64,000 nucleotides of DNA. Source: SAR202 cluster bacterium bin16. Its GTDB lineage: Bacteria; Chloroflexota; Dehalococcoidia; Lucifugimonadales; Australimonadaceae. The DNA lies in contig MPMJ01000004.1 of the NCBI GenBank assembly GCA_002238425.1, positions 37,454 to 101,453 on the forward strand, in the 5' to 3' direction. The translations under genes and the position numbers were made by a program. The notes under the pieces are model-generated. The model ran no database searches, had not been told where the DNA came from, and was given only the letters and a program-made list of their open reading frames with translations. Every line of letters starts with the position of its first letter. The first letter of the stretch is position 1. This document shows, piece by piece, positions 1-64,000 of the stretch.

Positions 1-934
1 GCACGCCCTCGCCGCCCCAGGGGGCTACTTCGAGCGTCGTGGGGTCGATGAGCTGGGTGAAGACCATGTCCTGCCAGAGGTGCATGCCGCTGGCGTGGCG
101 GCAGCCGCCGTTGCTCATCCACGGCGACATCTCGCCTGTCGAGCCGCTGTCGACGATGACGGGGTTGCCGTAGGCCTCCTCAAGCGTGCGGCGCGTGGCG
201 GGGATGGAGCCTCCGGGCTCGCCGGAGAAGAAGAGCGTGCGGAAGCCGAACTCCTTCGGGTCGACGCCCTCCTCGCGGGCGGTCTCGGCGAGGTAGAGGC
301 AGAACGACGGGGTGCCGTAGAAGACGGACGGCTTCGCGGCGAGGCACCAGCGCACGGCCATGCGCGTCTGCCCCGGCGCGCCCGCACCGAACGGGAAGCA
401 CTTCGCACCCATGCGCTCCGCGCCGACGAGCATGCCCCATGCGCCCATGTAGAGGCTGAACGGGGCTGCCATGAACACGGTGTCGCTGGGCCGCACGCCG
501 GCGCCCCACTCGACGCGCGCGTGGGCCTCGCCGATACGCTCCCAGTCGCCCTTGCTGATGGCGATGATGGTGGGGATGCCGGTGGTGCCGGACGAGCCGT
601 GGACGCGCAGGATGTTCTGCCAGTCGTCGGCGATGTTGCTGCCGAACGGCGGGTTGGCGAGGAGGTCCTGGCGGAGGTCTTCCTTCGTGATGACGGGGAT
701 CCGCTGGATGTCGTCCAGCGTCCTGAGCTGGTCGGGGTGGAACCCGGCCTCACCCCAGCGCTTCTGGTAGAACGGCGAGCGCTCGTACGCCCACGCCGCC
801 TGCCGCTGGAGTTTGGCCACGATAAGGGCGTCGCGCTCCTGCGGGGGCATCGTCTCCAACGCGGGGTCCCAGTACTCCTGGTCCTCAGGCGGGACGTAGG
901 AGGGGTCGTAGAGGGGCGGCCATTCGAGCGCCAT
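1..934 (-). CDS. Phenylacetate-CoA ligase-like (PaaK / F390 synthetase family) acyl-CoA ligase, 3' end outside window
   Basis: Absent from the ORF track because it runs off the edge. My translation from ATG (932-934, minus) reads MALEWPPLYDPSYVPPEDQEYWDP...RVHGSSGTTGIPTIIAISKGDWERIGEAH...FFSGEPGGSIPATRRTLEEAYG, with the SSGTTG motif and layout of PaaK-type adenylating ligases. The listed 80..1237(+) ORF is its antisense shadow. Confidence 0.8.
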   Translation of the reverse strand, partial: MALEWPPLYDPSYVPPEDQEYWDPALETMPPQERDALIVAKLQRQAAWAYERSPFYQKRWGEAGFHPDQLRTLDDIQRIPVITKEDLRQDLLANPPFGSNIADDWQNILRVHGSSGTTGIPTIIAISKGDWERIGEAHARVEWGAGVRPSDTVFMAAPFSLYMGAWGMLVGAERMGAKCFPFGAGAPGQTRMAVRWCLAAKPSVFYGTPSFCLYLAETAREEGVDPKEFGFRTLFFSGEPGGSIPATRRTLEEAYGNPVIVDSGSTGEMSPWMSNGGCRHASGMHLWQDMVFTQLIDPTTLEVAPWGGEGV

Positions 935-939
935 GAGTC

Positions 940-1350
940 TTACTCTCCGTCGGACAGGCGCTCCTTGATGAACGCCTCGATGTCGCGCAGGCTGGAGCCG
1001 ACGGGGAAGACGCCGTCGATGCCGATCTCCTCGAGCGCTTCGCGGTCGCCGTCGGGGACGGTTCCGCCGAGGAGGATGAGCGTTTCGCCGCGCATCTCGC
1101 GCTCGTCGACGACCTTCATCAGGCGGGTCATGAGCGGCTTGTGCGCACCGGAGAGGAGCGAGATGCCGATGACGTCGGCGTCCTCCCGCTGGGCGCGGTC
1201 GACGACCTGCTCGGGAGTGACGCGCATGCCCATGTAGACGACGTCCATGCCGGCCTTCTCGAGCGCCTTGGCGATGACCTTGATGCCGCGGTCGTGGCCG
1301 TCGAGGCCGAGTTTGGCGAGGATGACTTTGGTGGGTTTGGGTGTCGTCAT
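940..1350 (-). CDS. Cobalamin-binding small subunit of a split acyl-CoA mutase
   Basis: ORF 940..1515 trimmed to the internal ATG at 1348-1350 (MTTPKPTKVILAKLGLDGHDRGIKVIAKAL...). It carries the DxHxxG B12-binding motif (LDGHDRG) and the typical B12-binding domain. The 55 upstream codons lie in repeat DNA. Confidence 0.85.
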   Translation of the reverse strand: MTTPKPTKVILAKLGLDGHDRGIKVIAKALEKAGMDVVYMGMRVTPEQVVDRAQREDADVIGISLLSGAHKPLMTRLMKVVDEREMRGETLILLGGTVPDGDREALEEIGIDGVFPVGSSLRDIEAFIKERLSDGE

Positions 1351-1442
1351 GGGGAACAACTCACATGGATGGACAGGATACGGGTGGATGCTGGCGTCCG
1401 TCACCCCCATCCTAAGGATGCCTCTCAACAAGCGAACGTCCC

Positions 1443-1488
1443 CCGAGAGATGCTTCGACTCCGCTGCACTCCGCTCAGCATGACAAGG
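1443..1488 (+). repeat. Family C repeat, 3' half (..gagagatgcttcgactccgc..ccgctcagcatgacaagg)
   Basis: Same motif recurs at 17420-17462, 22480-22517 and 34729-34762. A partial family A head (cacccccatcctaagg) sits at 1401-1416. Confidence 0.7.
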
Positions 1489-1506
1489 CCGGACACCACG
1501 CCTGTT

Positions 1507-1546
1507 CACCCCCATCCTAACCTTCCCCCATCGAGGGGGAAGGGAC
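1507..1546 (+). repeat. Family A REP-like hairpin repeat (cacccccatcctaRccttcccccatcRagggggaaggga)
   Basis: One of four near-identical copies (1507, 10096, 12697, 22333). It has a 9-bp stem ccttccccc/gggggaagg with a 5-nt loop. Confidence 0.85.
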
Positions 1547-1550
1547 CGGG

Positions 1551-3257
1551 CTAGAAGATGCCTGGGTCCTCGTGGTCGCCGAAGACGTCTCGGAGGGCGC
1601 CCATGATCTCGCCCTCGGTGGCGTCGGCGCGGGAGGCGTCGAGGATGAAGGGCATCGTGTTGTCGGCGCCGCGCGCGGCCTGCCGCAGGGCTTCGAGGGC
1701 GGCCTCGGTGCGGGCGGCGTCGCGTTCGTGGATGACGGCTTCGAGGCGGGCTATCTGTCGCTCCTCCTCGTCGTCGTCGTGCTCGTAGAGCTCGGGCGGC
1801 GGGACGGAGTCCTCCTCGTGCTCGTTGAGGCCGAGCACCTTGTACTCGTGCTCCTCGATGCGCTCCTGGTAGTCGTAGGCGGCTTCGGAGATCTCGCGCT
1901 CGATGTAGCCGTTCTCGATGGCGGCGAACATGCCGGCGAGCACGCCCTCGCCGCCGCCCATGTCCTCGATGGTGCGGATGTAGGCGAGCGCCTCCTCCTC
2001 GATCTCGTTGGTGAGCTTCTCGATGAAGAACGAGCCGCCGAGCGGGTCGATGGTGTTTGCGACGCCGGTCTCGTTGCCGATGATGCGCTGCGTGTTGAGC
2101 GACATCCGCATCGCGTCCTCGGACGGGATGTCATGCGCCTCGTCGTAGCCGCTCACGTGGAGCGATTGCGTGCCGCCGAGGACGGCGGCCATCGCCTGCG
2201 TCGTGCCGCGTATCAGGTTGTTGAGCGCGCCCTCGCGGATCAGGGTCGAGCCGAGCGTCTGCGAGTGGAAGCGGCAGAGCATCGCGCGGGGGTCGGTTGC
2301 GCCGTAGCGCTCCTTCATGATGCGCGCCCAGAGGCGCCGGGCCGCGCGGAGCTTGGCGACCTCCTCGAAAAAGTCCATGTGGACGCCGAAGAAGAACGAG
2401 AGGCGCGGGCCGAACTCGTCGGGCGTGAGGCCGCGTTGCAGTCCGCCCTCGACGTAGGCCATGCCCTGCGCGAGCGTGAAGCCGACCTCCTGGCCGGCGG
2501 TCGAGCCTGCCTCGCGGGTGTGGTAGCCGGAGATAGAGATCGTGTTCCAGTTCGGCACGTTGCGGGTGCAGAACTCGACCACGTCCATCGTCATGCGGTA
2601 CGCGCCGCGCGGGGGCAGGGCGAACGTCTTCTGTCCGTGGAACTCCTTGAGGGAGTCGTTCTGCACGGTGCCGCGCAGCGTCTCCCACGGAACGCCGACC
2701 TTCTCGGCGTGCGCCAGCAGGAACGAGAGCAGCACGATGGCCGGGTGGTTGATGGTGAGCGAGATGCTGACCTTGTCGATGGGGATGTCGTCGAAGAGGT
2801 CGGACATGTCGCGCGCGGTGTCTATGGCGACGCCGAGCCTGCCGACCTCGCCCTCGGAGAGGGGGTGGAGGGAGTCGTAGCCGGTCAGGGTAGGGTGGTC
2901 GAAGTCGGTGGAGAGGCCGGTCTGCCCGTGGGCGAGGAGGTACTTGTAGCGCTCGTTCGTGGACTTGGCCGTGCCGAAGCCGGCTATCTGGCGGCGCGTC
3001 CACTGCCGGGCGCGGTACATGGTGGGGTAGACGCCGCGCGTGAATGGGTAGGCGCCGGGGAAGCCGATGTCGGAGGCGTAGTCGAGATCGGGGGCGTCGG
3101 CGGGGGTGTAGATGCGGTCGATCTCACGGCCCGATACGGTGAGGAAGCGCTCCTGGGACTCGGGGGCGCGCTCGAGCGTCTTGCGCAACTCGTCGTGCTC
3201 CCACGCGAGTTCGGCTTCCTGGGCTTTCTTCGTGGCTTTCGGGTCGTAGAGCGTCAT
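1551..3257 (-). CDS. Acyl-CoA mutase large (substrate-binding TIM-barrel) subunit, HcmA/IcmA-like
   Basis: ORF 1551..3347 trimmed to ATG 3255-3257 (MTLYDPKATKK...). Carries methylmalonyl-CoA mutase family motifs FTRGVYPTMYRARQWTRRQIAGFGT, GLSTDFDHPT and SISGYHTREAGST. Confidence 0.9.
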   Translation of the reverse strand: MTLYDPKATKKAQEAELAWEHDELRKTLERAPESQERFLTVSGREIDRIYTPADAPDLDYASDIGFPGAYPFTRGVYPTMYRARQWTRRQIAGFGTAKSTNERYKYLLAHGQTGLSTDFDHPTLTGYDSLHPLSEGEVGRLGVAIDTARDMSDLFDDIPIDKVSISLTINHPAIVLLSFLLAHAEKVGVPWETLRGTVQNDSLKEFHGQKTFALPPRGAYRMTMDVVEFCTRNVPNWNTISISGYHTREAGSTAGQEVGFTLAQGMAYVEGGLQRGLTPDEFGPRLSFFFGVHMDFFEEVAKLRAARRLWARIMKERYGATDPRAMLCRFHSQTLGSTLIREGALNNLIRGTTQAMAAVLGGTQSLHVSGYDEAHDIPSEDAMRMSLNTQRIIGNETGVANTIDPLGGSFFIEKLTNEIEEEALAYIRTIEDMGGGEGVLAGMFAAIENGYIEREISEAAYDYQERIEEHEYKVLGLNEHEEDSVPPPELYEHDDDEEERQIARLEAVIHERDAARTEAALEALRQAARGADNTMPFILDASRADATEGEIMGALRDVFGDHEDPGIF

Positions 3258-3324
3258 GGCGTGAACCGTCCGGCGGCAAGTATACGGCAGTGGGAGTGCG
3301 CGGGGGCCTGCTACAGTCAACCGG

Positions 3325-3702
3325 TCAGTTGTGGCCGGTTTCCTCAATGACCACGGCCCCGTCCACTTCTACGTCCAGGGTCACCCTGCTGCCCACGAGG
3401 AGATTCATCCCGAGCAGGGCTTCATTGCCCGATTCCAATGCCGTAACGCTCAGCGGTTGATCGTGCCATAGCGCCGTGGCCTCGTAGCCGTTCAGGTACA
3501 CTTCCTGGCCATTGGCCAACGTCGCTTTGAAAACCGTTCCCCGTGTGAGGCCCAAGCGCCGTATCGTCGCAGGCGGCAGGGCCAAGTCCCCATTGAAGCC
3601 GGTGTCCAGCACAACTTCGACCGGCTGGTATTGTCCTTCTCGGCTCATTATCAGGACCGGGACTACAGGTTTGAGCGCGGCACTGATTCTGCCTTCGAAC
3701 AC
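3325..3702 (-). CDS. Retropepsin-like (clan AA) aspartic protease
   Basis: 125-aa ORF with the catalytic-type VLDTGFNGDLALP (DTG) motif and a size typical of bacterial single-domain retropepsins. Confidence 0.75.
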   Translation of the reverse strand: MFEGRISAALKPVVPVLIMSREGQYQPVEVVLDTGFNGDLALPPATIRRLGLTRGTVFKATLANGQEVYLNGYEATALWHDQPLSVTALESGNEALLGMNLLVGSRVTLDVEVDGAVVIEETGHN

Positions 3703-3719
3703 TACCCGCCCTCACCCTG

Positions 3720-3965
3720 TCAACCCAGACTGTAGGCTGCGCTGTGGCCCACGCGGACGCCGTAGCTGACTGCGCCGGGCCGGCGCTCGCGCAGCCGTGC
3801 GGAGGCGGCCAGAACCTCTGCGTCGATCTCGTAATCCCCGCTATCGACGTCGATCACTACGAACTTCCCCGTCTGCGCTGGCTCCACCAGGGGCCGTATC
3901 TTCTCCCGGTAGATGGCTTCCCCACGGACGCCAATCTCCTCCGGTCTGCTGCGTCTCGGTGGCAT
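3720..3965 (-). CDS. Small conserved partner protein of retropepsin-like protease (function unknown)
   Basis: 81-aa ORF ending 17 nt upstream of the protease gene on the same strand (..GKFVVIDVDSGDYEIDAEVLAASARLRERRPGAVSYGVRVGHSAAYSLG). The arrangement suggests a two-gene module. Confidence 0.6.
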   Translation of the reverse strand: MPPRRSRPEEIGVRGEAIYREKIRPLVEPAQTGKFVVIDVDSGDYEIDAEVLAASARLRERRPGAVSYGVRVGHSAAYSLG

Positions 3966-4235
3966 TGTCAGCCTCCTCCATCGCGGGGTCCTTCTCGCGG
4001 CTGCGGAGACTATCGTAAGGGCGGACCGACCGCGAGTCTACCGGCCATACCCGCCGTCGCCAGGTTCTCCTCGATGGCCACGTCGAGCCGCGCTGCCTCG
4101 GCCGGCTGCTCGCGCCATTGCGCGGCCAGGCACTCTACCTTCCGGGGAACGGTTGCTCCCGCCGCTCCAAACCCCCATTATTCCTCGCGTATCATTGCCG
4201 GACGCGCTCTCACTCTAAGCGCGGAAGGAGTCCCC

Positions 4236-4751
4236 ATGCTGCGCAGCCTCGGCGGGAAGAGCCCGCAGGTCCATCCCACCGCGTTCGTCAGCGAGTTCGC
4301 ATACGTCGTTGGCGACGTCCGCATCGGCGCGTATGCGTCCATCTGGCCGGGGGTCGTGCTTCGCTCCGACCGCGGCACGATGACCATCGGCGAGGGCACC
4401 AACATCCAGGACGGCTCCATCTGCCACGCCGACGGCGACCTCACGATCGGCGACTACGTGACGCTCGGGCACGCGGTCGTGTGTCACGCGGAGACGGTGG
4501 GCGATCACTGCCTGCTGGGGAACAACTGCACGCTCAACGACAAGTCGAACGTGGGGTCGTGGTGCATCGTCGCCGCGGGCGCGGTGCTGCTGGAGGGGCG
4601 CAACGTGCCGGACCGCTCCATCGCCGCGGGCGTGCCGGCGAAGGTGCTCGGCCCGCTCACCGACAAGCACTACGAACTCGTGCAGATGAACGCGGACGAG
4701 TACGTGAAGTTGGGGCAGGAGTACAAGTCGGAGGGGACGTTGGAGGGGTAG
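4236..4751 (+). CDS. Gamma-carbonic-anhydrase-like hexapeptide-repeat (LbH) protein
   Basis: In-frame ATG at 4236 preceded by ggaaggag. Sequence MLRSLGGKSPQVHPTAFVSEFAYVVGDVRIG...IGEGTNIQDGSICHADGD shows the left-handed beta-helix repeats and His ligand pattern of the gamma-CA/YrdA family. Confidence 0.85.
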   Translation: MLRSLGGKSPQVHPTAFVSEFAYVVGDVRIGAYASIWPGVVLRSDRGTMTIGEGTNIQDGSICHADGDLTIGDYVTLGHAVVCHAETVGDHCLLGNNCTLNDKSNVGSWCIVAAGAVLLEGRNVPDRSIAAGVPAKVLGPLTDKHYELVQMNADEYVKLGQEYKSEGTLEG

Positions 4752-4795
4752 GGGGTGGGAGCTCTCCGGTGTACACTAAGGCACGGAGGCTGCGA

Positions 4796-5062
4796 ATGAA
4801 CGCCGAATACGTTCAATACAAGGTCTGTCTTACGTGGGACGAGGAAACGAGCCAGATGGACGCCGCCGTTCCCACGCTCGGAATCGGCGACTGCGGCCCT
4901 GACACAAACGCCGCCCTCGACAACCTGCGCCAGATGGTCTCCTTCCACGTCGAGTGCTTACTGGACGAGGGCGAGCAATTGCCTGAGTCGGACGAAGGCG
5001 AGGGCGTGTACATCCGCGTGCAGGTTCCCGTTCGTGCCGCTCAGGCCGCTCCCACCGCGTGA
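4796..5062 (+). CDS. hicB: HicB-family antitoxin (UPF0150-like)
   Basis: In-frame ATG at 4796. Sequence MNAEYVQYKVCLTWDEETSQMDAAVPTLGIGDCGPDTNAALDNLRQMVSFHVECLLDEGEQLPE matches the HicB N-terminal fold pattern. It overlaps the hicA start. Confidence 0.75.
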   Translation: MNAEYVQYKVCLTWDEETSQMDAAVPTLGIGDCGPDTNAALDNLRQMVSFHVECLLDEGEQLPESDEGEGVYIRVQVPVRAAQAAPTA

Positions 5063-5264
5063 GGCGCTGCGCCGCCTCCGTCGCGCAGGTTTCGTGGAAG
5101 TCCGTCAGCGCGGCAGCCATGTACGGCTGCGCCACATGAACGGGAGGAGGGTGACAGTGGCCGTGCATCCGCGCGACCTGACGCCCCTAAGGATTCGCGA
5201 CATACTCCGGCAGGCCGGGTCTCACCGAGGAAGAGTGGGACAGGCTGTGAGAGGCTACGCGTAA
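5034..5264 (+). CDS. hicA: HicA-family mRNA-interferase toxin (3' end frame ambiguous)
   Basis: GTG start. LRRLRRAGFVEVRQRGSHVRLRH..VTVAVHPRDLTPLRIRDILRQAG is the YcfA/HicA signature (GSH). The alternative +1 frame from 5221 encodes a canonical LTEEEWDRL-stop tail ending at 5250. Confidence 0.7.
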   Translation: MPLRPLPPREALRRLRRAGFVEVRQRGSHVRLRHMNGRRVTVAVHPRDLTPLRIRDILRQAGSHRGRVGQAVRGYA

Positions 5265-6331
5265 CGCGCGGCGGTTGCCTTCAGGGTGTCGGCGTGGGCG
5301 AATATCTCGTCCACGCTGTCGATGGGTAAGCGCGTCTCCTTCTTGTCCGCATCAAAGACGCCAAGATACTTCTGCTTCTTATCGAACCAGAACCGGCAGA
5401 CCGGCTTGCGCTGGTTGTCGTCGAGCATGATGGTGCACGCCCGTTTGGTGTCGCGTAGCGTAACCCGCTGAGGGTCAACCGAAGCATGGAGGATTGCCTT
5501 GACGGCGTAGAACCCGTTGAGTTCGGATTCGGTGGTGACGACTTCGTCTTCGGAATCCTCTGGCGTAGGCATTGAGTCTGAACCATCGGCAAGTTCGGTA
5601 GCCGTAGGGTCTCCCTGGGCCAGGGCAGTATTCAAGGTTCCGCGGAGCTCATCGCGAATCAGTTGACGAGCAGCACGTCTGGTCATCGCTGTGAACTGCT
5701 CAAGCTTGGCCTTGGTCTTTAGCCCCGTGTAGACGCGGCCCATGAGTAGCTTCACTAACTCCTCAGAGGGGTTGGTGACCTCCTGTTGTAGTTCGCTCTT
5801 GATAGCCCGCGTGTACTTCAGTTCGTTTGCTGACGCCCGAATCGCTTGGGGGTTGAACTCTGACTTGACGAACTTAGCGACCTCTTCCACAGGCGCAGAA
5901 TCAGAGTCGAGAAGGTCGAGGATCAGGAAAGGACGGTGATCCATGATGTTGTCCTTCTCCAGATCCGAGTAGAAGAGGTACTTGATACCGTCTGTGTAGA
6001 TGCCGAACTGGGCGGAGGGAGTCGTAGTGAAATAGCGATACAGTTGGCTTGGCTCCTCCTCGTGGAGGCGGGAGCCCGCCTTCTTGGCCTCAATGAGTAT
6101 GAGAGGCTCACCATCGCGGAAGATGGCGTAGTCCACCTTCTCTCCCCTCTTTACCCCTACGTCTGCGGTGTATTCGGGCACTACTTCAGTGAGGTCGGTC
6201 GTGTCGTACCCCAGGACTTCCCTGATGAACGGGTTGATGAGGGCAAGCTTGGTCGCCTCTTCGGTCTGTATGTGAGGCAGCTGCTGTTGTGCCTTGTCCG
6301 CGAGGTCTCGAACGCGGGCGGTGATGTCCAT
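5255..6331 (-). CDS. HsdR_N-type (PD-(D/E)xK) restriction-endonuclease-like protein
   Basis: N-terminus EEATKLALINPFIREVLGYD...KVDYAIFRDGEPLILIEAKK matches the type I restriction enzyme R N-terminal nuclease-domain pattern. The gene is visibly more A/T-rich than its neighbours. Confidence 0.7.
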   Translation of the reverse strand: MDITARVRDLADKAQQQLPHIQTEEATKLALINPFIREVLGYDTTDLTEVVPEYTADVGVKRGEKVDYAIFRDGEPLILIEAKKAGSRLHEEEPSQLYRYFTTTPSAQFGIYTDGIKYLFYSDLEKDNIMDHRPFLILDLLDSDSAPVEEVAKFVKSEFNPQAIRASANELKYTRAIKSELQQEVTNPSEELVKLLMGRVYTGLKTKAKLEQFTAMTRRAARQLIRDELRGTLNTALAQGDPTATELADGSDSMPTPEDSEDEVVTTESELNGFYAVKAILHASVDPQRVTLRDTKRACTIMLDDNQRKPVCRFWFDKKQKYLGVFDADKKETRLPIDSVDEIFAHADTLKATAARYA

Positions 6332-6445
6332 GCGAAAGCTCCGTGCGGGGTGTCGTCCAGGCGGGATTCTAGCATAGCTTCCTCTGCCATCCGCTCCTAC
6401 GACCAGCCCCCGACTGCGGCCCTGTGCACGCTGCCCGCGCGCTCT

Positions 6446-6513
6446 GGATTCCCGCCGGTGCGGGAATGACGGGGGAACGGGCTGCGAGGTTCCTGCCTGC
6501 GCAGGAACGACGG
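6446..6513. repeat. Family D hairpin repeats, two copies (attcccgc-cggt-gcgggaatgacgg; ggttcctgc-ctgc-gcaggaacgacgg)
   Basis: Related copies occur at 18062-18140 (inside mutS), 57489-57514 and 60451-60476. Confidence 0.75.
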
Positions 6514-6687
6514 GCCACCGGCGCTTGTGAAACGGCGCACAGACGGTTGTCGGGATGACCCGCTAACGCCTATAATCGCTGCGGCGGTTCCGGTTGGGGC
6601 CGCCGCTTTGGACGCACCCCTGCGCGCCCGCGCTGCCCTGTTTGTGAAACGCCGCAGTGCGCCGCGCCCGCCTGAGAGGAGGCACCG

Positions 6688-7803
6688 ATGGCCAACCTGC
6701 GCCTGCCCGGACCCACGCCCGTCCCGCCGGACGTCTACAAGGCGATGAGCAAGGAGATGATCGACCATCGCGGCGTCGAGTTCGCCGAGATGCTGCGACG
6801 CACAACCGCCAATCTCAAGCGCGCCTTCCAGACCGAGAACGACCTGTACGTCCTCACGTCGTCCGGCACCGGAGCGATGGAGGCCGCCGTCGTCAACACG
6901 CTCTCGCCCGGCGAGCGCGTCCTCGGCGTGACCATCGGCAACTTCGGCGACCGCTTCCTCAAGATCGCGTCGGCGTACGGCGCGAGTGTCAACGAGCTGA
7001 AGTTCCCGGACGGCGACGTGGCCATCCCTGAGCAGATACGGCAGGCGCTGAAGGACGACCCGGACGTGACGACGGTGCTCGTCACGCACAACGAGACGTC
7101 CACCGGCATCACGAACGACCTCGAGACCATCGCGGGCATCGTGAAGGGCGAGTTCGACAAGATGATCCTCGTGGACGCCATCTCCTCGATGGGCTCCATC
7201 AAGCTCCCCGTGGACGAGTGGGGGCTGGACGTGGTGGTCGCCGGTTCACAGAAGGGATGGATGTGCCCGCCCGGCCTCGCGATGATCAGCTTCAGCGAGC
7301 GCGCCTGGAAGGCTGCCGAGACGTCGAAGATGCCGAAGTTCTACTTCAGCCTCGCCGAGGCGGAGAAGTCGCTGAAGATGGGGCAGACGCCTTGGACGCC
7401 TGCGATCTCGCTGCTGTTCGGCCTCGACTACGCGGTGCAGCAGATGCTCGCCCGCGGCGACATGCAGGCGGTGTACGACTTCCACCAGGAGATCGCTCAG
7501 TACACGCGCGACGGCCTCAAGGCGATGGGCATCGGGCTCGTTGCCAAGGACGAGCGTTTCGCCTCCAACACCGTGACGGCCGCCTGGGTGCCGGAGGGCA
7601 TCACCGACGAGGCGCTGCTCGCGATGTTGCGCGACGAGTACGACATCATCGCGGCGGAGGGCCGCGGCCTGCTCACGGGGCGTGTGTTCCGCATCGGCCA
7701 CATGGGCTACGTGAACCAGGAGGACATCGACGACGTGTTCGGCGCGCTGAAGGATGCGCTGCCGAAGCTCGGGCGCCAGGCGTCGGCGGTGGGGCAGGCG
7801 TGA
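6688..7803 (+). CDS. Class-V aminotransferase (serine-glyoxylate / phosphoserine aminotransferase type)
   Basis: 371-aa ORF with RBS gagaggagg upstream. Shows an AGXT-like pattern (LTSSGTGAMEAAVVN, THNETSTG, VVVAGSQKGWMCPPGL with the PLP lysine in SQKG). It lies directly upstream of serA. Confidence 0.85.
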   Translation: MANLRLPGPTPVPPDVYKAMSKEMIDHRGVEFAEMLRRTTANLKRAFQTENDLYVLTSSGTGAMEAAVVNTLSPGERVLGVTIGNFGDRFLKIASAYGASVNELKFPDGDVAIPEQIRQALKDDPDVTTVLVTHNETSTGITNDLETIAGIVKGEFDKMILVDAISSMGSIKLPVDEWGLDVVVAGSQKGWMCPPGLAMISFSERAWKAAETSKMPKFYFSLAEAEKSLKMGQTPWTPAISLLFGLDYAVQQMLARGDMQAVYDFHQEIAQYTRDGLKAMGIGLVAKDERFASNTVTAAWVPEGITDEALLAMLRDEYDIIAAEGRGLLTGRVFRIGHMGYVNQEDIDDVFGALKDALPKLGRQASAVGQA

Positions 7804-7887
7804 CCGCGGGACGGCGTCTACGACGGGCTCGGCGGTCGAGGTGCAGACTTGCGTAGCAGTTCCCGATCGGGCGCCAGGCCCCTTGGA

Positions 7888-7928
7888 GTACCCTCACCCC
7901 AGCCCTCTCCCCTTGTAGGGAGAGGGGG
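7888..7928 (+). repeat. Family B REP-like hairpin repeat (gtaccctcacccYaRccctctccccttgtagggagagggg)
   Basis: Copies at 7888, 10810 and 15692, plus a variant at 34663. Stem ccctctccc/gggagaggg. Confidence 0.85.
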
Positions 7929-7945
7929 CCGGACCGGAGACCTGC

Positions 7946-9568
7946 ATGGCTAGGGTTCTCGTAGCCGACCCGATAGATGAGCTTGGCGTTGCCCGGCTGA
8001 AGGCTGCCGGGCATCACGTGGACGTCCGCAAGGGGCTCAGCGAGGACGAGCTGTGTGCCATGGTGGGCGACTACGAGGCGATGGTCGTCCGCAGCGAGAC
8101 GAAGGTCACCGAGCGCATCATCGAGCACGCCACGAGGATGGTCGGCATCGGGCGCGCGGGCGTCGGGGTCGACAACATCGACGTGGACGCGGCCACGCAG
8201 CACGGCATCGCAGTTGTGAACTCGCCGACCGGCAACACCATCGCCGCGGCCGAGCACGCGTTCGCGCTGATGATCTCGCTCGCCCGCAACATCCCGCAGG
8301 CGGATGCGTCGATGCGCCGCAGCGAGTGGACGCGGTCCCGGTTCATGGGCGTGGAGTTGCGCGGCAAGACGCTGGGCATCATCGGACTCGGTCGCGTCGG
8401 CTCCGAGGTGGCCCACCGGGCGCGCGCCTTCCAGATGCACGTCATCGCGTACGACCCGTATGTCTCGATGGAGCGGGTGCGCAGCCTTGGCGTCGAGTCG
8501 GTGCCGATGGAGCGGCTGCTCCGCGAGTCCGACTTCATCAGCATCCACACGCCGCTCACCTCCGGCACGAAGAGCCTCATCGGCGAGCCGGAGTTCGCCC
8601 TGCTCAAGCCGGGGGTCCGCATCGTGAACGCGGCACGCGGAGGACTCGTGGACGAGCGCCTGTTGCAGGAAGGACTCGCCAGCGGAAAGATCGGCGGCGC
8701 GGCGCTGGACGTGTTTCCCGTCGAGCCGCCGCAGGACCTTCCTCTTCGGGAGGAGAACCGCGTGGTGCTCACGCCGCACCTCGGCGCATCCACGGAGGAG
8801 GCGCAGGTGGAGGTGGCGCTGGAGGTGGTCGAACAGCTGAACGCCATCCTTGGCGGCGGCGCGGCGCAGTACACCATCAACATGCCGTTCGTTCCGCAGG
8901 AGGTGATGGAGGCGCTCGGCCCCTACCTGCCTGTCGCGACGGCGATGGGACGCCTCGCCATCCAGCTCGCCGATGGCCAGCTGGAGACGGTTGCGGTCCG
9001 CGTCGCGGGGGATATAGCACACCACGACATCGAGATCCTCGCGTCAGCGGCACTGGTGGGCGTGCTCAGCGTGGCGACGGACATGCGCATCAACCTCGTG
9101 AACGCCCAGGCGATGGCGCAGGAGCGCGGCATCAGGATCGTCGAGGAGAAGGACCCCGAAGGCGGCGAGCAGTACCTGAACCTCGTAGGGGTCGAAGTGC
9201 GCTCCACCGGCGGCACGGTCTACACGGCGGGGACGTCGGTGCACGGCGCGGTGCACCTGAACCGCCTCAACGACTTTACCCTCGACATGGAGCCGAGCGC
9301 GCCGTACATGCTCTTCACCACGCACACGGACCAGCCCGGCATGATCGGCAAGGTCGGCACGATAGCGGGCGAGCACGATGCGAACATCTCGTTCATGGAA
9401 GTGGGGCGCGCGGCGCCGCGCGGCGCGGCCACGATGATCGTGGGGTTCGACGATCCGGTGACGGACGCGATGCTCAGGGACATCAAGGCCATCGACGGCA
9501 TGACGACCGCGCGGCTCGTGACGTACGAGGCGTCGGAGCCGGTGCAGCCGCGGCTGCGGGGGACGTAG
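7946..9568 (+). CDS. serA: D-3-phosphoglycerate dehydrogenase, long form with ASB and ACT domains
   Basis: 540-aa ORF with a 2-hydroxyacid dehydrogenase core (GIIGLGRVGSEVAHRA, NAARGGLVDE, LTPHLGAST) and a C-terminal ACT-like regulatory region. Confidence 0.9.
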   Translation: MARVLVADPIDELGVARLKAAGHHVDVRKGLSEDELCAMVGDYEAMVVRSETKVTERIIEHATRMVGIGRAGVGVDNIDVDAATQHGIAVVNSPTGNTIAAAEHAFALMISLARNIPQADASMRRSEWTRSRFMGVELRGKTLGIIGLGRVGSEVAHRARAFQMHVIAYDPYVSMERVRSLGVESVPMERLLRESDFISIHTPLTSGTKSLIGEPEFALLKPGVRIVNAARGGLVDERLLQEGLASGKIGGAALDVFPVEPPQDLPLREENRVVLTPHLGASTEEAQVEVALEVVEQLNAILGGGAAQYTINMPFVPQEVMEALGPYLPVATAMGRLAIQLADGQLETVAVRVAGDIAHHDIEILASAALVGVLSVATDMRINLVNAQAMAQERGIRIVEEKDPEGGEQYLNLVGVEVRSTGGTVYTAGTSVHGAVHLNRLNDFTLDMEPSAPYMLFTTHTDQPGMIGKVGTIAGEHDANISFMEVGRAAPRGAATMIVGFDDPVTDAMLRDIKAIDGMTTARLVTYEASEPVQPRLRGT

Positions 9569-9619
9569 GATTCGCAGTACCATCTAAGGCAGCGACCTGA
9601 CTCCTCATAGGAGGAACTA

Positions 9620-9838
9620 ATGTCTGAAGCCGAGATCATCTTTCAAGTGAGTGAGGATGAGGTGGACGGCGGGTACACAGCCAGCGCACTGGGGTACGGC
9701 ATCCACACGGAGGGCGATTCCCTGGAAGAGATTCGCCGCAACGTCAAAGAGGCTGTTGAGTGTTACTTTGACGACACCATGCGGCGCCCTCGACTAATCC
9801 GGCTGCATTTCGTACGTGAAGAAGTCCTGGTCGCGTGA
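9620..9838 (+). CDS. hicB: HicB-like antitoxin (short form)
   Basis: 72-aa ORF (..GGYTASALGYGIHTEGDSLEEIRRNVKEAVECYFDD) with a 4-nt GTGA overlap onto the downstream HicA gene. Confidence 0.65.
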   Translation: MSEAEIIFQVSEDEVDGGYTASALGYGIHTEGDSLEEIRRNVKEAVECYFDDTMRRPRLIRLHFVREEVLVA

Positions 9839-10077
9839 GGTTGCCTCGCGACGTGAGCGGCGCTGCCTTGCAGGCATCGCTTCGACGGTTGGGCTACGAA
9901 TCGGTGCGGCAACGCGGTTCTCATGTGCGCATCACGACACAGGTCAACGGCGAGCATCACGAGGTGATTCCTCAGCACAACCCCATCAAGGCAAGTACGC
10001 TGTTGAGCATCTTGAAGAGCGTCGCGCGGCACCACGAAATGAGTGTCGACGAACTCCTGAGCTTGCTGGACCTGTGA
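9835..10077 (+). CDS. hicA: HicA-family toxin
   Basis: LQASLRRLGYESVRQRGSHVRITTQ..HEVIPQHNPIKASTLLSILKSVA is a HicA/YcfA signature. Confidence 0.75.
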   Translation: MRLPRDVSGAALQASLRRLGYESVRQRGSHVRITTQVNGEHHEVIPQHNPIKASTLLSILKSVARHHEMSVDELLSLLDL

Positions 10078-10095
10078 AGCCGAGACACGCCCAAT

Positions 10096-10134
10096 CACCC
10101 CCATCCTAGCCTTCCCCCATCAAGGGGGAAGGGA
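10096..10134 (+). repeat. Family A REP-like hairpin repeat
   Basis: cacccccatcctagccttcccccatcaagggggaaggga, lying 19 nt after the hicA stop. Confidence 0.85.
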
Positions 10135-10234
10135 TTAGACAACCCGACATGGGCGGGCGTTCTTGTCCGTGCTCTCCCCTCGTGCTACGATGCGGCACAC
10201 CGTTCGTTAGGAATTTCACGAACAGACGCTGCCC

Positions 10235-10777
10235 ATGACGACCACATCCAGACCGCATGGCGCTCCCGATGACGCATCACCCGGCTCCCTGCGCGAACGC
10301 GCGCGCAGGGCCATAGAGGAGCAGCCCTCGCCCACGGTCACGGTGCTCTCGTCGCTGCTCGCCGCCCAGGACGAATTGGGGTATCTCCCGTACGAGGCCA
10401 TCGACGAGGTCTCGATGTGCACCGGTTCGAGCGTCAACGAGGTCTGGGCGGTCGCGTCGTTCTACCCCAACTTCCGGTTCACGCCTCCGGCCCGCCACTC
10501 GGTCGAGATCTGCTGGGGGCCGACGTGCCACGTGCTCGGGGCGCAGCCCATCCTGCAGGGAATCGTGAGCCACCTCGGCCTCGACGGGGAGGGCGATACC
10601 GAGGATGGGAGCATCTCGCTGAAGTACAACACCTGCCTGGGCGTCTGTCCGCACGCTCCCGCAATGAGCTTCGACCACGAGCTGGCCGGACGCATGTCGC
10701 TCGATGAGGCGGTGAGCCGCGTCGAGCGCATCAGGTCGGGGGATGATGGAGCTGATGGGAGGACGAGCCGTGGGTAA
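10235..10777 (+). CDS. NuoE/HoxE-like thioredoxin-fold [2Fe-2S] subunit (24-kDa type)
   Basis: Cysteine pattern ICWGPTCHVLG ... YNTCLGVCPHAPAM is typical of NuoE, FdsG and HoxE. Confidence 0.85.
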   Translation: MTTTSRPHGAPDDASPGSLRERARRAIEEQPSPTVTVLSSLLAAQDELGYLPYEAIDEVSMCTGSSVNEVWAVASFYPNFRFTPPARHSVEICWGPTCHVLGAQPILQGIVSHLGLDGEGDTEDGSISLKYNTCLGVCPHAPAMSFDHELAGRMSLDEAVSRVERIRSGDDGADGRTSRG

Positions 10778-10809
10778 TCGTCGGCAGACCTCGCTTCCCT
10801 CCACCCGCA

Positions 10810-10850
10810 GTACCCTCACCCTAACCCTCTCCCCTTGTAGGGAGAGGGGA
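10810..10850 (+). repeat. Family B REP-like hairpin repeat
   Basis: gtaccctcaccctaaccctctccccttgtagggagagggga, between the nuoE-like and nuoF-like genes. Confidence 0.85.
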
Positions 10851-10882
10851 TCAGGCACAGGTCCAGCAAGGGAGCAGCAGGC

Positions 10883-12710
10883 GTGACGGAGGCGTACGAG
10901 GCCCTCGCGAAGCGCGCCTCGGCGCGGTGGGACGAACTGCACGCCAGGCCCTGGGTGCGCGTCGGGACGGGCCTGATGGGCGAGGCCGTGGGCGCGCTCG
11001 AAGTGCTTGCGGCGGTGCGGGAAGCCGTCGAAAAGGCAGGCGTCGAGGCGACCATCTCCGAGGTGGGCACGACCGGGCTGTGCTACGCGGAGCCGATCGT
11101 GGACGTCCACGTGCCGGACCGCCCCCGTGTGCGCTATGGGAACGTCCGGCCCGAGCAGGTCGAGGCCATCGTGCAGCGACACGTCATTGGCGGTGAGCCA
11201 GTGACGGAGCTCGCGCTCGCGAGCGTCGATTCGAACGTTCCGGGCGTCCCGCGTTTCGAGCAGCTGCCGATGATGCAGGGACAGGTGCGCGTCGCGCTGC
11301 GCAACGCGGGGGAGATCGACCCGACCGACATCGACCAGTACGTCGCGCGGGGCGGCTTCTCCGGGCTGGACAAGGCGCTGACGTCGCTCACGACGGAGCA
11401 GACGCTGGACGAGGTGAAGAACTCCGGCCTGCGCGGCCGCGGTGGCGCGGCGTTCTCGACCGGCATGAAGTGGGGCTTCCTCGCGGGGAACCCCGCGCCG
11501 CAGAAGTACATCCTCTGCAACTGCGAGGAGGGCGACCCCGGCGCGTTCAACGACAAGACGATCCTGGAGTCGGACCCGTTCACGCTCGTGGAGGGCTGCA
11601 TCATCGCGGGCTACGCGACGGGTGCGAGCAACGGCATCGTCTTCATCCGGCACGGCCACGATTCCCCGATAGACCGCACCCGCGCCGCGATACAGGCGTG
11701 CTACGACAACGGCGTGCTCGGGCCCAGCGTCCTCGGCACGGAGTTCTCGTTCGACATGGAAGTCTCGCTCGTCGGTGAGTCGTACGTCGCGGGCGAGGAG
11801 ACGGCGCTGATGGAGGCGATAGAGGGCAAGCGTTCCATGCCGCGGTTCCGACCTCCGTTCCCGGCGGCCTACGGCGTGTGGGGCAGGCCGTCCAACATCA
11901 ACAACATCAAGACGCTCAGCTACGCGCCGGAGATCGTGCGTCGCGGCGCGGAGTGGTTCTCGAGCATCGGCACCGAGAAGAGCACAGGCACGGCCATCGC
12001 CTGCCTCTCCGGCGACATCCGCTACCCGGGTCTCGTCGAGGTGCCGTTCGGCCTGACGGTCCACGACATCATCGAGGGGATGGGCGGCGGCGAGCCGAAC
12101 GGCAAGGCGCTGAAGTTCCTGCAGACCGGCGGGGGGGGCCGCCGGCGGGGGGCCGGCGGGGGGGGGCGGGCGGGGGGGGCCGCTCCGCCCGCGGGGGCCG
12201 GCGGAGCAGTTCGACATGGTGCTCGACTTCGACGCGATGGTCGCGGCGGGCGCGATGTTCGGCTCAGGCGGCCTCATCGTCTGCAACGAGGAGCGTTCGG
12301 TCGTCGACCTCACGCGCACGCTCGTCGCGTTCGATCAGATGGAGTCGTGCGGGAAGTGTTTCCCGTGCAGGCTCGGCATGAGCCACATCCTGGAGATACT
12401 GGAGCGCATCGCGGACGGGAAGGGGCGCAGCAGCGACATGGACCTGATGGAGCGCGTCGGCGTGAACATGCGCGGAGGTTCGCTCTGCGGTCACGGGCAA
12501 CTGGGGTACAACCCCGTGGCGAGCGCGGTGCGCTTCTTCGGCAGCGAGTTCGAGGCGCAACTGGAGGACGGCGCGCCATCCCTGGCTTCGTTCGTGGGGC
12601 CGAAGTCCACGCGGCGCGGTGCGCAGATGTCGGGCGACACGCCGACGGCGTCGGTGAAGCCGGACTTCGTGATGCACATCGAGGCTGCGGGGGCAGCACC
12701 CCCATCCTAG
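10883..12710 (+). pseudogene. NuoF/HoxF/FdsB-like NADH-binding FMN/[4Fe-4S] flavoprotein, reading frame broken at 12131-12200
   Basis: The N-part in frame 2 (GLRGRGGAAFSTGMKW, CNCEEGDPGAF, YVAGEETALMEAIEG) runs up to ..ALKFLQTGG. The C-part in frame 0 (EQFDMVLDFDAMVAAGAMFGSGG...ESCGKCFPCRLG...SLCGHG) ends at 12710. The listed 650-aa ORF tail after 12130 is Gly/Arg nonsense. Confidence 0.75.
12131..12197 (+). repeat. G-run tract (runs of 8, 6, 9, 3, 8 and 5 G) inside the nuoF-like gene
   Basis: ggggggggccgccggcggggggccggcgggggggggcgggcggggggggccgctccgcccgcggggg. Removing 43 nt (12134-12176) restores one continuous frame. Confidence 0.8.
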
Positions 12711-12735
12711 CCTTCCCCCATCAAGGGGGAAGGGA
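12697..12735 (+). repeat. Family A REP-like hairpin repeat, contains the stop codon of the nuoF-like gene
   Basis: The TAG at 12708-12710 lies inside the repeat head catcctagcc. Confidence 0.85.
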
Positions 12736-12851
12736 CCGAACCGGTGAACAGGAACCGGACGGGAGGCAGAGACCGAGCAGAGGGCATAGGCGGACGAGGG
12801 ACGGGAACCGGACAGAGGCAAGGAACGAAGGGTAGGCGAACCAGGCAGGAC

Positions 12852-15707
12852 ATGGCTGACGAGATTACGATCACGATAGACGGGCAGGAGGTCACGACGA
12901 CCCCCGGCAAGATGGTGGTGCAGGCCGCCAACGACGCCGGCATCTACGTGCCGTACCTCTGCTACCACCCCGGCATGAAGCCGTACGGCGCGTGCCGCAT
13001 GTGCGTCGTCGAGGTCGAGGGTCAGCGCGGTACGCCTGCGTCCTGCACGTTGCCGGTCCGCGACGGCATGGTCGTGAACACCAAGGGCGACGAGGCAGTG
13101 AAGGTGCGGGACACGACGCTTGACCTGCTGCTGTCGGAACATCCACACGGATGCTTGACATGCCACCGGATAGACCTGTGCGGCCCGCAGGACATCTGCC
13201 TGCGGCACGTGGATGTGGTCGACCGGTGCGTGACCTGCCCGAAGAACGAGCGCTGCGAACTGAAGGACACCACGCGCTTCCACCCGCAGGAGCTGGTCTC
13301 CCCGCTCACGTACCAGTACCGCAACCTGCAGGTGGAGACGAAGGACCCGTTCTACGACCGCGACTACAACCTCTGCATCGTCTGCGCGCGCTGCACGCGG
13401 GCGTGCGACGAACTGCGCGGCGACGTTGCGATAGGCATGACCGAGCGCGCGGGACAGGTGCTCGTCGGCACGGTGATGGGCGACTCGCTCCTCGAGTCCG
13501 GCTGCGAGTTCTGCGGCGCGTGCATCGATGTCTGCCCGGTGGGCGCGCTCACGGAGACCTCCTACAAGTGGGAGCGTCCGGCGCGCGTCGAGCAGTCGGT
13601 CTGCGCCGAGTGTCCCGTCGGCTGCACGATGACCTACGAGGTCAACCACTGGGAGCGGGTCGTGCGCGCGGTGCCGGAGCTGAACTCCCCGGCGAACATG
13701 GGGCAGGCGTGCTTCCAGGGCAAGTTCGGGTTCGAGTACGTCAACGACAAGCGCCGCATCCGGAAGCCGCTCGTGCGCCGGGACGGCGAGCTGCAGGAGG
13801 CCACGTGGGACGAGGCGATAGCCGCCGCGGCCGAGGGGCTTGCGCAGTACAAGGGCTCGACGTTCGCGCTCATGGCGAACCCTCGCAACACCAACGAGGA
13901 GCTCTACGCCGCGCAGAAGTTCGCGCGCGCCGTCATGGGCTCGAACAGCGTCGACGTGGCGTCGAACGACCGCCCCGGCACGGTCGAGGGACTGCAGGAC
14001 GTGTTCGGCTACTTCGCCGGTACGATGACCACGTGGGAGCTTGCCGACTCCGCCGCCGTCATGGTGGTGAGCGCGAACCTCACTGAGGAGCAGAACGTCA
14101 TCGGCGTGCCGATCAAGCGGGCGGTCCGCAACGGTACGCAGCAGCTCATCGTCATCGACTCGCGCGAGGTCGAGCTGACGCGGTATGCGTCGCTCTGGCT
14201 GAGGCCGTACCCGGGCACCGACCCCGTCCTGCTCGGCGGGCTGCTGCGCTGCATCGTCGACAACGGGCTGGCGGACATGGAGTTCGTCAACGAGCGCGCG
14301 GAGGGCTGGGACGAACTGGCCGCCTGCCTCGCACCGTTCACGCTGGACGCGGTCGCCGCTGAGACCGGCGTGTCCGCGGCAAGCATCGAAGAGGCAGCGC
14401 GCGTCTACGCCGGGTCTGGCGCCTCGGCGCTGCTGCTGGGCGGCGACGGTTCAGTCGGCGGCACGCGGCGGACGATGTCGCGGATGGCTGCCGGGCTCGC
14501 CATCGCCACGGGCAACGTGGGCAAGCGCGGCGCGGGCGTCATGCCGCTCTACCAGGGCGCGAACGGGCAGGGCGCGTGGGACATGGGCATCTGGCCGGGA
14601 GCGACGCCCGGTCACAACCTCATCCAGGAAACGCCGGAGGCCCGCGAGGCGCTCGGCGCGCTCTGGGGCGCTCCCGTGCCGCTGGAGATCGGCTCAGGCA
14701 ACCGTCACATGTTCGACCGGGCTCGCGAAGGCGCGATCAAGGCGATGCTCGTGCTGGACGACCACGTCCACTACGAGGACGGCACGCTCGGCGATGTGAC
14801 GGGCGGGCTCGATGCGCTGGAGTTCCTCGTGGCAACGAGCGCGTTCCCGTCGGCGGTCACGGAACGGGCGGACGTCGTCTTTCCCGCCGAGGTATGGGCC
14901 GAGAAGACGGGCACGTACACGAACATCGAGCGTCGTGTGCAACCGCTCCGCAAGGTGGCGAAGAACAAGCGCGTCGACTCGCGGAGCGACCTCGACGTGG
15001 TCTGCGCCATCGCGGGCGCGATGGGAGCGCGGGGCTTCTCGTGGGACGGCCCGGCGCAGGTACTCGACGAGATAGGGCAGGCCGTGCCCGAGTACGCCGG
15101 CATCTCCTGGGAGCGCCTGCTTCGCGAGCGGCTCGACATCGTGACGACTCCCAGTGATGAACCGCAACCGACGCAGGTGATGTACACAGGCAACGTGCTC
15201 ACCGGCCTCCAGTGGCCGTGTGCGGCCGAGGGTTCGGCAGATGAACCTGAGATGTTCGTAAGCCGGTTCCGGCACGGCAAGGCGCAGTTGCAACCCGTCG
15301 CGTGGCACCCGCGCCCCACAGCCGGTGCGGAGTTCCCGCTGATGCTTGCGCATGGGCGTGTGCTCCTGGAGCCGGGCCGCAAGCCGAACGTGACGGTGGT
15401 CGGCAAGCGCAACCGTGTGGAGCGCGAGGAGCGCTTCGTACTCAACCCCGCGGACGCCGCCGCGGCCAGGCTCGGCGAGGGCGACGCGGCCTCGGTGACG
15501 ACGGCTGACGGCAGCGAGCGTCGCGGCGTGGTCGCGCTCTCGGACGCCGTGCCCGCGGGCGTGGTGTCGCTGACGACGCTCTTCGGCGAGTTGGCGGTCG
15601 AGGTCGACTCCTCCGACCGCCCTGACCCCATGAATCACATCGCCCGGCTGAACGCCGTGCCGGTACGTATCGCGGCCACGTCCCACGCCGGTTCACCCTC
15701 ACCCTAG
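12852..15707 (+). CDS. NuoG/FdhA-like molybdopterin-oxidoreductase-family subunit with N-terminal [2Fe-2S]/[4Fe-4S] domains
   Basis: ORF 12744..15707 trimmed to ATG 12852 (MADEITITIDGQEVTTTPGKMVVQAANDAGIYVPYLCYHPG..GACRMCVVEV). Fe-S cysteine clusters are followed by MopB and C-terminal beta-barrel-like regions. Confidence 0.85.
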   Translation: MADEITITIDGQEVTTTPGKMVVQAANDAGIYVPYLCYHPGMKPYGACRMCVVEVEGQRGTPASCTLPVRDGMVVNTKGDEAVKVRDTTLDLLLSEHPHGCLTCHRIDLCGPQDICLRHVDVVDRCVTCPKNERCELKDTTRFHPQELVSPLTYQYRNLQVETKDPFYDRDYNLCIVCARCTRACDELRGDVAIGMTERAGQVLVGTVMGDSLLESGCEFCGACIDVCPVGALTETSYKWERPARVEQSVCAECPVGCTMTYEVNHWERVVRAVPELNSPANMGQACFQGKFGFEYVNDKRRIRKPLVRRDGELQEATWDEAIAAAAEGLAQYKGSTFALMANPRNTNEELYAAQKFARAVMGSNSVDVASNDRPGTVEGLQDVFGYFAGTMTTWELADSAAVMVVSANLTEEQNVIGVPIKRAVRNGTQQLIVIDSREVELTRYASLWLRPYPGTDPVLLGGLLRCIVDNGLADMEFVNERAEGWDELAACLAPFTLDAVAAETGVSAASIEEAARVYAGSGASALLLGGDGSVGGTRRTMSRMAAGLAIATGNVGKRGAGVMPLYQGANGQGAWDMGIWPGATPGHNLIQETPEAREALGALWGAPVPLEIGSGNRHMFDRAREGAIKAMLVLDDHVHYEDGTLGDVTGGLDALEFLVATSAFPSAVTERADVVFPAEVWAEKTGTYTNIERRVQPLRKVAKNKRVDSRSDLDVVCAIAGAMGARGFSWDGPAQVLDEIGQAVPEYAGISWERLLRERLDIVTTPSDEPQPTQVMYTGNVLTGLQWPCAAEGSADEPEMFVSRFRHGKAQLQPVAWHPRPTAGAEFPLMLAHGRVLLEPGRKPNVTVVGKRNRVEREERFVLNPADAAAARLGEGDAASVTTADGSERRGVVALSDAVPAGVVSLTTLFGELAVEVDSSDRPDPMNHIARLNAVPVRIAATSHAGSPSP

Positions 15708-15731
15708 CCCTCTCCCCTCAAGGGAGAGGGG
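15692..15731 (+). repeat. Family B REP-like hairpin repeat, contains the stop codon of the nuoG-like gene
   Basis: The TAG at 15705-15707 lies in the repeat head caccctcaccctagcc. Confidence 0.85.
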
Positions 15732-15760
15732 ATCAAACGACGCCGCAGTAACGGAGGAAC

Positions 15761-16510
15761 ATGACTCAAGCGCAGGACCGTCTGGCGAATCTGCCGCGTG
15801 CATACGTGGCGAAGAAACAGGAAGTGGCGGAAGACCTTTTCCTGTTGTGGCTCCGTCCCGATGAGCCGTTCCGCTTCAAACCCGGCCAGTACATCACGAT
15901 AGGGACGGGCGGGATCGAGCGCCCGTACTCGATAGCGTCCGCGCCGTACGAGTCGCTCATCGAGCTGTTCATCGAATACGTGCTGCCGGAGTATGGCGGG
16001 AAGCTCACGCCGTTGCTCTGGAACCTGCACGTGGGGGACTCGGTCTCCATGCGCCCGCGCGCCAAGGGGCTGTTCGTCTTCCAGCCGCAGTTCCATCACC
16101 ACCTCATGCTGGGGACCGTGACGGGCGTCGCGCCTTTCGTGAGCATGATCCGCCAGGCGCTGAAGGACAACATCCGCGGCCATCACTTCTACGTGATGGA
16201 GGGCGCCAGCCATCAGGACGAGTTCGTCTACGACTCCGAGCTGCTCCGGCTCGCCGAGCGCATGCCCGAAGTCGTGACCTTCGTGACGACGGTGAGCCGC
16301 CCGCAGGCTGAGCGCAACCGCAGCTGGAACGGCCCCACCGGACGGGTGAACACGCTCGTCGAGGAGTACATGCAGCGCTGGAGCCTGCCGAAGGAAGACA
16401 CCGCCATCTACCTCTGCGGCAACCCCGGCATGATCGAGGACGTGAAAGATCGCCTCGCCGGGCAGGACTGGAACCTCTACGAGGAGCGCTTCTGGAAGGA
16501 AGACGAGTAG
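15761..16510 (+). CDS. Ferredoxin-NADP+ reductase-type flavoprotein (FAD/NAD(P)-binding)
   Basis: Carries the RPYSIAS FAD-binding motif, the GTGVAPF NAD(P) motif and a YLCGNPGM tail. Confidence 0.85.
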   Translation: MTQAQDRLANLPRAYVAKKQEVAEDLFLLWLRPDEPFRFKPGQYITIGTGGIERPYSIASAPYESLIELFIEYVLPEYGGKLTPLLWNLHVGDSVSMRPRAKGLFVFQPQFHHHLMLGTVTGVAPFVSMIRQALKDNIRGHHFYVMEGASHQDEFVYDSELLRLAERMPEVVTFVTTVSRPQAERNRSWNGPTGRVNTLVEEYMQRWSLPKEDTAIYLCGNPGMIEDVKDRLAGQDWNLYEERFWKEDE

Positions 16511-16511
16511 C

Positions 16512-16865
16512 GTGAGGTCGGCTAGGACCGCGGCGGGAGTTGGCCTGGCGGTCCTCGTTCTGGCAGTTGTCGCCGTATGGGCGGCGCTGCAGTTATTGCC
16601 GCCGAGCTTCTGTGACCTTGTCCTAGCGTTAGACGCTGCGTTTGATATTGGGGAGAACATTCGGGATGCGGTGGAGGACTTCTGGGGACAAGTGACGGAC
16701 GAGATGGTGGCTGGGTTGCCGCATGAGCTCCGGGTACCTGCGGAAGTGCTTGTGGCGGCTATCGAGGCAGCATTGGCATTGCCAAGCTTGATTGCAGATC
16801 TTCTATTTGATCGCATCGACCCCGCGTTGGATGCGGCGGCCACTGCGTGCCGAGCGGTAGGTTAG
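16512..16865 (+). CDS. Hypothetical membrane-anchored protein
   Basis: 117-aa ORF with a GTG start 1 nt after the FNR stop and an N-terminal hydrophobic helix (AAGVGLAVLVLAVVAVWAAL). I recognise no family, and the region is lower in GC. Confidence 0.35.
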   Translation: MRSARTAAGVGLAVLVLAVVAVWAALQLLPPSFCDLVLALDAAFDIGENIRDAVEDFWGQVTDEMVAGLPHELRVPAEVLVAAIEAALALPSLIADLLFDRIDPALDAAATACRAVG

Positions 16866-16924
16866 GTGGTGGGAGAGGCGCCTAGTCGCTAGACTGCAGG
16901 CGCAGCCGTCTGGAAGGAGTCGCT

Positions 16925-17374
16925 ATGGAAGTCAAGGAACTCGGTCATGTTGTTCTGTTCGTCGCGGATGTCGAACGCTCGCGGCACTTCTACACGGACG
17001 TCCTCGGCTTTCACGAGTTGCACCGCGAGGGCCAGCGCCCGAATACCGCGATGTACTCCACGGGGCGGACGCACCATGAGCTCTACCTGATGCAGGTGGG
17101 CGAGGACGCGCAGCCTATCCCGGCGGGGAAGCGGCTGGGCCTGTACCACATCGGGATCAAGATCGGCACGACGGATGAAGAGTTGCAGACCGCACTCGCG
17201 GAGCTGCAGGAGGCGGGGGTCCGCGTCGTGGGCCACAACGACCACGGCCACACGCACAGCCTGTACATCCTCGACCCGGACGGCAACGAGATCGAGCTGT
17301 ACATCGACGTGCAGCCGGAGACGTGGCGCGAGGAGCTCGCGCAGGTGGTGCCGCCTCTGCCTGCGCTGCGGTAG
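16925..17374 (+). CDS. VOC-family (glyoxalase / extradiol dioxygenase-like) protein
   Basis: ELGHVVLFVADVERSRHFYTDVLGF...LYHIGIKI...HSLYILDPDGNEIELY is the typical paired beta-alpha-beta-beta-beta VOC pattern. Confidence 0.85.
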   Translation: MEVKELGHVVLFVADVERSRHFYTDVLGFHELHREGQRPNTAMYSTGRTHHELYLMQVGEDAQPIPAGKRLGLYHIGIKIGTTDEELQTALAELQEAGVRVVGHNDHGHTHSLYILDPDGNEIELYIDVQPETWREELAQVVPPLPALR

Positions 17375-17378
17375 GGGC

Positions 17379-17462
17379 GCGTGGTTCGACAGGCTCACCA
17401 TGAGCGGGCTATCCCGAGAGATGTTTCGACTCCGCCTCCGGTTCCGCTCAACATGACAAGGG
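17379..17462 (+). repeat. Family C repeat, full copy (gtggttcgacaggctcaccatgagcgg...ccgctcaacatgacaagg)
   Basis: The inner arms catgagcgg / ccgctca..atg are inverted repeats. Other copies or halves occur at 1443, 22396, 34729 and 36291. Confidence 0.75.
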
Positions 17463-17537
17463 CACCGGGGCTGCGCTCCCCGGCGGCAAGGTCTGCCCCG
17501 CATTCCGTTTGTGCGGCTGGCTGACTAGAATCCCTCT

Positions 17538-20180
17538 GTGGCCAGCCCCGTCCGCAAGCAGTACCTGGAGATCAAGTCGCGCTATCCGGATGCGCTGCTC
17601 CTGTACCGTATGGGCGACTTCTACGAGACGTTCGATGAGGACGCCCGGCTCGCGGCTCGCGACCTGGAGATAGTCCTCACGCAGCGAGACATGGGGCAGG
17701 GGGAGGTGGTGCCGCTCGCGGGCATCCCGTACCACGCGCTGGACGGCTACCTCGCCAAGCTCGTGCGCAAGGGGCACCGGGTCGCTATCGCGGAGCAGAC
17801 GAGCGAGCCGGACGGCAGGACGCTCGTGAGCAGGGACGTGGTCCGCGTCGTCACGCCCGGCACCGTCATCGAGCCGGGGATGCTGGACTCCGGCGCGAAC
17901 AACTACCTCGCCGCCGTGGCGCAGGGCGGTGCGCAGTCCGGGATCGCGTTCGTGGACATCACCACCGGCGAGTTCGCGGTTGCGCAGTTGCCTACGGGTG
18001 CCGTGCCGCAGGAGATCGCCCGGCTAGCTCCGTCCGAATTGCTCCTGGCGGAGGGGGGCGAGATTCCCGCTTTCGCGGGAATGACGGATGGGGCAGGAAT
18101 GACGGATGGGACGGGAGTGACGGGTGGGGCGGGAATGCCCGACTGCCACGTGACGCGGGTGGACGGGGCGAGTTTCGCGCCGAACGCCGCGCGGCGGCGC
18201 GTGCTCGACCACTTCGGCGTGCGCTCGCTCGACGCGTTCGGGTGCGAGGGGCTGGAGTTCGCGACCGTCGCGGCTGCCGTCGTGCTGGACTACGTGGGCA
18301 GCACGCACATGGCCGCGCTGCCGCAGCTGACCGGCCTGCGGACATACTCGACCGACACGTTCATGGCGCTCGACCCGCAGACACGGCGGAACCTCGAACT
18401 GTTCGAGGGTGGCCGCTGGGGGGCGAAGGGGCAGTCGCTGCTGAGCGTGCTCGACGGCACCGAGACGCCGATGGGCGCGCGGCTGCTCCGGCGGTGGGTC
18501 GGCCAGCCGCTGCTGGACCTCGATGCGCTCGAACGCCGACTGGACGCCGTGGCTTGGCTGCATGCGTCGGACGTCCGGCGTCAGCGCATACGCGCGGAGC
18601 TGGCCGAGGTGTCGGACCTCGAACGGGCGGTGCAGCGCATCGGCACGGGCGTCGCCTTCCCTCGCGAATTGGCGGGGCTGCGCCGCTCGCTCGAACGCGT
18701 CCCGGCGCTGTGTGCGCTGACGGAGGAAGCCGGGGCTGACCTAGCGTGGCTGACCTCGGAGTTGGACCCCTGCGAGAGCGCCGTGGAGCGCATCAAGGCA
18801 ACCATTACAGACGACCCGCAGGGCGACGTGGGGCAGGGGAGAGTGGTCCGCGAGGGCTACTCCGAGGAGATGGACGAGGTGCGGCTGGCCGCGCAGGACG
18901 CGCGTTCCTACATCGCGGGGCTGGAGCGGAAGGAGCGCGAGCGCACCGGCATCTCGAACCTGAAGGTCGGCTACAACAGGGTGTTCGGCTACTACCTGGA
19001 GGTCTCCAACGCCCACAGCGCGAGCGTGCCCGATGACTACGTCCGCCGCCAGACGCTCGTCAACGCGGAGCGGTTCTACACGCAGGAGTTGAAGGAGCAC
19101 GAGAACCGCGTGCTCAGCGCGGGCGACCGCCTGCAGGAGATGGAGACCGCCATCTACAAGCAGGTCTGCCGCGATGTGGCGTCGCATGCCTCGGAGATAC
19201 TCGCGACCGCCGCCGCGCTCGCGACGCTGGACGCGCTGCTGTCGCTGGCCGAGGCTGCCGTCCGCTACGGCTACGTGCGGCCCATGCTCGACGAGGGCGA
19301 GCGGCTCGTGCTGCGCGACGCCCGGCATCCGGTGGTGGAGCGCTTTCTCCCCAGCGGCGCGTTCGTCCCGAACGACACCGACCTCTCCACCGACGAGAAC
19401 CAACTGGTGATACTCACGGGCCCGAACATGGCGGGCAAGTCCACCTACCTCCGGCAGGTGGCCGTCGCGGTGCTGATGGCGCAGATCGGCTCGTTCGTAC
19501 CAGCGGCGGAAGCGCACGTGGGTTTGGTCGACCGCATCTTCACGCGCGTCGGCCTGCAGGACGACCTCGCGAGCGGGCAGTCCACGTTCATGGTGGAGAT
19601 GGTCGAGACCGCCGCGATACTCCACCACGCGACACGGCGGTCGCTCGTGATACTGGACGAGATAGGGCGGGGGACCTCGACGTTCGACGGCCTCTCCATC
19701 GCGCAGGCGGTTGCAGAGCACATCCACGACGCGTCCCGCCTCGGCTGCCGCACGCTGTTCGCGACGCACTACCACGAGCTGACGGCGCTGGCCGACCGCC
19801 TGCCGCGCGTCCTCAACCTGAGCGTTGCCGTTTCCGACCGCGATGGGGAAGTGGTCTTCCTGCACCGCATCGTGCACGGCGGTGCGGACAGGAGCTACGG
19901 CGTGCACGTCGCGCAGCTCGCGGGACTGCCGAGACCGCTCATCACACGGGCGAGGGAGTTGCTCGCGGAGCACGAGGGCATGCCGGCGAAGGGCCGCGCT
20001 CGAGGGAAGCGTCCGCTGCCGGGCGCCCCTCCCCAGAGCGCGATGCCGCTCTTCGGCGGCGTCTCGCCGGAGGCGTCGCGCATCCTCGACGAGTTGCGGG
20101 AGATGGACCTGGACAACCTCACGCCGCGCCAGGCGCTCGACAAGCTCGCGGAGTTGCGGGAGCAGGCAGGGGAGTCGTGA
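17538..20180 (+). CDS. mutS: DNA mismatch repair protein MutS
   Basis: 880-aa ORF with a GTG start. N-terminus KQYLEIKSRYPDALLLYRMGDFYETF, Walker A GPNMAGKST and STFMVEM motifs are present. Confidence 0.95.
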   Translation: MASPVRKQYLEIKSRYPDALLLYRMGDFYETFDEDARLAARDLEIVLTQRDMGQGEVVPLAGIPYHALDGYLAKLVRKGHRVAIAEQTSEPDGRTLVSRDVVRVVTPGTVIEPGMLDSGANNYLAAVAQGGAQSGIAFVDITTGEFAVAQLPTGAVPQEIARLAPSELLLAEGGEIPAFAGMTDGAGMTDGTGVTGGAGMPDCHVTRVDGASFAPNAARRRVLDHFGVRSLDAFGCEGLEFATVAAAVVLDYVGSTHMAALPQLTGLRTYSTDTFMALDPQTRRNLELFEGGRWGAKGQSLLSVLDGTETPMGARLLRRWVGQPLLDLDALERRLDAVAWLHASDVRRQRIRAELAEVSDLERAVQRIGTGVAFPRELAGLRRSLERVPALCALTEEAGADLAWLTSELDPCESAVERIKATITDDPQGDVGQGRVVREGYSEEMDEVRLAAQDARSYIAGLERKERERTGISNLKVGYNRVFGYYLEVSNAHSASVPDDYVRRQTLVNAERFYTQELKEHENRVLSAGDRLQEMETAIYKQVCRDVASHASEILATAAALATLDALLSLAEAAVRYGYVRPMLDEGERLVLRDARHPVVERFLPSGAFVPNDTDLSTDENQLVILTGPNMAGKSTYLRQVAVAVLMAQIGSFVPAAEAHVGLVDRIFTRVGLQDDLASGQSTFMVEMVETAAILHHATRRSLVILDEIGRGTSTFDGLSIAQAVAEHIHDASRLGCRTLFATHYHELTALADRLPRVLNLSVAVSDRDGEVVFLHRIVHGGADRSYGVHVAQLAGLPRPLITRARELLAEHEGMPAKGRARGKRPLPGAPPQSAMPLFGGVSPEASRILDELREMDLDNLTPRQALDKLAELREQAGES
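18062..18140 (+). repeat. Family D hairpin plus 3.7 copies of an 18-nt unit, inserted in frame in mutS
   Basis: gattcccgctttcgcgggaatgacgg is followed by gcgggaatgacggatggg / gcaggaatgacggatggg / acgggagtgacgggtggg / gcgggaatgccc. It encodes IPAFAGMTDGAGMTDGTGVTGGAGMP. Confidence 0.8.
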
Positions 20181-20181
20181 G

Positions 20182-21075
20182 GTGGACCGGGCTACCCGTG
20201 TGTTCGTTGACGGGAACAACGTCATGGGGTCGCGGCCGGACGGCTGGTGGCGCGACCGCGCCGGTGCAGCACGGCGGCTCATCGCCGACCTGACGCCGCT
20301 CGCACGCGGCCCCGGCGCCTGGACGGTCGTGTTCGACGGCCCGCCGCCGGACGAGGCGGCGCAGCCGGTGGGCGGGCTCATCGTGGAGTACGCGCCGCGT
20401 CACGGCGCCGATGCCGCGGACGACCGCATCGTCGAACTGCTGAGCGGACTGCCTCCGGGGACAGATGCGGTGGTCTACACGTCCGACCGCCGGTTGCGCG
20501 AGCGTGCTATCGTGCTCGGCGCGCGGGTCGAAGGCGCGAGCGCGCTGTTGCGGGCGATAGCGGAGGGAGCCATGAGCGAGACAGCGTCGTGGGGAGAGTT
20601 CGAGGCGGCGTCGCCGGAGCTGGCGCGCCTGGGGCGGGGACTGTTCGACGAGACGGGGCTCGTGATGCTGGGGACGATCCGCAAGGACGGCTTCCCGCGC
20701 GTCAGTCCGGTGGAGTTCTTCATCTTCTCGGGCGAGCTCTACCTCGGCATGATCTGGCAGTCGTACAAGGCGCAGGACCTGAAGCGCGACCCGCGGTGCA
20801 TGCTGATGAGCACGGTGCACGACAAGCAATTGCCGGACGGCGAGTTCAAGATGGCGTGCATCGCAACCGAGGTTACGGACGAAGCCGAGCGGAAGGCGTG
20901 GGCGTCGGCGCTCCTGGAGCACATGGGGTGGTCGCCGGAGGACGACGACGATGAGCCGTACGACCTGTTCAAGATCGGCATCGTCACGGCCTCGTTCGCC
21001 AAGATAGAGAACGAGGACTGGTACCGGTTGTTCTGGCGAGCGGGGGATCAGGCGGAGCTTGCGCGGGGCGGCTAG
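20182..21075 (+). CDS. YacP-like NYN-domain protein fused in frame to a pyridoxamine-5'-phosphate-oxidase-like (FMN split-barrel) domain
   Basis: GTG starts 2 nt after the mutS stop. VFVDGNNVMGSRPDGWW...VVFDG...ADDRIVELL...VVYTSDRRLRE is the NYN/YacP part. No stop occurs before MSETASWGEF...LGTIRKDGFPRVSPVEFF (PPOX-like), which has an internal ATG at 20572 with ggaggg upstream. Confidence 0.6.
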   Translation: MDRATRVFVDGNNVMGSRPDGWWRDRAGAARRLIADLTPLARGPGAWTVVFDGPPPDEAAQPVGGLIVEYAPRHGADAADDRIVELLSGLPPGTDAVVYTSDRRLRERAIVLGARVEGASALLRAIAEGAMSETASWGEFEAASPELARLGRGLFDETGLVMLGTIRKDGFPRVSPVEFFIFSGELYLGMIWQSYKAQDLKRDPRCMLMSTVHDKQLPDGEFKMACIATEVTDEAERKAWASALLEHMGWSPEDDDDEPYDLFKIGIVTASFAKIENEDWYRLFWRAGDQAELARGG

Positions 21076-21116
21076 AATGGGCCGCGTTGGGACGTGAGCA
21101 GTGTGGGAGGTGTGCG

Positions 21117-21914
21117 ATGGTGCGAGAGGCCGAGCGGGCAGAAGCGGACGGCAAGGCGGAGATAAGCCTTGCGGAGCAGTTCGCGCTGCACCCGGAGATG
21201 GACGAGCCGGAGGAGTTCCTCGGCGGGCCGTACAACCTCTCGGTGTGGCAACCGAAGGACCCCGAGCATCGCCAGTTCCAGCAGAACGCGCCGAGGGCCG
21301 GCGAGCCGATGCCTGACTTCACGCTGCCGCTGCTGGACGGGGGCGAACTGACGCTGTCGTCGCTGCGTGGGAAGCCGGTGATGATCGAGTTCGGCTCCGT
21401 CACCTGACCGCCATGCGTGGCGGAGTCTCCGTCCATGGAAGACCTTGCGAACAGGTACGCAGACGACGCGCACTTCCTGTTCGTCTACACGCGGGAGGCG
21501 CATCCCGGCGAGCACTACCCGCCCATCCACTACTATGAGCAGAAAGTGCTGCACGCACGTTCGTTCAGGGAGCGGCTGGGGATCGGGCGCACCATCCTCG
21601 TGGACTCGGTGCAGGGGAAGGTGCACCGGGTGTTCGGCGGCGTATCGAATATGTCGTGGATCGTCGACCACACGGGACGCGTTGCATACCGGGCAGCGTG
21701 GACGGTTGCCGACGACATCGAGCGCGCGCTCCAGGAGGTGCTGCGAGCCCGGATGCTGAAGCGCGAGGGGCAGCCCGCGGCGGTGTTCTACCGGGAGATC
21801 GTGGGTCTGCGTACGATGCGCGAAGGGCCGCCGGACGGGCTGCCGCGATACATGGGCGGCGAGGTCGCTGCGCGGCAGTTCGAGGCCGCCCGCCGCAAGA
21901 CGGAACGGGCGTAG
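21117..21914 (+). CDS. Iodothyronine-deiodinase-like thioredoxin-fold protein with in-frame TGA (candidate selenocysteine) at 21405-21407
   Basis: ORFs 21087..21407 and 21417..21914 share one frame and are separated only by TGA plus 3 codons. The read-through gives ..GKPVMIEFGSVT-U-PPCVAESPSMEDLANRYADDAHFLFVYTREAHPGEHY. Start taken at ATG 21117 (gggagg RBS 6 nt upstream), with ATG 21087 as an alternative. Confidence 0.75.
21419..21433 (+). promoter_or_regulatory. Candidate bacterial SECIS hairpin (6-bp stem, GUC loop) 11 nt after the UGA
   Basis: ggcgga-guc-uccguc pairs as G19-C33, G20-U32, C21-G31, G22-C30, G23-C29 and A24-U28. The geometry is the same as at 34485-34499. Confidence 0.55.
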
Positions 21915-21928
21915 GGACTGGAGGTAGC

Positions 21929-22315
21929 GTGCCCATCTACGAGTTCAGGTGCAACGCGTGCGGCGCCAAGTCGTCGGCGTTCTTCAGGATGATGCGTTCG
22001 GACGCCGCGGCGGCCTGCGGCCGCTGCGGGAGCGCCGATACCCGGAGGCTGTTCTCCACGTTCAAGGTCCGGATGCCGCGTCCCGGTCCGGAGCAGCTCA
22101 ACAAGGCGGAGCTGCTGGACGGCGTCGACTACACGAATCCCGCCTCGATGGCGAACTTCTTCCGCAAGATGGGGAGCGCCTTCGACGACGAGCCGAACGA
22201 GCACATGGACGAGATCGTGGGCAGGCTCGACCACGGCGAGCCGGTATACAAGGCACTGGACCTGGATATGGGCGGCCATGCAGGGCATTCGCATGGGCCT
22301 GCTCCGGCAGAGTAG
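21929..22315 (+). CDS. FmdB-family zinc-ribbon protein
   Basis: GTG at 21929 with ggaggt upstream. VPIYEFRCNACGAKSSAFF...ACGRCGSADTRRLFSTFKV has the CxxC...CxxC FmdB pattern. Confidence 0.75.
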   Translation: MPIYEFRCNACGAKSSAFFRMMRSDAAAACGRCGSADTRRLFSTFKVRMPRPGPEQLNKAELLDGVDYTNPASMANFFRKMGSAFDDEPNEHMDEIVGRLDHGEPVYKALDLDMGGHAGHSHGPAPAE

Positions 22316-22332
22316 GGGAACCCAAACAGACC

Positions 22333-22371
22333 CACCCCCATCCTAACCTTCCCCCATCAAGGGGGAAGGGA
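22333..22371 (+). repeat. Family A REP-like hairpin repeat
   Basis: cacccccatcctaaccttcccccatcaagggggaaggga, lying 18 nt after the fmdB-like stop. Confidence 0.85.
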
Positions 22372-22395
22372 TCAGACAAGGGACGAGGTTGCGCG

Positions 22396-22517
22396 CTGAG
22401 CGTGGGGTGGTTCGACAGGCTCACCATGAGCGGAGAGGGCACCCACAAGGGGCGCCCCTACACCAAGCCACCGGAGAGATTTCTCGGCTCCGCTGCACTT
22501 CGCTCGAAATGACAAAG
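22396..22517 (+). repeat. Family C repeat, long copy
   Basis: ggggtggttcgacaggctcaccatgagcgg ... ggagagatttctcggctccgctgcacttcgctcgaaatgacaaagg. Confidence 0.75.
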
Positions 22518-22537
22518 GTGGCGTTGTCGAAACAAGA

Positions 22538-22575
22538 AGAGAGGGGCAGGATTTCCTGCCCCTCTCTTTCGTTCC
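22538..22575. terminator. Bidirectional stem-loop terminator between convergent genes
   Basis: 13-bp perfect stem agagaggggcagg/cctgcccctctct with a 4-nt loop. It is T-rich on both flanks (tttcgtt on plus, tcttgttt on minus). Confidence 0.7.
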
Positions 22576-22593
22576 GGTATGTCCGGCTTTGCC

Positions 22594-23628
22594 TTAGACG
22601 TTGGCGAAAGCGGGGAAGACCTTCAACGGGTTCTTGTTGATGATGGTCAGCTTGTCCTCTTCCGACAGCGAGGGGAGGTAGTCGATAACCGGGAGCAGGT
22701 TGTCCGAGGTGAGGCCGACGGCCGTGTGGGACGGGTGGTCGCTCTCCTGGCGGACGTTACGGCCGGAGCCGGGGGCCTCGGTGCCGAACGCGATGTTGGC
22801 GACGCCCCACTGCTTGATGGCGAGCTCCAGGTAGTCGATGTCGTAGGTGCAGGTGTCGAAGAAGAGGTTGTCGCCCTCCCAGTTGCCGCGGTGGCGGGAG
22901 GAGGCGATGAACCGGTCCAGCGCTCCGCCGGCGTGGGCGATGCAGATGCGGAGGCCGGGGAACTTCGTGAAGAGGTCGCTGAAGGCGAGGATGCGGGTCG
23001 CGAGGAACGTCTCGACGACGAACCCGACCTGGTAGTTGCCGGGGATGTGGCCGATGCGGGGGTCCAGGCAGTTCGTGCCATGGATGAACACCGGGACGTT
23101 CCACTCCTGGCACTTCTCGTAGACGGGGTACCAGTAGGGCTCGTGCATGCCGGGGGAGTTGTGGCGGCCGTCGGGGTCAGGGCTGAGGTAGGTGCCCACG
23201 AACCCGTACTCCTTGACGTTCTTCTCGAACTCCGGGATGCAGTTGCTCAGGTCGGGAGCTTCGGCGATCTGCGGCAGCATGGACGCGCCCAGGTAGCGCG
23301 TGGGGAAGTTGTCGACCTGCTTCTTGATGGTGTCGTTGGTGAACTCGCACCACGGGCCATACAGGTTGCGGGGCATCCAGCCCATCATCGTGAAGGGCCG
23401 GGGGCCGATGACCTGGACGTCGATGTTGCGCTCGTCCATGTACTCGGTGTGCATGGTGTTCGTGCGCATGAACGCTTCGTCGCTGAGGTCACCGGACGCG
23501 GAGCCGGTTGCGCGCAACGGGCTTGCACCGACGTGGCCGGAGGAGAACCCCCCGACGATCCAGGTGCGCACCGAGTTGGGCGCCGATACGTGGCCATGGA
23601 CATCGAAGACCTTTGTGCCTTTGAACAT
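22594..23628 (-). CDS. Amidohydrolase-2 family protein (ACMSD-like metal-dependent hydrolase/decarboxylase)
   Basis: KVFDVHGHVSAP at the N-terminus (HxH metal motif), with ..FIHGTN.. and ..CIAHAGGALD.. conserved His/Asp positions. Confidence 0.85.
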   Translation of the reverse strand: MFKGTKVFDVHGHVSAPNSVRTWIVGGFSSGHVGASPLRATGSASGDLSDEAFMRTNTMHTEYMDERNIDVQVIGPRPFTMMGWMPRNLYGPWCEFTNDTIKKQVDNFPTRYLGASMLPQIAEAPDLSNCIPEFEKNVKEYGFVGTYLSPDPDGRHNSPGMHEPYWYPVYEKCQEWNVPVFIHGTNCLDPRIGHIPGNYQVGFVVETFLATRILAFSDLFTKFPGLRICIAHAGGALDRFIASSRHRGNWEGDNLFFDTCTYDIDYLELAIKQWGVANIAFGTEAPGSGRNVRQESDHPSHTAVGLTSDNLLPVIDYLPSLSEEDKLTIINKNPLKVFPAFANV

Positions 23629-23764
23629 GGGTCCTCCTCCTGTGCTCGCTTATGAAGCGGCTATGTTATCGAACGCTCGCGGCTGGAATCCCCCCTCAGC
23701 ACGCGACGCGCCAGTAGGTCGCGCGGAGGGTAGTCCTTCCAGCCGCCGGTTGCAACTTTGCCGG

Positions 23765-25045
23765 TTACGCGACCAGTACGCCTGCCTCCGAGGGAAGCTG
23801 GTCGAAGATCTTGGCGTTGGCGTACTGCGGGTGGACGGGCACCTGGTGCTGCAGCTCGATCATGTTGCCGGTCTTCCCGGACTCGATGACCGCGAGCGTC
23901 GCCTCCAGCGTCGCCATGCCCCACTCGGGCGTGTGGTAGACGGGCGCGCCGTTGACGACGGCGTCGTACAGCTCCTTGAGTTCGGCCCGGCGGTTCATCG
24001 CCCACCCGGACGGCGGCTTCAGGTCGATGGTGTGGTGGCCGTCGTTGTCGTAGATGGTGATGCCGTAGGCGGAGCGGGTGATGTCGCCGCGCTCACAAGA
24101 GACGACGACGAAGCCGGGCTCGGCGGGCACCCACGGCTCGCCACCGGGGTCGCGGTTCTGCCCCTCGCGCTTGAAGATCTCGACCTCGCGCTCACCCCCG
24201 ATGCGGATCGCCTGCTTGTCGGACTCCTCGTCGCGGGTGCCGGTGATCATGCCGTTGCGCACCTTCATGCGCTCGGTCTCGTCGTAGCGCTGGCGGTCGT
24301 GCCCCCACGGGACGAGCTGTGCGCCCATGAAGTAGCCGTGCGCGTTGTGGATGATGGTAGAGACGGCGCCGTTCTCGAACTCGAAGAGGGCGGAGTAGTA
24401 GCCGGGGATGGGGCGCTCCGGCATCCACTGGCCGACGACGCCTCGCACGTTCTTGACCATGCCGCCGCCGAGCAGGCGCACGGTGTCGATCTGGTGCGGG
24501 CCCTGTCGATAGACGAGCCCGCCGCCCTGCGCGAGGTCCAATTCCTCAGCGACGCGGGGGCGCAGCAGCCAGTCCGTGTAGGCCATGAAGTTGATGGCCT
24601 TCACCGCGCCGAGCTGGCCGGACTCGATGATGCTGTACATCTTGCGGAACGGCGGAATGAAGGAGCGCGTGTGGCCCGCGATGAGCACGTTGCCCGTGCG
24701 CTTGGCGGCGTCGCACATCGCCTGCGCCTCTTCGAGATTGAGCGCCATCGGCTTCTCGACGACGACGTGCTTGCCGTGCTCGAGCGCGTAGATGGTCATG
24801 GGCGCGTGGAACCTGTTGGGCGTCGAGATCCAGACCGCCTCGACGTCGTCGTCCTCGCACAGCTCCTCGATGCTCGCGTAGGCCTTCGCTTCGTAGCGGG
24901 CCTGGAAGCGTTCTCTCGTGAGCGGGTTGATGTCCGCTCCGGCGATGAGGTCGATCTCCTCCATCTGCTCGAAGGCGGGGAGCATCTCTGTGCCGCCCAC
25001 GCCGATGCCTGCCATCGCCACGCCAAGTGTTCGTTTGGTTGTCAT
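23765..25045 (-). CDS. Gfo/Idh/MocA-family NAD(P)-dependent oxidoreductase
   Basis: Has an N-terminal Rossmann LGVAMAGIGVGG and an EKPMAL motif typical of the family. Confidence 0.85.
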   Translation of the reverse strand: MTTKRTLGVAMAGIGVGGTEMLPAFEQMEEIDLIAGADINPLTRERFQARYEAKAYASIEELCEDDDVEAVWISTPNRFHAPMTIYALEHGKHVVVEKPMALNLEEAQAMCDAAKRTGNVLIAGHTRSFIPPFRKMYSIIESGQLGAVKAINFMAYTDWLLRPRVAEELDLAQGGGLVYRQGPHQIDTVRLLGGGMVKNVRGVVGQWMPERPIPGYYSALFEFENGAVSTIIHNAHGYFMGAQLVPWGHDRQRYDETERMKVRNGMITGTRDEESDKQAIRIGGEREVEIFKREGQNRDPGGEPWVPAEPGFVVVSCERGDITRSAYGITIYDNDGHHTIDLKPPSGWAMNRRAELKELYDAVVNGAPVYHTPEWGMATLEATLAVIESGKTGNMIELQHQVPVHPQYANAKIFDQLPSEAGVLVA

Positions 25046-25205
25046 GTTGCTCTCCTTTGCGTCATCGTAGTTCTTCCCACCCGCCCGCCCGGAGCGCTTG
25101 TGGGGGACACCCCCACGCCCCCGGCACAGGGGCTTCGCCCCTCTGCACTCCCCCAGGCAGGCTATCCGGCAGTGTTATACACCTGCACGCGCAAGCGCGC
25201 CACGC

Positions 25206-26513
25206 TTACCCCTCCTGCTCTGCCAACTCCTCCTGCAGCAGGTCCTCCGCGTACCGGAGCAGCGTCTGTTCGCGATCATCGGGCGTGGCTTTCGACTGGA
25301 AGTAGCGCCGCAGGGCGTCGAGCGGCTCGATGCGCTCGGCGTCCTCCCAGGGGAGGCGTGTGCGGCGCTCACGCTCGACGCGGCGCTCGATGCCCGCGAC
25401 GTAGAACGCGGAGGCGAGCGCCGCGCGCACGTCGGCTTCCCGGAACGCGGGCTCCTGCTCGGCGCGCATGTCGATGCGCAGACGGACGATGGAGCGCGCA
25501 AGTTCCTCCTCCGGGTGCGCGGCGATGGCCTGGACCGCAGCCTCGGTGGGATTGTCCATGGGACCAGTGGTTACGCGTATCGTGAGCATGGGGCGGGCAG
25601 GGGTCGGCACGAACTCGTAGCCGATGAGGCGCTCGCCCTGCGGTCGGGCGGGGTCTATGTCGGCGACGACGAAGCCCTTGTCCTCGCGCTCCTCGCTGAA
25701 GTCGACGCGTTCGATGCTGCCCGCGTAGACGACCGGCGGATGCTCCGTGAGCACCTGGTGCTTGTGGATGTTGCCGAGCGCGACGTAGTCGAACTGCGGG
25801 ATGGCCACGGTGCCAAGGCTGAGGACGTGGTCGTTCCCCAGCATCATCGACTGCTCGGAGGCGGTCTTCGCTCCGGCGATGTTGACGTGCGCGCAGAGCA
25901 CGGCGGGGACGGCGGGGTCGAGCTTGTCGACCTCTTCCTGGAGGTACGTGACGAGGCCTGTTTCGACCTCCTGCTTGATCTGCTCCAGCGTCTTGCCGCG
26001 CGTCTCCTCGCGGTTCATGAACTGGCCGATGCGTATCCACGGCAGCGCGACGACCTGCACGTCTCCGGCGTTGGTGGGGATGCGGTGCGTGCCGAGGGTC
26101 TGCCCGACCGTTACGTTGGCGACGCTGAGCGTGGGGAAGATCTCGAGCGCGGTGGCGCGGTTGGCGACGTGCGGCAGATCGTGGTTGCCGATGGTGAGGA
26201 ACGTGGGGATGCCCGCTGCGGAGAGCCGTGCGATGCGGCGCGCGAACTCGCGCTGGTGCGTCTGCGTGGGGTTGCGCGCCTTGTAGGCGTCGCCCGCGAA
26301 GAGGACGAGGTCGCAGCCGCCGTCGATGGCGTAGTCGACGGCGTAGTCCATCGCGGCGAGGAAGTCGAGGAGGCGCGTGTTGACGCCGAGGTACTCCGTG
26401 CGGTCGACGTTCGGCGCGAACCAGTCCGGCAGCGCGTCCAGGTCGGCCTGCGAGGCAGGGCGTCCGTACGTCTCGACGCCGACGTGGATGTCGGAGATGT
26501 GGAGGAGGCGCAT
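25206..26513 (-). CDS. sbcD: SbcD/Mre11-like metallophosphoesterase nuclease
   Basis: Carries the calcineurin-like nuclease motifs MRLLHISDIHVG, LVLFAGDAY, TIGNHD and GNIHKHQ. No SbcC-like ATPase gene is adjacent. Confidence 0.8.
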   Translation of the reverse strand: MRLLHISDIHVGVETYGRPASQADLDALPDWFAPNVDRTEYLGVNTRLLDFLAAMDYAVDYAIDGGCDLVLFAGDAYKARNPTQTHQREFARRIARLSAAGIPTFLTIGNHDLPHVANRATALEIFPTLSVANVTVGQTLGTHRIPTNAGDVQVVALPWIRIGQFMNREETRGKTLEQIKQEVETGLVTYLQEEVDKLDPAVPAVLCAHVNIAGAKTASEQSMMLGNDHVLSLGTVAIPQFDYVALGNIHKHQVLTEHPPVVYAGSIERVDFSEEREDKGFVVADIDPARPQGERLIGYEFVPTPARPMLTIRVTTGPMDNPTEAAVQAIAAHPEEELARSIVRLRIDMRAEQEPAFREADVRAALASAFYVAGIERRVERERRTRLPWEDAERIEPLDALRRYFQSKATPDDREQTLLRYAEDLLQEELAEQEG

Positions 26514-26575
26514 GGGGGTATGCTACAACAGGTATACTCACCCCAAGCGCCTTGTCTCGGCGCTTCGGAGGCCGC

Positions 26576-26809
26576 ATGCCGATGAAGTGGCAGGACTACA
26601 TATCCACCGACCCGACGGTGTGCCACGGCAGGGCCTGTATCACCGGTACGCGGGTGATGGTTACGGTCATCCTTGACAGCCTGGCGGAGGGTTTAGAGGC
26701 GGAGGAGATCGTGGCGCACTATCCGTCTGTACCGCGCGAGGGCGTGCAGGCAGCCCTGCTCTATGCCGCCGAGCTGGCGAAGGAACGCGTCGTGCCGCTG
26801 GGCGCATAG
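26576..26809 (+). CDS. DUF433-family antitoxin-like protein
   Basis: DPTVCHGRACITGTRVMVTVILDSLAEGLEAEEIVAHYPSVPREGVQAALLYAAE is the DUF433 pattern. The ORF opens at 26552 and I prefer the ATG at 26576. Confidence 0.7.
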   Translation: MPMKWQDYISTDPTVCHGRACITGTRVMVTVILDSLAEGLEAEEIVAHYPSVPREGVQAALLYAAELAKERVVPLGA

Positions 26810-26821
26810 GGGCGGCGTTCT

Positions 26822-27175
26822 ATGCGAGTGAAGCTTGACGAGAACCTGCCGGTCCAGTTCAAGCGCCTGTTCACTGAATCCGGTCACGAGGCGGACACGG
26901 TTCTCGACGAGAACATGGGCGGCGCAACGGATGCCGAGATTGCGGCCACCTGCCTCGCTGAAGGCCGCGTGCTTGTGACGCAGGACCTCGATTTCGCTGA
27001 CATCAGGGCGTACCCACCCTCGGAGTATCCAGGCATCGTCGTCTTCCGGCTGTCCAGCCAAGGGCGAGGCCAACTCCTCCAGGTCGGCGCCGCCCTTATC
27101 CAGACGTTGGCTAGGTCATCGCCGGCGGGACAGCTCTGGGTAATAGAAGACGCGCGGGTGCGCATCAGGGAGTAG
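26822..27175 (+). CDS. DUF5615 / PIN-like putative toxin
   Basis: MRVKLDENLPVQFKRLFTESGHEADTV...GATDAEIAATCLAEGRVLVTQDLDFADI is the Mut7-C/PIN-like pattern that usually pairs with DUF433. Confidence 0.65.
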   Translation: MRVKLDENLPVQFKRLFTESGHEADTVLDENMGGATDAEIAATCLAEGRVLVTQDLDFADIRAYPPSEYPGIVVFRLSSQGRGQLLQVGAALIQTLARSSPAGQLWVIEDARVRIRE

Positions 27176-27207
27176 CCACTACTTCCTCAGAAGGGGAACA
27201 AGGCTCA

Positions 27208-27558
27208 CTAGTACTCGATCGCCGTCCGTGGTTCGAGTCGTTCGGCGATAGGGTCGACCTTGAAGCCGAGGACCTCCAGTGTCGTCACGCCGATGAGTGG
27301 AATGTCTCCCTCTTCAGCGAGGGTGACGAGGATGGGGCTCCTGATGCCTTCCATCTCGGCGTTCGCGAGGGCCAACTGCCTGACCGTTACACGACCGTCG
27401 GCCAACTCGACTTCCACCTCGCGTACGACCTCCAGGCCGAGCCGTTCACCTAACGATGAGGGAATCTTGGTGAAGGTGGCGCCGCTGTCAACGAGGCACC
27501 GGAGAGTGTCCGACGCGGACGACCCGGAGAGATTGAGGTCTGCGTATGTAGCGCCCAT
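27208..27558 (-). CDS. Retropepsin-like (clan AA) aspartic protease, second copy
   Basis: 116-aa ORF with a LVDSGATFTKIP (DSG) catalytic-type motif and ..IGVTTLEVLGFKVDP near the C-terminus. No small partner gene is adjacent. Confidence 0.7.
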   Translation of the reverse strand: MGATYADLNLSGSSASDTLRCLVDSGATFTKIPSSLGERLGLEVVREVEVELADGRVTVRQLALANAEMEGIRSPILVTLAEEGDIPLIGVTTLEVLGFKVDPIAERLEPRTAIEY

Positions 27559-27567
27559 GCCTCTATC

Positions 27568-28908
27568 CTAAACCCGCGTGCTGCCCATGTCGCGGAGGGC
27601 GGTGCGGAGGGCGTCGGGGAGCTCGGCGATGGGGACGCGGTGCTGCTGCATGGTGTCGCGGTTGCGGATGGTGACGGCGTTGTCGTCCTCGACGGTCTGG
27701 AAGTCGACGGTGACGCAGAGCGGGGTGCCGATCTCGTCCTGGCGGCGGTAGCGCCGGCCGATGGACTGCGCGTCGTCGTACTGGGCGCGGAAGGCGCGGC
27801 GCACCTGCGCGTGCACGTCGCGCGCAGTGGGGGTCAGCTTCACGTTGCGGCTGAGGGGAAGGACGGCCACCTGCGCGGGCGCGATGTCCGGATGGAAGCG
27901 GAGGACTGTGCGCACTTCTTCCTTGCCGTCGCCGGTGGGGGCCATCTCCTCGTCGTAGGCGTCGAACATGAACGTGAGCGCTGCGCGGTCGGCCCCGGCG
28001 GCGGGTTCGATGACGTACGGGAAGTAGTGCTCGTTCGCCTCTTGGTCGAAGTACTTCATCGTCTTGCCGGAGACGGCCTCGTGCTGGCTGAGGTCGAAGT
28101 CGGTGCGATTGGCGATGCCCTCGAGCTCGCCCCAACCCCAGGGGAAGTTGTACTCGACGTCCGCCGTCGCCTTGGCGTAGTGGGCGAGCTCGTCCGGGTC
28201 GTGGTCGCGGAGGCGCAGGTTCTCCTCCTTGATGCCGAGGTCCTTGTACCAGTTGAAGCGCTGCTCTATCCAGTGGCTGTGCCAGTAGTCATCCTCGCCG
28301 GGCTTCACGAAGAACTCCATCTCCATCTGCTCGAACTCGCGCGTGCGGAAGATGAAGTTGCCGGGCGTTATCTCGTTGCGGAACGACTTGCCGATCTGCG
28401 CGATGCCGAACGGCAGCTTGTTGCGCATTGCGGTGAGCACGTTGTCGAAGTTGATGAAGATGCCCTGAGCGGTCTCCGGGCGCAGCCACACCTGGTTCGC
28501 CGAGTCCTCGACCGGTCCGACGAACGTCTTGAACATCAGGTTGAACATGCGTGGGTTGGAGAGCGCCCCGCCGTCGTCCGGGCACTTCGTGGGGTCGTCT
28601 AGGTGGTCTGGGCGGAAGCGCTTGCGGCATTCCGGACACTCAACGAGTGGGTCGGTGAAGTTCTCGGCGTGGCCGCTGGCGACCCACACCTGCGGGTTCT
28701 GGATAATGGCGCTGTCGAGCCCGACGACGTCGTTGCGGTCGTAGACCATCGCGCGCCACCACGCCTCCTTCACGTTGCGTTTCAGTTCGACGCCGAGGGG
28801 GCCGTAGTCCCAACTCGATCCGATGCCCCCGTAGATCTCGCTGGAAGGGAAGACGAACCCGCGCCGCTTGGCGAGGGAGACGAGCTTTGATAGGTCGGGT
28901 GGGGCCAT
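27568..28908 (-). CDS. glyQS: Glycine--tRNA ligase (dimeric alpha2 type)
   Basis: Trimmed to ATG 28906-28908 with ggag upstream. [45 protein letters not shown] and class II motifs ([29 protein letters not shown]) are present. Confidence 0.95.
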
Positions 28909-29045
28909 CGGTTCAACTCCTGGGGTACGCGGCGAAGTGGCAGGCGCGCCCGTCAAGTATAGCGGACGCCTGTGCGTGAGCGGGGCAGGGTGAGCGTGCG
29001 CGGGGTGTATAGTGGCGACATCCCCGTGCTCCGAGCGGAGAAGCG

Positions 29046-30437
29046 ATGAGCCCCATAGTGCGTGGGCTGACGATGCTTTACCTGACGACGATCCTGCTCG
29101 GGTTCGCGCACGGGATGCTGCCCCCTATCATCCCGGTCCTTGCGAACGAGTTCCACATCTCAGGAGGGTTCGCGGCGCAGGTGGTCACCGCCTTCACCGC
29201 GGGGCGGCTGATCGGCCAGCCGGTCGGCGGAACGCTGATCGACAAGTTCGGCACGAAGCCGGCGGTCATCGGTGGGCCAATCATCATCGGAATCTCGGTA
29301 TCGATCGGTATCGTGACGCCGTGGTTCTGGCCGTTGCTCTTGGGGCTGTTCGTTGCGGGCGCCGCGGACAGCGTCTGGATGCTGGGACGTGAGGTTGCAG
29401 GCGTGGACCTGGTGAAGGCGAACCAGCGCGGACGGCTCATGAGCGGGTTCATGGGTTTCCACGGCGTGGGAATGGGACTCGGGGCGTGGCTGGGCGGGAC
29501 CGTGGGCGAGGAGATGGGCGCAACGGTCGTGTTCGGCATCTACACCGCTATCGCGGCGTTCGTCTTCTTCATCAGCGTGCTCATCCCCAGCGCCGACCGG
29601 CCGAAGGCCGCTCCTGCCGCAAGGCTCCCGGTCGAGGACGTCAGGGAAGGGAGCCAACTGGACCGCGTGCGCAACCTCTATCTGCAGATCGACCCGCGCC
29701 TCAGGGCGACGTACATCGTGCTGGTGTTCGCGACGGCGAGCATGATGCTCTACCGCATGGCGTACCAGGCCATCCTGCCCCTGCACATGGACGAGATCGG
29801 GCTGGACCCCAGCCAGATCGGCGAACTCTTCGCCGTCGTTGCCATCGGCTCGCTGGTGATGATCGTGCCGGCGGGGTTCGTTGTGGACAAGATCGGGCGG
29901 AAGTGGGCGACCGTGCCGAGCACGGCGATACCCGGCATCGCCTTCCTGTTCATCCCGTTCACGGGCGACATGGGGCCGCTCATCGCGATAGCCGTGCTCA
30001 TGGGCTTCTCGAACGGACTGTCACTGGGGTCGGTCGCCACGTCCACGTACGACGTCGCGCCGGATGCGATACGCGCGCGGCTGCAGGCGGCGCGGCGGAC
30101 GGTCGCGGAGGTGGGCGCCATCACGGGCCCGCTGCTCGGCGGGTTCATCGCGGTGCAGTTCGGAGCGGGTACTGCATTCTTCGTGTACGCGCCGGTGTTG
30201 CTCCTGGCTGCGATACTGTTGCTGTTCGTCGCCCGCGAGACGCTCGTGAAGGTCTCGGCCGCCGCAGCGTCCCTCGGGAACGGAGAACCCGTCTCCGGCC
30301 TCGCGCTCCTGAAGTCGATTCCGGTGCTGCTCATCGGCGCTGCGCTGCTGGTGTTCGTCGCGCGGAGCAGGCGGACGAAGCGTCTGACGGATGAGGGTTC
30401 CCGCGACCGCAGCGCCGCAGGTGCGGACCGCTCGTGA
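29046..30437 (+). CDS. MFS transporter
   Basis: 463-aa ORF with about 12 predicted hydrophobic helices and the MFS loop motif [17 protein letters not shown]. Confidence 0.85.
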
Positions 30438-30577
30438 TACGGGGCCTCGCGCAGCGCACGCCGTTCTACTACGGGGGGGTCGGCGCTGGGGCGGGGGTGG
30501 TGCCCGTGGTGGATGCGGGGCCCGGCGCGGGCCACGCCGTTCTACTACGGGTGGGTCGTCGCTGGTGCGGTGCTGAT
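30436..30577 (+). repeat. Direct duplication (about 66 bp, about 80% identical, 75-bp offset) of the 5' end of the second MFS gene
   Basis: Copy 1 is gatacggggcctcgcgcagcgcacgccgttctactacgggggggtcggcgctgg (30436-30500). Copy 2 is gatgcggggcccggcgcgggccacgccgttctactacgggtgggtcgtcgctgg (30511-30577). Confidence 0.7.
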
Positions 30578-31760
30578 GACGATGACGATCAGCGGGGCTG
30601 TCGCCGCCCCGATGTTCAGCGTCTTCATCCCCCGGTGGTCGGACGAGTTCGGCTGGTCGCGCACGGCCATCTCCGGCGCGTTCAGCTTCGGGACGGTCGC
30701 AGCCGCGCTGGCAGGGCCGCTGGTCGGCAGGGCGCTCGACAAGTACGGCGGGCGGTGGGTGATGGGTGGCGGCGGGCTGCTCATGGCGGCCTCGGTTGCG
30801 GGACTGGGGTTCGTGGGGAACCTCGTGGGCCTCTACGCCGCGCTCGTGGTCGCGCGAACGGCGTTGATGAGCATCCAGAACCTGGGCGGGCACACGGTCA
30901 TCGCCAACTGGTTCGTGCAACGGAGGGCGTTCGCGACGGCGGTCGCGGTGAACGGAAGCCGCCTGGGGCTGGGGCTGTGGCCGCTGCTGGGGGCCGCGCT
31001 CATCGCTGTGATGGGCTGGCGGGAGGCGCTGTGGATGGTCGGCGCGCTCATGGCGCTGTTTTCGTTCTTCCCGCTCATCGCCATCGTGTCGCGGCAGCCG
31101 GAGGACGTGGGGCTGTACCCGGACGGGCGTCCACCGCTCCCTGCCCACGAGGCCCAGTCGCGACAGGTGCGTGCCGAGCACCAGTGGCGTCCACGGGAGG
31201 CACTGCATACGCATGCGTTCTGGTTGTTGCTGTTCGCGCACATGGGCGCGATGGTGGCGGGCGGGGGCTACGGCCTGCACCGCATACCGCTCTTCCTCGA
31301 CCGGGGCCTCGCGGAAGGGTGGGTAGGGCCGGTGCTGATGTTCCACGCGGTGGGCATGCTCGTCGGTGGGTTCGTCGCCGCATGGTTCATGGGACGCACG
31401 TCCTACCGCGTCGTCATCGCGGGGTGCATGGCGGGCGCGTCGGCGGCGATGGCGGCTGCAGGTTTCATTCCCCCGGGTGTGCCGATGGCCGTCTTCACGT
31501 TTGCGGAATCGATGGTTTTCGGCGGCGTTTTCGCGATGTTGCCCGTCGTTTACGCCGAATATTTCGGGCGCGACTCGCTTGGAACGATACGAGGTATCGC
31601 GCATCCGGCGGTGGTGGCGTCGAACGCGGTCGGGCCGGTCTTCGCGGGATACGTGTTCGAATCGTCGGGGGCGTACACGATGGCGCTCGTTACCTTCAGC
31701 GTCGTGTTGGGCGTGGGGGCAGTCAGCGCGCTGCTGGCGCGCCGCCCGGTCCTGCGCTGA
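30513..31760 (+). CDS. MFS transporter (second, oxalate/formate-antiporter-like layout)
   Basis: 415-aa ORF with 12 hydrophobic segments and an AGPLVGRALDKYGGR loop motif. Confidence 0.85.
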   Translation: MRGPARATPFYYGWVVAGAVLMTMTISGAVAAPMFSVFIPRWSDEFGWSRTAISGAFSFGTVAAALAGPLVGRALDKYGGRWVMGGGGLLMAASVAGLGFVGNLVGLYAALVVARTALMSIQNLGGHTVIANWFVQRRAFATAVAVNGSRLGLGLWPLLGAALIAVMGWREALWMVGALMALFSFFPLIAIVSRQPEDVGLYPDGRPPLPAHEAQSRQVRAEHQWRPREALHTHAFWLLLFAHMGAMVAGGGYGLHRIPLFLDRGLAEGWVGPVLMFHAVGMLVGGFVAAWFMGRTSYRVVIAGCMAGASAAMAAAGFIPPGVPMAVFTFAESMVFGGVFAMLPVVYAEYFGRDSLGTIRGIAHPAVVASNAVGPVFAGYVFESSGAYTMALVTFSVVLGVGAVSALLARRPVLR

Positions 31761-31821
31761 GGAAGCAGAGCCTGGAAATCGGCGATGTTCGCCATGGGGT
31801 AATCGCAACCAAGTATCAGTT

Positions 31822-31862
31822 TCCGGCACCTTGTTGACACTCGTGCCGGAGAGGTAAACAAT
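31822..31862 (+). promoter_or_regulatory. Candidate sigma70-type promoter (TTGACA-N17-AACAAT) embedded in a perfect 8-bp inverted repeat (tccggcac-N13-gtgccgga)
   Basis: The -35 element is at 31834-31839, between the IR arms at 31822-31829 and 31843-31850. It lies 50-90 nt upstream of the His/Cys-rich gene (RBS aaggagg at 31901). Confidence 0.4.
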
Positions 31863-31912
31863 CTCTCCTGAATCCACGGCTGATTCTGGGAACGAGCACG
31901 CAAGGAGGAAAG

Positions 31913-32176
31913 ATGACCACTCACGTTCACGAGCATGACCACAGCGAAGCGGGTGACCACTGCCACGAGCACGAGGGCGAGCATTGCCATAGCCATGGCG
32001 ATGTGCACTGCCACGAGCACGGCGCGGGCCACTGCCACGTCCACGGCGACGAGGCATGCGCGTCCCTCGGCGGGGGCGAGCAGTTCGACGAGCACGGCGC
32101 CGAGCACTGCCACCAGCACGGCGAGGAGCACTGCGCGGACGCGGACGACCCGCACCACGCACCCCACGCAGCGTAA
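31913..32176 (+). CDS. Small His/Cys-rich metal-binding protein with repeated (D/E)HCH motifs
   Basis: 87 aa: MTTHVHEHDHSEAGDHCHEHEGEHCHSHGDVHCHEHGAGHCHVHGDEAC...EHCHQHGEEHCADADDPHH. Strong RBS. I recognise no family. Confidence 0.7.
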   Translation: MTTHVHEHDHSEAGDHCHEHEGEHCHSHGDVHCHEHGAGHCHVHGDEACASLGGGEQFDEHGAEHCHQHGEEHCADADDPHHAPHAA

Positions 32177-32229
32177 GGTCTCAAGAAGAGTGCTATAGTG
32201 CCGGTTGATAGCCGGTAAGGCAGCTTGGG

Positions 32230-32265
32230 CGGCGGCCTGGGGATACCGGGCCGCCGTCTTTGTGT
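32230..32265 (+). terminator. Stem-loop followed by tctttgtgt (intrinsic-terminator-like / attenuator) between the HCH gene and the CDF gene
   Basis: Stem cggcggcc(ugg)/(cc g)ggccgccg spans 32230-32256 and is followed by a T-rich tail. RBS aaggag at 32267 and GTG at 32283 follow directly. Confidence 0.5.
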
Positions 32266-32282
32266 AAAGGAGCCGTGTCGTT

Positions 32283-33647
32283 GTGACAACTGAACACCGC
32301 CACGAGGATGAGGGCGACGATCACGACGAGCATGAGCATGGCCACGAGGGCCATGACCATGACGCGCACGCCGAGCACGACCATGGCCACGAGGGCCATG
32401 ACCATGATGCGCACGCGGAGCACGACCATGGCCACGAAGGCCACGACCACGACGCGCATGCCGAGCACGACCATGGCCACGAGGGCCACGACCACGACGC
32501 GCACGCCGAGCACGACCATGGCCACGAAGACCACGACCACGACGCGCACGCCGGGCATGACCATGGCCACGAGGGCCACGACCATGATGCGCACGCCGAG
32601 CATGATCACGGCCACGAAGACCACGACCACGACGCGCACGCCGGGCATGAGCATGATGATCACGGGCACGGCGGGCACGACCACCACGGACATGGCCACG
32701 AGGGCCACGACCATGACCACGCCCACGACCTGCGCGGAGCAAGCAAGAAAAGCCTTGTCATCGCCCTGGCGCTAATCTCCAGTTTCATGTTCGTAGAGGT
32801 GGTGGGCGGCGTACTGTCGGGGAGCCTTGCGCTGCTCGCGGATGCGGGCCACATGCTCACGGACGCCGCGGCGATCCTGCTCGCGCTCTTCGCCATGTGG
32901 ATAGCGGAGCGCCCCGCGTCGGTCGAGAGCACGTTCGGCTACTACAGAACCGAAGTGCTTGCCGCGCTGGCCAATACGCTCAGCCTGTGGCTCATAGCGG
33001 GCTGGATATTCTTCGAGGCATACCACCGCATCAGGGATACGCCCGAGGTCGAGGGGCCGCTGCTCCTCGGAGTCGGCGCGGCGGGTCTGGTCGTCAACAT
33101 CCTGGCGGCCTACGTCCTCCACCGCGCGGCGGGCGAGAGCCTGAACGCCGAGGGCGCGTTCCAGCACGTCATGGCGGACCTGTTCGGCTCCATCGGCGTC
33201 GTGGTATCGGGCGTGCTGATCCTCGCGTTCGCGACGAGCCCGGACTCCCCCTGGTTCATCGTCGACCCTATCCTGAGCATCGGCATCGGCCTGCTCATCC
33301 TGCGGAGTTCCTGGGGCCTGTTCATGCGGGTGTTCAACGTGCTCATCGAAGGCACGCCCAAGCACCTGGACATGTACCGCATCTGCAGCGACATGGAAGA
33401 CGTCCCCGGCGTGACCATCATCCACGACGTACACGCCTGGACGATCACTTCCGGGTACGACGCTATGACCGCGCACGTGCTGGTGGACTCCGCCCAACGC
33501 GGCAAGGAGGACGACATGCTCGCCCGGCTGCGTGAGATCGCCTACGGCTACGGCCTCGGCCACGTGACCTTGCAGTTGGAGTACTCCGCCACGGATTGCG
33601 AGGAGAACCACCACGTCGAGCACCTGGTAGCGCGTTCGCGGGCATAA
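32283..33647 (+). CDS. Cation diffusion facilitator (CzcD/ZitB-type) exporter with about 150-aa His-rich N-terminal extension
   Basis: The core from SLVIALALISSFMFVEVVGGVLSGSLALLADAGHMLTD onward shows the CDF TM2 HxxxD and TM5 motifs. The N-terminus consists of HDHGHEGHDHDAHAE repeats. Confidence 0.9.
   Translation: MTTEHRHEDEGDDHDEHEHGHEGHDHDAHAEHDHGHEGHDHDAHAEHDHGHEGHDHDAHAEHDHGHEGHDHDAHAEHDHGHEDHDHDAHAGHDHGHEGHDHDAHAEHDHGHEDHDHDAHAGHEHDDHGHGGHDHHGHGHEGHDHDHAHDLRGASKKSLVIALALISSFMFVEVVGGVLSGSLALLADAGHMLTDAAAILLALFAMWIAERPASVESTFGYYRTEVLAALANTLSLWLIAGWIFFEAYHRIRDTPEVEGPLLLGVGAAGLVVNILAAYVLHRAAGESLNAEGAFQHVMADLFGSIGVVVSGVLILAFATSPDSPWFIVDPILSIGIGLLILRSSWGLFMRVFNVLIEGTPKHLDMYRICSDMEDVPGVTIIHDVHAWTITSGYDAMTAHVLVDSAQRGKEDDMLARLREIAYGYGLGHVTLQLEYSATDCEENHHVEHLVARSRA
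32337..32651 (+). repeat. Seven tandem copies of a 45-bp coding repeat (HDHGHEGHDHDAHAE unit)
   Basis: Unit catggccacgagggccatgaccatgacgcgcacgccgagcacgac starts at 32337, 32382, 32427, 32472, 32517, 32562 and 32607, with a few substitutions per copy. Confidence 0.9.
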
Positions 33648-33668
33648 CGGCTGGGGCAGATACACACG

Positions 33669-33698
33669 GGAGAGGGGGCGCAACAGCGCTCCCTCTTC
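33669..33698 (+). terminator. Long imperfect hairpin after the CDF gene (no U-tract)
   Basis: gggagagggggcgc-aaca-gcgctccctcttc forms about 12 bp including wobble pairs. Confidence 0.35.
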
Positions 33699-33774
33699 AT
33701 GTCCGGCGCCGACAACGCGATGCTCGCTTGCCGTTGCGTTCCCCGCCTCGTAACCTTCCGCTCGGAGGTGGGTT

Positions 33775-34599
33775 ATGGCTGACTATCCCCGGAACGACCT
33801 GCTCGTCGAGACCGGCTGGCTCGCGGAGCATCTGACGGACCCGAACGTACGCGTCATCGAGATGGCGCAGGACGGCAGCGACTTCGAGGCCGGGCATATC
33901 CCCGGCGCGGCGCTCTCGCCGACCTGGCAGGTCAAGGGCTCGGAGCAGAAAAGGCTCGTCGCGCCGCCGGACGAGGCGAAGGCGTGGTTCGAGTCCGTGG
34001 GTATCGGCGACGACACGCTCGTCGTGGGGTACGACCGCTTCCACAGCCGGGACGCATCGCGCCTCTGGTGGGTGCTGAACTACTACGGACACACCAACGT
34101 TCGCGTCCTGAACGGCGGGTGGACGAAATGGATCGCGGAGGGGCGCGACGTCGAGGCCGGCCCTTCACAGGTGACCGGCGGCGGCGTGACCTTCACTCCG
34201 CAGCCTCCGAACCATGACATCGAATCGGACGTCGACAAACTCAAGGCCGCGGTTGGCGCGGACGACACCGTCATCTGGGACGTGCGGACGGAGGACGAGT
34301 ACACGGGAGCGAACTCGCGCGGCAACGCTCGGGTAGGGCACGTGCCCGGCGCGGCGTTCCTGGAGTGGGTGCATCTCGTGGCGGACGACGACACCTTCAA
34401 GTCCGCGGAGGAGATCGAGGAGATAGCGCGCGGGCTCGGCATCACGCCGGAGAAGACGGTCCACGTCTACTGACAGGGCGGGGTGCGTGCGTCGCACGCC
34501 ATGCTCGCCCTCAAGCTCATCGGCCACGAGTCTGTGTGCATGTACGACGGCTCGATGGGCGAGTGGGCCAACCGGGACGATACCCCGCTGGAGGTGTAG
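33775..34599 (+). CDS. Two-domain rhodanese (thiosulfate/3-mercaptopyruvate sulfurtransferase family) with in-frame TGA (candidate selenocysteine) at the active-site position, 34471-34473
   Basis: ORF 33775..34473 stops at ..EKTVHVY-TGA. The same frame continues QGGVRASHAMLALKLIGHESVCMYDGSMGEWANRDDTPLEV to TAG at 34597-34599. The TGA occupies the catalytic Cys of the rhodanese C-x-x-G-x-R-(S/T/A) loop. Confidence 0.8.
34485..34499 (+). promoter_or_regulatory. Candidate bacterial SECIS hairpin (6-bp stem, GUC loop) 11 nt after the UGA
   Basis: gcgugc-guc-gcacgc gives perfect Watson-Crick pairs between 34485-34490 and 34494-34499. An outer helix agggcg/cgcccu (34475-34480 / 34506-34511) encloses it. 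Confidence 0.6.
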
Positions 34600-34662
34600 G
34601 CGCATCGCCTACGGGGGGCGGGGCACAATCCCGTAACCTACTCCCGCCACGCCCATCCCCGA

Positions 34663-34722
34663 GTACCCTCACCGCGCGCTAAAGCGCGTTGCCCTCTCCC
34701 TACAAGGGGAGAGGGCAACGCG
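34663..34722. repeat. Family B variant with a 16-bp perfect hairpin (cgcgttgccctctccc / gggagagggcaacgcg) between convergent genes
   Basis: The head gtaccctcacc is followed by a stem at 34685-34700 / 34707-34722 with loop tacaag. A family C tail follows at 34729-34762. Confidence 0.8.
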
Positions 34723-34763
34723 TTCATCGAGAGGGCTCCCGGCTTCGCTCGAAATGACAAGTC

Positions 34764-35564
34764 TCACTCGATGGCGAACACCGCCTGCACGCGCACGCTC
34801 ACCTCGAGTTCGCCGCCGAAGAACTGCGTCGGTGGGCCAGCGGAGTCCATCGCCGCGACCGCGAACCGTGCCTCGGCCACCGGGAACTCATTGAAGCTGC
34901 CCTCCGATATGGAGACGAGCGGGCCGCGAACGACCGATAGCTGCCCTGCGTAGAGGTCGGCCTTCGCGAGGGCGTCCTCGATGGCGAGTATGCGCGCCTC
35001 TTCCTCGAGCGCGCTCGTGTCCTCTATCTGGAATGAGACGCTCTGCACGCGGGTGAGGTCGCCGCCTGCGGTCACCGCGCGGTCCACGACGTCGCCGGTG
35101 GCGTTCAGGTCGCGCAGCGTGACGCTGAGCGTGTTCGTCACCTGGAAGCCGAGCAGTTGCTGCTGTCCGTCGCGCACGTACTCGTAGCGGGGGTTGATGG
35201 AGAAGCGCGCCGTCCGGATGTCGTCCTCGGCGACCCCTGCGGCGCGCAACTCCTCAACGATGGCCGCGAGCGACCGCGCGGCGTCGTCCCGCGCCTCGCT
35301 CACGCTGTCGCGCAGCGCCTCGACGCCCAGCGAGATGACCGCGATGTCCGGCTCGCCGGAGACAGTGCCGACTCCTGCAGCGTGGATGCCGCTGTTCGTG
35401 TCGTAAACGATCGTGCTGTTGCCAGTGCGCAGGTTGGTTGCCGCGGAGCCGTCGGGGTCCCCATTGCCGTCGCCGGAGCAGGCGGCCAACACGGCCACCA
35501 TCACCAGCGCTGCGCTCAGCAGCAGGAGGGTCTTCCTGGCTCCGGATGTCTTGAGGGTGGTCAT
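34764..35564 (-). CDS. SIMPL-domain (DUF541) lipoprotein
   Basis: Trimmed to ATG 35562-35564. The signal peptide has the lipobox LAAC. GFQVTNTLSVTLRDL and GGELEVSVRVQAVFAI are typical of SIMPL/DUF541. Confidence 0.8.
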   Translation of the reverse strand: MTTLKTSGARKTLLLLSAALVMVAVLAACSGDGNGDPDGSAATNLRTGNSTIVYDTNSGIHAAGVGTVSGEPDIAVISLGVEALRDSVSEARDDAARSLAAIVEELRAAGVAEDDIRTARFSINPRYEYVRDGQQQLLGFQVTNTLSVTLRDLNATGDVVDRAVTAGGDLTRVQSVSFQIEDTSALEEEARILAIEDALAKADLYAGQLSVVRGPLVSISEGSFNEFPVAEARFAVAAMDSAGPPTQFFGGELEVSVRVQAVFAIE

Positions 35565-35710
35565 GCGTTCTCCTGTTCTGCCGGTTGGTCGCACGGCGTT
35601 CTCGTTAAGGATAACGTCCCGAACCGTAGCGCGGTTCCGGTGGCGATGCTCCCGCGCGGCGTTCCCGTATACTGAAGAGTACGCGCCGAGCCGCGCGTTC
35701 GTTCCCTGTC

Positions 35711-36283
35711 ATGCGCTCTATCCTCCGCGAAACCATCCAGACCATCGCGCTTGCGACCTTCTTCATCCTGCTGCTGCAGGGCGGTGTGCAGAACTACCGG
35801 GTGGAAGGCCCCAGCATGCTTCCCCTCCTGGAGAACCAGGACGGCGTGTTCGTCAACAAGCTGGCGTACGAGACGGTCGACGCGGAGCACGTGGCCCGCT
35901 GGGTCCCCGGGCTGGGCGCGGCGCCGGGCGAGGTGTGGTACCCGTTCGGCGAGCCGGGCTACGGCGACGTGGTCGTCTTCCGCTGGCCGAGGGACGAGCG
36001 GCAGTTCTTCGTGAAGCGTGTCATCGGCCTGCCCGGCGACGCCATCGAGATCGAGCGGGGCGAGATATACCGCAACGGCGAACCGCTCGCCGAGCCGTAC
36101 GTGGAGCACGCGTCCGGCGAGACGATCATCGAGCGCGTCGTGCCGGAAGGCCACTACTACGTGCTGGGCGACAATCGCGCGCAGAGCGACGACTCCCGCC
36201 GGTGGGGGTTCGTGCCCGCGGAGAACATCGTGGGCGAGCTGTGGTTCGGCTACTGGCCGCTGGAGCGTTTCGGCTTCTTCTAG
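35711..36283 (+). CDS. lepB: Signal peptidase I
   Basis: Carries the S26 boxes GPSMLPLL (catalytic Ser), YGDVVVFRWP, FVKRVIGLPGD (catalytic Lys) and GDNRAQSDDSRRWGFVP. Confidence 0.9.
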   Translation: MRSILRETIQTIALATFFILLLQGGVQNYRVEGPSMLPLLENQDGVFVNKLAYETVDAEHVARWVPGLGAAPGEVWYPFGEPGYGDVVVFRWPRDERQFFVKRVIGLPGDAIEIERGEIYRNGEPLAEPYVEHASGETIIERVVPEGHYYVLGDNRAQSDDSRRWGFVPAENIVGELWFGYWPLERFGFF

Positions 36284-36290
36284 GGCAGGG

Positions 36291-36341
36291 CGTGGTTCGA
36301 CAGGCTCACCACGAGCGAACGAGGCTCACCATGAGCGGACG
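36291..36341 (+). repeat. Family C repeat, 5' half with internal duplication
   Basis: cgtggttcgacaggctcaccacgagcgaacgaggctcaccatgagcgg. Confidence 0.7.
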
Positions 36342-36371
36342 AGCAGTGGTTTACGGTAGCCTTTAGGGGAT

Positions 36372-36446
36372 GCCCCCGTAGCTCAATGGCAGAGCGCCGG
36401 GCTTTTAACCCGGGCGTTGCAGGTTCGAGTCCTGTCGGGGGTACCA
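36372..36446 (+). tRNA. tRNA-Lys (anticodon UUU), CCA encoded
   Basis: Manual cloverleaf: acceptor gcccccg/cgggggu, D arm gctc-aatggca-gagc, anticodon arm ccggg-cuUUUaa-cccgg, variable gcgtt, T arm gcagg-ttcgagt-cctgt, discriminator A, CCA. Confidence 0.9.
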
Positions 36447-36694
36447 TGGTGTACCGATCTCATAACCTCCCAGTTGAAGGCGACCTACGCGGTCCCAACT
36501 GAGACGGAGCGCGCCACGTGATTCGAGCTTGCCCGCCTATCAACGCCAGGGCGAGGATATGATCCGCCTGGGAGCAGGGGTCCGGCTCCATGTGCCCCGG
36601 GCGGTGCGTCCGAGCGCTTCCGCAGGATCGAAGCGGATCGCGTCGTCCGCGTGAACCACTGGGAAGCAGACAACGCAATGTGAAGGGGACGTCG

Positions 36695-37819
36695 ATGGCT
36701 ACGGCAACAATGCTCACGACGATAGATGCTGATACCCATATCGATGAGACCGAGGACACCTGGGAATACATGGCCTCCAGCGAGGCGCAGTTCAAGCCCA
36801 TCGTCGGCTACCCCAGCAACCCCTCTCCCGGCAGGGCGACGCAGCGGTTCTGGGTCATCGACGGCGATCGCCAGCCGCGGCTGCACCGGGAAGACTCCAA
36901 GACGATGACCACCGTCGAAACGCGTGAGCTGCTGGACGTGGGGGCGCGGCTGCGGGACATGGACGGGGTCAACGTCCGTGCCCAGGTCATCTATCCCACG
37001 CTCTTTCTCGTTCAGCCCACTACCAGGGTTGAAGGAGACGTGGCCCTCAAGCGTGCGTACAACCGGTGGCTTGGGGACCGGTGTGCCGAGTCCGAGGGCC
37101 GGTTGGGATGGCTGTGCCTCCCTCCGCTGATGGACATGGACGAGGCGGTCAAGGAAGTACGATGGGCCAGGGACCACGGGGCGGTCGGCATCTTCAAGAA
37201 GGGCAACAGGGAAGCGGACCACAACTTCACGGACGAGTATTTCGACCCCTTGTGGGAGGTGGCCAACGAACTGGAGATGGCGGTCTGCATGCACATCGGC
37301 AGCGGCATCCCCAACACCCGCGAGAACCGGACGGATGGCGATTTCCGGGGCCCCCGGGTGCCCTTTGCCTACCTGCCAGAGACATTTTCGTCGATGGTGC
37401 TGAGCAAGTTGCCTCACCGGTATCCGAGCATCCGTTGGGGGTTCATCGAAGCCGCATCAGGGTGGATACCGCACGAGCTCTACCAGATCAGGCGGCGCAT
37501 GGATCATCCTGGTTCTCTGGGGCCGTCTTCGAAGACGCTCACGTACGCTGATCTGCCGGACGGGTTCAACACGCTGCACGACACGCTGCGGGAGCTGAAC
37601 ATCTTCGTCACCTGCCTGGTGGACGAAGACCTGCCCTACATCCTGAAGTTCGCAGGTGAGGACAACATCGTAGTGGGCTCGGACTACACGCACGCCGACC
37701 AGTCCCAGGAGCGGAACTTCCAGGAAGCGCTTCAGGCGCGGGTCGAGGCAGGGGAGCTGTCGCAGCAGGCTGTCGACAAGATCTTGTGCGACAACGCCAG
37801 GCGACTCTACGGCATGTAA
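36695..37819 (+). CDS. Amidohydrolase-2 family metal-dependent hydrolase
   Basis: Trimmed to ATG 36695 (MATATMLTTIDADTHIDETEDTW: DxH metal motif), with ..CMHIGSG.. and ..VGSDYTHAD.. conserved positions. Confidence 0.85.
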   Translation: MATATMLTTIDADTHIDETEDTWEYMASSEAQFKPIVGYPSNPSPGRATQRFWVIDGDRQPRLHREDSKTMTTVETRELLDVGARLRDMDGVNVRAQVIYPTLFLVQPTTRVEGDVALKRAYNRWLGDRCAESEGRLGWLCLPPLMDMDEAVKEVRWARDHGAVGIFKKGNREADHNFTDEYFDPLWEVANELEMAVCMHIGSGIPNTRENRTDGDFRGPRVPFAYLPETFSSMVLSKLPHRYPSIRWGFIEAASGWIPHELYQIRRRMDHPGSLGPSSKTLTYADLPDGFNTLHDTLRELNIFVTCLVDEDLPYILKFAGEDNIVVGSDYTHADQSQERNFQEALQARVEAGELSQQAVDKILCDNARRLYGM

Positions 37820-37917
37820 CAGCCGGTGAGGGTGCGAGGCTTCTCCCACGGACGGCTGGCCCCTGCACCACATCGGAGGAGACTCGCTAGCGGGCGCTGT
37901 GCAGACGGGGAGGGACT

Positions 37918-39078
37918 ATGCCTCACGCACTCGATGGAATAAGGGTGATCGACCTCACGACGGGCATCGCCGGTCCCGGCACCGCCGTGTACCTTGCCGA
38001 TCAGGCCGCCGAGGTCATAAGGGTCGAACCGCCGCCTCAGGCCGCCTCCGCCGACCCGGCTGCCGACGCTGGTACGGGTTACGTCGTGCAGAACCGGAAC
38101 AAGCAGAGCATGACGTTGAACCTCGCCACCCCGGAGGGGAGGGAGGTCTTCAGGAGGCTCGCCGAGTCCTCCGACATCCTGATCGGGAACATGCGTCTCG
38201 CTGCTGCTCAGAAGCTTGGCGTCGACTACGATTCGGTCCAGGCGATCAATCCCCGGCTCATCTACGCATCCATCAGTGCGTACGGCAGCAGGGGCCCGTA
38301 TGCGGGCAAGCCGGGCTATGACCGCCTCACCCAGGGATTCTCAGGCGCGCAGTACCGGCGCTGGGAGAATGGCGTGCCGGTGAGCACGGGCATCTTCCTC
38401 TCAGACCCGTGCATACCGATGCTGCTGGGCTACGCCATCACGCTGGCTCTCCTCCAGCGGGAGAGGACCGGCCGCGGGCAGCTGATCGAGACCTCGCTGC
38501 TGCACGCCGCGATAGCCATGCAGATGACCAACCTGGTCAAGTTCGAGAACGAGGAGGAGCCCCATCGCGAACTCGAGATGCCTGCCTACGGCATCTACCG
38601 TTGCGCCGACGATGTCTACGTCAACGTGACCGCGCTTCGTCCGGCGCAGTTCCACCGCCTATGCATGGTGCTCGAGCTGCCGCACATCGCCGAGGACCCT
38701 CGCGCGAAGCTGCCTGACAACAGCACCAGGGACTTCCGCGAGGAGATCTACCCGGTGTTCGAAGCGGTCTTCGAGACCAAACCCTCGAAGGAATGGCTGA
38801 GATTGCTCGACGAGGCAGACGTCCCGGTGGCTCCCGTGCTGGAACGTGACCAGGTCTTCTATGAACCCCAGATGGTTGAGAATGACATGTTCGTAAGGGT
38901 GAACCATCCTGAGAAAGGGCCGGTGCTTTCGTTCGCCCCTCCCTTCACCATGTCGGGGGTTGACCCGGTGGACCACCGGCCGCCTCCTCTGTTGGGTGAG
39001 CACACCGGTCAGGTGTTGAATGGTCTGGGGTACTCGTCCGAAGAGATAGAGGGGCTGCGCGCGACGGGCGTGGTCTAG
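37918..39078 (+). CDS. Family III CoA-transferase (CaiB/BaiF)
   Basis: LDGIRVIDLTTGIAGPGTAVYLADQAAEVIRVEPP at the N-terminus, with a GYDRLTQGFSG region containing the catalytic-type Asp. Confidence 0.9.
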   Translation: MPHALDGIRVIDLTTGIAGPGTAVYLADQAAEVIRVEPPPQAASADPAADAGTGYVVQNRNKQSMTLNLATPEGREVFRRLAESSDILIGNMRLAAAQKLGVDYDSVQAINPRLIYASISAYGSRGPYAGKPGYDRLTQGFSGAQYRRWENGVPVSTGIFLSDPCIPMLLGYAITLALLQRERTGRGQLIETSLLHAAIAMQMTNLVKFENEEEPHRELEMPAYGIYRCADDVYVNVTALRPAQFHRLCMVLELPHIAEDPRAKLPDNSTRDFREEIYPVFEAVFETKPSKEWLRLLDEADVPVAPVLERDQVFYEPQMVENDMFVRVNHPEKGPVLSFAPPFTMSGVDPVDHRPPPLLGEHTGQVLNGLGYSSEEIEGLRATGVV

Positions 39079-39123
39079 TTCTCGACAGGGTGTACCTACC
39101 CCCCGAGGAAAGCAGGTGCCTGA

Positions 39124-39897
39124 ATGGCAGAAGTCCACTACGAGAAGCGCGGGTACGTGGTGCTCATCACGATGGAGGGGGACAACGACCTCAACCTGGG
39201 GATGACGACGGACCTGCTCTACGATCGCCTGGCTGCGTACGCGGCCGACGACGAGCTCCGTTGCGCCATCATCACGGGCGCCGGGCAGCGGGCCTTCTCG
39301 GCCGGTGGCAACCTCAAGAGCGCCGCTCGTTCCGGGCGTATCGGCGGGCCGAGCTCTGTTTGGGACCCCAGCCCTCTCACCATCATCAACGGCCTCGAAC
39401 TGCGCAAACCCATCATCGCCGCGGTCAACGGCCATGCCATCGGGGGCGGCTGCATGCTGGCGCTCGCCTGCGATATACGCATCGCCTCCGAAAACGCGGA
39501 GTTCAGCATCCCGGAGATCAAGTACGGGATTCCTCCCGGAATGGGCGCTCCTCAACGCCTTCCCAACCTCATTCCGCTGGGCGCCGCGTTGGAAATGCTC
39601 CTCACCGGCGACCGGGTCAAGGCTGACCAGGCGTTGCAGTGGGGCCTCGTCAACCGGGTCGTGCCGCAGGACGAACTGCTGGACGCTGCGTTCGATCTCG
39701 CCAATCGTATCGCTGCCAGTCCTCCTCTTGCCGTGAAGGCGGTCAAGGAGATCGTGTACAGGTCTCGCGAGATGTCGTTCCGGGACGCCATCCGCATGTC
39801 CGAACTGCTCGGATACATCGGACGCGAAACCGAAGATGCCCAGGAGGGCCTTCGCGCGTTCGCCGAGAAGCGGAAGCCAGATTTCAAGGGACGCTGA
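39124..39897 (+). CDS. Enoyl-CoA hydratase/isomerase (crotonase family)
   Basis: ITGAGQRAFSAGGNLK, AAVNGHAIGGGCMLALACDIRIA and PEIKYGIPPGMG are crotonase-fold oxyanion-hole motifs. Confidence 0.9.
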   Translation: MAEVHYEKRGYVVLITMEGDNDLNLGMTTDLLYDRLAAYAADDELRCAIITGAGQRAFSAGGNLKSAARSGRIGGPSSVWDPSPLTIINGLELRKPIIAAVNGHAIGGGCMLALACDIRIASENAEFSIPEIKYGIPPGMGAPQRLPNLIPLGAALEMLLTGDRVKADQALQWGLVNRVVPQDELLDAAFDLANRIAASPPLAVKAVKEIVYRSREMSFRDAIRMSELLGYIGRETEDAQEGLRAFAEKRKPDFKGR

Positions 39898-39938
39898 GGC
39901 GGAGCCGTACGAGAACAGGAGCAGCCGGGGGTGCAACC

Positions 39939-40856
39939 TTGACGACACACAAAGAACTGTCGCTGCATGAAGCAGCAGCCGTTACGGGAGTCACCATCGC
40001 GGACAACAGGTTGCCCGCCAGCCGCTACGCGGACGTCGGCATCCGCCTTCACTACCTCGACTGGGGGAGCGAAGACAAGCCCTGGCTCCTGTGCCTGCAT
40101 GGCGCCGCCCAGAACGCTCACATGTGGGACTTCACCGCACTGGCGCTGTGCACCCGCTATCGCGTTATCGCGGTCGATCAACGTGGCCACGGCGACAGCG
40201 CATGGGCGCCGAATGGGGAGTACGACCGGGCGTCCTACGTCGAAGACGTCGGGAACTTCGTAGGCCACCTTGGCATGGAGAATCTCGTCCTCGTGGGCCT
40301 GTCCATGGGAGGGAGCAACTCGGTGGCCTACGCGGCCGCACACCCGGACAGGGTCAAGGCGCTGGTCGTTGTTGACGTCGGGCCGGAGCCGGCGAGCAAT
40401 GGCGGGAGAGTGGTGAATAACTTCGTCACGCAGAAGGACGTCCTCGACACCTACGAGGAGTTCGTCCAGCGCGTCATCGCGTACAGCCCTTTCCGCCCGG
40501 AGTGGCAGATCAGAGGCTCCCTGCGGCACAGCCTCATGCAGCGCCCCGATGGCAAATGGACGTGGAAGTACGACCCTGTCCTCAGGGACCCGGCCCGTCG
40601 CGCTCAACAGCAAAGCGTGAGAGAAGACCCAGCGTCCCGCTGGGAGCTCTGGGAGCGCATCGCCTGTCCCACACTCATCATCCGCGGCGAACAGAGCGAC
40701 GTACTGAGTAGCGAGGTCGCTCAGCGGATGCTGGAGCGCAACCGCAACAGCCGCCTGGTCGAGGTTCCTAATGCGGGCCACCGCGTTCCCGGCGACAACC
40801 CGGTGGCGTTCGAGGAGGCCGTTCGCGCCTTCCTGGATGAAGTCGACGCCCCATAG
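39939..40856 (+). CDS. Alpha/beta-fold hydrolase
   Basis: CLHGAAQNAHMWD, nucleophile elbow GLSMGG and a C-terminal VPNAGHRVPGDNP. Start tentatively TTG 39939, since there is no in-frame ATG near the N-terminus. Confidence 0.75.
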   Translation: MTTHKELSLHEAAAVTGVTIADNRLPASRYADVGIRLHYLDWGSEDKPWLLCLHGAAQNAHMWDFTALALCTRYRVIAVDQRGHGDSAWAPNGEYDRASYVEDVGNFVGHLGMENLVLVGLSMGGSNSVAYAAAHPDRVKALVVVDVGPEPASNGGRVVNNFVTQKDVLDTYEEFVQRVIAYSPFRPEWQIRGSLRHSLMQRPDGKWTWKYDPVLRDPARRAQQQSVREDPASRWELWERIACPTLIIRGEQSDVLSSEVAQRMLERNRNSRLVEVPNAGHRVPGDNPVAFEEAVRAFLDEVDAP

Positions 40857-40879
40857 CCCGCGTGGCCGGCGCCAGGAGA

Positions 40880-43252
40880 TCAGGCTATGGCCTCGGCCTC
40901 TTCGAGCCGTCGCCGCTCCGCCGGAGACAGCTTGAGCAGCGTGTCGAACACGTAGTCGTTCGCTCCCCCGAAGACCGGGCGGCCGTCCATCCGTTGACGT
41001 CCCGGAGTCTCCGGAAGGCGGATCGAGAGGCCCGTGACGTCCATGGGCCCTGATTCGGGGTCGTCAACCGGCACGATGAAGCCGCGTTCACGGAGGTGGA
41101 CGTCGTAGTACACGTCCTCACCGGTCTGCACCACGGCGGCGGGCACGCCTGCTTTCTGCAGGAGGTGCATTACCTGCCGGGGAGTGAGGTCGCTTGCCCA
41201 CGCGGTGATGACTTCGTCCAGCGCGTTGGCGTTCTCGATCCGTCCGGCCAGGGTTGCGAAGCTCTCATCGTTCGCCAGGTGTGCTCGGCCCATCGCGCGG
41301 CAGAGGGCTTCCCATTGCTCATCGGTCACGCACGTGATGGCGCAGTAGGCGTCGCGTCCCCGGCAGGCATAGACGTCGTAGGGTGCGGCGTCGAGCTTCC
41401 GGTTGCCGGAGGGCTGCCAGTCGCGGCTGTTGACCGAGGAATCGAGCAGCCCCACGCCCAGCGCGGCGACGAGCGCCTCCAGCTGGGCGATCTCGATCTC
41501 CTGCCCGCTTCCGATCGCATCCCGGGCGTGGAGCGCGGCTGTTACGGCCAACGCGCCCTGCGCACCTCCGAGGAAATCGGGAATGGCTGCCCGCCCGCGT
41601 CGTTCCACCGGTGTGTCGGGCTGGCCCCAGATGTAGAACAGGCCGGAATCGGCCATCAGCTGCGCTCCGTGGGAAGCGTTCAACCGTCCCGGCCCGGTGC
41701 TGCCGTAGCCCGGCATGCTGAGGACGATGATGCCCGGGTTGACCTTGCGGAGCTCCTCGTAGCCGAGGTTGAACCGCTCCAGCGTCCCTGGGCGGTAGTT
41801 GTTCACCAGAACGTCGCTCTGCTCAGCCAGACGCTTGACGAGTCCTTGCCCCTCCGGATGGTGAAGGTCGATCGTGATGCTCATCTTGTTGCGGTTGAGT
41901 TCCGTGTATATCCCGGCGCGTCCCTCCCGCTGGGTGTCGAACTTGCCGGACTCGATCTTGATGACCTCGGCGCCGTAGTCGGCGAGCAATCGCGTGCAGA
42001 AGGGGCCTGCCCAAGCACGGGTCAGGTCGATGACCCGGATGCCCTTCAGCGGAGGGCCTTCCGCGCGCTCGCTCCCTGAGGCGGGTCCGCGAGAGTTGGC
42101 TCCAGCCGTCTGCAACACGTCCTCCGTGTGCTCTCCGAGGAGCGGCGCAGTGCGGGAATATCGCGGCGGCGTGGCGCTCATCGTCCACGGGAAGCCGGGC
42201 ATCTTCACTTCGCCCAGTTCCGGATGGACGATGTCCTTGAACCAGTTGCGGCCCAGGAGGACCGGACTGCGCCGGACATCCGAGAACGTATTCACTGGAG
42301 CGACGGGCAATCCCCGCTTCCTTCCTCCGCTCACGAACTCCTCGGTGGTCATCGAGGCGGTGAATTCCTTGATGATCTCTTCGGCTACCTCGGCGCTCTC
42401 GCTGCGGGCCTCTGTGCTGAGCCAGTAGGGGTCCTTCAGCACCGGATGGTCGATCCATTCGACGAGTTTCTGCCACAGTTGCGCGAAGTGGATGTTCATC
42501 TGGGCGTACCCGTCCGAGCATGGGTAGCAGTTGACGCCCGCGGCGTTGGTGTGGGACCCCATCCGGCGCATGATCTGGGTAGCGGCCGAGAAGCGTCCGA
42601 TGGGGAAGGAGGATGCCGATGCGGTCATCGCCTCGTGTACCGATACGTCTACGTGCTGACCCCGCCCCGATTTCCGCCGGGTGTAGAGGGCCAGGAGCGT
42701 GCCCAGCGCTGCGTGGGTGCCGCCGATGTGCGTGCTGGGGTCGCCCGGTGCAGCGCAGGGATGGTCCCCTTCGTCGCCGACGTTCCACAACCAGTCGGAC
42801 ATCGCTTGAGCGATCAGGTCGCTCCCCTTCATCCCGGCATATGGTCCCACCTGTCCGAACGGCGTGACCGAGGTAACGACGATTCCCGGGTTCGCCTCTT
42901 GCAGCCGCGCGTAGCCGAGTCCCAACCCTTCCAGGTACCCCGGAGGGAAGTCTTCTACCAGCGCGTCCGCGCCGGACGCGAGCCGGAGCAGCCTTGCGCG
43001 GTCGTCCCGGTCTTCGAGGTCGAGGACAACACTTCTCTTGTTGGAGTTGAGATGGAGGAAGGCAAGGCTCCGGTTGGCGCCGGGTTGATCGGCTGCGAAA
43101 GGAAGCGCCTGTCGCGCCGGTCCTCCATCTGGAGGCTCGATGCGGACCACGTCCGCGCCGAGGTCTGCAAGAAGCCTGGTTGTGTACTGGCCCAGACCCT
43201 GGGTGAGGTCGAGGACCCGAAAGGCTCCCAGGGCTGTTTGCTCCAGCGCCAT
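40880..43252 (-). CDS. Tandem fusion of two family III CoA-transferase (CaiB/BaiF) domains
   Basis: 790 aa. The first module is FRVLDLTQGLGQYTTRLLADLGADVVRIEPP and the second is IRVIDLTRAWAGPFCTRLLADYGAEVIKIES, each followed by a full-length CaiB-like body. Confidence 0.85.
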   Translation of the reverse strand: MALEQTALGAFRVLDLTQGLGQYTTRLLADLGADVVRIEPPDGGPARQALPFAADQPGANRSLAFLHLNSNKRSVVLDLEDRDDRARLLRLASGADALVEDFPPGYLEGLGLGYARLQEANPGIVVTSVTPFGQVGPYAGMKGSDLIAQAMSDWLWNVGDEGDHPCAAPGDPSTHIGGTHAALGTLLALYTRRKSGRGQHVDVSVHEAMTASASSFPIGRFSAATQIMRRMGSHTNAAGVNCYPCSDGYAQMNIHFAQLWQKLVEWIDHPVLKDPYWLSTEARSESAEVAEEIIKEFTASMTTEEFVSGGRKRGLPVAPVNTFSDVRRSPVLLGRNWFKDIVHPELGEVKMPGFPWTMSATPPRYSRTAPLLGEHTEDVLQTAGANSRGPASGSERAEGPPLKGIRVIDLTRAWAGPFCTRLLADYGAEVIKIESGKFDTQREGRAGIYTELNRNKMSITIDLHHPEGQGLVKRLAEQSDVLVNNYRPGTLERFNLGYEELRKVNPGIIVLSMPGYGSTGPGRLNASHGAQLMADSGLFYIWGQPDTPVERRGRAAIPDFLGGAQGALAVTAALHARDAIGSGQEIEIAQLEALVAALGVGLLDSSVNSRDWQPSGNRKLDAAPYDVYACRGRDAYCAITCVTDEQWEALCRAMGRAHLANDESFATLAGRIENANALDEVITAWASDLTPRQVMHLLQKAGVPAAVVQTGEDVYYDVHLRERGFIVPVDDPESGPMDVTGLSIRLPETPGRQRMDGRPVFGGANDYVFDTLLKLSPAERRRLEEAEAIA

Positions 43253-43292
43253 ACGCCAACTCCTATCCGCGCGCGCTTTGCCTGGCTGGCGG

Positions 43293-43721
43293 TCAGCCCG
43301 CGAGTTGGAACTTCGGCAAGGTGAACTCCGGCGTTACGTCGTCCCAGACCACCTCGACGCGCGCTCCGATCTCGATGCTGTCGTGGTCGCAGTTGACGAT
43401 GTTCGTGTTCATACGCCATCCCTCGTCCAGTTCCACGATGGCCAGCACGTAAGGGACGTCGTCGGCGAACCCCGGGTGCGCCGGTTGGTATGAGATGGTG
43501 TAGGAGTAGACCCATCCCTTGCCGGTTGAATCCACCCATTCCAGGGTTCCGACGCCGAAGCACTCCGGGCCCGGACAGACGTCGCGAGGGTAGAACACCC
43601 GTGTGCCGCATGACCGGCAGCGTTGGTATACCAGCCGGTGTTCCCGGGCGGCATCCCAGAACGGCTGGCTCACGGCGCTGGGGGTGGGCAAGGGTTTGTT
43701 GTATGCGGGTTCACTCGTCAT
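43293..43721 (-). CDS. DUF35 Zn-ribbon/OB-fold protein (thiolase partner)
   Basis: FWDAAREHRLVYQRCRSCGTRVFYPRDVCPGPEC plus the OB-fold tail YVLAIVELDEG.R...N. It sits immediately downstream of a thiolase-like gene. Confidence 0.85.
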   Translation of the reverse strand: MTSEPAYNKPLPTPSAVSQPFWDAAREHRLVYQRCRSCGTRVFYPRDVCPGPECFGVGTLEWVDSTGKGWVYSYTISYQPAHPGFADDVPYVLAIVELDEGWRMNTNIVNCDHDSIEIGARVEVVWDDVTPEFTLPKFQLAG

Positions 43722-43744
43722 CGCGCGTTCCTGGCTCGGCTCGC

Positions 43745-44938
43745 CTACAGCGTTGCTTCGCTGCCGAGTAGCATCGCTGACTGCTGTGAGAATGCGCCGC
43801 CGGAGCCGGTGACGTAGACCAGGTCGGTCGGCCCCGGCACCTGGTGCTCGCCGCCATCCCGCCGGATCTGTCTGACAGCCTCCGTGACCTGGGCGCAGCC
43901 TCCCGCGGTCGAAGCCTGTCCGTAGGACAGCTGACCGCCGTGCGTGTTCATGGGCTTGTCGCCCTCGAATGTCAGATCGTGCGCCTGTATCCAGTCTGCC
44001 GCTTCACCCTTCCTGCAGAAGCCGGACTCCTCCAACTCGCACATCACTGTGATGGTGAAAGAGTCGTATATCTCCATCACCTGAACGTCGGGCGGCCCGT
44101 AGCCTGCCATGGAGAATGCCTTCTTCGCTCCGCGTCCCACGGGACTGACCGTTATCTCTCCGACGTGCGTCAGGTTGCCCCGCAGTATCCCGAGGCCGCC
44201 GCCGAGGATGTAGGCGGGCTTGTGCGGCATGCTCTGCGCGACGTCCGCGCGGGCGACGACGAAGGCACACCCCCCGGCGCACGGCATGACGCACTCCAGC
44301 AGGTGCAGCGGGTCCGCCACGATGCGGGAGTTCACCACGTCATCCGCAGTGATGGGAGTGTCATGGAATATCGCCATCGGGTTGTGGTTGGCGTTGTAGC
44401 GGAAGTCGACGGACACCTTCGCGCGCTTCTCCACGGTGGCCCCGTACAGCGCCTCGTACCGCTTGGCGATCATGGCGTACCAGCCGTTCGCCGCGACCGT
44501 CGGGCCGAACGGCGCCTGGAACTCCGTGGTGGCGGTCTCGGTTCGCCCACCGGCTGGGGGCCTGCGGCGCATCGCAGGGTCTATGGCCGCGCCCATGCCG
44601 CATAGGACGTACCTCGCCAGCCCTGCGTTGACGTAGGCGGCAGCCTGCAACGCCATCGCAACCCCTGCCGCGCCCTGCGCGTCGCAGCCCGTCGCCCAGG
44701 TGGGGTAGATGCCCATGTATTCGGCCATCCGGGCCGCGTAGCCCCCGCCGCTCCCGACGGCCAGCTCCGGGTCGACGATCATCCCGTCGATGTCAGCCTT
44801 TGTGAGGCCGGAATCCTGGATAGCCAGGTACGCGGCCTCAGCCAGCAGGCTCATCGCGTCTCTGCCGGGGCGCGTCCGCTCCGGCTTCAACTCCCCAATA
44901 CCCACTATCGCGGCTGCGCCGCGGAGGCTGTCATCCAT
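43745..44938 (-). CDS. Thiolase-like (SCP-x / lipid-transfer type) protein
   Basis: Trimmed to ATG 44936-44938. AAIVGIGELKP.. with a thiolase-fold C-terminus (NTHGGQLSYGQASTAGG). Typical DUF35 pairing. Confidence 0.85.
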   Translation of the reverse strand: MDDSLRGAAAIVGIGELKPERTRPGRDAMSLLAEAAYLAIQDSGLTKADIDGMIVDPELAVGSGGGYAARMAEYMGIYPTWATGCDAQGAAGVAMALQAAAYVNAGLARYVLCGMGAAIDPAMRRRPPAGGRTETATTEFQAPFGPTVAANGWYAMIAKRYEALYGATVEKRAKVSVDFRYNANHNPMAIFHDTPITADDVVNSRIVADPLHLLECVMPCAGGCAFVVARADVAQSMPHKPAYILGGGLGILRGNLTHVGEITVSPVGRGAKKAFSMAGYGPPDVQVMEIYDSFTITVMCELEESGFCRKGEAADWIQAHDLTFEGDKPMNTHGGQLSYGQASTAGGCAQVTEAVRQIRRDGGEHQVPGPTDLVYVTGSGGAFSQQSAMLLGSEATL

Positions 44939-45048
44939 GGAGTGACCTTCGCTTACCCCCACTCTCAACAACGGACGCCGTACCTGTGTGGAACTCCCAA
45001 CTCTGAGTGCGGGGCTGTCTGAACCGTCAGAGGTGGGACGACGGTGGC

Positions 45049-45077
45049 AATCTATATTTCGGGTACAGGAGAGTCAA
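45049..45077 (-). promoter_or_regulatory. Candidate sigma70-type promoter TTGACT-N17-TAGATT for the thiolase/DUF35/CoA-transferase operon
   Basis: The minus-strand reading of 45077..45049 gives ttgactctcctgtacccgaaatatagatt, about 110 nt upstream of ATG 44938. Confidence 0.3.
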
Positions 45078-45230
45078 ACCGCCCATCACTCGGAATTCAT
45101 TCGCGGGTAACTTGCTGTGTGCTGCAAAGGCCTGGCCGACAACCGACCTGGCTCGTAGCCTTCGCCGGGTTGAGACTCCGGGCAGTGCAGGGGAGGGTGG
45201 TTCCCAGCGCTATGGTCTCCCGGCAAGCCG

Positions 45231-45734
45231 TCACACCGCCGGGATCGACAACCCCTCGATGAACTCCACACCCGGCAGCTTCTCCAGCTCCCGGGGCGCC
45301 ATCATCAGCTTGCCGGACCTACTGCCTGCTCCGAGGATGATGTAGTCCATCTCGAGGAGGCGCACGTCAGCGTAGATCGGCAACCCCTCCGGAAGCGCCA
45401 GTGCCGTAACCCCGCCGATCATCATCCCCGTCACTTCACGGGTCTCCTCTGCCGATGCGAACGACGCCCGCGACACCCCCATCAGGCCGCGCACTCGCTT
45501 GTTCACGTCCAGCCGGTCGCAAGCCCGCACGATCCCCGCGCAATACGCCGCCGGTCCCCGCTTGCTGGCCACGATGATCGTGTTGGCGGAATGGGGTAGG
45601 TCATACCCGTACCGTTCGCAGAAGTCCGCAGTGTCGGCGTACTGCGGATCGATCGTGATCCACTCCCAGCTTGCGATGCCCAATCCGTCCAGCGCTACGC
45701 GAACTCGTCCTTCGATGTCTTCAGGTGTACTCAT
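45231..45734 (-). CDS. YbaK/EbsC-type aminoacyl-tRNA editing (deacylase) domain protein
   Basis: 167 aa with ..NTIIVASKRGPAAYCAGIV... and MIGGVTALALPEGLPIYAD, resembling the YbaK/ProX trans-editing fold. Confidence 0.75.
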   Translation of the reverse strand: MSTPEDIEGRVRVALDGLGIASWEWITIDPQYADTADFCERYGYDLPHSANTIIVASKRGPAAYCAGIVRACDRLDVNKRVRGLMGVSRASFASAEETREVTGMMIGGVTALALPEGLPIYADVRLLEMDYIILGAGSRSGKLMMAPRELEKLPGVEFIEGLSIPAV

Positions 45735-46018
45735 GGTGCCGTCCCGTGTAGTGGTCCAGGGCCGGTTGCGCTGCTCTTGCTCAACCGGACCCGATTGCCG
45801 ATTCTACAATCGTTCCGATTGCGTACCCCCGCAGAGCCCGCATCGAACTCGACTGTCAAGGAGCACCGCAACTTTTGGGTGTTATCGCCCAACCGGGATG
45901 AACTACCCGCGAGGGGTACACAAGACTACCCCGCCAGGCTGGCAGCTCCGCGGCACACAATGCATGGCTGGTGGTCTGCTAGACTGCCCGCCACCGGACC
46001 ACAGGGAGCGCAACCGCA

Positions 46019-47041
46019 ATGGGAGTGCCTGCCTCACAAGCGTGGACAGTTGCGTCTCACGTCATCAGGCAACGTTTGGCGGGACGCAAACGCTATCCGC
46101 TCGTGCTCATGCTGGAGCCGCTGCTGCGCTGCAACCTCGCATGCGCGGGGTGCGGGAAGATCCAGTACCCGCCGCACGTGCTTAAGCGCGCGCTCACCGT
46201 CGAGCAGTGCCTGGCCGCGGTGGAGGAGTGCGGCGCTCCCATCGTCAGCATCCCCGGCGGAGAGCCGCTGCTCTACCCCCACATCGGGGAGCTGGTTGAA
46301 GAGTTGACCCGCCGAAAGAAGTACGTTTACCTCTGCACCAATGCCCTGCTGCTCAGGGAGAAGTTGGAGCAGCACGCCTTCACTCCCTCGAAATTCCTCA
46401 GCTTCAGCGTGCACATGGACGGCCTCCGCGAGGAGCACGACGCGTCAGTCTGTCGCGACGGCGTGTACGACATCGCTGTCGATGCGATACGGGAAGCCGT
46501 CCGGCGAGGCTTCCGCGTCACCACCAACACGACGCTGTTCAACACGTCCGAGCCGATGCGCGTCCGCGATTTCTTCGACGCGATGATGGACCTCGACGTC
46601 GAGGGCATGATGGTGTCGCCGGGGTACAGCTATGAGAAAGCCCCGGACCAGGACTCATTCCTGGAGCGCGGACGAACGCAGGAGCTATTCTCCGAGGTGC
46701 TCGCGGGCAGGAAGAAGCGCTGGCGGTTCAACCAGTCGCCGCTCTTCCTCCAGTTCCTCATGGGCAAGCGCGATTTCGAATGCACGCCGTGGGGCAACCC
46801 GCTCTACACGATCTTCGGATGGCAGCGCCCCTGCTACCTGCTGCAGGACGGCTATGCCGCCACCTTCCGGGAGCTGATGGACGAGACGCCGTGGGAAGAG
46901 TATGGGCGGGAGAGCGGCAATCCTCACTGCCAGGACTGCATGGTGCACTCCGGGTACGAACCTACCGCCGTCCATGCGACGTTCACGACCTGGCGCGGTC
47001 TGCGCGACTCCGCCGTTGCCACGCTCACTGGCAAGCTGTGA
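46019..47041 (+). CDS. hpnH: Adenosyl-hopene transferase (radical SAM) HpnH
   Basis: GRKRYPLVLMLEPLLRCNLACAGCGKIQYP contains the CxxxCxxC radical-SAM cluster. The conserved HpnH body includes WGNPLYTIFGWQRPCYLL, and the gene lies next to shc. Confidence 0.9.
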   Translation: MGVPASQAWTVASHVIRQRLAGRKRYPLVLMLEPLLRCNLACAGCGKIQYPPHVLKRALTVEQCLAAVEECGAPIVSIPGGEPLLYPHIGELVEELTRRKKYVYLCTNALLLREKLEQHAFTPSKFLSFSVHMDGLREEHDASVCRDGVYDIAVDAIREAVRRGFRVTTNTTLFNTSEPMRVRDFFDAMMDLDVEGMMVSPGYSYEKAPDQDSFLERGRTQELFSEVLAGRKKRWRFNQSPLFLQFLMGKRDFECTPWGNPLYTIFGWQRPCYLLQDGYAATFRELMDETPWEEYGRESGNPHCQDCMVHSGYEPTAVHATFTTWRGLRDSAVATLTGKL

Positions 47042-47044
47042 GCC

Positions 47045-47395
47045 ATGAACGAGCACGAGGCACAAACCGGTACTGCACACCAGGGAGACGCTAATGGCGT
47101 CGCCGAGCTCGTAGAACGCGCCTTCCAGTATCGCGGCGACGTTACCGTTCGCATCGATGACGGCAGTTCCGTAACGGGCTATCTCTTCAACCGGAACGGT
47201 CGTAGCAGTGAACCGTTCGCCCAGTTGTTCGAGGCACAGACCGGACGTGAGGTGTCGCTCCCATACCGCATCATCGCCGAAGTGCTCTTCACGGGTCGTG
47301 ATGCCGCTGCCGCAGCGGACCAGCGCTTCGAGGCCCTGCAGGGTCTGCGGGAGGAGGAGCAGGCAGGTAGGGGAGCGGAACGCCATGGGGCCTGA
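47045..47395 (+). CDS. Hypothetical protein within the hopanoid cluster
   Basis: 116-aa ORF starting 4 nt after the hpnH stop. I recognise no motifs and coding is plausible from context only. Confidence 0.45.
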   Translation: MNEHEAQTGTAHQGDANGVAELVERAFQYRGDVTVRIDDGSSVTGYLFNRNGRSSEPFAQLFEAQTGREVSLPYRIIAEVLFTGRDAAAAADQRFEALQGLREEEQAGRGAERHGA

Positions 47396-48077
47396 AGCCG
47401 CCCTGACGCCCTTCCTGACCGTAGCCCCGACTCAGCGGGAGCTGGGAGGACTGGGCTACGGCGACGCCCGCACCAGGGCGAACGTCGTGGGCATCGGACG
47501 CCCTGCGGGCGAGCAGGTCGCTGCCCTGCTCGATGCCGCGCCGTGCCGGATACTCGTCTCTCTGGGATACGCAGGCGCCCTCGATCCACACCTCCATCCC
47601 GGTGACCTCGTGGTTGCGAACGCCTACCTTCATGGACCGGATGCGGCGATCCCCGGCGCTCCGCACACCACCCGCGCGGCCATGCTGCTGCGGCAGGCCG
47701 GCATCTCCTCCCTCGAAGGACCGGTGCTGACCGTAGACGAGCCCCTCCTTACGCCTCGCGCCAAGCGCCGGGCGTACTACGGCAGCGGTGCGCTGGTCGC
47801 TGACATGGAGGGCCGCTGGATCGCAGAAGAAGCAGCATCGAGAGACGTTACCCTCATAGGGATACGCGCCGTGCTGGACGAGGCCCACTTCCCTCTCCCT
47901 TCGTTCATCGCAACCATCATCGCGGACGAGGGCCGGCAGGAGTGGGCGCACGCACTCCGGGCAATGTCGCATCCGTCCGCAGTCAAGAGCTTCCTTCCCC
48001 TCGCATTGAAATCCCGCGAAGCGTCCCGCGCCCTGCAGATGGCGGTACAGACCATCCTTCCGGCGCTCGTCCCGTAA
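47385..48077 (+). CDS. hpnG: Hopanoid-associated phosphorylase HpnG (PNP/MTAN-like nucleosidase)
   Basis: In-frame ATG at 47385. ..VSLGYAGALDP.L.PGDLVVA.. and ..GALVADMEG are nucleoside-phosphorylase-fold motifs. It sits between hpnH and shc. Confidence 0.8.
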   Translation: MGPEAALTPFLTVAPTQRELGGLGYGDARTRANVVGIGRPAGEQVAALLDAAPCRILVSLGYAGALDPHLHPGDLVVANAYLHGPDAAIPGAPHTTRAAMLLRQAGISSLEGPVLTVDEPLLTPRAKRRAYYGSGALVADMEGRWIAEEAASRDVTLIGIRAVLDEAHFPLPSFIATIIADEGRQEWAHALRAMSHPSAVKSFLPLALKSREASRALQMAVQTILPALVP

Positions 48078-48093
48078 CAGGCGAGACAAGTTC

Positions 48094-50076
48094 GTGACCT
48101 GCATGGAACACCGCGTTCGCAAGGCGTTGGAGCGGACGCAAGAGTACTTCTTCCGCACGCAGGACCAGGACGGCTACTGGTGGGGTGAGCTGGAGTCCAA
48201 CCCGACCATGGAGGCGGAGTACATCATGCTCACGCACTTCATGGGGTCGGACGAAGGCGGCCGCATCACCCGCGTCGCGGAAGACATCCGGCGCAGGCAA
48301 TCTGGGGACGGCTCCTGGCGGATGTACTACGGCGCGCCCGGAGACCTGAGCACGTCCATCGAGTGCTACTTCGCGCTCAAGCTCGCCGGCGACCCGGCCA
48401 ACGCTCCCCACATGGCGCGGGCGCGCGCCTTCATCCTCGCCCAGGGCGGAGTGCCCCAGGCGCGTGTATTCACCAGGATATGGCTCGCTCTCTTCGGCCA
48501 GTGGGACTGGAAAGGGACGCCGGCCATGCCCCCGGACATGATGCTGCTGCCGAAGTGGGCGCCCTTCAACATCTACCGCTTCGCGAGCTGGGCGCGCGCG
48601 ACCATCGTGCCGATGACCGTCATCCTCACGCTCCACCCCACGCGCCCTCCGCCCGAAAGCGCATGGGTCATGGAGCTCTACCCGGAAGGCCCCGTTACGT
48701 TCACGCTTTCACGCCGCAAGGCGAAGCCGTTCTCCCTCAAGGGAGGGTTCCTGCTCCTGGACAAGGCGCTGCGGGTCTATCGCAATCTGCCCTTCATCCC
48801 CGGCCGGGAGCGGGCGCTCAGGGCAGCCGTCGACTGGATCGTCGAGCATCAGGAGGCGGACGGCTCGTGGGGAGGCATACAACCGCCCTGGGTCTACTCG
48901 CTCATCGCGCTGAGCGCCCTCGGATACCGGCTGGACCACCCGGTTGTCGCGAAGGGGCTGGAGGGCTTCAGGCAGCACTGGAGCCTCCCGTCGGAAGACG
49001 GCAAGGCGCTCAGGGTGCAGGCGTGTCTCTCGCCCGTGTGGGATACGTGCCTGGCGATGCGCGGGCTCCTCGACTCCGGCGTGCCGCCCGACCACCCGGG
49101 CATCCGGCGCGCCGCGGCCTGGCTCATCCGCGAGGAGATACGGGTCAAAGGCGACTGGGCCGTCTACCGTCCGCATCTCGAACCCAGCGGATGGGCGTTC
49201 GAGTTCGACAACGTCCACTATCCGGACATCGACGACTCAGCCATCATCGTGACCGACCTCGCGCTCGCGCGGATGAACGACGACGCAGGCGAACGGGCCA
49301 GAAGGGCGTCTGTCGACCGCGCCGTCGCGTGGCTGACGGGCATGCAGAGTTCGAGCGGGGGATGGGCCGCGTTCGACTGGAACAACGAGTCCCACGAGCT
49401 GGCGGAGATCCCGTTCGCCGACTTCGGCGAGCTCCTGGATCCGCCCAGCGTGGACGTCACCGCGCACGTGCTGGAGATGTACGGCATGCTGGGATACGGG
49501 ATGGACCATCCGCCCGTACGCCGGGGGCTCGCCTACATATGGGACCAGCAGGAGCACGACGGCGCGTGGTTCGGACGTTGGGGTGTGAACTACGTCTACG
49601 GCACGGGCGCGGTGCTCCCTGCGCTGCAAGCGCTGGGAGTGGACATGACGCAGCCCCGCGTCCGCCGTGCGGTCGAATGGCTCCTCGCGCACCAGAATAC
49701 GGACGGCGGATGGGGAGAGACCTGCGTCAGCTATCCGGACCCCTCGTTGCGCGGGCAGGGCGAGAGTACGCCCTCGCAGACATCGTGGGCGCTCATCGCG
49801 CTCATCGCGGCGGGTGAAGCGCTCAGCGAGTCCGTCGAGCGGGGCGTCGAGTTCCTCCTCCAGCGTCAGCAGGACGACGGAACGTGGGACGAGCCGCAGT
49901 TCACGGGGTGCGGCTTCCCCGGCTACGGCCCCGGCAACCAGCCCGAGAGGTACGAACCGCTCGACGACCCGAACTCGCAGGGGCCGGAACTGAGTGCTGC
50001 GTTCATGATCAACTACCACCTCTACCGCAACTACTTCCCGCTCTGGGCGCTGGGGCGGTACGCGCAAGCGCTCTAG
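48094..50076 (+). CDS. shc: Squalene-hopene cyclase
   Basis: Multiple QW repeats (QDGYWWGE, QSGDGSWR, QEADGSWGG, QSSSGGWAAF, QEHDGAWFGRWG, QNTDGGWGE, QQDDGTWDE) and the catalytic D-x-D-D motif PDIDDSAIIV. Confidence 0.95.
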   Translation: MTCMEHRVRKALERTQEYFFRTQDQDGYWWGELESNPTMEAEYIMLTHFMGSDEGGRITRVAEDIRRRQSGDGSWRMYYGAPGDLSTSIECYFALKLAGDPANAPHMARARAFILAQGGVPQARVFTRIWLALFGQWDWKGTPAMPPDMMLLPKWAPFNIYRFASWARATIVPMTVILTLHPTRPPPESAWVMELYPEGPVTFTLSRRKAKPFSLKGGFLLLDKALRVYRNLPFIPGRERALRAAVDWIVEHQEADGSWGGIQPPWVYSLIALSALGYRLDHPVVAKGLEGFRQHWSLPSEDGKALRVQACLSPVWDTCLAMRGLLDSGVPPDHPGIRRAAAWLIREEIRVKGDWAVYRPHLEPSGWAFEFDNVHYPDIDDSAIIVTDLALARMNDDAGERARRASVDRAVAWLTGMQSSSGGWAAFDWNNESHELAEIPFADFGELLDPPSVDVTAHVLEMYGMLGYGMDHPPVRRGLAYIWDQQEHDGAWFGRWGVNYVYGTGAVLPALQALGVDMTQPRVRRAVEWLLAHQNTDGGWGETCVSYPDPSLRGQGESTPSQTSWALIALIAAGEALSESVERGVEFLLQRQQDDGTWDEPQFTGCGFPGYGPGNQPERYEPLDDPNSQGPELSAAFMINYHLYRNYFPLWALGRYAQAL

Positions 50077-51153
50077 CCGACCCGCCCCGGCCGGCGCGCG
50101 TGGCCTGCGCGATTGCGGCCTGTCCGTGAGTGAATCGTTGCCGTGCAACCCCCCGAATGTGAAGCGGCTGAGCCCGCTCACAGAGACTGCACCCTACGGC
50201 AACCAGAAAGTCATCATAACGTTATAAATATCCCTTTTAAAGTCACCCTATTTCCATCTCAAAGGGCGTATATTTGGAGTGTGTCGGCCGCACACAGGCG
50301 GTTCTGCATGGGCGGCCGTGGCGAGATGGTGAGTGAGCGTTACTTGTACGCCCGCTGGCCGGCGAAGTACCTGCCGCGGGGAATCGAGGCTTCGTGGGGG
50401 GAGTGCAGGGACTGGGCTCTCCCCACGGGGGACCTCCTGGGCATGAGGTGAAACTGCCCACCTCGTGAACTGTCCCGTTCGGCCGCACGGGTGCTCACGC
50501 AGTGGCCGCGGTGGCTTCGTTTGGAACCGGTCAGGGGGTTGAATTGCTGGACGTGTTGCTCACAGCGATGGCGGGTATCGTGATAGGGGCTGTGCTGCTT
50601 ATCGGCGGCCTCGTTATACATGCGCGGCGTCAACGGCATTGAAGCCGTTGCTCGGAGCAGCCGGCTCTTGCCCGATCCGCAGTCCCGGGTGGATGGGAAC
50701 CGTTAGGCCGCCCCAAGCGGCCGCTGCCCCGTCGCTCATCGGTCCTGAAACCTCCTTACGCATCGTTCGCTCTGCGACCGGAGCGCAGCCCCGGCTCAAC
50801 CCTTCGCATTCGACGCACTACAAGCACGTAGTCCCCGGCGACCGGAAGCACGGCCCACCGCGCCGGTGACTGTTGCCAGTGCCGGCGTCTCCATGTGGTT
50901 CACTGGTCCTCTCCGGACGCATCCCTGGCCAGGGCCTGCCCGTTGCAATCCGGCGCCGTTCACGCGTACAGGAGGTTGCGTCACTGCGGCAGGCATATCG
51001 ATCCGTGCTGGACGAGCGATGGCTATGGCGATGACATAGGGGTGACTTCACGAGCGTGATTAGATTACGATATGGTGACGCTATGGAATGAGGCGGTCGC
51101 TCCCGCCCGTGCCGGCCGGCACCAACGCGGAGCAACGCAAGGGAGGAGAGCGA

Positions 51154-53526
51154 GTGACACAGCAGGACGAACAAGCCCGGGAGATAGAAGCGCTGCGGGA
51201 CCGCCTCTCCAAGCTGAGCGAGGCGAGCCTCCGCATAAATGAGAACCTGGACCTCGACACGGTGTTGGGGGGAGTTCTGGACAGCGCCCGGTCACTGACG
51301 GGGGCCCGCTATGCGGTCATCACCACCTTTGACGATTCCGGGCGGCTGGAGGATCGCGTAGCGGCAGGAATGACTGCTGAAGAGGCTGCGCAGCTGTGGG
51401 AGATGCCCTACGGCGAGAGGTTCCACGATTACCTCAATGCCATGGCAACGCCTCTGCGTGTCGCAGACCTCACCAGTTTCCTCGAAGCGATGGGATTGCC
51501 GGAGTTCCACCCGCCCGTAACGATCAGCGCCTGCATGGCCGCTCCCCTCCTCCACCGGGGCGTCGCTGTGGGCCATGTCTACGTGGGGAAGCGAGACCCC
51601 GGCGATGAATTCAGTCGCCAGGATGAGGAGACGCTGGTCTTGTTCGCTTCGCTGGTGGCGCTGGTGATCGCCAACGCCCGCAGGCACCGGGAAGAGCAGC
51701 GGGCCAGGACCAACGTGGAGACGTTGATAGACACCTCTCCGGTCGCCGTAGTGGTCTTTGACGTGGCAACGGGAGCCCTGAAGTCGTTCAACCAGGAAGC
51801 CCGCAGGATGTTCAACTACCTTCGGAACACTGAACAGACGCCGGAGCAACTGCTGGAGACGCTTCTGTTCAAGCGTGCGGACGGGCGCGAGATCTTCCTG
51901 CGCGATTTCTCGATGGGCGAGCTCCTGAGCATCGGAGAGACGGTGCGCGCAGAGGAGATCGTCCTGGAGGTCCCTGACGGAAGGCACGTAACGGGCCTGC
52001 TCAACGCAACACCCATCCACGCCGACGATGGTACGGTCGAGTCGATGGTCGTCACCCTTCAGGACATGGCTGAAGTCGAGGAGATGGAACGGCTGCGCGC
52101 GGAGTTCCTGGGCATGGTCAGCCACGAACTGCGGACACCGCTGACCTCTATCAGGGGAGCGGCGACGACCATGCTGGACACTTCATCGGAATTCGATCCC
52201 ACTGAGGTGCGCCAGCTCATGCGGATCATCGTCGATCAAGCCGACAGCATGCGCGAGCTTATCGGTGGTCTGCTCGACGTAGCGCGCATCGAGACAGGCT
52301 CCCTGTCGGTCAGCCCCGAACCGGTTGACGTGGCCGGGCTGGTGGACCGGGCCAGAACCACTTTCCTGAGCGGGGGCGGCAGGAATCTCCTTGAGATCGA
52401 CCTCGGAGCGGACCTGCCCATCGTCATGGCGGACAGACGCCGCATCGTCCAGGTGATCGGCAACCTGCTCTCCAACGCCTCGAGGCGCTCCCCGGAATCG
52501 TCGGTGATCAGGTTGAATGCCGCGAGGGAGGGGGTATACGTAGCGGTATCCGTGGTGGACGAAGGGAGCGGCATCACGGCTGAGCGGCTGCCTTACCTGT
52601 TCCGCAAGTTCTCAAGGAACGAGGCTGAGGACCAGGGAGGAGACACCGGCCTTGGTCTCGCCATATGCAAGGGGATAGTTGAAGCCCACGGTGGGCGTAT
52701 ATGGGCGGAGAGCGACGGACCGGGACTCGGCGCTCGGTTCACCTTTACCCTCCCAGTGGCCGAAGAGACTGCCAACCAGCTCCACCGGTTCCCCGTATCC
52801 TCACGGTCGAAGAGGGGTGTAAGTGAGCCCATCCTCGTCGTGGACGCCGACCCGCAGGCGTTGACGTACGTGCGGAACGCTCTCACGGATGCCGGCTACA
52901 GCGCGATAGTGTCCCCCGATCCCGAGGAGACTCTGGGCCTGGTGAAGGAGAGTGGGGCCCGCCTCGTCCTTCTTGACCTCATGCTGCCGGGCTACGACGG
53001 GATCGAGTTGATGAAGGACATCCTCAGTACGGCCAACATCCCCGTCATCTTCCTATCCGCCTACGGCAAGGACCACGTTATCGCTCAGGCCTTTGAGGCC
53101 GGAGCGACCGACTACATCGTCAAACCCTTCTCCCCGACCGAGCTCGCCGCGAGGGTCAGGGCGGCCCTTCGAAGGCAGAGTGGACGCTACCTGGACGAAC
53201 CGTCGGAACCCTACGTGACGGGCGATCTGACCATCGACTACTCCGAGCGCCTCGTGACCCTGGCAGGCCGTCCTGTACGACTGACCGCCACGGAGTACAG
53301 CCTGCTCTTCCAGCTCTCAGTCAACGCAGGGCGGGTGCTAACGCACGACCAGTTGCTGCGAAGGGCCTGGCGTTCCGAAAAGCCCGGCGACATGCAAGCC
53401 CTCCGCGCTCACGTGAGGAGGCTCCGCCAGAAACTGGGAGAGGACGGAAGCTCCCCCACCTACATCTTCGCGGAGCCTCGGGTCGGCTATCGTATGCCCA
53501 AGGCGGAGAACCAGGGCCGGGAGTAG
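51154..53526 (+). CDS. Soluble GAF/PAS sensor histidine kinase fused to a complete OmpR-type response regulator (receiver + winged-helix DNA-binding domain)
   Basis: GTG at 51154 with gggaggag 5 nt upstream (alternative ATG at 51088). The order is GAF-like region, PAS-like region, HisKA (FLGMVSHELRTPLTSI), HATPase (GLGLAICKGIVEAHGGRIWAES), REC (ILVVDAD...LLDLMLPGYDG...KPF) and wHTH (LTATEYSLLFQL...GYRM). No TM segment. Confidence 0.85.
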   Translation: MTQQDEQAREIEALRDRLSKLSEASLRINENLDLDTVLGGVLDSARSLTGARYAVITTFDDSGRLEDRVAAGMTAEEAAQLWEMPYGERFHDYLNAMATPLRVADLTSFLEAMGLPEFHPPVTISACMAAPLLHRGVAVGHVYVGKRDPGDEFSRQDEETLVLFASLVALVIANARRHREEQRARTNVETLIDTSPVAVVVFDVATGALKSFNQEARRMFNYLRNTEQTPEQLLETLLFKRADGREIFLRDFSMGELLSIGETVRAEEIVLEVPDGRHVTGLLNATPIHADDGTVESMVVTLQDMAEVEEMERLRAEFLGMVSHELRTPLTSIRGAATTMLDTSSEFDPTEVRQLMRIIVDQADSMRELIGGLLDVARIETGSLSVSPEPVDVAGLVDRARTTFLSGGGRNLLEIDLGADLPIVMADRRRIVQVIGNLLSNASRRSPESSVIRLNAAREGVYVAVSVVDEGSGITAERLPYLFRKFSRNEAEDQGGDTGLGLAICKGIVEAHGGRIWAESDGPGLGARFTFTLPVAEETANQLHRFPVSSRSKRGVSEPILVVDADPQALTYVRNALTDAGYSAIVSPDPEETLGLVKESGARLVLLDLMLPGYDGIELMKDILSTANIPVIFLSAYGKDHVIAQAFEAGATDYIVKPFSPTELAARVRAALRRQSGRYLDEPSEPYVTGDLTIDYSERLVTLAGRPVRLTATEYSLLFQLSVNAGRVLTHDQLLRRAWRSEKPGDMQALRAHVRRLRQKLGEDGSSPTYIFAEPRVGYRMPKAENQGRE

Positions 53527-53583
53527 GGGCGAGCAGGCCTCGCCCGGAGCACATCGACTCGTCGTGAGGCAGGACGATGCCTG

Positions 53584-54990
53584 CTAGTTCGACGGGAGGC
53601 GAATAGTCACGGTTGCGCCCCGACCGGGCCCGTCGCTCGCCACGGCGACAGTGCCTCCATGCGCTTCGACTATGGTCCGGGTGATGGCTAACCCGAGGCC
53701 GGTGCCGCCTATCCCGCGGCTGCGCGACTGGTCGGTACGGTAGAAGCGTTCGAACAGGTTTGGAACGTCCGCGGCATCGATGCCGATTCCGTCGTCGGCG
53801 ATCGAGACGGCCAGTGCGTCGCCGCTTTCCAACCACGTCCTGATCACGATGCTCCCTCCGGCGTCGGTGCAACGGATGGCGTTGCTCAGCACGTTCCCCA
53901 GTGCCTGGCTCATCCGCATCCGGTCGAAGCGCATCTCCGGCAGGTCGCCGGACACTTCCAGCGAGAGCGAGACCTGCCGGGCCTCGGCCTGCGGTTGCCA
54001 GCGCTCCGCCTCCGCGGCGAGCAGTTCGCGGACCGAACCTGCCTCCAGCGTGAGCCGCAACTCCCCGTGGTCCGTCTCCGCCAGCCAGTTCAGGTCCGTT
54101 ACCAGCCCGCGCAGCCGCTCCACTTCCTGGATGATGTGGCCGGAGGCGCTCTCGGCGGTCTGGAGTCCGTCGCGCAACCCCGCTGCCTCCAGCTGGATCA
54201 CGCTCAGCGGCGTATTCAGCTCGTGGGAGACGTCGTTTATCAGCCGCCTGCGGAGCTCGCGCTGGGTCTCCAGGGATGAGGTCATCCGGTTGAAGGCCAC
54301 GCTCATCTTTCCCAACTCATCCGAGGACGTGACCGGCAGCCGGGCCGTATCCCCCTGGGCTATCGCCTCGGTCGCCTCAGTCAGTGCCGTCACAGGAGCC
54401 GTGACCCGCTTCGACAACCACGCGGCCAGCAGTATGGCGACGCCCACCGTCACCGCCCCGCCGGCCAGGACGATGTACAGGAGCGTGCTGAGGAACCCGT
54501 GCGACTCGGTCGACAGGAACGCTCGATTGACGTCCACGTAGACGTGCCCCACAGGCCGGTTCGCCGCGAGATCGAACACCGTCTCACGGCGGCCCGCCAG
54601 GTCGGACGCGGCGGCGCCGCGCGCCAGAACAGACAGGTTGTCTCGCACCACGCGTCCGTTTACGTCGGTTACGACGATTCGCACCTGGTCATTGTGGAAG
54701 AGCTCCGACGATTCGCCCTCGCTTCCTTCATGCTCCCCGCTCTCCCGGACTCCCTCATAGGCGTATCCGGCCTCGGACAGTGCGGTGTCCACGGTTCCCC
54801 AGCCGGCGGCGGCGGTGTACTCCCGGCTCAGGTCACGCGCCAGTTGGACTGCCTCGTCGTTGCCTATCCGGTCCACGAACACGTCCAGCCGGGACTGCGT
54901 CGCGTAGTAACCCACGCCGACGCTGATCAACACAGTGAGGACGACGATAAAGACGGTCGCGCCCATGATGCGCCAGCGCAGTGACATCAC
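53584..54990 (-). CDS. Membrane sensor histidine kinase (2 TM, HAMP, HisKA, HATPase)
   Basis: TM helices (ATVFIVVLTVLISVGVGYY; LSTLLYIVLAGGAVTVGVAILLAAWL), H-box NDVSHELNTPLSV and G-boxes GTGLGLAITRTIVEAHGG. Its start overlaps the upstream RR stop. Confidence 0.9.
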   Translation of the reverse strand: MMSLRWRIMGATVFIVVLTVLISVGVGYYATQSRLDVFVDRIGNDEAVQLARDLSREYTAAAGWGTVDTALSEAGYAYEGVRESGEHEGSEGESSELFHNDQVRIVVTDVNGRVVRDNLSVLARGAAASDLAGRRETVFDLAANRPVGHVYVDVNRAFLSTESHGFLSTLLYIVLAGGAVTVGVAILLAAWLSKRVTAPVTALTEATEAIAQGDTARLPVTSSDELGKMSVAFNRMTSSLETQRELRRRLINDVSHELNTPLSVIQLEAAGLRDGLQTAESASGHIIQEVERLRGLVTDLNWLAETDHGELRLTLEAGSVRELLAAEAERWQPQAEARQVSLSLEVSGDLPEMRFDRMRMSQALGNVLSNAIRCTDAGGSIVIRTWLESGDALAVSIADDGIGIDAADVPNLFERFYRTDQSRSRGIGGTGLGLAITRTIVEAHGGTVAVASDGPGRGATVTIRLPSN

Positions 54991-55664
54991 ACGTCCTCCG
55001 TCACGAACCTGTAGCCGCCGCCGTAGACGGTCTGGATCGGCTGTCTGCCGTCGCGGTTGATCTGTTTTCGGAGGCGGGCCACCTGGCTGTCGATGGCGCG
55101 GTCGAACCCTTCGAACTCCTCGTTGAAGGCCAACGAGATCAGCTGATCGCGCGTGAGCAGTTGGTTGGGGTGGCGCATGAACGTCGACAGCAGGGCGGTC
55201 TGCCCCTGGCTCAGCGTGACGGGCTCTTCATCGACGGTCACAACTCCGGTGGTCTCGTTCAGGGTGATGTTGCCGCGCGTCAGCACCTGCTGGACCTTGC
55301 CTTTGACGCGGCGGAGCACCGCCTCTGCGCGTGCGATGACCTCATCCGGGTCGAAGGGCTTGACGATGTAATCGTCGGCGCCGCTGTCCAGTCCGGTGAT
55401 GCGTTCGACGGGGGCCTCCCTGGCCGTCAGCATGATGATCGGAACGTCCGACTCCCGGCGCAGTATCCTGCACAGTTCCACCCCGTCGAGACGGGGAAGC
55501 ATGAGGTCGAGGATGATCAGGTCCGGGGCGAGGTCGCGGGCCAGGGCAAGGCCGGATTCACCGTCGTGAGTAACCTCGGCGGAGAACCCGGCTCGCTCGA
55601 AGTACACCCTGACCCAGTTTGCGATCCTTGTATCGTCTTCGACGATCAGTACGGTGCCGCTCAT
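54987..55664 (-). CDS. OmpR-family response regulator
   Basis: MSGTVLIVEDD...DLIILDLMLPRLDG...KPF plus the C-terminal wHTH LSQGQTALLSTF..GGGYRF. The ORF opens at 55685 and I prefer the ATG at 55664. Confidence 0.9.
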   Translation of the reverse strand: MSGTVLIVEDDTRIANWVRVYFERAGFSAEVTHDGESGLALARDLAPDLIILDLMLPRLDGVELCRILRRESDVPIIMLTAREAPVERITGLDSGADDYIVKPFDPDEVIARAEAVLRRVKGKVQQVLTRGNITLNETTGVVTVDEEPVTLSQGQTALLSTFMRHPNQLLTRDQLISLAFNEEFEGFDRAIDSQVARLRKQINRDGRQPIQTVYGGGYRFVTEDV

Positions 55665-55768
55665 CGCTGGTCCTTTCGGAGTCACGTTGGACGCGGCGCC
55701 TGAAGAGGCGCCGCGTCCGTCTGCGGGGGTGCCTCCGTGGCCGGATTATATCCGGCCACGGACCGGCT

Positions 55769-57316
55769 TTAGCCGCTGCCCCGCTCGCCGCCGGAGCCGT
55801 GCTCGCCACCGCTCCCTTCGCGTCCGCCGGAGCCGTGCTCGCCGCCGCTGCCTTCACCGCCGGATTCACTGCCTTCACCGCCGCCACCGGAACCGTGCTC
55901 GCCACCGGCCTCGCCGCCACCAGCCTCGCCGCCGCCGACCTCGGCATGCGCCACCCATCCGGTGAACGATGCCTGCGTCGAGGGCAGGAGGACCATCGCT
56001 GTCTGGCCTGGGGCCAGGTCTGCGGGCGTTGTCGGCCCGAGCTCGGTGCCGTTGGAGAGGTGCACCTCGATCCTGACCCTGGTGAGGGTGCTGTTGGTCG
56101 TGTTCTCGACCGTGCCGATGAAGGCGTTGCTTGCGGCGTCGTAGTTCAGGATCAGCCGCGCGCCGCTGCGGACCATGTCGAAGGTCTGGTCGGGCGCCAG
56201 CATGGCCGCGCTGCCTTCCTCGCTGCCGGATGCGCCGGACTCGCCGCTGCCTTCGCTGCCGGAGCCTTCGCTCCCGCCTTCGCCGCCGGGACCGTGCCCT
56301 TCGCCTCCGGCTCCTTCGCCGCCGCTGCCCTCAGCGCCTTCTCCGCCGGTGTGCGGCAGGGGGCCGGGGCCGGCGCAGTCGAACACTTCCATGTGGACGA
56401 CGTACCCGTCGAAGGAGACTCCCGCGAGGCCCGGTTCGCTGGCAACTGACACGCTGGACACTGCCTGCTGCCCCGGAGCCAGATCCCCCAGCACGTCGGG
56501 GCCGAGCTCGCCCACCGTCTGCGTCCCCGACTTCAGGTGCGGTTCCGCCTGCACGTAGCAGAGCGTCTGCGACAACGTGTTCCGCACCGTCGCCTGGACG
56601 GATTGCGTTGCCGCGTCGTACCGCGCGGAGATCGCGAGCCCGCCGAGAACGCCGCTCCAGGTCTGGTCGAGGGGCGTGATGGGGCTGGACATGAGGGCTT
56701 CCATCGCGGCCTCATTGCCGCTCTCGGGGCCTTCGGGACCGTCGGTGCCGCTTTCGCCACCCTCACCTCCGGCCTCGCCGGACTGGCCTCCCTCGCCGCC
56801 GCCGACTTCTGCGTGCGCTATCCACCCGGTGAACGACGCCTGAGTCGAGGGCAGAGCGACCGCCATGACCTCGCCGGGAGCCAGGTCTATCGGCGTAGTC
56901 GGCCCGAGCTCGGTGCCGTTCGAGAGGTGGACCTCGATCCTGACCCTCGTCAGGGTGCTGTTGGTCGTGTTCTCGACGGTGCCGACGAAGGCGTTGCTCG
57001 CGGAGTCGAAATTCATGACCAGCCGCGCGCCGCCGCGGACCGCGTCGAAGGTCTGGTCGGGCGCGAGGGTGGCCGCGCTGGCCTCTTCGCCGCCGGATGC
57101 ACCGGACTCGCTGCCTTCACTGCCTTCACCGCCGGAGCCTTCGCCACCGGAGCCGTGCTCGCCGCCGGAGCCCTCGCTCGCCTGGGCGCGTTCGCCGTTC
57201 TCGGGGCCTTCCGACCCCCGCTCGCCCGTGCAACCGGTGAGCATCAAAGCCAGGAGCATGACCCCCAGCGCCATCCAGGACAGGAACCTCTTCGTCACTG
57301 ACTTCATGCGGATCAT
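55769..57316 (-). CDS. Lipoprotein with three beta-rich modules (A-B-A') separated by Gly/Glu/Ser/His low-complexity linkers
   Basis: ATG at 57316 with ggaggtg upstream. The signal peptide ends with the lipobox LTGC. Modules TVENTTNSTLTRVRIEVHLSNGTELGPTTP occur twice (about 85% identical at DNA level), and linkers are of type EGSGGEHGSGGE. It is the first gene of an operon with the RR and HK. Confidence 0.75.
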   Translation of the reverse strand: MIRMKSVTKRFLSWMALGVMLLALMLTGCTGERGSEGPENGERAQASEGSGGEHGSGGEGSGGEGSEGSESGASGGEEASAATLAPDQTFDAVRGGARLVMNFDSASNAFVGTVENTTNSTLTRVRIEVHLSNGTELGPTTPIDLAPGEVMAVALPSTQASFTGWIAHAEVGGGEGGQSGEAGGEGGESGTDGPEGPESGNEAAMEALMSSPITPLDQTWSGVLGGLAISARYDAATQSVQATVRNTLSQTLCYVQAEPHLKSGTQTVGELGPDVLGDLAPGQQAVSSVSVASEPGLAGVSFDGYVVHMEVFDCAGPGPLPHTGGEGAEGSGGEGAGGEGHGPGGEGGSEGSGSEGSGESGASGSEEGSAAMLAPDQTFDMVRSGARLILNYDAASNAFIGTVENTTNSTLTRVRIEVHLSNGTELGPTTPADLAPGQTAMVLLPSTQASFTGWVAHAEVGGGEAGGGEAGGEHGSGGGGEGSESGGEGSGGEHGSGGREGSGGEHGSGGERGSG

Positions 57317-57488
57317 CGCTTCACCTCCTATGTGAGAGATCCGTGACAACCCTCACGATAGGAGTGAAATGTGACAGGAATATGTCGCCGGGCAGCAGTT
57401 TTTCCGCCCTCAGGCCCATCTGGACCAGGGGCTTGCGGTGCCATGAATGGAAACTGGACCGGGGCGCCTCCGCCGTCACTCAGGAGGC

Positions 57489-57514
57489 GGGATTCCTGCC
57501 TGCGCAGGAACGAC
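57489..57514. repeat. Family D hairpin repeat
   Basis: ggattcctgc-ctgc-gcaggaacgacg. Confidence 0.75.
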
Positions 57515-57628
57515 GAAACCGGCTGCCGCCCTCGATTCACCCGCATGGGCCGCACCCGGCGCGGGCATGGTCGGATAGCTCCGCCGTGCCGAAGCACTCC
57601 CGGATGCTCTTCCGGGCTTCGGCCCTGC

Positions 57629-58606
57629 CTAGCTGTCCAGCGCCCCAGCGGCGATGAACCCTGCGAGCGGCTGCTTCTGCGGAGTCATGCCGTGCTCGAC
57701 GGCGAAGGTCTGCACCAGGTCGATGGCCGCCGCGTTGGCGGCGAGGCCGTAGGCGTAGGGGTTGTCGCCGAACGTCTCGCGCTGGCGCTCCATCATCTCC
57801 CGCGCGAAGACGAGTGCTGACGGCGGCTCTTTCATCGCGCGCTCCATCGTCAGCCGTTGCGCCTCGATGAATGCGTCGAGGAGGCTCTTCGCCGCCCACG
57901 GATGTGCGTCGAGCATGCTCTTGCGGACGATGGTCGCGTGATGAGCGGGGAGGACTCCCGTCTTCGTGTAATAACGCTCCGACTCCGCGACGCCGTCCGC
58001 GAACAGCGGAACGAAGTGTGAGCGGTCGGCCAGCGGGCCGCTCGCAGGCGGATGGACCGAATACATCGCATCGAGCGCGCCGTCGGCCATCATCTGTTCG
58101 AGGTCGTTGGGCGGCGGGTTGATCACGACCCCCTCCGGCGGATGGAAGGGCTGTGTCTGGCCCGGGATGGTGGGGTCGGGCCTGCCCTGGAACCACTCGA
58201 CTGCGCTCGGGGCGACGCCGAACTCGTGCTCCAGGATGCCCCGCGTCCAGAGCGCTGCCGTCATCTGGTAATCGACAACGCCAACGCGCTTGCCGATCAT
58301 GTCCTCGGGGTGGTCCTGCCGGATGCCGGAGCCGAGGCGGATCATCGTATTCACGTAGGAGAACGTGCGGTTGTGGAAAACGGGCAGGACGCGGTAGTCC
58401 CAGCCCAGTGGGATGGCCTGCAGCGTGAACGACATCGACATCTCCGAGATGTCGAACTCGTTGCCTTGGAGCTGGCGGCGCCAGATGTCCTGGAGCGGTA
58501 TGTCATGGTGCTCCAGCGTTATGCCCTCAGGCTTCACCTCGCCGGTCAGCAGGGGACCGATGCGGTCCCAGGGGGTCATCGCCATCGTCAGTTTCAGGTC
58601 GGGCAT
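57629..58606 (-). CDS. 4,5-dihydroxyphthalate-decarboxylase-like (PhtD / NMT1-type periplasmic-binding-fold) protein
   Basis: Trimmed to ATG 58604-58606 (gagg RBS). MPDLKLTMAMTPWDRIGPLLTGEVKPEGITLEHHDIPLQDIWRRQLQGNEFDISEMSMSF resembles the N-terminus of the PhtD family. Confidence 0.7.
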   Translation of the reverse strand: MPDLKLTMAMTPWDRIGPLLTGEVKPEGITLEHHDIPLQDIWRRQLQGNEFDISEMSMSFTLQAIPLGWDYRVLPVFHNRTFSYVNTMIRLGSGIRQDHPEDMIGKRVGVVDYQMTAALWTRGILEHEFGVAPSAVEWFQGRPDPTIPGQTQPFHPPEGVVINPPPNDLEQMMADGALDAMYSVHPPASGPLADRSHFVPLFADGVAESERYYTKTGVLPAHHATIVRKSMLDAHPWAAKSLLDAFIEAQRLTMERAMKEPPSALVFAREMMERQRETFGDNPYAYGLAANAAAIDLVQTFAVEHGMTPQKQPLAGFIAAGALDS

Positions 58607-58611
58607 GGTTG

Positions 58612-59190
58612 CTACCTCGTGGGCCACGGTTTCCAGTTCAGGTCCAATCGCCGCCGCCCGCCGGACATCTCAAGAGCGCGGTCGTCTTCGAGGTGCTCAC
58701 CGGACGAGCTGTACCCGCCGCCAGGCCTTTCGAACACTGTCTCCAACCGGTTGCGTCCCCACCATCCCCAAGGGCGGACAACTGTCTCCCGGAACCCGCC
58801 CGCCGTCAGGATGTCGACCCGCTCCGTCAGCCGCTCGATCTCCCTCTCAGCGTCCTCGGCGCAGGCGTCGCAGCCGCAGATGGGGAACAGCTCGGCGGAC
58901 CATCGTCCGAATCTGACGCTCAGCCCGGGGAAGTCCGTGAAGGCCACCGTCAGGGGAGCAGCTTCCGGGTCGGTGGGCCTGAGCGCGATGCTGGGCCGCC
59001 GCAGTCCGCGAAACGCAAGTTCCTCGTCCAGCTTGTAGCCTTCGACGCGTTCGACGTCGAACCGCTGCTCCAGTGCCGTAAGCATCTCCAGGGCGTCGTT
59101 ATGCAACGGCAGAAAGCGTTCAGGGTCGGTTACCCGACTGTAGGCTTCCTCGGGCGGCCCATCGGGTCCCCACACATCATACGAAGGCAT
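58612..59190 (-). CDS. Hypothetical protein (DUF6226-like)
   Basis: Trimmed to ATG 59188-59190 (MPSYDVWGPDGPPEEAYSRVTDPERF...FPICGCDACAEDAEREIE). The longer 323-aa version has an implausible N-terminus. Confidence 0.5.
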   Translation of the reverse strand: MPSYDVWGPDGPPEEAYSRVTDPERFLPLHNDALEMLTALEQRFDVERVEGYKLDEELAFRGLRRPSIALRPTDPEAAPLTVAFTDFPGLSVRFGRWSAELFPICGCDACAEDAEREIERLTERVDILTAGGFRETVVRPWGWWGRNRLETVFERPGGGYSSSGEHLEDDRALEMSGGRRRLDLNWKPWPTR

Positions 59191-59368
59191 ACCGGTCTCA
59201 TCCCATCCTTGGATTCCGCTACCGTAGCACATGCCGTGCCAGCCAACCGGACTGATGCTCCAACCCCACGTCCCGCTTGATGGCCTGCTATACTCCCCTG
59301 CGGTGCGCGGCAGGCGCTGCCGCCCCATCGAAAATGCAACGCGATCCCATGCGGAATAGAGGTGAAAC

Positions 59369-59758
59369 ATGGCGAGGAAGGTGATCCACATCCCCGGCAA
59401 CTGGCACGCCGGCCAGCCCATCCCCCCGGCCACCAAAACGGGGCCCATCGTCACGTCCGGCGGCGTCAGCGGACTCAACCCTGACACCAACGAGATGCCG
59501 ACCGACCTGGCGGAGCAGGCCCAGTGGGCGTTCGAGCACGTGCGCCGCATCGTGACCGAGGCCGGCGGCACCACGGACGACATCGCTCACATGAACGTCT
59601 ACGTGAAGAGCCGTGACATCCGGCCGCTCGTGAACGAGCAGTGGGTCGCCATGTTCCCGGACGAGGAGAACCGCCCGACGCGTCACACCATCCAGTACGA
59701 CGCGCTCGCTGGCGGCATGGAGATGCAGATCCAGTTCATCGCCTACGTCGGCGGATAG
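59369..59758 (+). CDS. RidA/YjgF-family reactive-intermediate deaminase-like protein
   Basis: 129 aa with the family pattern ..GLNPDTNEMPTDLAEQAQWAFEHVRRIVTEAGGTTDDIAHMNVYV. Confidence 0.8.
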   Translation: MARKVIHIPGNWHAGQPIPPATKTGPIVTSGGVSGLNPDTNEMPTDLAEQAQWAFEHVRRIVTEAGGTTDDIAHMNVYVKSRDIRPLVNEQWVAMFPDEENRPTRHTIQYDALAGGMEMQIQFIAYVGG

Positions 59759-59784
59759 TTCCCGTCGACAGGGGAGAGGAAGCG

Positions 59785-60441
59785 ATGGCGGTTGACACGT
59801 GGGTTGAACGGTTGCGCGAGTTGGACACCTGCGCCGTCTCGGACGCGCAGGACAAGCTCGGCATCAAGGGCACCGTCCTCGGCATCCTGCCGTTGTACGA
59901 GACGGGACGGATCGCCGGACGCGCGGTAACGTTCAAGCTGAAGACGAAGGGCAACGAGACAACGACGCGCCACCTCGGCACAGCCGCCGTTGAAGCCTCG
60001 GACCCGGGCGACATCATCGTCTGCGACCACCGGGGCAGGACGGACGTGGCGGGCTGGGGCGGCATCCTCTCGACCGCAGCCAAGACGCGCGGCGTCGCGG
60101 GCGTCATCATCGACGGCGCATCACGCGACGTCGACGAGGCGAAGGGTCTCGGTCTGCCGCTCTTCGCGAAGGCGGCGGTGCCGCTCACGGCGCGGAACCG
60201 CGTCGTCGAGGAGTCCACGAACGAGCCCATCGAGATAGGCGGCGTAAGCCTCGCGCCCGGCGACTACGTCATCGCCGACAACAGCGGCATCGTCGTTGTG
60301 CCGCAGGACCGGGTTGCCGAGGTCGTGCCGGAGGCGGAGAGCATCGTCGCTCGTGAGCAGGCGATGGCGCGCGATGTGATGGACGGCAAGTCGGTCGTGG
60401 AAGTGATGGGGATCAACTACGAGCAGATGCTCGCACGCTAG
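59785..60441 (+). CDS. RraA-family protein (4-hydroxy-4-methyl-2-oxoglutarate aldolase / oxaloacetate decarboxylase type)
   Basis: In-frame ATG at 59785. LDTCAVSDAQDKLG..., GWGGILSTAAKTRGVAGVIIDGASRD and GDYVIADNSGIVVVP are RraA/HMG-aldolase motifs. Confidence 0.85.
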   Translation: MAVDTWVERLRELDTCAVSDAQDKLGIKGTVLGILPLYETGRIAGRAVTFKLKTKGNETTTRHLGTAAVEASDPGDIIVCDHRGRTDVAGWGGILSTAAKTRGVAGVIIDGASRDVDEAKGLGLPLFAKAAVPLTARNRVVEESTNEPIEIGGVSLAPGDYVIADNSGIVVVPQDRVAEVVPEAESIVAREQAMARDVMDGKSVVEVMGINYEQMLAR

Positions 60442-60450
60442 CATATCTTC

Positions 60451-60476
60451 CGGTCATTCCCGCGAAAGCGGGATCC
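60451..60476. repeat. Family D hairpin repeat
   Basis: cggtcattcccgc-gaaa-gcgggatcc, the reverse complement of the element at the head of the mutS insertion. Confidence 0.75.
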
Positions 60477-60500
60477 AGAACGATCGTCAGGAGGAGAACA

Positions 60501-61148
60501 ATGACGCAGACACTCACTCGCCCGGATGCCGCACTGATCGAGGCGGTACGAGGCATCGGGACCGCGACGTTGCACGAGGCCGGAGGCCAGATCGGCGCGC
60601 TGCCGTCCTACATCAAACCGGTCGTGGCGAACTGGTACATATGCGGCCCGGCGATGACCGTGCTTTCGCCGCCGAAGGACAACCTGTGGCTGCACCGCGG
60701 CATCTACCACGCGCAGCCCGGTGACGTGATGGTGGTGGACACCGGACACTTCCACGAGGCCGGGTACTGGGGCGAGATCATGACGCACGCCGCGAAGCAG
60801 GTCGGCATGGCCGGTCTCGTGATAGACGGCTGCGTGCGCGACGGCTCCCTCCTGGACGAGTTGTACGAGAGCGGGGAGGGCATACCCGTCTTCTCCGCCG
60901 GGCTCTGCATCAGGGGCACGGGCAAGGACAAGGAAGCCTACGGCGCCATCAACATCCCCGTCCGCATCGGCGAGATATGGGTTTTCCCCGGCGACCTCGT
61001 TGTTGGCGACCGGGACGGCGTCGTTGTCGTGCCGCAGGCGCGCATAGCTGAGGTAACGGAAAAGGCCAAGGCTCGCGAAGAGAAGGAAGCGAACACCATC
61101 TCCCGCCTCAAGCAGGGCGAGCGCACGGTGGACATGTACGGCTTCTAG
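60501..61148 (+). CDS. RraA-family protein, second paralogue
   Basis: GTATLHEAGGQIGAL, YWGEIMTHAAKQVGMAGLVIDGCVRD and GDLVVGDRDGVVVVP. Confidence 0.85.
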   Translation: MTQTLTRPDAALIEAVRGIGTATLHEAGGQIGALPSYIKPVVANWYICGPAMTVLSPPKDNLWLHRGIYHAQPGDVMVVDTGHFHEAGYWGEIMTHAAKQVGMAGLVIDGCVRDGSLLDELYESGEGIPVFSAGLCIRGTGKDKEAYGAINIPVRIGEIWVFPGDLVVGDRDGVVVVPQARIAEVTEKAKAREEKEANTISRLKQGERTVDMYGF

Positions 61149-61177
61149 GCCCGGTTACGCTGAGGGATATCGAAGGG

Positions 61178-61211
61178 AGAGGCGGCGCGCATGTGCCGCC
61201 TCTCTTTTTTT
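61178..61211 (+). terminator. Rho-independent terminator
   Basis: Stem agaggcggc/gccgcctct with an 8-nt loop, followed by c-ttttttt. It lies 30 nt after the RraA-2 stop. Confidence 0.8.
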
Positions 61212-61294
61212 CCTGCCGCCCGTAGCAGAAACACGTTTCAAAAGGGCAGCGCCAGATGATACAACGTGGTGACTCTTGGGGAGGGGAGGTACGC

Positions 61295-61372
61295 ATGGAC
61301 AAGAAGAAGATCATCATCGGGATCATCGCGATAGCGATCGTCCTGACCATCATCATCAACGTAGCGGGATAG
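61295..61372 (+). CDS. Possible 25-aa single-TM mini-protein
   Basis: MDKKKIIIGIIAIAIVLTIIINVAG, with ggggaggt immediately upstream and unusually A/T-rich codons. Speculative. Confidence 0.3.
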   Translation: MDKKKIIIGIIAIAIVLTIIINVAG

Positions 61373-61375
61373 TGC

Positions 61376-61912
61376 TCAGCCTGGCGGCGGCAGCGTCACC
61401 GTCGCGTCGCCGAGGAAGAGCGGTTCGCCGCGCAGAACGCGCATGAACAGTTCGTGCGTGAGATCGAGGTCGACGCGGTTGTAGTCGACGAGGCGCTGAG
61501 GGTATTCGGCCCATGCGCGCGCGTTCTGCCGGTGGTCCCACGTCACCTTCTCTTCTCCGAACGTGTAGGCGCAGAGCCGGTCCAGGCTGATGCGCCGCCC
61601 CGCCGCCTGCACGATTGCGATCATCAGGTCGTAGTGCTGTTGCACGGCGAGGCCGAGCCCCAACGCGTCACGCATCCAGCGGTCGAGGATGGGGATGTCG
61701 AAGCGTGCGCCGTTGAACGTGACGACAGGGCCATCGAAGTTGACCACGAGGCTGTGCAGTTGGGCGAGGCTCGCAGGTTCGGCGGTGTACATCCCGTAGA
61801 GCGTGCCCTGCCGCGTGCCGGTCAGGAGCAGCCGGAACCCCTCCGGGAAGTTCTGCATCGACCCGCCCGACGTTTCGACATCCAGTACGAGGAAGTCTCC
61901 GGCATCCATCAC
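61376..61912 (-). CDS. DEDD-type 3'-5' exonuclease (RNase H-like fold) protein
   Basis: Exo motif candidates: FLVLDVETSG (exo I), TFNGARFDIPIL (exo II) and YNRVDLDLTHELF (exo III). Confidence 0.7.
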   Translation of the reverse strand: MMDAGDFLVLDVETSGGSMQNFPEGFRLLLTGTRQGTLYGMYTAEPASLAQLHSLVVNFDGPVVTFNGARFDIPILDRWMRDALGLGLAVQQHYDLMIAIVQAAGRRISLDRLCAYTFGEEKVTWDHRQNARAWAEYPQRLVDYNRVDLDLTHELFMRVLRGEPLFLGDATVTLPPPG

Positions 61913-61982
61913 GACTCGTCAGGATAGCGCAGGGGAGGGTGCATTGTTCTCTCCCTCAGGGAGAGTTCAGGCTGAGGGTGGG

Positions 61983-63398
61983 CTACCGGGGCCTGCTCTG
62001 CTGCAGGGGGTCGTCTTCAGGACGAGTCTCATCCTCGGCTGGCCTGTCCTGAACCTCGGGCGCAGGTTCTTCGGCCTCGGCTGCGGGGACATGGTCAGGA
62101 GCAGGCGCTTGCTCTGGCTCCTCTTCCTGCTCGGGAGGAAGGTACGGCTCCAGGGGTTCCTCGGGAGCGAACTCCTCGTTTGCGGCCTGGGTGGCCTCCA
62201 GCTCGGCGAGCGCTTCCGCCGCCGCCATCGCTTCCAGTGCAGCCAGCGCCTCTTCTTCCGCTATCGCCCTCGATTCGGCTTCCCTCGTGGACGCTTCCCT
62301 GTTCTCCAGGATGCGACGTTGCTCCTCCGCCTCCCGCCGCGTTCGGATGACCATTCCGTAGTGCACGGCGAGCGTGTAGATGACGCCCATGGTCGGCACG
62401 CCGAGGAGCGCTCCCGTGATCCCGGCGAGCCGCGCACCGAGCACCACCGCGACGACGACGAGCATGGCGGGCATCCGCACAGCGCTCCCCAGGATGCGGG
62501 GGCTGAGGATGTTGAGCATGACCTGCTGGATGAACAGCAGCACCAGCAGCACCGTAATCAGGTCCGTGAAGTCTCCCCAGACGGCGGCGATGATGAGCGG
62601 CAGCGCGAGCGCGAGCCAGTCCCCGATGAACGGGACCGCAAGCAGCAGGCTGGAGACGAGTGCTGTGGGAAGCGCGGCGGGCAGGCCGGTATACAGCATG
62701 ACCGAGGCCGTGCCGACACCGTAGATGAGGGAGATGAGCATCATGCCGCGAAGGTAGCTGCGGAACGTCTCGTCGATGACTCCCAGTACGTACCGGGTCT
62801 CGCGCTCGGCGTTACGGGGCAGGACCTTGAGCGCCTCGTTGAGGCGGCGTCCGCCGTCCAGCACGACGTAGAAGGAGATGACGATGATCAGCGAGATGGC
62901 GAAGACAACGGCGACGACGTTCCTCAGGAGCCCGATGGCGTTGCTCGTGATGCTCTCTTGGACGTTTGCGGCGATGCTGTCCAACTGATCGACCTGGAGC
63001 AGTGTCGTGAGGTCAATCTGTATCTGGAACCTCGCGAGATAATTCTCGGCAGCCGTGATGAACTCGGGGATGCGGTCCACCAGGTCCGGTATTTCCTCTG
63101 CCAGGGTGATGGTCTGCGTGATGGTGGCAGGAATCACCAGCGCGCCGAGGACCGCCACGATGGAGATGAGGAAGAGATAGACGATAAGGATGGCCAGGGG
63201 CCACTTCATGCCCGGTACGCGCATGAGTGGCCTGACGGTGTGGATGATGAGCGACCCGACGAGGTAGGCCAGGAAGAGGACGAGGATCAGGTCGCCGAGG
63301 AAGTCCCAGACCCGCCGCATGGTGTCGACGACGAAGATGATCGCGCTGAACGCGATGACGACGATAGCGGTCCTGAACCAGAAGTTGCGCTCTAGCAT
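61983..63398 (-). CDS. AI-2E / PerM (UPF0118) family transporter with Glu/Ala-rich C-terminal tail
   Basis: About 8 hydrophobic helices with a typical UPF0118 core (..FIGDWLALALPLIIAAV.., ..LNILSPRILGSAVRMP..). The last 110 aa or so are an acidic low-complexity region. Confidence 0.85.
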   Translation of the reverse strand: MLERNFWFRTAIVVIAFSAIIFVVDTMRRVWDFLGDLILVLFLAYLVGSLIIHTVRPLMRVPGMKWPLAILIVYLFLISIVAVLGALVIPATITQTITLAEEIPDLVDRIPEFITAAENYLARFQIQIDLTTLLQVDQLDSIAANVQESITSNAIGLLRNVVAVVFAISLIIVISFYVVLDGGRRLNEALKVLPRNAERETRYVLGVIDETFRSYLRGMMLISLIYGVGTASVMLYTGLPAALPTALVSSLLLAVPFIGDWLALALPLIIAAVWGDFTDLITVLLVLLFIQQVMLNILSPRILGSAVRMPAMLVVVAVVLGARLAGITGALLGVPTMGVIYTLAVHYGMVIRTRREAEEQRRILENREASTREAESRAIAEEEALAALEAMAAAEALAELEATQAANEEFAPEEPLEPYLPPEQEEEPEQAPAPDHVPAAEAEEPAPEVQDRPAEDETRPEDDPLQQSRPR

Positions 63399-63478
63399 CT
63401 CAGCCCGGCGGCATTCTAACTGTTCCGGGGCGTTGGTGAAACGCAGGGACCCTTAATGCGGATTAAGCCGAGGGCCTG

Positions 63479-64000
63479 TCAGGGAGTGCCGGCGAGTTGC
63501 AGTGCGAGTGTTGCCGGGTCGTGGGCGGGCAGATCGCAGACGTAGCCGTGGCAGACGTAAGCGGTGGGCGCAGCCGCGCCGGCGCGTCCCTCAAGCAGCG
63601 GCGTGAGGAACGGCGACACCTCGCCCGGGGCCAGCCCCACGAATGCGAATGATGGCAGCCGCTCCCGCAGCGGCGCCAACAGCGAGCGAGCGCCCTCGCC
63701 GGACGGGTCTCCGGTGACGACGACCTCCGTAGGCGGCGCGAGGTAACGGTCGATGATCCGCAGCCAGTTCCCGAACCCCAGTGGATAGCGCGCCGCGAGC
63801 GGTGCGACGCCCCGGATGAGGCGCTCCGCCTTCTGTGCGAGCGACTCGTCGCCCGTAAGTACGGCCATGCGCAGCAGCGCCTCGGCGGCTGCCGAGCTGC
63901 CGCACGGCGTGGCGTTGTCCGTGATGTCGCGCGGGCGCACGATCAGCTCCTCGTGGTCGGAGCCCACGTCGTAGAACACGCCTTCGTCGTCGTCCCAGAA
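63479..64000 (-). CDS. YyaL/SSP411-like thioredoxin-domain protein, C-terminal part (5' end outside window)
   Basis: The frame is open to the window edge. ..DNATPCGSSAAAEALLRMAVLTGD... and ..AYVCHGYVCDLP match the six-hairpin glycosidase-like C-terminus of the DUF255/YyaL family. Confidence 0.7.
   Translation of the reverse strand, partial: FWDDDEGVFYDVGSDHEELIVRPRDITDNATPCGSSAAAEALLRMAVLTGDESLAQKAERLIRGVAPLAARYPLGFGNWLRIIDRYLAPPTEVVVTGDPSGEGARSLLAPLRERLPSFAFVGLAPGEVSPFLTPLLEGRAGAAAPTAYVCHGYVCDLPAHDPATLALQLAGTP

Follow-up and report, generated by a model that had tools for sequence, protein, structure and literature searches.

A rhodanese-type reading frame that begins at ATG 33775 runs for 232 codons to ...EKTVHVY and then meets a TGA (34471-34473), beyond which the same frame reads QGGVRASHAMLALKLIGHESVCMYDGSMGEWANRDDTPLEV, 41 sense codons, before ending at TAG (34597-34599). 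Does this TGA terminate a truncated protein, or does it encode an amino acid, and if so, which one? A first-pass annotation of the 64-kb window (the whole stretch of DNA that was analysed) had proposed that the triplet replaces the catalytic Cys and is decoded as selenocysteine (Sec); its description of the frame, including the 41 open codons, proved exact when the sequence was read directly. On comparative grounds we conclude that UGA 34471-34473 very probably encodes Sec as the catalytic nucleophile of the C-terminal rhodanese domain. The UGA is conserved in the catalytic column, the frame downstream of it is under selection, and a covarying hairpin is specific to the UGA forms of the gene. 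What we infer is that decoding depends on SelB and tRNASec, which residue is inserted and which substrates the enzyme uses. The features of the locus are collected in Table 1.

Table 1. Coordinates of the features of the rhodanese gene and of a second UGA-containing gene in the window
Feature	Position	Strand	Basis or remark
Deiodinase-like thioredoxin-fold gene, TGA at 21405-21407	21117..21914	+	Start uncertain (21087 or 21117)
Shine-Dalgarno-like GGAGG	33764..33768	+	6 nt upstream of ATG 33775; read from sequence
Predicted complete selenoprotein gene, 274 codons (U = codon 233) plus TAG	33775..34599	+	Pfam, PDB phmmer
N-terminal rhodanese domain, residues ~8-127	33796..34155	+	Pfam and alignments; boundaries approximate
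C-terminal catalytic rhodanese domain, residues 153-266	34231..34572	+	Best Pfam stretch, profile positions 2-101 of 102
In-frame TGA at the catalytic Cys column, probable Sec codon (U233)	34471..34473	+	Alignments, orthologue loci
Active-site loop U-Q-G-G-V-R-A (UxxG motif)	34471..34491	+	Aligned to 1UAR, 3HWI/3AAX and Cys homologues
41 codons after the UGA: helix, beta-strand and YDGSMGEWANRDDTPL tail, giving a complete catalytic domain	34474..34596	+	Conserved frame
SECIS-like stem-loop, 37 nt	34475..34511	+	Folding, covariation, contrast of TGA and Cys forms

The UGA codon and the rhodanese active site

The read-through product is predicted to be a 274-residue two-domain rhodanese-type sulfurtransferase of the COG2897 / TST-MST class. 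Pfam PF00581 (Rhodanese) matched two stretches of this single chain (E=5e-32), and the C-terminal one crosses the TGA because it spans residues 153-266, in keeping with the earlier proposal that the downstream codons form the normal end of the catalytic domain. The nucleophile position heads a six-residue loop in the C-terminal domain, with Sec (UGA) in place of Cys, and the N-terminal domain has no nucleophile: alignment places Asp87 at the 'YD' position equivalent to the catalytic Cys, marking it as the inactive domain typical of tandem rhodaneses. Third-position GC was 0.89 upstream of the TGA and 0.93 downstream, in a window of 66% GC, a pattern that, on both sides of the triplet, is the signature expected of a translated frame. 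The product scored 118 bits against the NCBIfam 3-MST equivalog NF008557, whose cut-off is 250. Classical TST enzymes carry the loop CRKGVTA and MST enzymes CG[ST]GVTA, and the UQGG[VI]RA loop of the Sec rhodanese resembles neither.

We searched solved structures (PDB, phmmer) with the read-through product, placing Cys at the UGA. Matches extended over residues 4-273 and included 1UAR (E=5e-43; entitled 'Rhodanese'), 3HWI/3AAX (8e-35; '(putative) thiosulfate sulfurtransferase') and 1E0C (5e-33; 'sulfurtransferase'), which we take to be proteins of Thermus thermophilus, Mycobacterium tuberculosis and Azotobacter vinelandii (RhdA), respectively. Residue 233 fell on the active-site Cys of these enzymes (vyCqggvRas against vyCriaeRss in 1UAR and ayCrigeRss in 3HWI/3AAX) and also aligned with the Cys of CQGG[IV]RA in full-length Cys homologues, so that both this search and the COG2897 / SseA-type alignment that the first-pass annotation had suggested put the UGA in the Cys column, as claimed. 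The solved Cys-type tandem rhodaneses share with the product the two-domain layout and a catalytic residue heading a six-residue loop that ends in Arg-Ser/Ala. They differ in their Cys nucleophile and in their loops (CRIAERS in 1UAR, CRIGERS in 3HWI/3AAX and presumably CQTHHRS in RhdA, versus UQGGVRA), with identities of ~35-40%. Cys254 of the product occurs only in the sub-clade to which the window gene belongs. A stop at the UGA would remove the active-site loop and everything downstream of it.

That the UGA is a true stop, leaving either a truncated pseudogene or a 232-residue protein devoid of an active site, with the 41 codons as untranslated remnants, would agree with the public gene calls, all of which end there. 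The NCBI record of the product, MCY4448203.1 ('rhodanese-like domain-containing protein [Chloroflexota bacterium]'), is annotated with 232 residues. When a database of 5.8 billion proteins was searched, the ~100 closest clusters, from 93% down to 55% identity, were all 230-238 residues long with 85% query coverage, and ended in ...xY, one residue before the CQGG[VI]RA column; full-length homologues (271-289 residues) were first met at ~52% identity. We therefore turn to the nucleotide sequences behind such records. A genome set comprised 80 loci, one genome per species, from Dehalococcoidia, Chloroflexota and SAR202 metagenome-assembled genomes (MAGs), Tepidiforma and two Ca. Entotheonella; here the catalytic column held TGA in 72 and Cys in 8, with TGA retained down to ~45% identity. 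A metagenome set, seeded with Cys forms, yielded 73 parsed loci (TGA in 50, TGC in 20, TGT in 3). Pooled, 122 TGA forms stood opposite 31 Cys forms at one column, the pairing of in-frame UGA with the Cys of homologues that marks a selenoprotein; because the loci share ancestry, these counts are not independent events.

Beyond the TGA, the frame runs on for 40-47 conserved codons in all 72 TGA genome loci. The 37 aligned post-UGA codons contained zero stops among 71 orthologues and evolved with a dN/dS of ~0.26, so that purifying selection, a second mark of a selenoprotein, acts downstream of the UGA, where third-position GC is 0.93. (A dN/dS of 0.60 for the 40 codons upstream of the TGA was discarded as an internal comparison on account of indels and the lack of a codon alignment.) A true stop also sits poorly with a downstream part that carries neither a start codon nor a ribosome-binding site, with the persistence of TGA and an undisrupted frame, free of stops and frameshifts, across the 122 loci, and with the loss of the entire active-site loop that truncation would bring. 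UGA does serve as a normal stop elsewhere in the window, terminating 8 of 28 confident genes, which argues for the standard code with UGA recoded locally rather than reassigned. We consider a true stop extremely unlikely, in agreement with the first-pass annotation, which had called a plain stop implausible.

A sequencing or assembly error is conceivable in that a single nucleotide separates TGA from TGC, the real codon then being TGC or TGT. The same 825-nt gene, TGA included, was identical in four independent assemblies (one from JGI, two from NCBI and one from ENA), which argues that the TGA is no sequencing error; the triplet recurs in 72 species genomes and 50 metagenome contigs, and is accompanied by a UGA-specific hairpin and codon bias, described below. 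The chance of such an error is negligible. Two outcomes that had been named beforehand as counting against Sec, a TGC or TGT at this codon and orthologues that are all truncated pseudogenes, thus did not materialize: the independent assemblies show TGA, and the orthologues keep it together with a conserved, stop-free frame. Taken together, the conserved TGA, the selected stop-free frame and the four assemblies exclude a pseudogene, an error and plain termination for practical purposes.

Two further in-frame TGA triplets in the window were considered and rejected as Sec sites: that at 30435 reflects two adjacent MFS genes lying in one frame, and that at 63650 has no coding support. The loci nearest to the rhodanese gene belong to two Dehalococcoidia MAGs, in which neighbouring genes are 97-99% identical. 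Its neighbours encode two MFS transporters, a His-rich CDF transporter, a SIMPL/DUF541 protein, signal peptidase I, tRNA-Lys and an amidohydrolase; they are kept among close relatives only, and synteny around the Sec rhodanese gave no operon partner or functional hint.

The hairpin downstream of the UGA

The first-pass annotation had also called for a SECIS prediction, and this located a hairpin starting 4 nt after the UGA. Its lower stem pairs 34475-34482 with 34504-34511, a G34483-C34500 pair flanks a bulged U34484, and the apical stem (GCGUGC / GCACGC) pairs 34485-34490 with 34494-34499, closing on the loop GUC at 34491-34493 (+21 to +23, the U of UGA being +1). The SECIS of E. coli fdhF, characterized by Böck and colleagues, is the model bacterial SECIS: a hairpin directly 3' of the UGA within the reading frame, with a small G-U loop ~20 nt away and a bulged U in the 5' arm of its upper stem. 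The window hairpin resembles it in position, in the G-U apical loop ~20 nt from the UGA and in the bulged U. The two differ in their loops, that of the window gene being GUC at +21 to +23 (most relatives have GGC) and that of fdhF GGUC at +22 to +25, and their stems are unrelated in sequence.

The 37-nt element folds with a minimum free energy (MFE) of -23.5 kcal/mol (z=-3.1; 2 of 200 shuffles were as good), and it alone clearly beats shuffles, since a longer stretch of 81 nt that includes the UGA reached only z=-1.3. The bacterial SECIS model set out in a 2026 review requires an apical loop of 3-9 nt, an upper stem of 4-16 bp, a G in the first two loop positions, a distance of 16-37 nt from the UGA and an MFE <= -7.5 kcal/mol (PMC13188914). 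With a 3-nt loop that opens with G and then U, a 6-bp upper stem, a spacing of 17 nt and its MFE, the hairpin falls within all four published constraints. Rfam scans in gathering and permissive modes returned no SECIS family match on the hairpin, no matching bacterial SECIS model having responded.

As the hairpin overlies the conserved peptide GG[VI]RA[AS]H, part of its conservation must lie at the protein level, and we therefore sought signals specific to the RNA. Across the 72 TGA forms of the genome set, the apical helix was paired in 98.3% of cells, and two of its pairs showed compensatory changes (pair 15-29: CG in 48, GC in 16 and AU in 2; pair 19-25: GC in 64 and UA in 2). RNAalifold independently predicted just this apical helix. 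All six apical pairs were present in 69/72 and 43/50 TGA forms of the genome and metagenome sets (112/122 overall), as opposed to 0/8 and 1/23 Cys forms (1/31). The Arg codon within the stem behaved likewise: it was CGU in 70/72 and 45/50 TGA forms (115/122) and in 1/7 and 1/23 Cys forms (2/30). Over the whole window, CGU accounts for 7.9% of Arg codons. Within the stem, the U of CGU is base-paired to the His codon's A. The predicted SECIS is thus backed by covariation and by constraint at synonymous sites. The first apical pair ties the wobble position of the Val/Ile codon to the middle base of the codon that stands nine residues beyond U, a coupling that produces the combinations V...A, I...G or I...V and so makes an RNA constraint visible as amino-acid covariation. 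By eye, the seven metagenome TGA forms that lack the standard hairpin have a shifted one with G-U in the loop, for example CAGCGC-AGUCU-GCGCUG or GAACA-GUU-UGUUC.

UGA is the leakiest of the stop codons and a following C favours read-through, so the C after the window's UGA would suit a SECIS-independent leak in which a near-cognate tRNA (Trp, Cys or Arg) yields a little full-length protein. Such leakage leaves unexplained the hairpin found specifically in UGA forms, its covariation and the CGU bias, as well as the fact that UGA always replaces Cys; moreover, an enzyme with Trp or Arg as its catalytic residue would be inactive. We regard this explanation as very unlikely. For the Sec reading, the established bacterial Sec pathway suggests the following course: the stem-loop at 34475-34511 would be the SECIS, and SelB·GTP·Sec-tRNASec, drawn to the ribosome by the apical GUC loop and the bulged U when the UGA reaches the A site, would deliver Sec. 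The ribosome would then read the remaining 41 codons up to the TAG.

By analogy with Cys rhodaneses, the enzyme would work by double displacement: Sec233 would take a sulfane sulfur from a donor, with thiosulfate and 3-mercaptopyruvate as examples, and the resulting enzyme Se-S(H) intermediate would hand the sulfur to a thiophilic acceptor. With its low pKa and as a better leaving group, the selenolate may speed both half-reactions and resist irreversible over-oxidation.

Selenocysteine machinery and a second UGA gene

We looked for the genes of the Sec pathway near the rhodanese. The 64-kb window and ~1 Mb of sequence flanking related loci yielded no selA, selB, selC or selD. On the window, ARAGORN and Rfam reported tRNA-Lys only, and Pfam on 20 window proteins, including proteins of SelA-, SelB- and SelD-like lengths, detected no Sec machinery. 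ARAGORN and tblastn on the window and the 80 loci, the latter with approximate E. coli SelA, SelB and SelD queries, gave one weak match to a GTPase domain, in a single related locus. In the literature, tRNASec has been described in Chloroflexi (PMC5389517), and Table S4 of a sponge-microbiome study (PMC5649159) reports COGs for SelA, SelB and SelD in each of its five SAR202 bins and in the other Chloroflexi bins, one of these bins having a GC content of 65.6%, close to that of the window.

A second active-site UGA in the window, which had been taken as an argument for genuine Sec decoding, was also substantiated. It lies in a deiodinase-like gene that reads ...GKPVMIEFGSVT-U-PPC... (FGSVT-U-PPC) and matches NF038285 (deiodinase_rel) with E=3e-26, a score below the cut-off of that model. 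Gene calls of its homologues in the database comprise only the 157-168 residues that follow the UGA, and distant full-length relatives carry PF00837. A hairpin at 21416-21437 presents a GUC loop (21425-21427) at +21 to +23 from the UGA, and both the TGA and the adjacent GUC-loop hairpin are conserved in a 72%-identical relative (L085), whose 2.38-Mb contig also carries an orthologue of the Sec rhodanese (P0017). The GUC loops of both window genes start at nucleotide 21, as predicted if a single SelB reads both elements.

Recoding by a SECIS and a SelB-like factor could in principle deliver Cys instead of Sec, through a Cys-charged tRNASec-like tRNA; such 'Sec-to-Cys recoding' systems reportedly occur in some bacteria (Mukai et al. 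2016). The conserved UGA, the SECIS and the downstream frame would fit this equally well. So would the free interconversion of Cys and Sec forms at the codon, for which two loci provide an example: L095, with TGC, is the twin of L057, with TGA; their protein sequences are the same, and they share the hairpin, which is intact in L095. L095 looks like a very recent switch from Sec to Cys that left a fossil SECIS. The Cys-insertion mechanism is rare, the second gene of the window, with its UxxC motif, belongs to a family that the catalogues list among the true selenoproteins, and SelA and SelD, whose COGs are reported in the SAR202 sponge bins, are needed only to make Sec. Insertion of Cys is hence very improbable in our estimation, if marginally less so than leaky read-through, and Sec remains our preferred assignment of residue 233.

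Relation to catalogued selenoproteins

The Sargasso Sea study of 2005 introduced 15 new selenoprotein families, one of which, with three sequences, was a Sec-containing 'rhodanese-related sulfurtransferase' (COG2897; PMC1088965), and the GOS survey of 2008 counted 8 Sec versus 3,367 Cys forms of the Sec rhodanese under cd01449 (PMC2398784). In the 2026 review (PMC13188914), the Sec rhodanese-related sulfurtransferase figures as 'form 4, UxxG' and is represented by a MAG accession. Published representatives of the family are AACY01016424 and MCY3690685.1, the latter sharing its MCY accession prefix with the window product. The window gene agrees with the published family in its PF00581/COG2897 tandem rhodanese architecture, in Sec for the catalytic Cys and in the UxxG motif (U-Q-G-G), and both have a bacterial-type SECIS inside the coding region and a marine and metagenomic source. 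It was matched to the family by description, on PF00581/COG2897 together with UxxG. Since this family has been catalogued since 2005, the window gene is an unannotated member of a known family. Deiodinase-like UxxC selenoproteins, the class of the second gene, come from the same papers (PMC1088965, PMC2398784 and PMC13188914).

Form 3 of the review, the rhodanese-related (seleno)protein NF041203 'rhodanese_LYCAU', also has a rhodanese fold, but is single-domain with a CxU motif; membership was rejected at 35 bits against a cut-off of 115. Among NCBIfam models, none covers the UxxG form of the Sec rhodanese.

What is new is modest: the dominance of Sec in a Dehalococcoidia-centred clade, the detailed SECIS with its covariation, and the systematic truncation of the gene in public annotation. 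Whereas the Sec form is rare in the published ocean surveys, it is the majority here (72 of 80 species). It is a speculative and rather doubtful extension that Sec is the majority, possibly ancestral, state in a large radiation of Dehalococcoidia/SAR202-type Chloroflexota and in Ca. Entotheonella, many of them apparently sponge-associated, and that the chemistry depends on selenium. If it did, the protein might serve sulfur or selenium trafficking as a dedicated carrier of the Se-S or Se-Se (perselenide) type rather than being a generic rhodanese that tolerates Sec.

General knowledge of selenoproteins is unchanged by these data, whose value is mostly practical and lies in annotation. The window gene and ~100 orthologue clusters are deposited as 'rhodanese-like' or 'sulfurtransferase' proteins of 230-238 residues with the active site missing, and metabolic reconstructions of SAR202/Dehalococcoidia and sponge symbionts that draw on such truncated records miss a selenoenzyme and under-count selenium dependence. 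The 122 UGA and 31 Cys forms with an aligned SECIS also constitute a clean natural experiment, illustrating how a SECIS that lies over an active-site loop limits the choice of codons and amino acids, and how readily Sec and Cys interconvert.

Apparent Sec-to-Cys switching and SECIS variation in the rhodanese family

Among the rhodanese relatives, the metagenome and genome loci L095 and L057 carry TGC and TGA, respectively, at the Sec position; the remainder of the protein sequence is identical. The SECIS hairpin is unbroken in both. L095 thus appears to have changed from Sec to Cys very recently, its SECIS persisting as a fossil. Several Sec-rhodanese sub-clades, whose members have TGA in the catalytic Cys column (L065 and L087-L089; L058, L113, L119 and L123), lack the standard apical hairpin. 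Reading these loci by eye revealed a shifted hairpin instead, CAGCGC-AGUCU-GCGCUG or GAACA-GUU-UGUUC, 5-8 nt farther from the UGA. This replacement suggests that the SECIS has been remodelled inside one protein family.

The window's rhodanese also contains Cys254 (codon 34534-34536, ...ESVCMYDG...), 21 residues past U233, the residue assigned to its in-frame TGA. Conservation of Cys254 is confined to L001-L026, the sub-clade to which the window's gene belongs (V/A-C-M/V-YDG); other relatives have Arg or Lys. Cys254 could be a candidate resolving Cys, acting as the selenenylsulfide partner of U233.

A second UGA gene and gene-calling artefacts

A deiodinase-like thioredoxin-fold protein is encoded by a second selenoprotein gene in the window, with its TGA at 21405-21407 (+). 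The hairpin that follows (21416-21437) places a GUC loop at +21 to +23, a spacing identical to that of the rhodanese gene. Public gene calls include the post-UGA fragment alone (157-168 aa). Rhodanese annotations are likewise disturbed because of the Sec codon. Spurious 32-38-aa ORFs have been called inside the post-UGA part of the gene in L081 (10727-10825), L083 (10709-10825) and L084 (2167-2265), and the 274-aa database entry P0096 shows 93% identity to the query across just 47% of its length, departing from it past approximately residue 125 as though called in a different frame; all four are annotation artefacts.

Gene neighbourhood

Some coding features of the window other than the rhodanese gene
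Feature	Position	Strand	Remarks
NuoG-like + molybdopterin oxidoreductase, 987 aa	12744-15707	+	Resembles formate dehydrogenase alpha subunit
Deiodinase-like selenoprotein	21087 or 21117 to 21914	+	Motif FGSVT-U-PPC
Small gene pair	26552-27175	+	DUF433/DUF5615, per annotation of matching loci L081-L083
MFS transporter pair	29046-30437; 30513-31760	+	Long ORFs, same frame, split by TGA 30435
His/Cys/Glu-rich protein, 87 aa	31913-32176	+	Histidine-rich; directly upstream of rhodanese
Cation-diffusion-facilitator transporter	32283-33647	+	PF01545; histidine-rich; directly upstream of rhodanese
Radical-SAM/DUF3463 protein	46019-47041	+	Near squalene-hopene cyclase
Squalene-hopene cyclase	48094-50076	+	Near radical-SAM/DUF3463

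Synteny of both histidine-rich genes with the rhodanese gene is limited to close relatives. The 87-aa protein had no Pfam match, and the transporter carries an N-terminal extension of approximately 150 aa with HDHD/HEGH repeats. The TGA at 30435 (+) was rejected as a read-through site, as it separates two adjacent genes, both MFS transporters.

Sec is frequent in formate dehydrogenase alpha-type enzymes. No in-frame TGA was found in the 987-aa oxidoreductase gene, which appears to be of the Cys or non-Sec type. The DUF433/DUF5615 pair is toxin-antitoxin-like and adjoins a minus-strand aspartic-protease-like gene. The proximity of the radical-SAM/DUF3463 and squalene-hopene cyclase genes suggests a putative hopanoid biosynthesis locus.

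Follow-up and report, generated by a model that had tools for sequence, protein, structure and literature searches.

Two genes in the metagenome-assembled genome of a marine Dehalococcoidia bacterium (Chloroflexota, SAR202-like) each contain, within the coding region, a hairpin that is very probably a bacterial SECIS element. Both lie in a single 64-kb stretch of DNA, which was analysed as a whole and is called the window here; one gene encodes a rhodanese-family selenoprotein and the other a deiodinase-like selenoprotein. In each, an in-frame UGA occupies a Cys position, the frame is conserved beyond it, and the hairpin downstream is held in register with compensatory changes and synonymous selection. 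SelB would be expected to bind both hairpins and to direct selenocysteine (Sec) insertion at both UGAs, and the genome presumably carries selA, selB, selC and selD.

Two Genes with an In-Frame UGA

The rhodanese gene (33775-34599, + strand) comprises 274 codons when read through the UGA and encodes two rhodanese domains (Pfam Rhodanese PF00581, 5.1e-32, in two stretches). Its putative Sec-UGA, TGA 34471-34473 (+; site A), falls at the catalytic Cys position of the rhodanese active-site loop (VY-U-QGGVRAS), and the U-Q-G-G of the predicted peptide ...TVHVY-U-QGGVR... fits the motif U-x-x-G. Gene callers cut this gene into a 232-aa product and a 32-38-aa remnant; the same 232-aa fragment has been called on 12 contigs, including GCA_034428675.1, GCA_026712685.1 and several metagenome contigs, and nearly all of the best 120 protein matches are 230-235 aa long, that is, cut at one point. 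Among the 80 best-matching loci from species-representative genomes (L007-L086), all titled Dehalococcoidia, SAR202 or Chloroflexota, 78 have TGA at this codon with the frame kept downstream, and the two exceptions, L049 and L071, have TGC. The UGA aligns with the Cys of L049 and of P0116/L071 (YAYCQAAVRG), and the tail past it is conserved as QGG[VI]RA[AS]H...YDGSMGEWANRDDTPLE. One protein of 274 aa, P0090 from a 139-kb contig, was considered as a full-length read-through form and rejected as frameshifted; it is 93% identical to the rhodanese over the first ~130 residues and then continues as Arg-rich nonsense, probably owing to an assembly error.

The deiodinase-like gene, of AhpC-TSA fold (21117-21914, + strand; 265 codons read through the UGA), matches AhpC-TSA (3e-12), Redoxin (4.4e-11) and T4_deiodinase PF00837 (5.7e-10; 39.3 bits against a cut-off of 27), all above the Pfam cut-offs. 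The NCBIfam model deiodinase_rel NF038285 matches at 2.6e-26 with 92.9 bits, below its cut-off of 250, and the protein is therefore not an equivalog of that model. TGA 21405-21407 (+; site B) lies in FGSVT-U-PPC, a UxxC redox motif, the predicted Sec peptide being ...EFGSVT-U-PPCVAESPSMEDLANR; the U-P-P-C of the window gene takes the form U-P-[PYF]-C across the family. Gene callers cut the gene into 96-aa and 159-aa products, a split also seen in L172, and the best protein matches are C-terminal fragments of 150-176 aa. The UGA aligns with the Cys (FGSxTCPxT) of the full-length homologues P0164, P0168, P0172 and P0179, which are at most 40% identical by BLASTP and 26-32% identical in the alignment, and TGA is kept in 78/78 readable metagenomic loci with the motif FGS[VILFY]T-U-P[PYF]C. 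The two coding contexts, a two-domain rhodanese and a deiodinase-like thioredoxin-fold protein, are unrelated, as an earlier note on this DNA had held. On the chromosome OY764542.1 (L172, L012), roughly 13 kb separate the two Sec genes, rhodanese and deiodinase-like; the spacing in the window is similar, and the arrangement is therefore syntenic. Both genes are also present in OZ242348.1, another complete genome of the clade.

Coding-like in-frame TGAs in the window are sites A and B, a weak candidate at 63650 (+) near the edge, and TGA 30435. The last was rejected as a third Sec codon: it is the normal stop that separates two MFS transporter genes arranged in tandem and sharing one frame. A 76-nt tandem duplication (30408-30559; 72% identity, with a 19-nt exact repeat, cacgccgttctactacggg, inside) takes in both the stop of the first MFS gene (29046-30437) and the start of the second (30513-31760); since these two genes share a frame, they mimic an in-frame UGA at 30435. 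With only two in-frame UGAs in 64 kb, UGA does not serve this genome as a general sense codon. The window also contains a large molybdopterin/Fe-S, formate-dehydrogenase-like ORF (12744-15707, +) that has no in-frame UGA and whose orthologue in L172 is a single 951-aa product. It seems that Sec is employed by this lineage in thiol/redox proteins and not in this formate-dehydrogenase-like enzyme. Genes for selA, selB, selD and tRNA-Sec were found neither in the window nor, for any sel gene, near either locus.

Geometry and Folding of the Hairpins

At site A, the upper stem-loop GCGUGC-GUC-GCACGC (34485-34499, +) starts 11 nt past the UGA and consists of a spacer (34474-34484), the stem arms gcgtgc (34485-34490) and gcacgc (34494-34499), and the loop gtc (34491-34493). 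It is flanked by an outer helix, agggcg 34475-34480 with cgccct 34506-34511 (+), and a possible lower helix in which 34475-34482 pairs with 34504-34511 (+) encloses the upper hairpin in the minimum-free-energy fold. At site B, the upper stem-loop GGCGGA-GUC-UCCGUC (21419-21433, +) likewise starts 11 nt past its UGA, with the spacer at 21408-21418, the arms ggcgga (21419-21424) and tccgtc (21428-21433), and the loop gtc (21425-21427); one of its six pairs is G.U. Both stems are uninterrupted 6-bp helices closed by 3-nt loops, both TGAs are in frame with translated ORFs that run on beyond them, and the distance from UGA to loop is 17 nt at either site (the 11-nt spacer plus the 6-nt stem arm). 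Coordinates and bases, those of the outer helix included, agree throughout with the earlier description.

That description had also taken the shared geometry (UGA, 11-nt spacer, 6-bp stem, GUC loop) to be other than chance, and the counts bear this out. The exact pattern TGA-N11-stem6-GUC follows only 2 of the 1,544 TGA trinucleotides of the window, namely sites A and B; conversely, 14 stem6-GTC-stem6 hairpins occur in the 64 kb (both strands, G.U allowed), and those two sites are the only 2/14 with a TGA at -14. When the loop is relaxed to G[G/T]N, the hairpin is found at 75 of 127,942 window positions (5.9e-4), which puts the chance that two pre-specified UGAs both match at ~3e-7. The relaxed pattern stands after 4/1,544 TGAs, where ~0.9 chance matches are expected; besides sites A and B these are 58299(-) and 52803(-), both of which were rejected as out of frame with local ORFs. 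Six-bp triloop hairpins as such number ~250 per strand in the window.

When the individual sites were folded, site A gave its hairpin as the minimum-free-energy structure (-24.1 kcal/mol, z -3.06). The hairpin at site B is not the minimum in an isolated 45-mer, where a rival fold directly after the UGA, CCGCCA-UGCG-UGGCGG, wins. This competing hairpin (21408-21423) was rejected, since only 55% of its cells are paired across orthologues, no better than in shuffled or slid controls. With the UGA in the A site, a hairpin at 21408-21423 would be located within the ribosome.

Conservation of the Hairpins among Orthologues

Hairpin A was followed through 69 distinct rhodanese sequences in a gap-free alignment. 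All six pairs are present in register in 63/69, and 96.4% of the cells are paired; sliding the 3' partners lowers this to 35-53%. At the base of the stem, 42 sequences have C-G and 23 have G-C, and a second pair changes from G-C to U-A in three. The codon combinations at the basal pair are V(GUG) with A(GCN) in 23 cases, I(AUC) with G(GGN) in 36 and V(GUC) with G(GGN) in four; the partner therefore follows the wobble base and not the amino acid, and the compensation operates at the RNA level. In addition, the Arg codon within the stem is CGU in 66/69 sequences, a codon used for 6% of Arg in the N-terminal portions of these genes and for 9.5% in the window genes; its fixation points to selection on the synonymous codon in hairpin A. 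The six sequences off register have shifted hairpins that still begin their loops with G: UGA+12, 7 bp and GUCA in L064 and L073, and UGA+17, 7-8 bp and GUC or GGUGU in L070, L075, L076 and L081. For the outer helix of site A, 78% of the cells are paired, changes are mostly one-sided between G-C and G-U, and the 5' arm coincides with the conserved Q-G-G codons, so that comparative support for this helix is weak.

Upkeep of stem A goes together with residue swaps in the rhodanese active-site loop (34483-34499 and its orthologues). The coupled swaps are V..A with I..G, through exchange of G-C and C-G, and A to S together with H to N, through exchange of G-C and U-A. By this comparison of sequences, the structure of the SECIS RNA constrains the residues beside the catalytic Sec.

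Hairpin B was followed through 68 distinct deiodinase-like sequences, 55 of which have all six pairs in register, with 95.6% of the cells paired; slid-3'-partner controls over both families give 33-57%. Compensatory changes occur at 4/6 pairs. All four Watson-Crick pairs are seen at the basal position (G-C 41, A-U 11, U-A 5 and C-G 4, besides G.U 4), and the covariation score is 0.623; shuffled columns give 0.19, with 0/500 shuffles attaining the observed value, and slid partners give no more than 0.145. A subgroup of these genes has UGA+12, 6 bp and GGUC. The same register is held by deiodinase-like genes from soil metagenomes that are 40-47% identical and lie on contigs without taxon assignment.

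Over the 137 distinct orthologous elements of the two families, the loops are GGC 85, GUC 21, GGU 10, GUU 9, GGG 7, GUG 3 and other 2. A G[G/U]N loop stands in register in 135/137, the exceptions being shifted hairpins with GUCA, GUC or GGUGU loops, and the constant feature of the loop is a first G followed by G or U. The GUC loop, which the earlier note had regarded as part of the shared geometry, is consequently a minority form, and the fixed geometry is not obligatory given the shifted hairpins at UGA+12 and UGA+17 and the deiodinase-like UGA+12 form with GGUC. Its proposal to look for the hairpin in Sec orthologues was borne out by the counts above, by the tracking of the wobble base and by the Cys forms. 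Five Cys homologues (L049, L071, L167, L168 and L170) pair in register at only 1-3 of the 6 positions, and in L049 the I-R-A-A-H peptide is the same as in Sec forms but the codons AUU and CGC break the stem.

The association with Sec sites is equally marked. In a scan of the loci (~480 kb, both strands, 958,260 positions), TGA-N11-6bp-G[GT]N was found at 149/158 Sec sites (raw loci, near-duplicates included) and at 2 of the ~12,400 other TGA trinucleotides; a similar frequency after ordinary TGAs had been named beforehand as a ground for abandoning the pattern. The two non-Sec matches (L037:240 and L122:2058) were rejected as lying in non-coding-like frames. A further in-frame UGA was noticed on the soil metagenome contig WNFP01082171.1 (L167:1-320, minus strand), at the peroxidatic Cys of a peroxiredoxin (AhpC/TSA) gene with the motif FYPLDWSPT-U-TNEM; this gene is called as two genes, and its divergent neighbour is a Cys-type deiodinase-like gene. 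The RNA past that UGA has no UGA+11, 6-bp, triloop geometry, and the geometry is therefore not universal.

Rfam gave no SECIS match for the whole window at gathering thresholds, the sole family found being tRNA-Lys, and only unrelated noise, without any SECIS family, around both sites at E<=10. A covariance model, as proposed in the earlier note, was built from the deiodinase-like elements (R1); searched over the window together with the 80 rhodanese loci, it found only its own site, at 49.8 bits, and no SECIS element of the rhodanese family. Because the bare pattern occurs at ~6e-4 of positions and R1 fails across families, a genome-wide motif scan needs ORF context; the shared part (UGA, spacing, 6 bp and one G) is too poor in information for discovery across families or genomes without it.

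Comparison with Known SECIS Elements and Selenoproteins

The bacterial SECIS consensus is that of the bSECISearch model (Zhang and Gladyshev 2005), which is outlined in PMC13188914. In it, a loop of 3-9 nt is carried by a stem of 4-16 bp, the UGA-to-loop distance is 16-37 nt, and the loop has G in one of its first two positions, mostly as G[G|U]N. The present elements, situated in the coding region immediately 3' of the UGA, fall within all of these limits (loop of 3 nt, stem of 6 bp, G[G/U]N, distance of 17 nt), and nothing qualitative differs, although they lie at the compact end and their register is unusually strict. As is asked of a SECIS element, Sec orthologues retain the structure, with compensatory changes, and Cys orthologues (the five Cys controls) lack it.

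The minimal SECIS of E. coli fdhF is the upper stem-loop, ATCGGTTGCAGGTCTGCACC (PMC10945757). In NC_000913, the arrangement reads UGA + 11 nt + GGUUGCA-GGUC-UGCACC, or TGA + CACGGCCCATC + GGTTGCAGGTCTGCACC, and the likeness to fdhF drawn in the earlier note holds: in both systems the upper stem begins exactly 11 nt past the UGA, is ~6 bp long and bears a loop with G-U followed by C (GGUC in fdhF, GUC here). What marks elements of the fdhF type is a U bulged out of the upper stem, together with a loop that contains the dinucleotide G-U. Unlike fdhF, the stems described here have no bulged U and are closed by a triloop instead of a tetraloop, which places the first loop G at position 21 and not 22 (counted from the U of UGA). 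The G-U is present at both window sites, but most orthologues have no loop U (GGC 85/137).

As for the proteins, a Rhodanese-related sulfurtransferase and a Deiodinase-like protein were reported in 2005 as selenoproteins with predicted bSECIS elements in a survey of the Sargasso Sea (PMC1088965), and a 2026 review gives rhodanese as a UxxG form and the deiodinase-like protein (PF00837) as a UxxC form (PMC13188914). The present rhodanese shares with the published Sec family (PMC1088965, PMC13188914) the rhodanese fold, Sec in place of the catalytic Cys, and U-x-x-G; it represents a specific, very widespread clade of Dehalococcoidia/SAR202 and is likened to that family by fold and motif. The other protein resembles the bacterial deiodinase-like family (PF00837; PMC1088965, PMC13188914) in its thioredoxin fold, its T4_deiodinase match and a bSECIS in the coding region, and its FGSxT-U-PxC motif recalls the FGS-x-T-U-P of animal deiodinases. 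It is, however, a bacterial protein and falls outside the NF038285 equivalog.

Proposed Mechanism and Alternative Explanations

In E. coli, the 11-nt spacer is established to occupy the ribosomal mRNA channel. If the same holds here, then with the UGA in the A site the spacer would fill this channel and the 6-bp hairpin would stand at its entrance. The C-terminal domain of SelB, charged with Sec-tRNA(Sec) and GTP, would bind the apical G[G/U]N loop and the upper stem, and the SelB ternary complex, so tethered beside the A site, would allow the UGA to be read as selenocysteine and not as a stop. A structure of SelB on the ribosome is available (5LZD, cited in PMC10945757).

The splitting of both genes by gene callers, together with the absence of Sec machinery from the window, would also suit true stops in pseudogenes or split genes, or a UGA reassigned to a standard amino acid. 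This reading is most improbable, and is effectively refuted, because dozens of species, down to about 45% identity, preserve both the UGA and the reading frame after it; moreover, the UGAs lie exactly at catalytic Cys positions, coding-like in-frame UGAs number only two in 64 kb, and TGA serves elsewhere as an ordinary stop, for example at 30435. It is also very improbable that the hairpins are by-products of conserved peptide motifs in GC-rich DNA with no selection on the RNA. The stems do overlap highly conserved motifs (QGG[VI]RA[AS]H in the rhodanese, AE-x-P / LAAPA in the deiodinase-like protein), several stem columns are invariant, and GC-rich coding DNA is rich in hairpins, to judge from the ~250 six-bp triloops per strand. 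Nevertheless, compensatory double changes that track the wobble base are found at two pairs in the rhodanese and four in the deiodinase-like family, the rare CGU is fixed in 66/69 sequences, the stem is missing from Cys homologues that share the peptide motif, and slid-partner controls fall to 33-57% paired. The by-product reading is thereby already largely refuted, and selection for bacterial SECIS elements is preferred.

A different question is whether these SECIS elements form a class of their own, as the earlier note supposed in calling them lineage-specific. A separate minimal SECIS class, UGA-N11-6bp-GUC, served by a Chloroflexota SelB of its own specificity, would agree with the recurrence of one geometry at two unrelated genes of one genome, with the very rigid register in both families, with the absence of the bulged U found in the fdhF upper stem, and with the lack of this geometry in the peroxiredoxin-type Sec gene of the unrelated soil contig (L167). 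Such a class is nevertheless unlikely: GUC is a minority loop (21/137) and GGC dominates, close relatives included, all parameters lie inside the general bSECIS consensus, the 11-nt offset is common to E. coli fdhF, the register is kept in soil deiodinase-like genes at 40-47% identity, shifted hairpins work in some orthologues, and the basis for a class is two gene families. The claim of lineage specificity is therefore unsupported, in view of the fit to the general consensus, the equal offset in E. coli and the soil homologues. It is doubtful, too, that the UGA, the 11-nt spacer, the unbroken 6-bp stem and the G[G/U]N triloop together constitute a distinct, rigid 29-nt minimal SECIS module. 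If they did, selenoprotein genes of separate families would share the module, both in Chloroflexota and in other bacteria, from soil, and its SelB could do without the bulged U and the loop U that E. coli has. It would be a naturally compact and portable tag for Sec insertion, and its demands would have visibly shaped residues in the active-site loop of an enzyme (V/I with A/G; A to S with H to N).

Implications

The elements are typical bacterial SECIS elements and the genes are new, mis-annotated members of known selenoprotein families, so that the known view of selenocysteine insertion is unchanged by them. Their practical value is for annotation: gene callers split or truncate the two genes at the catalytic residue, and do the same to the orthologues across dozens of Dehalococcoidia/SAR202 genomes. 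As a result, these lineages look devoid of a functional rhodanese and of the deiodinase-like redox protein. The two genes also offer a clean example in which an RNA structure limits the choice of codon, and even of amino acid, within the active-site loop of an enzyme.
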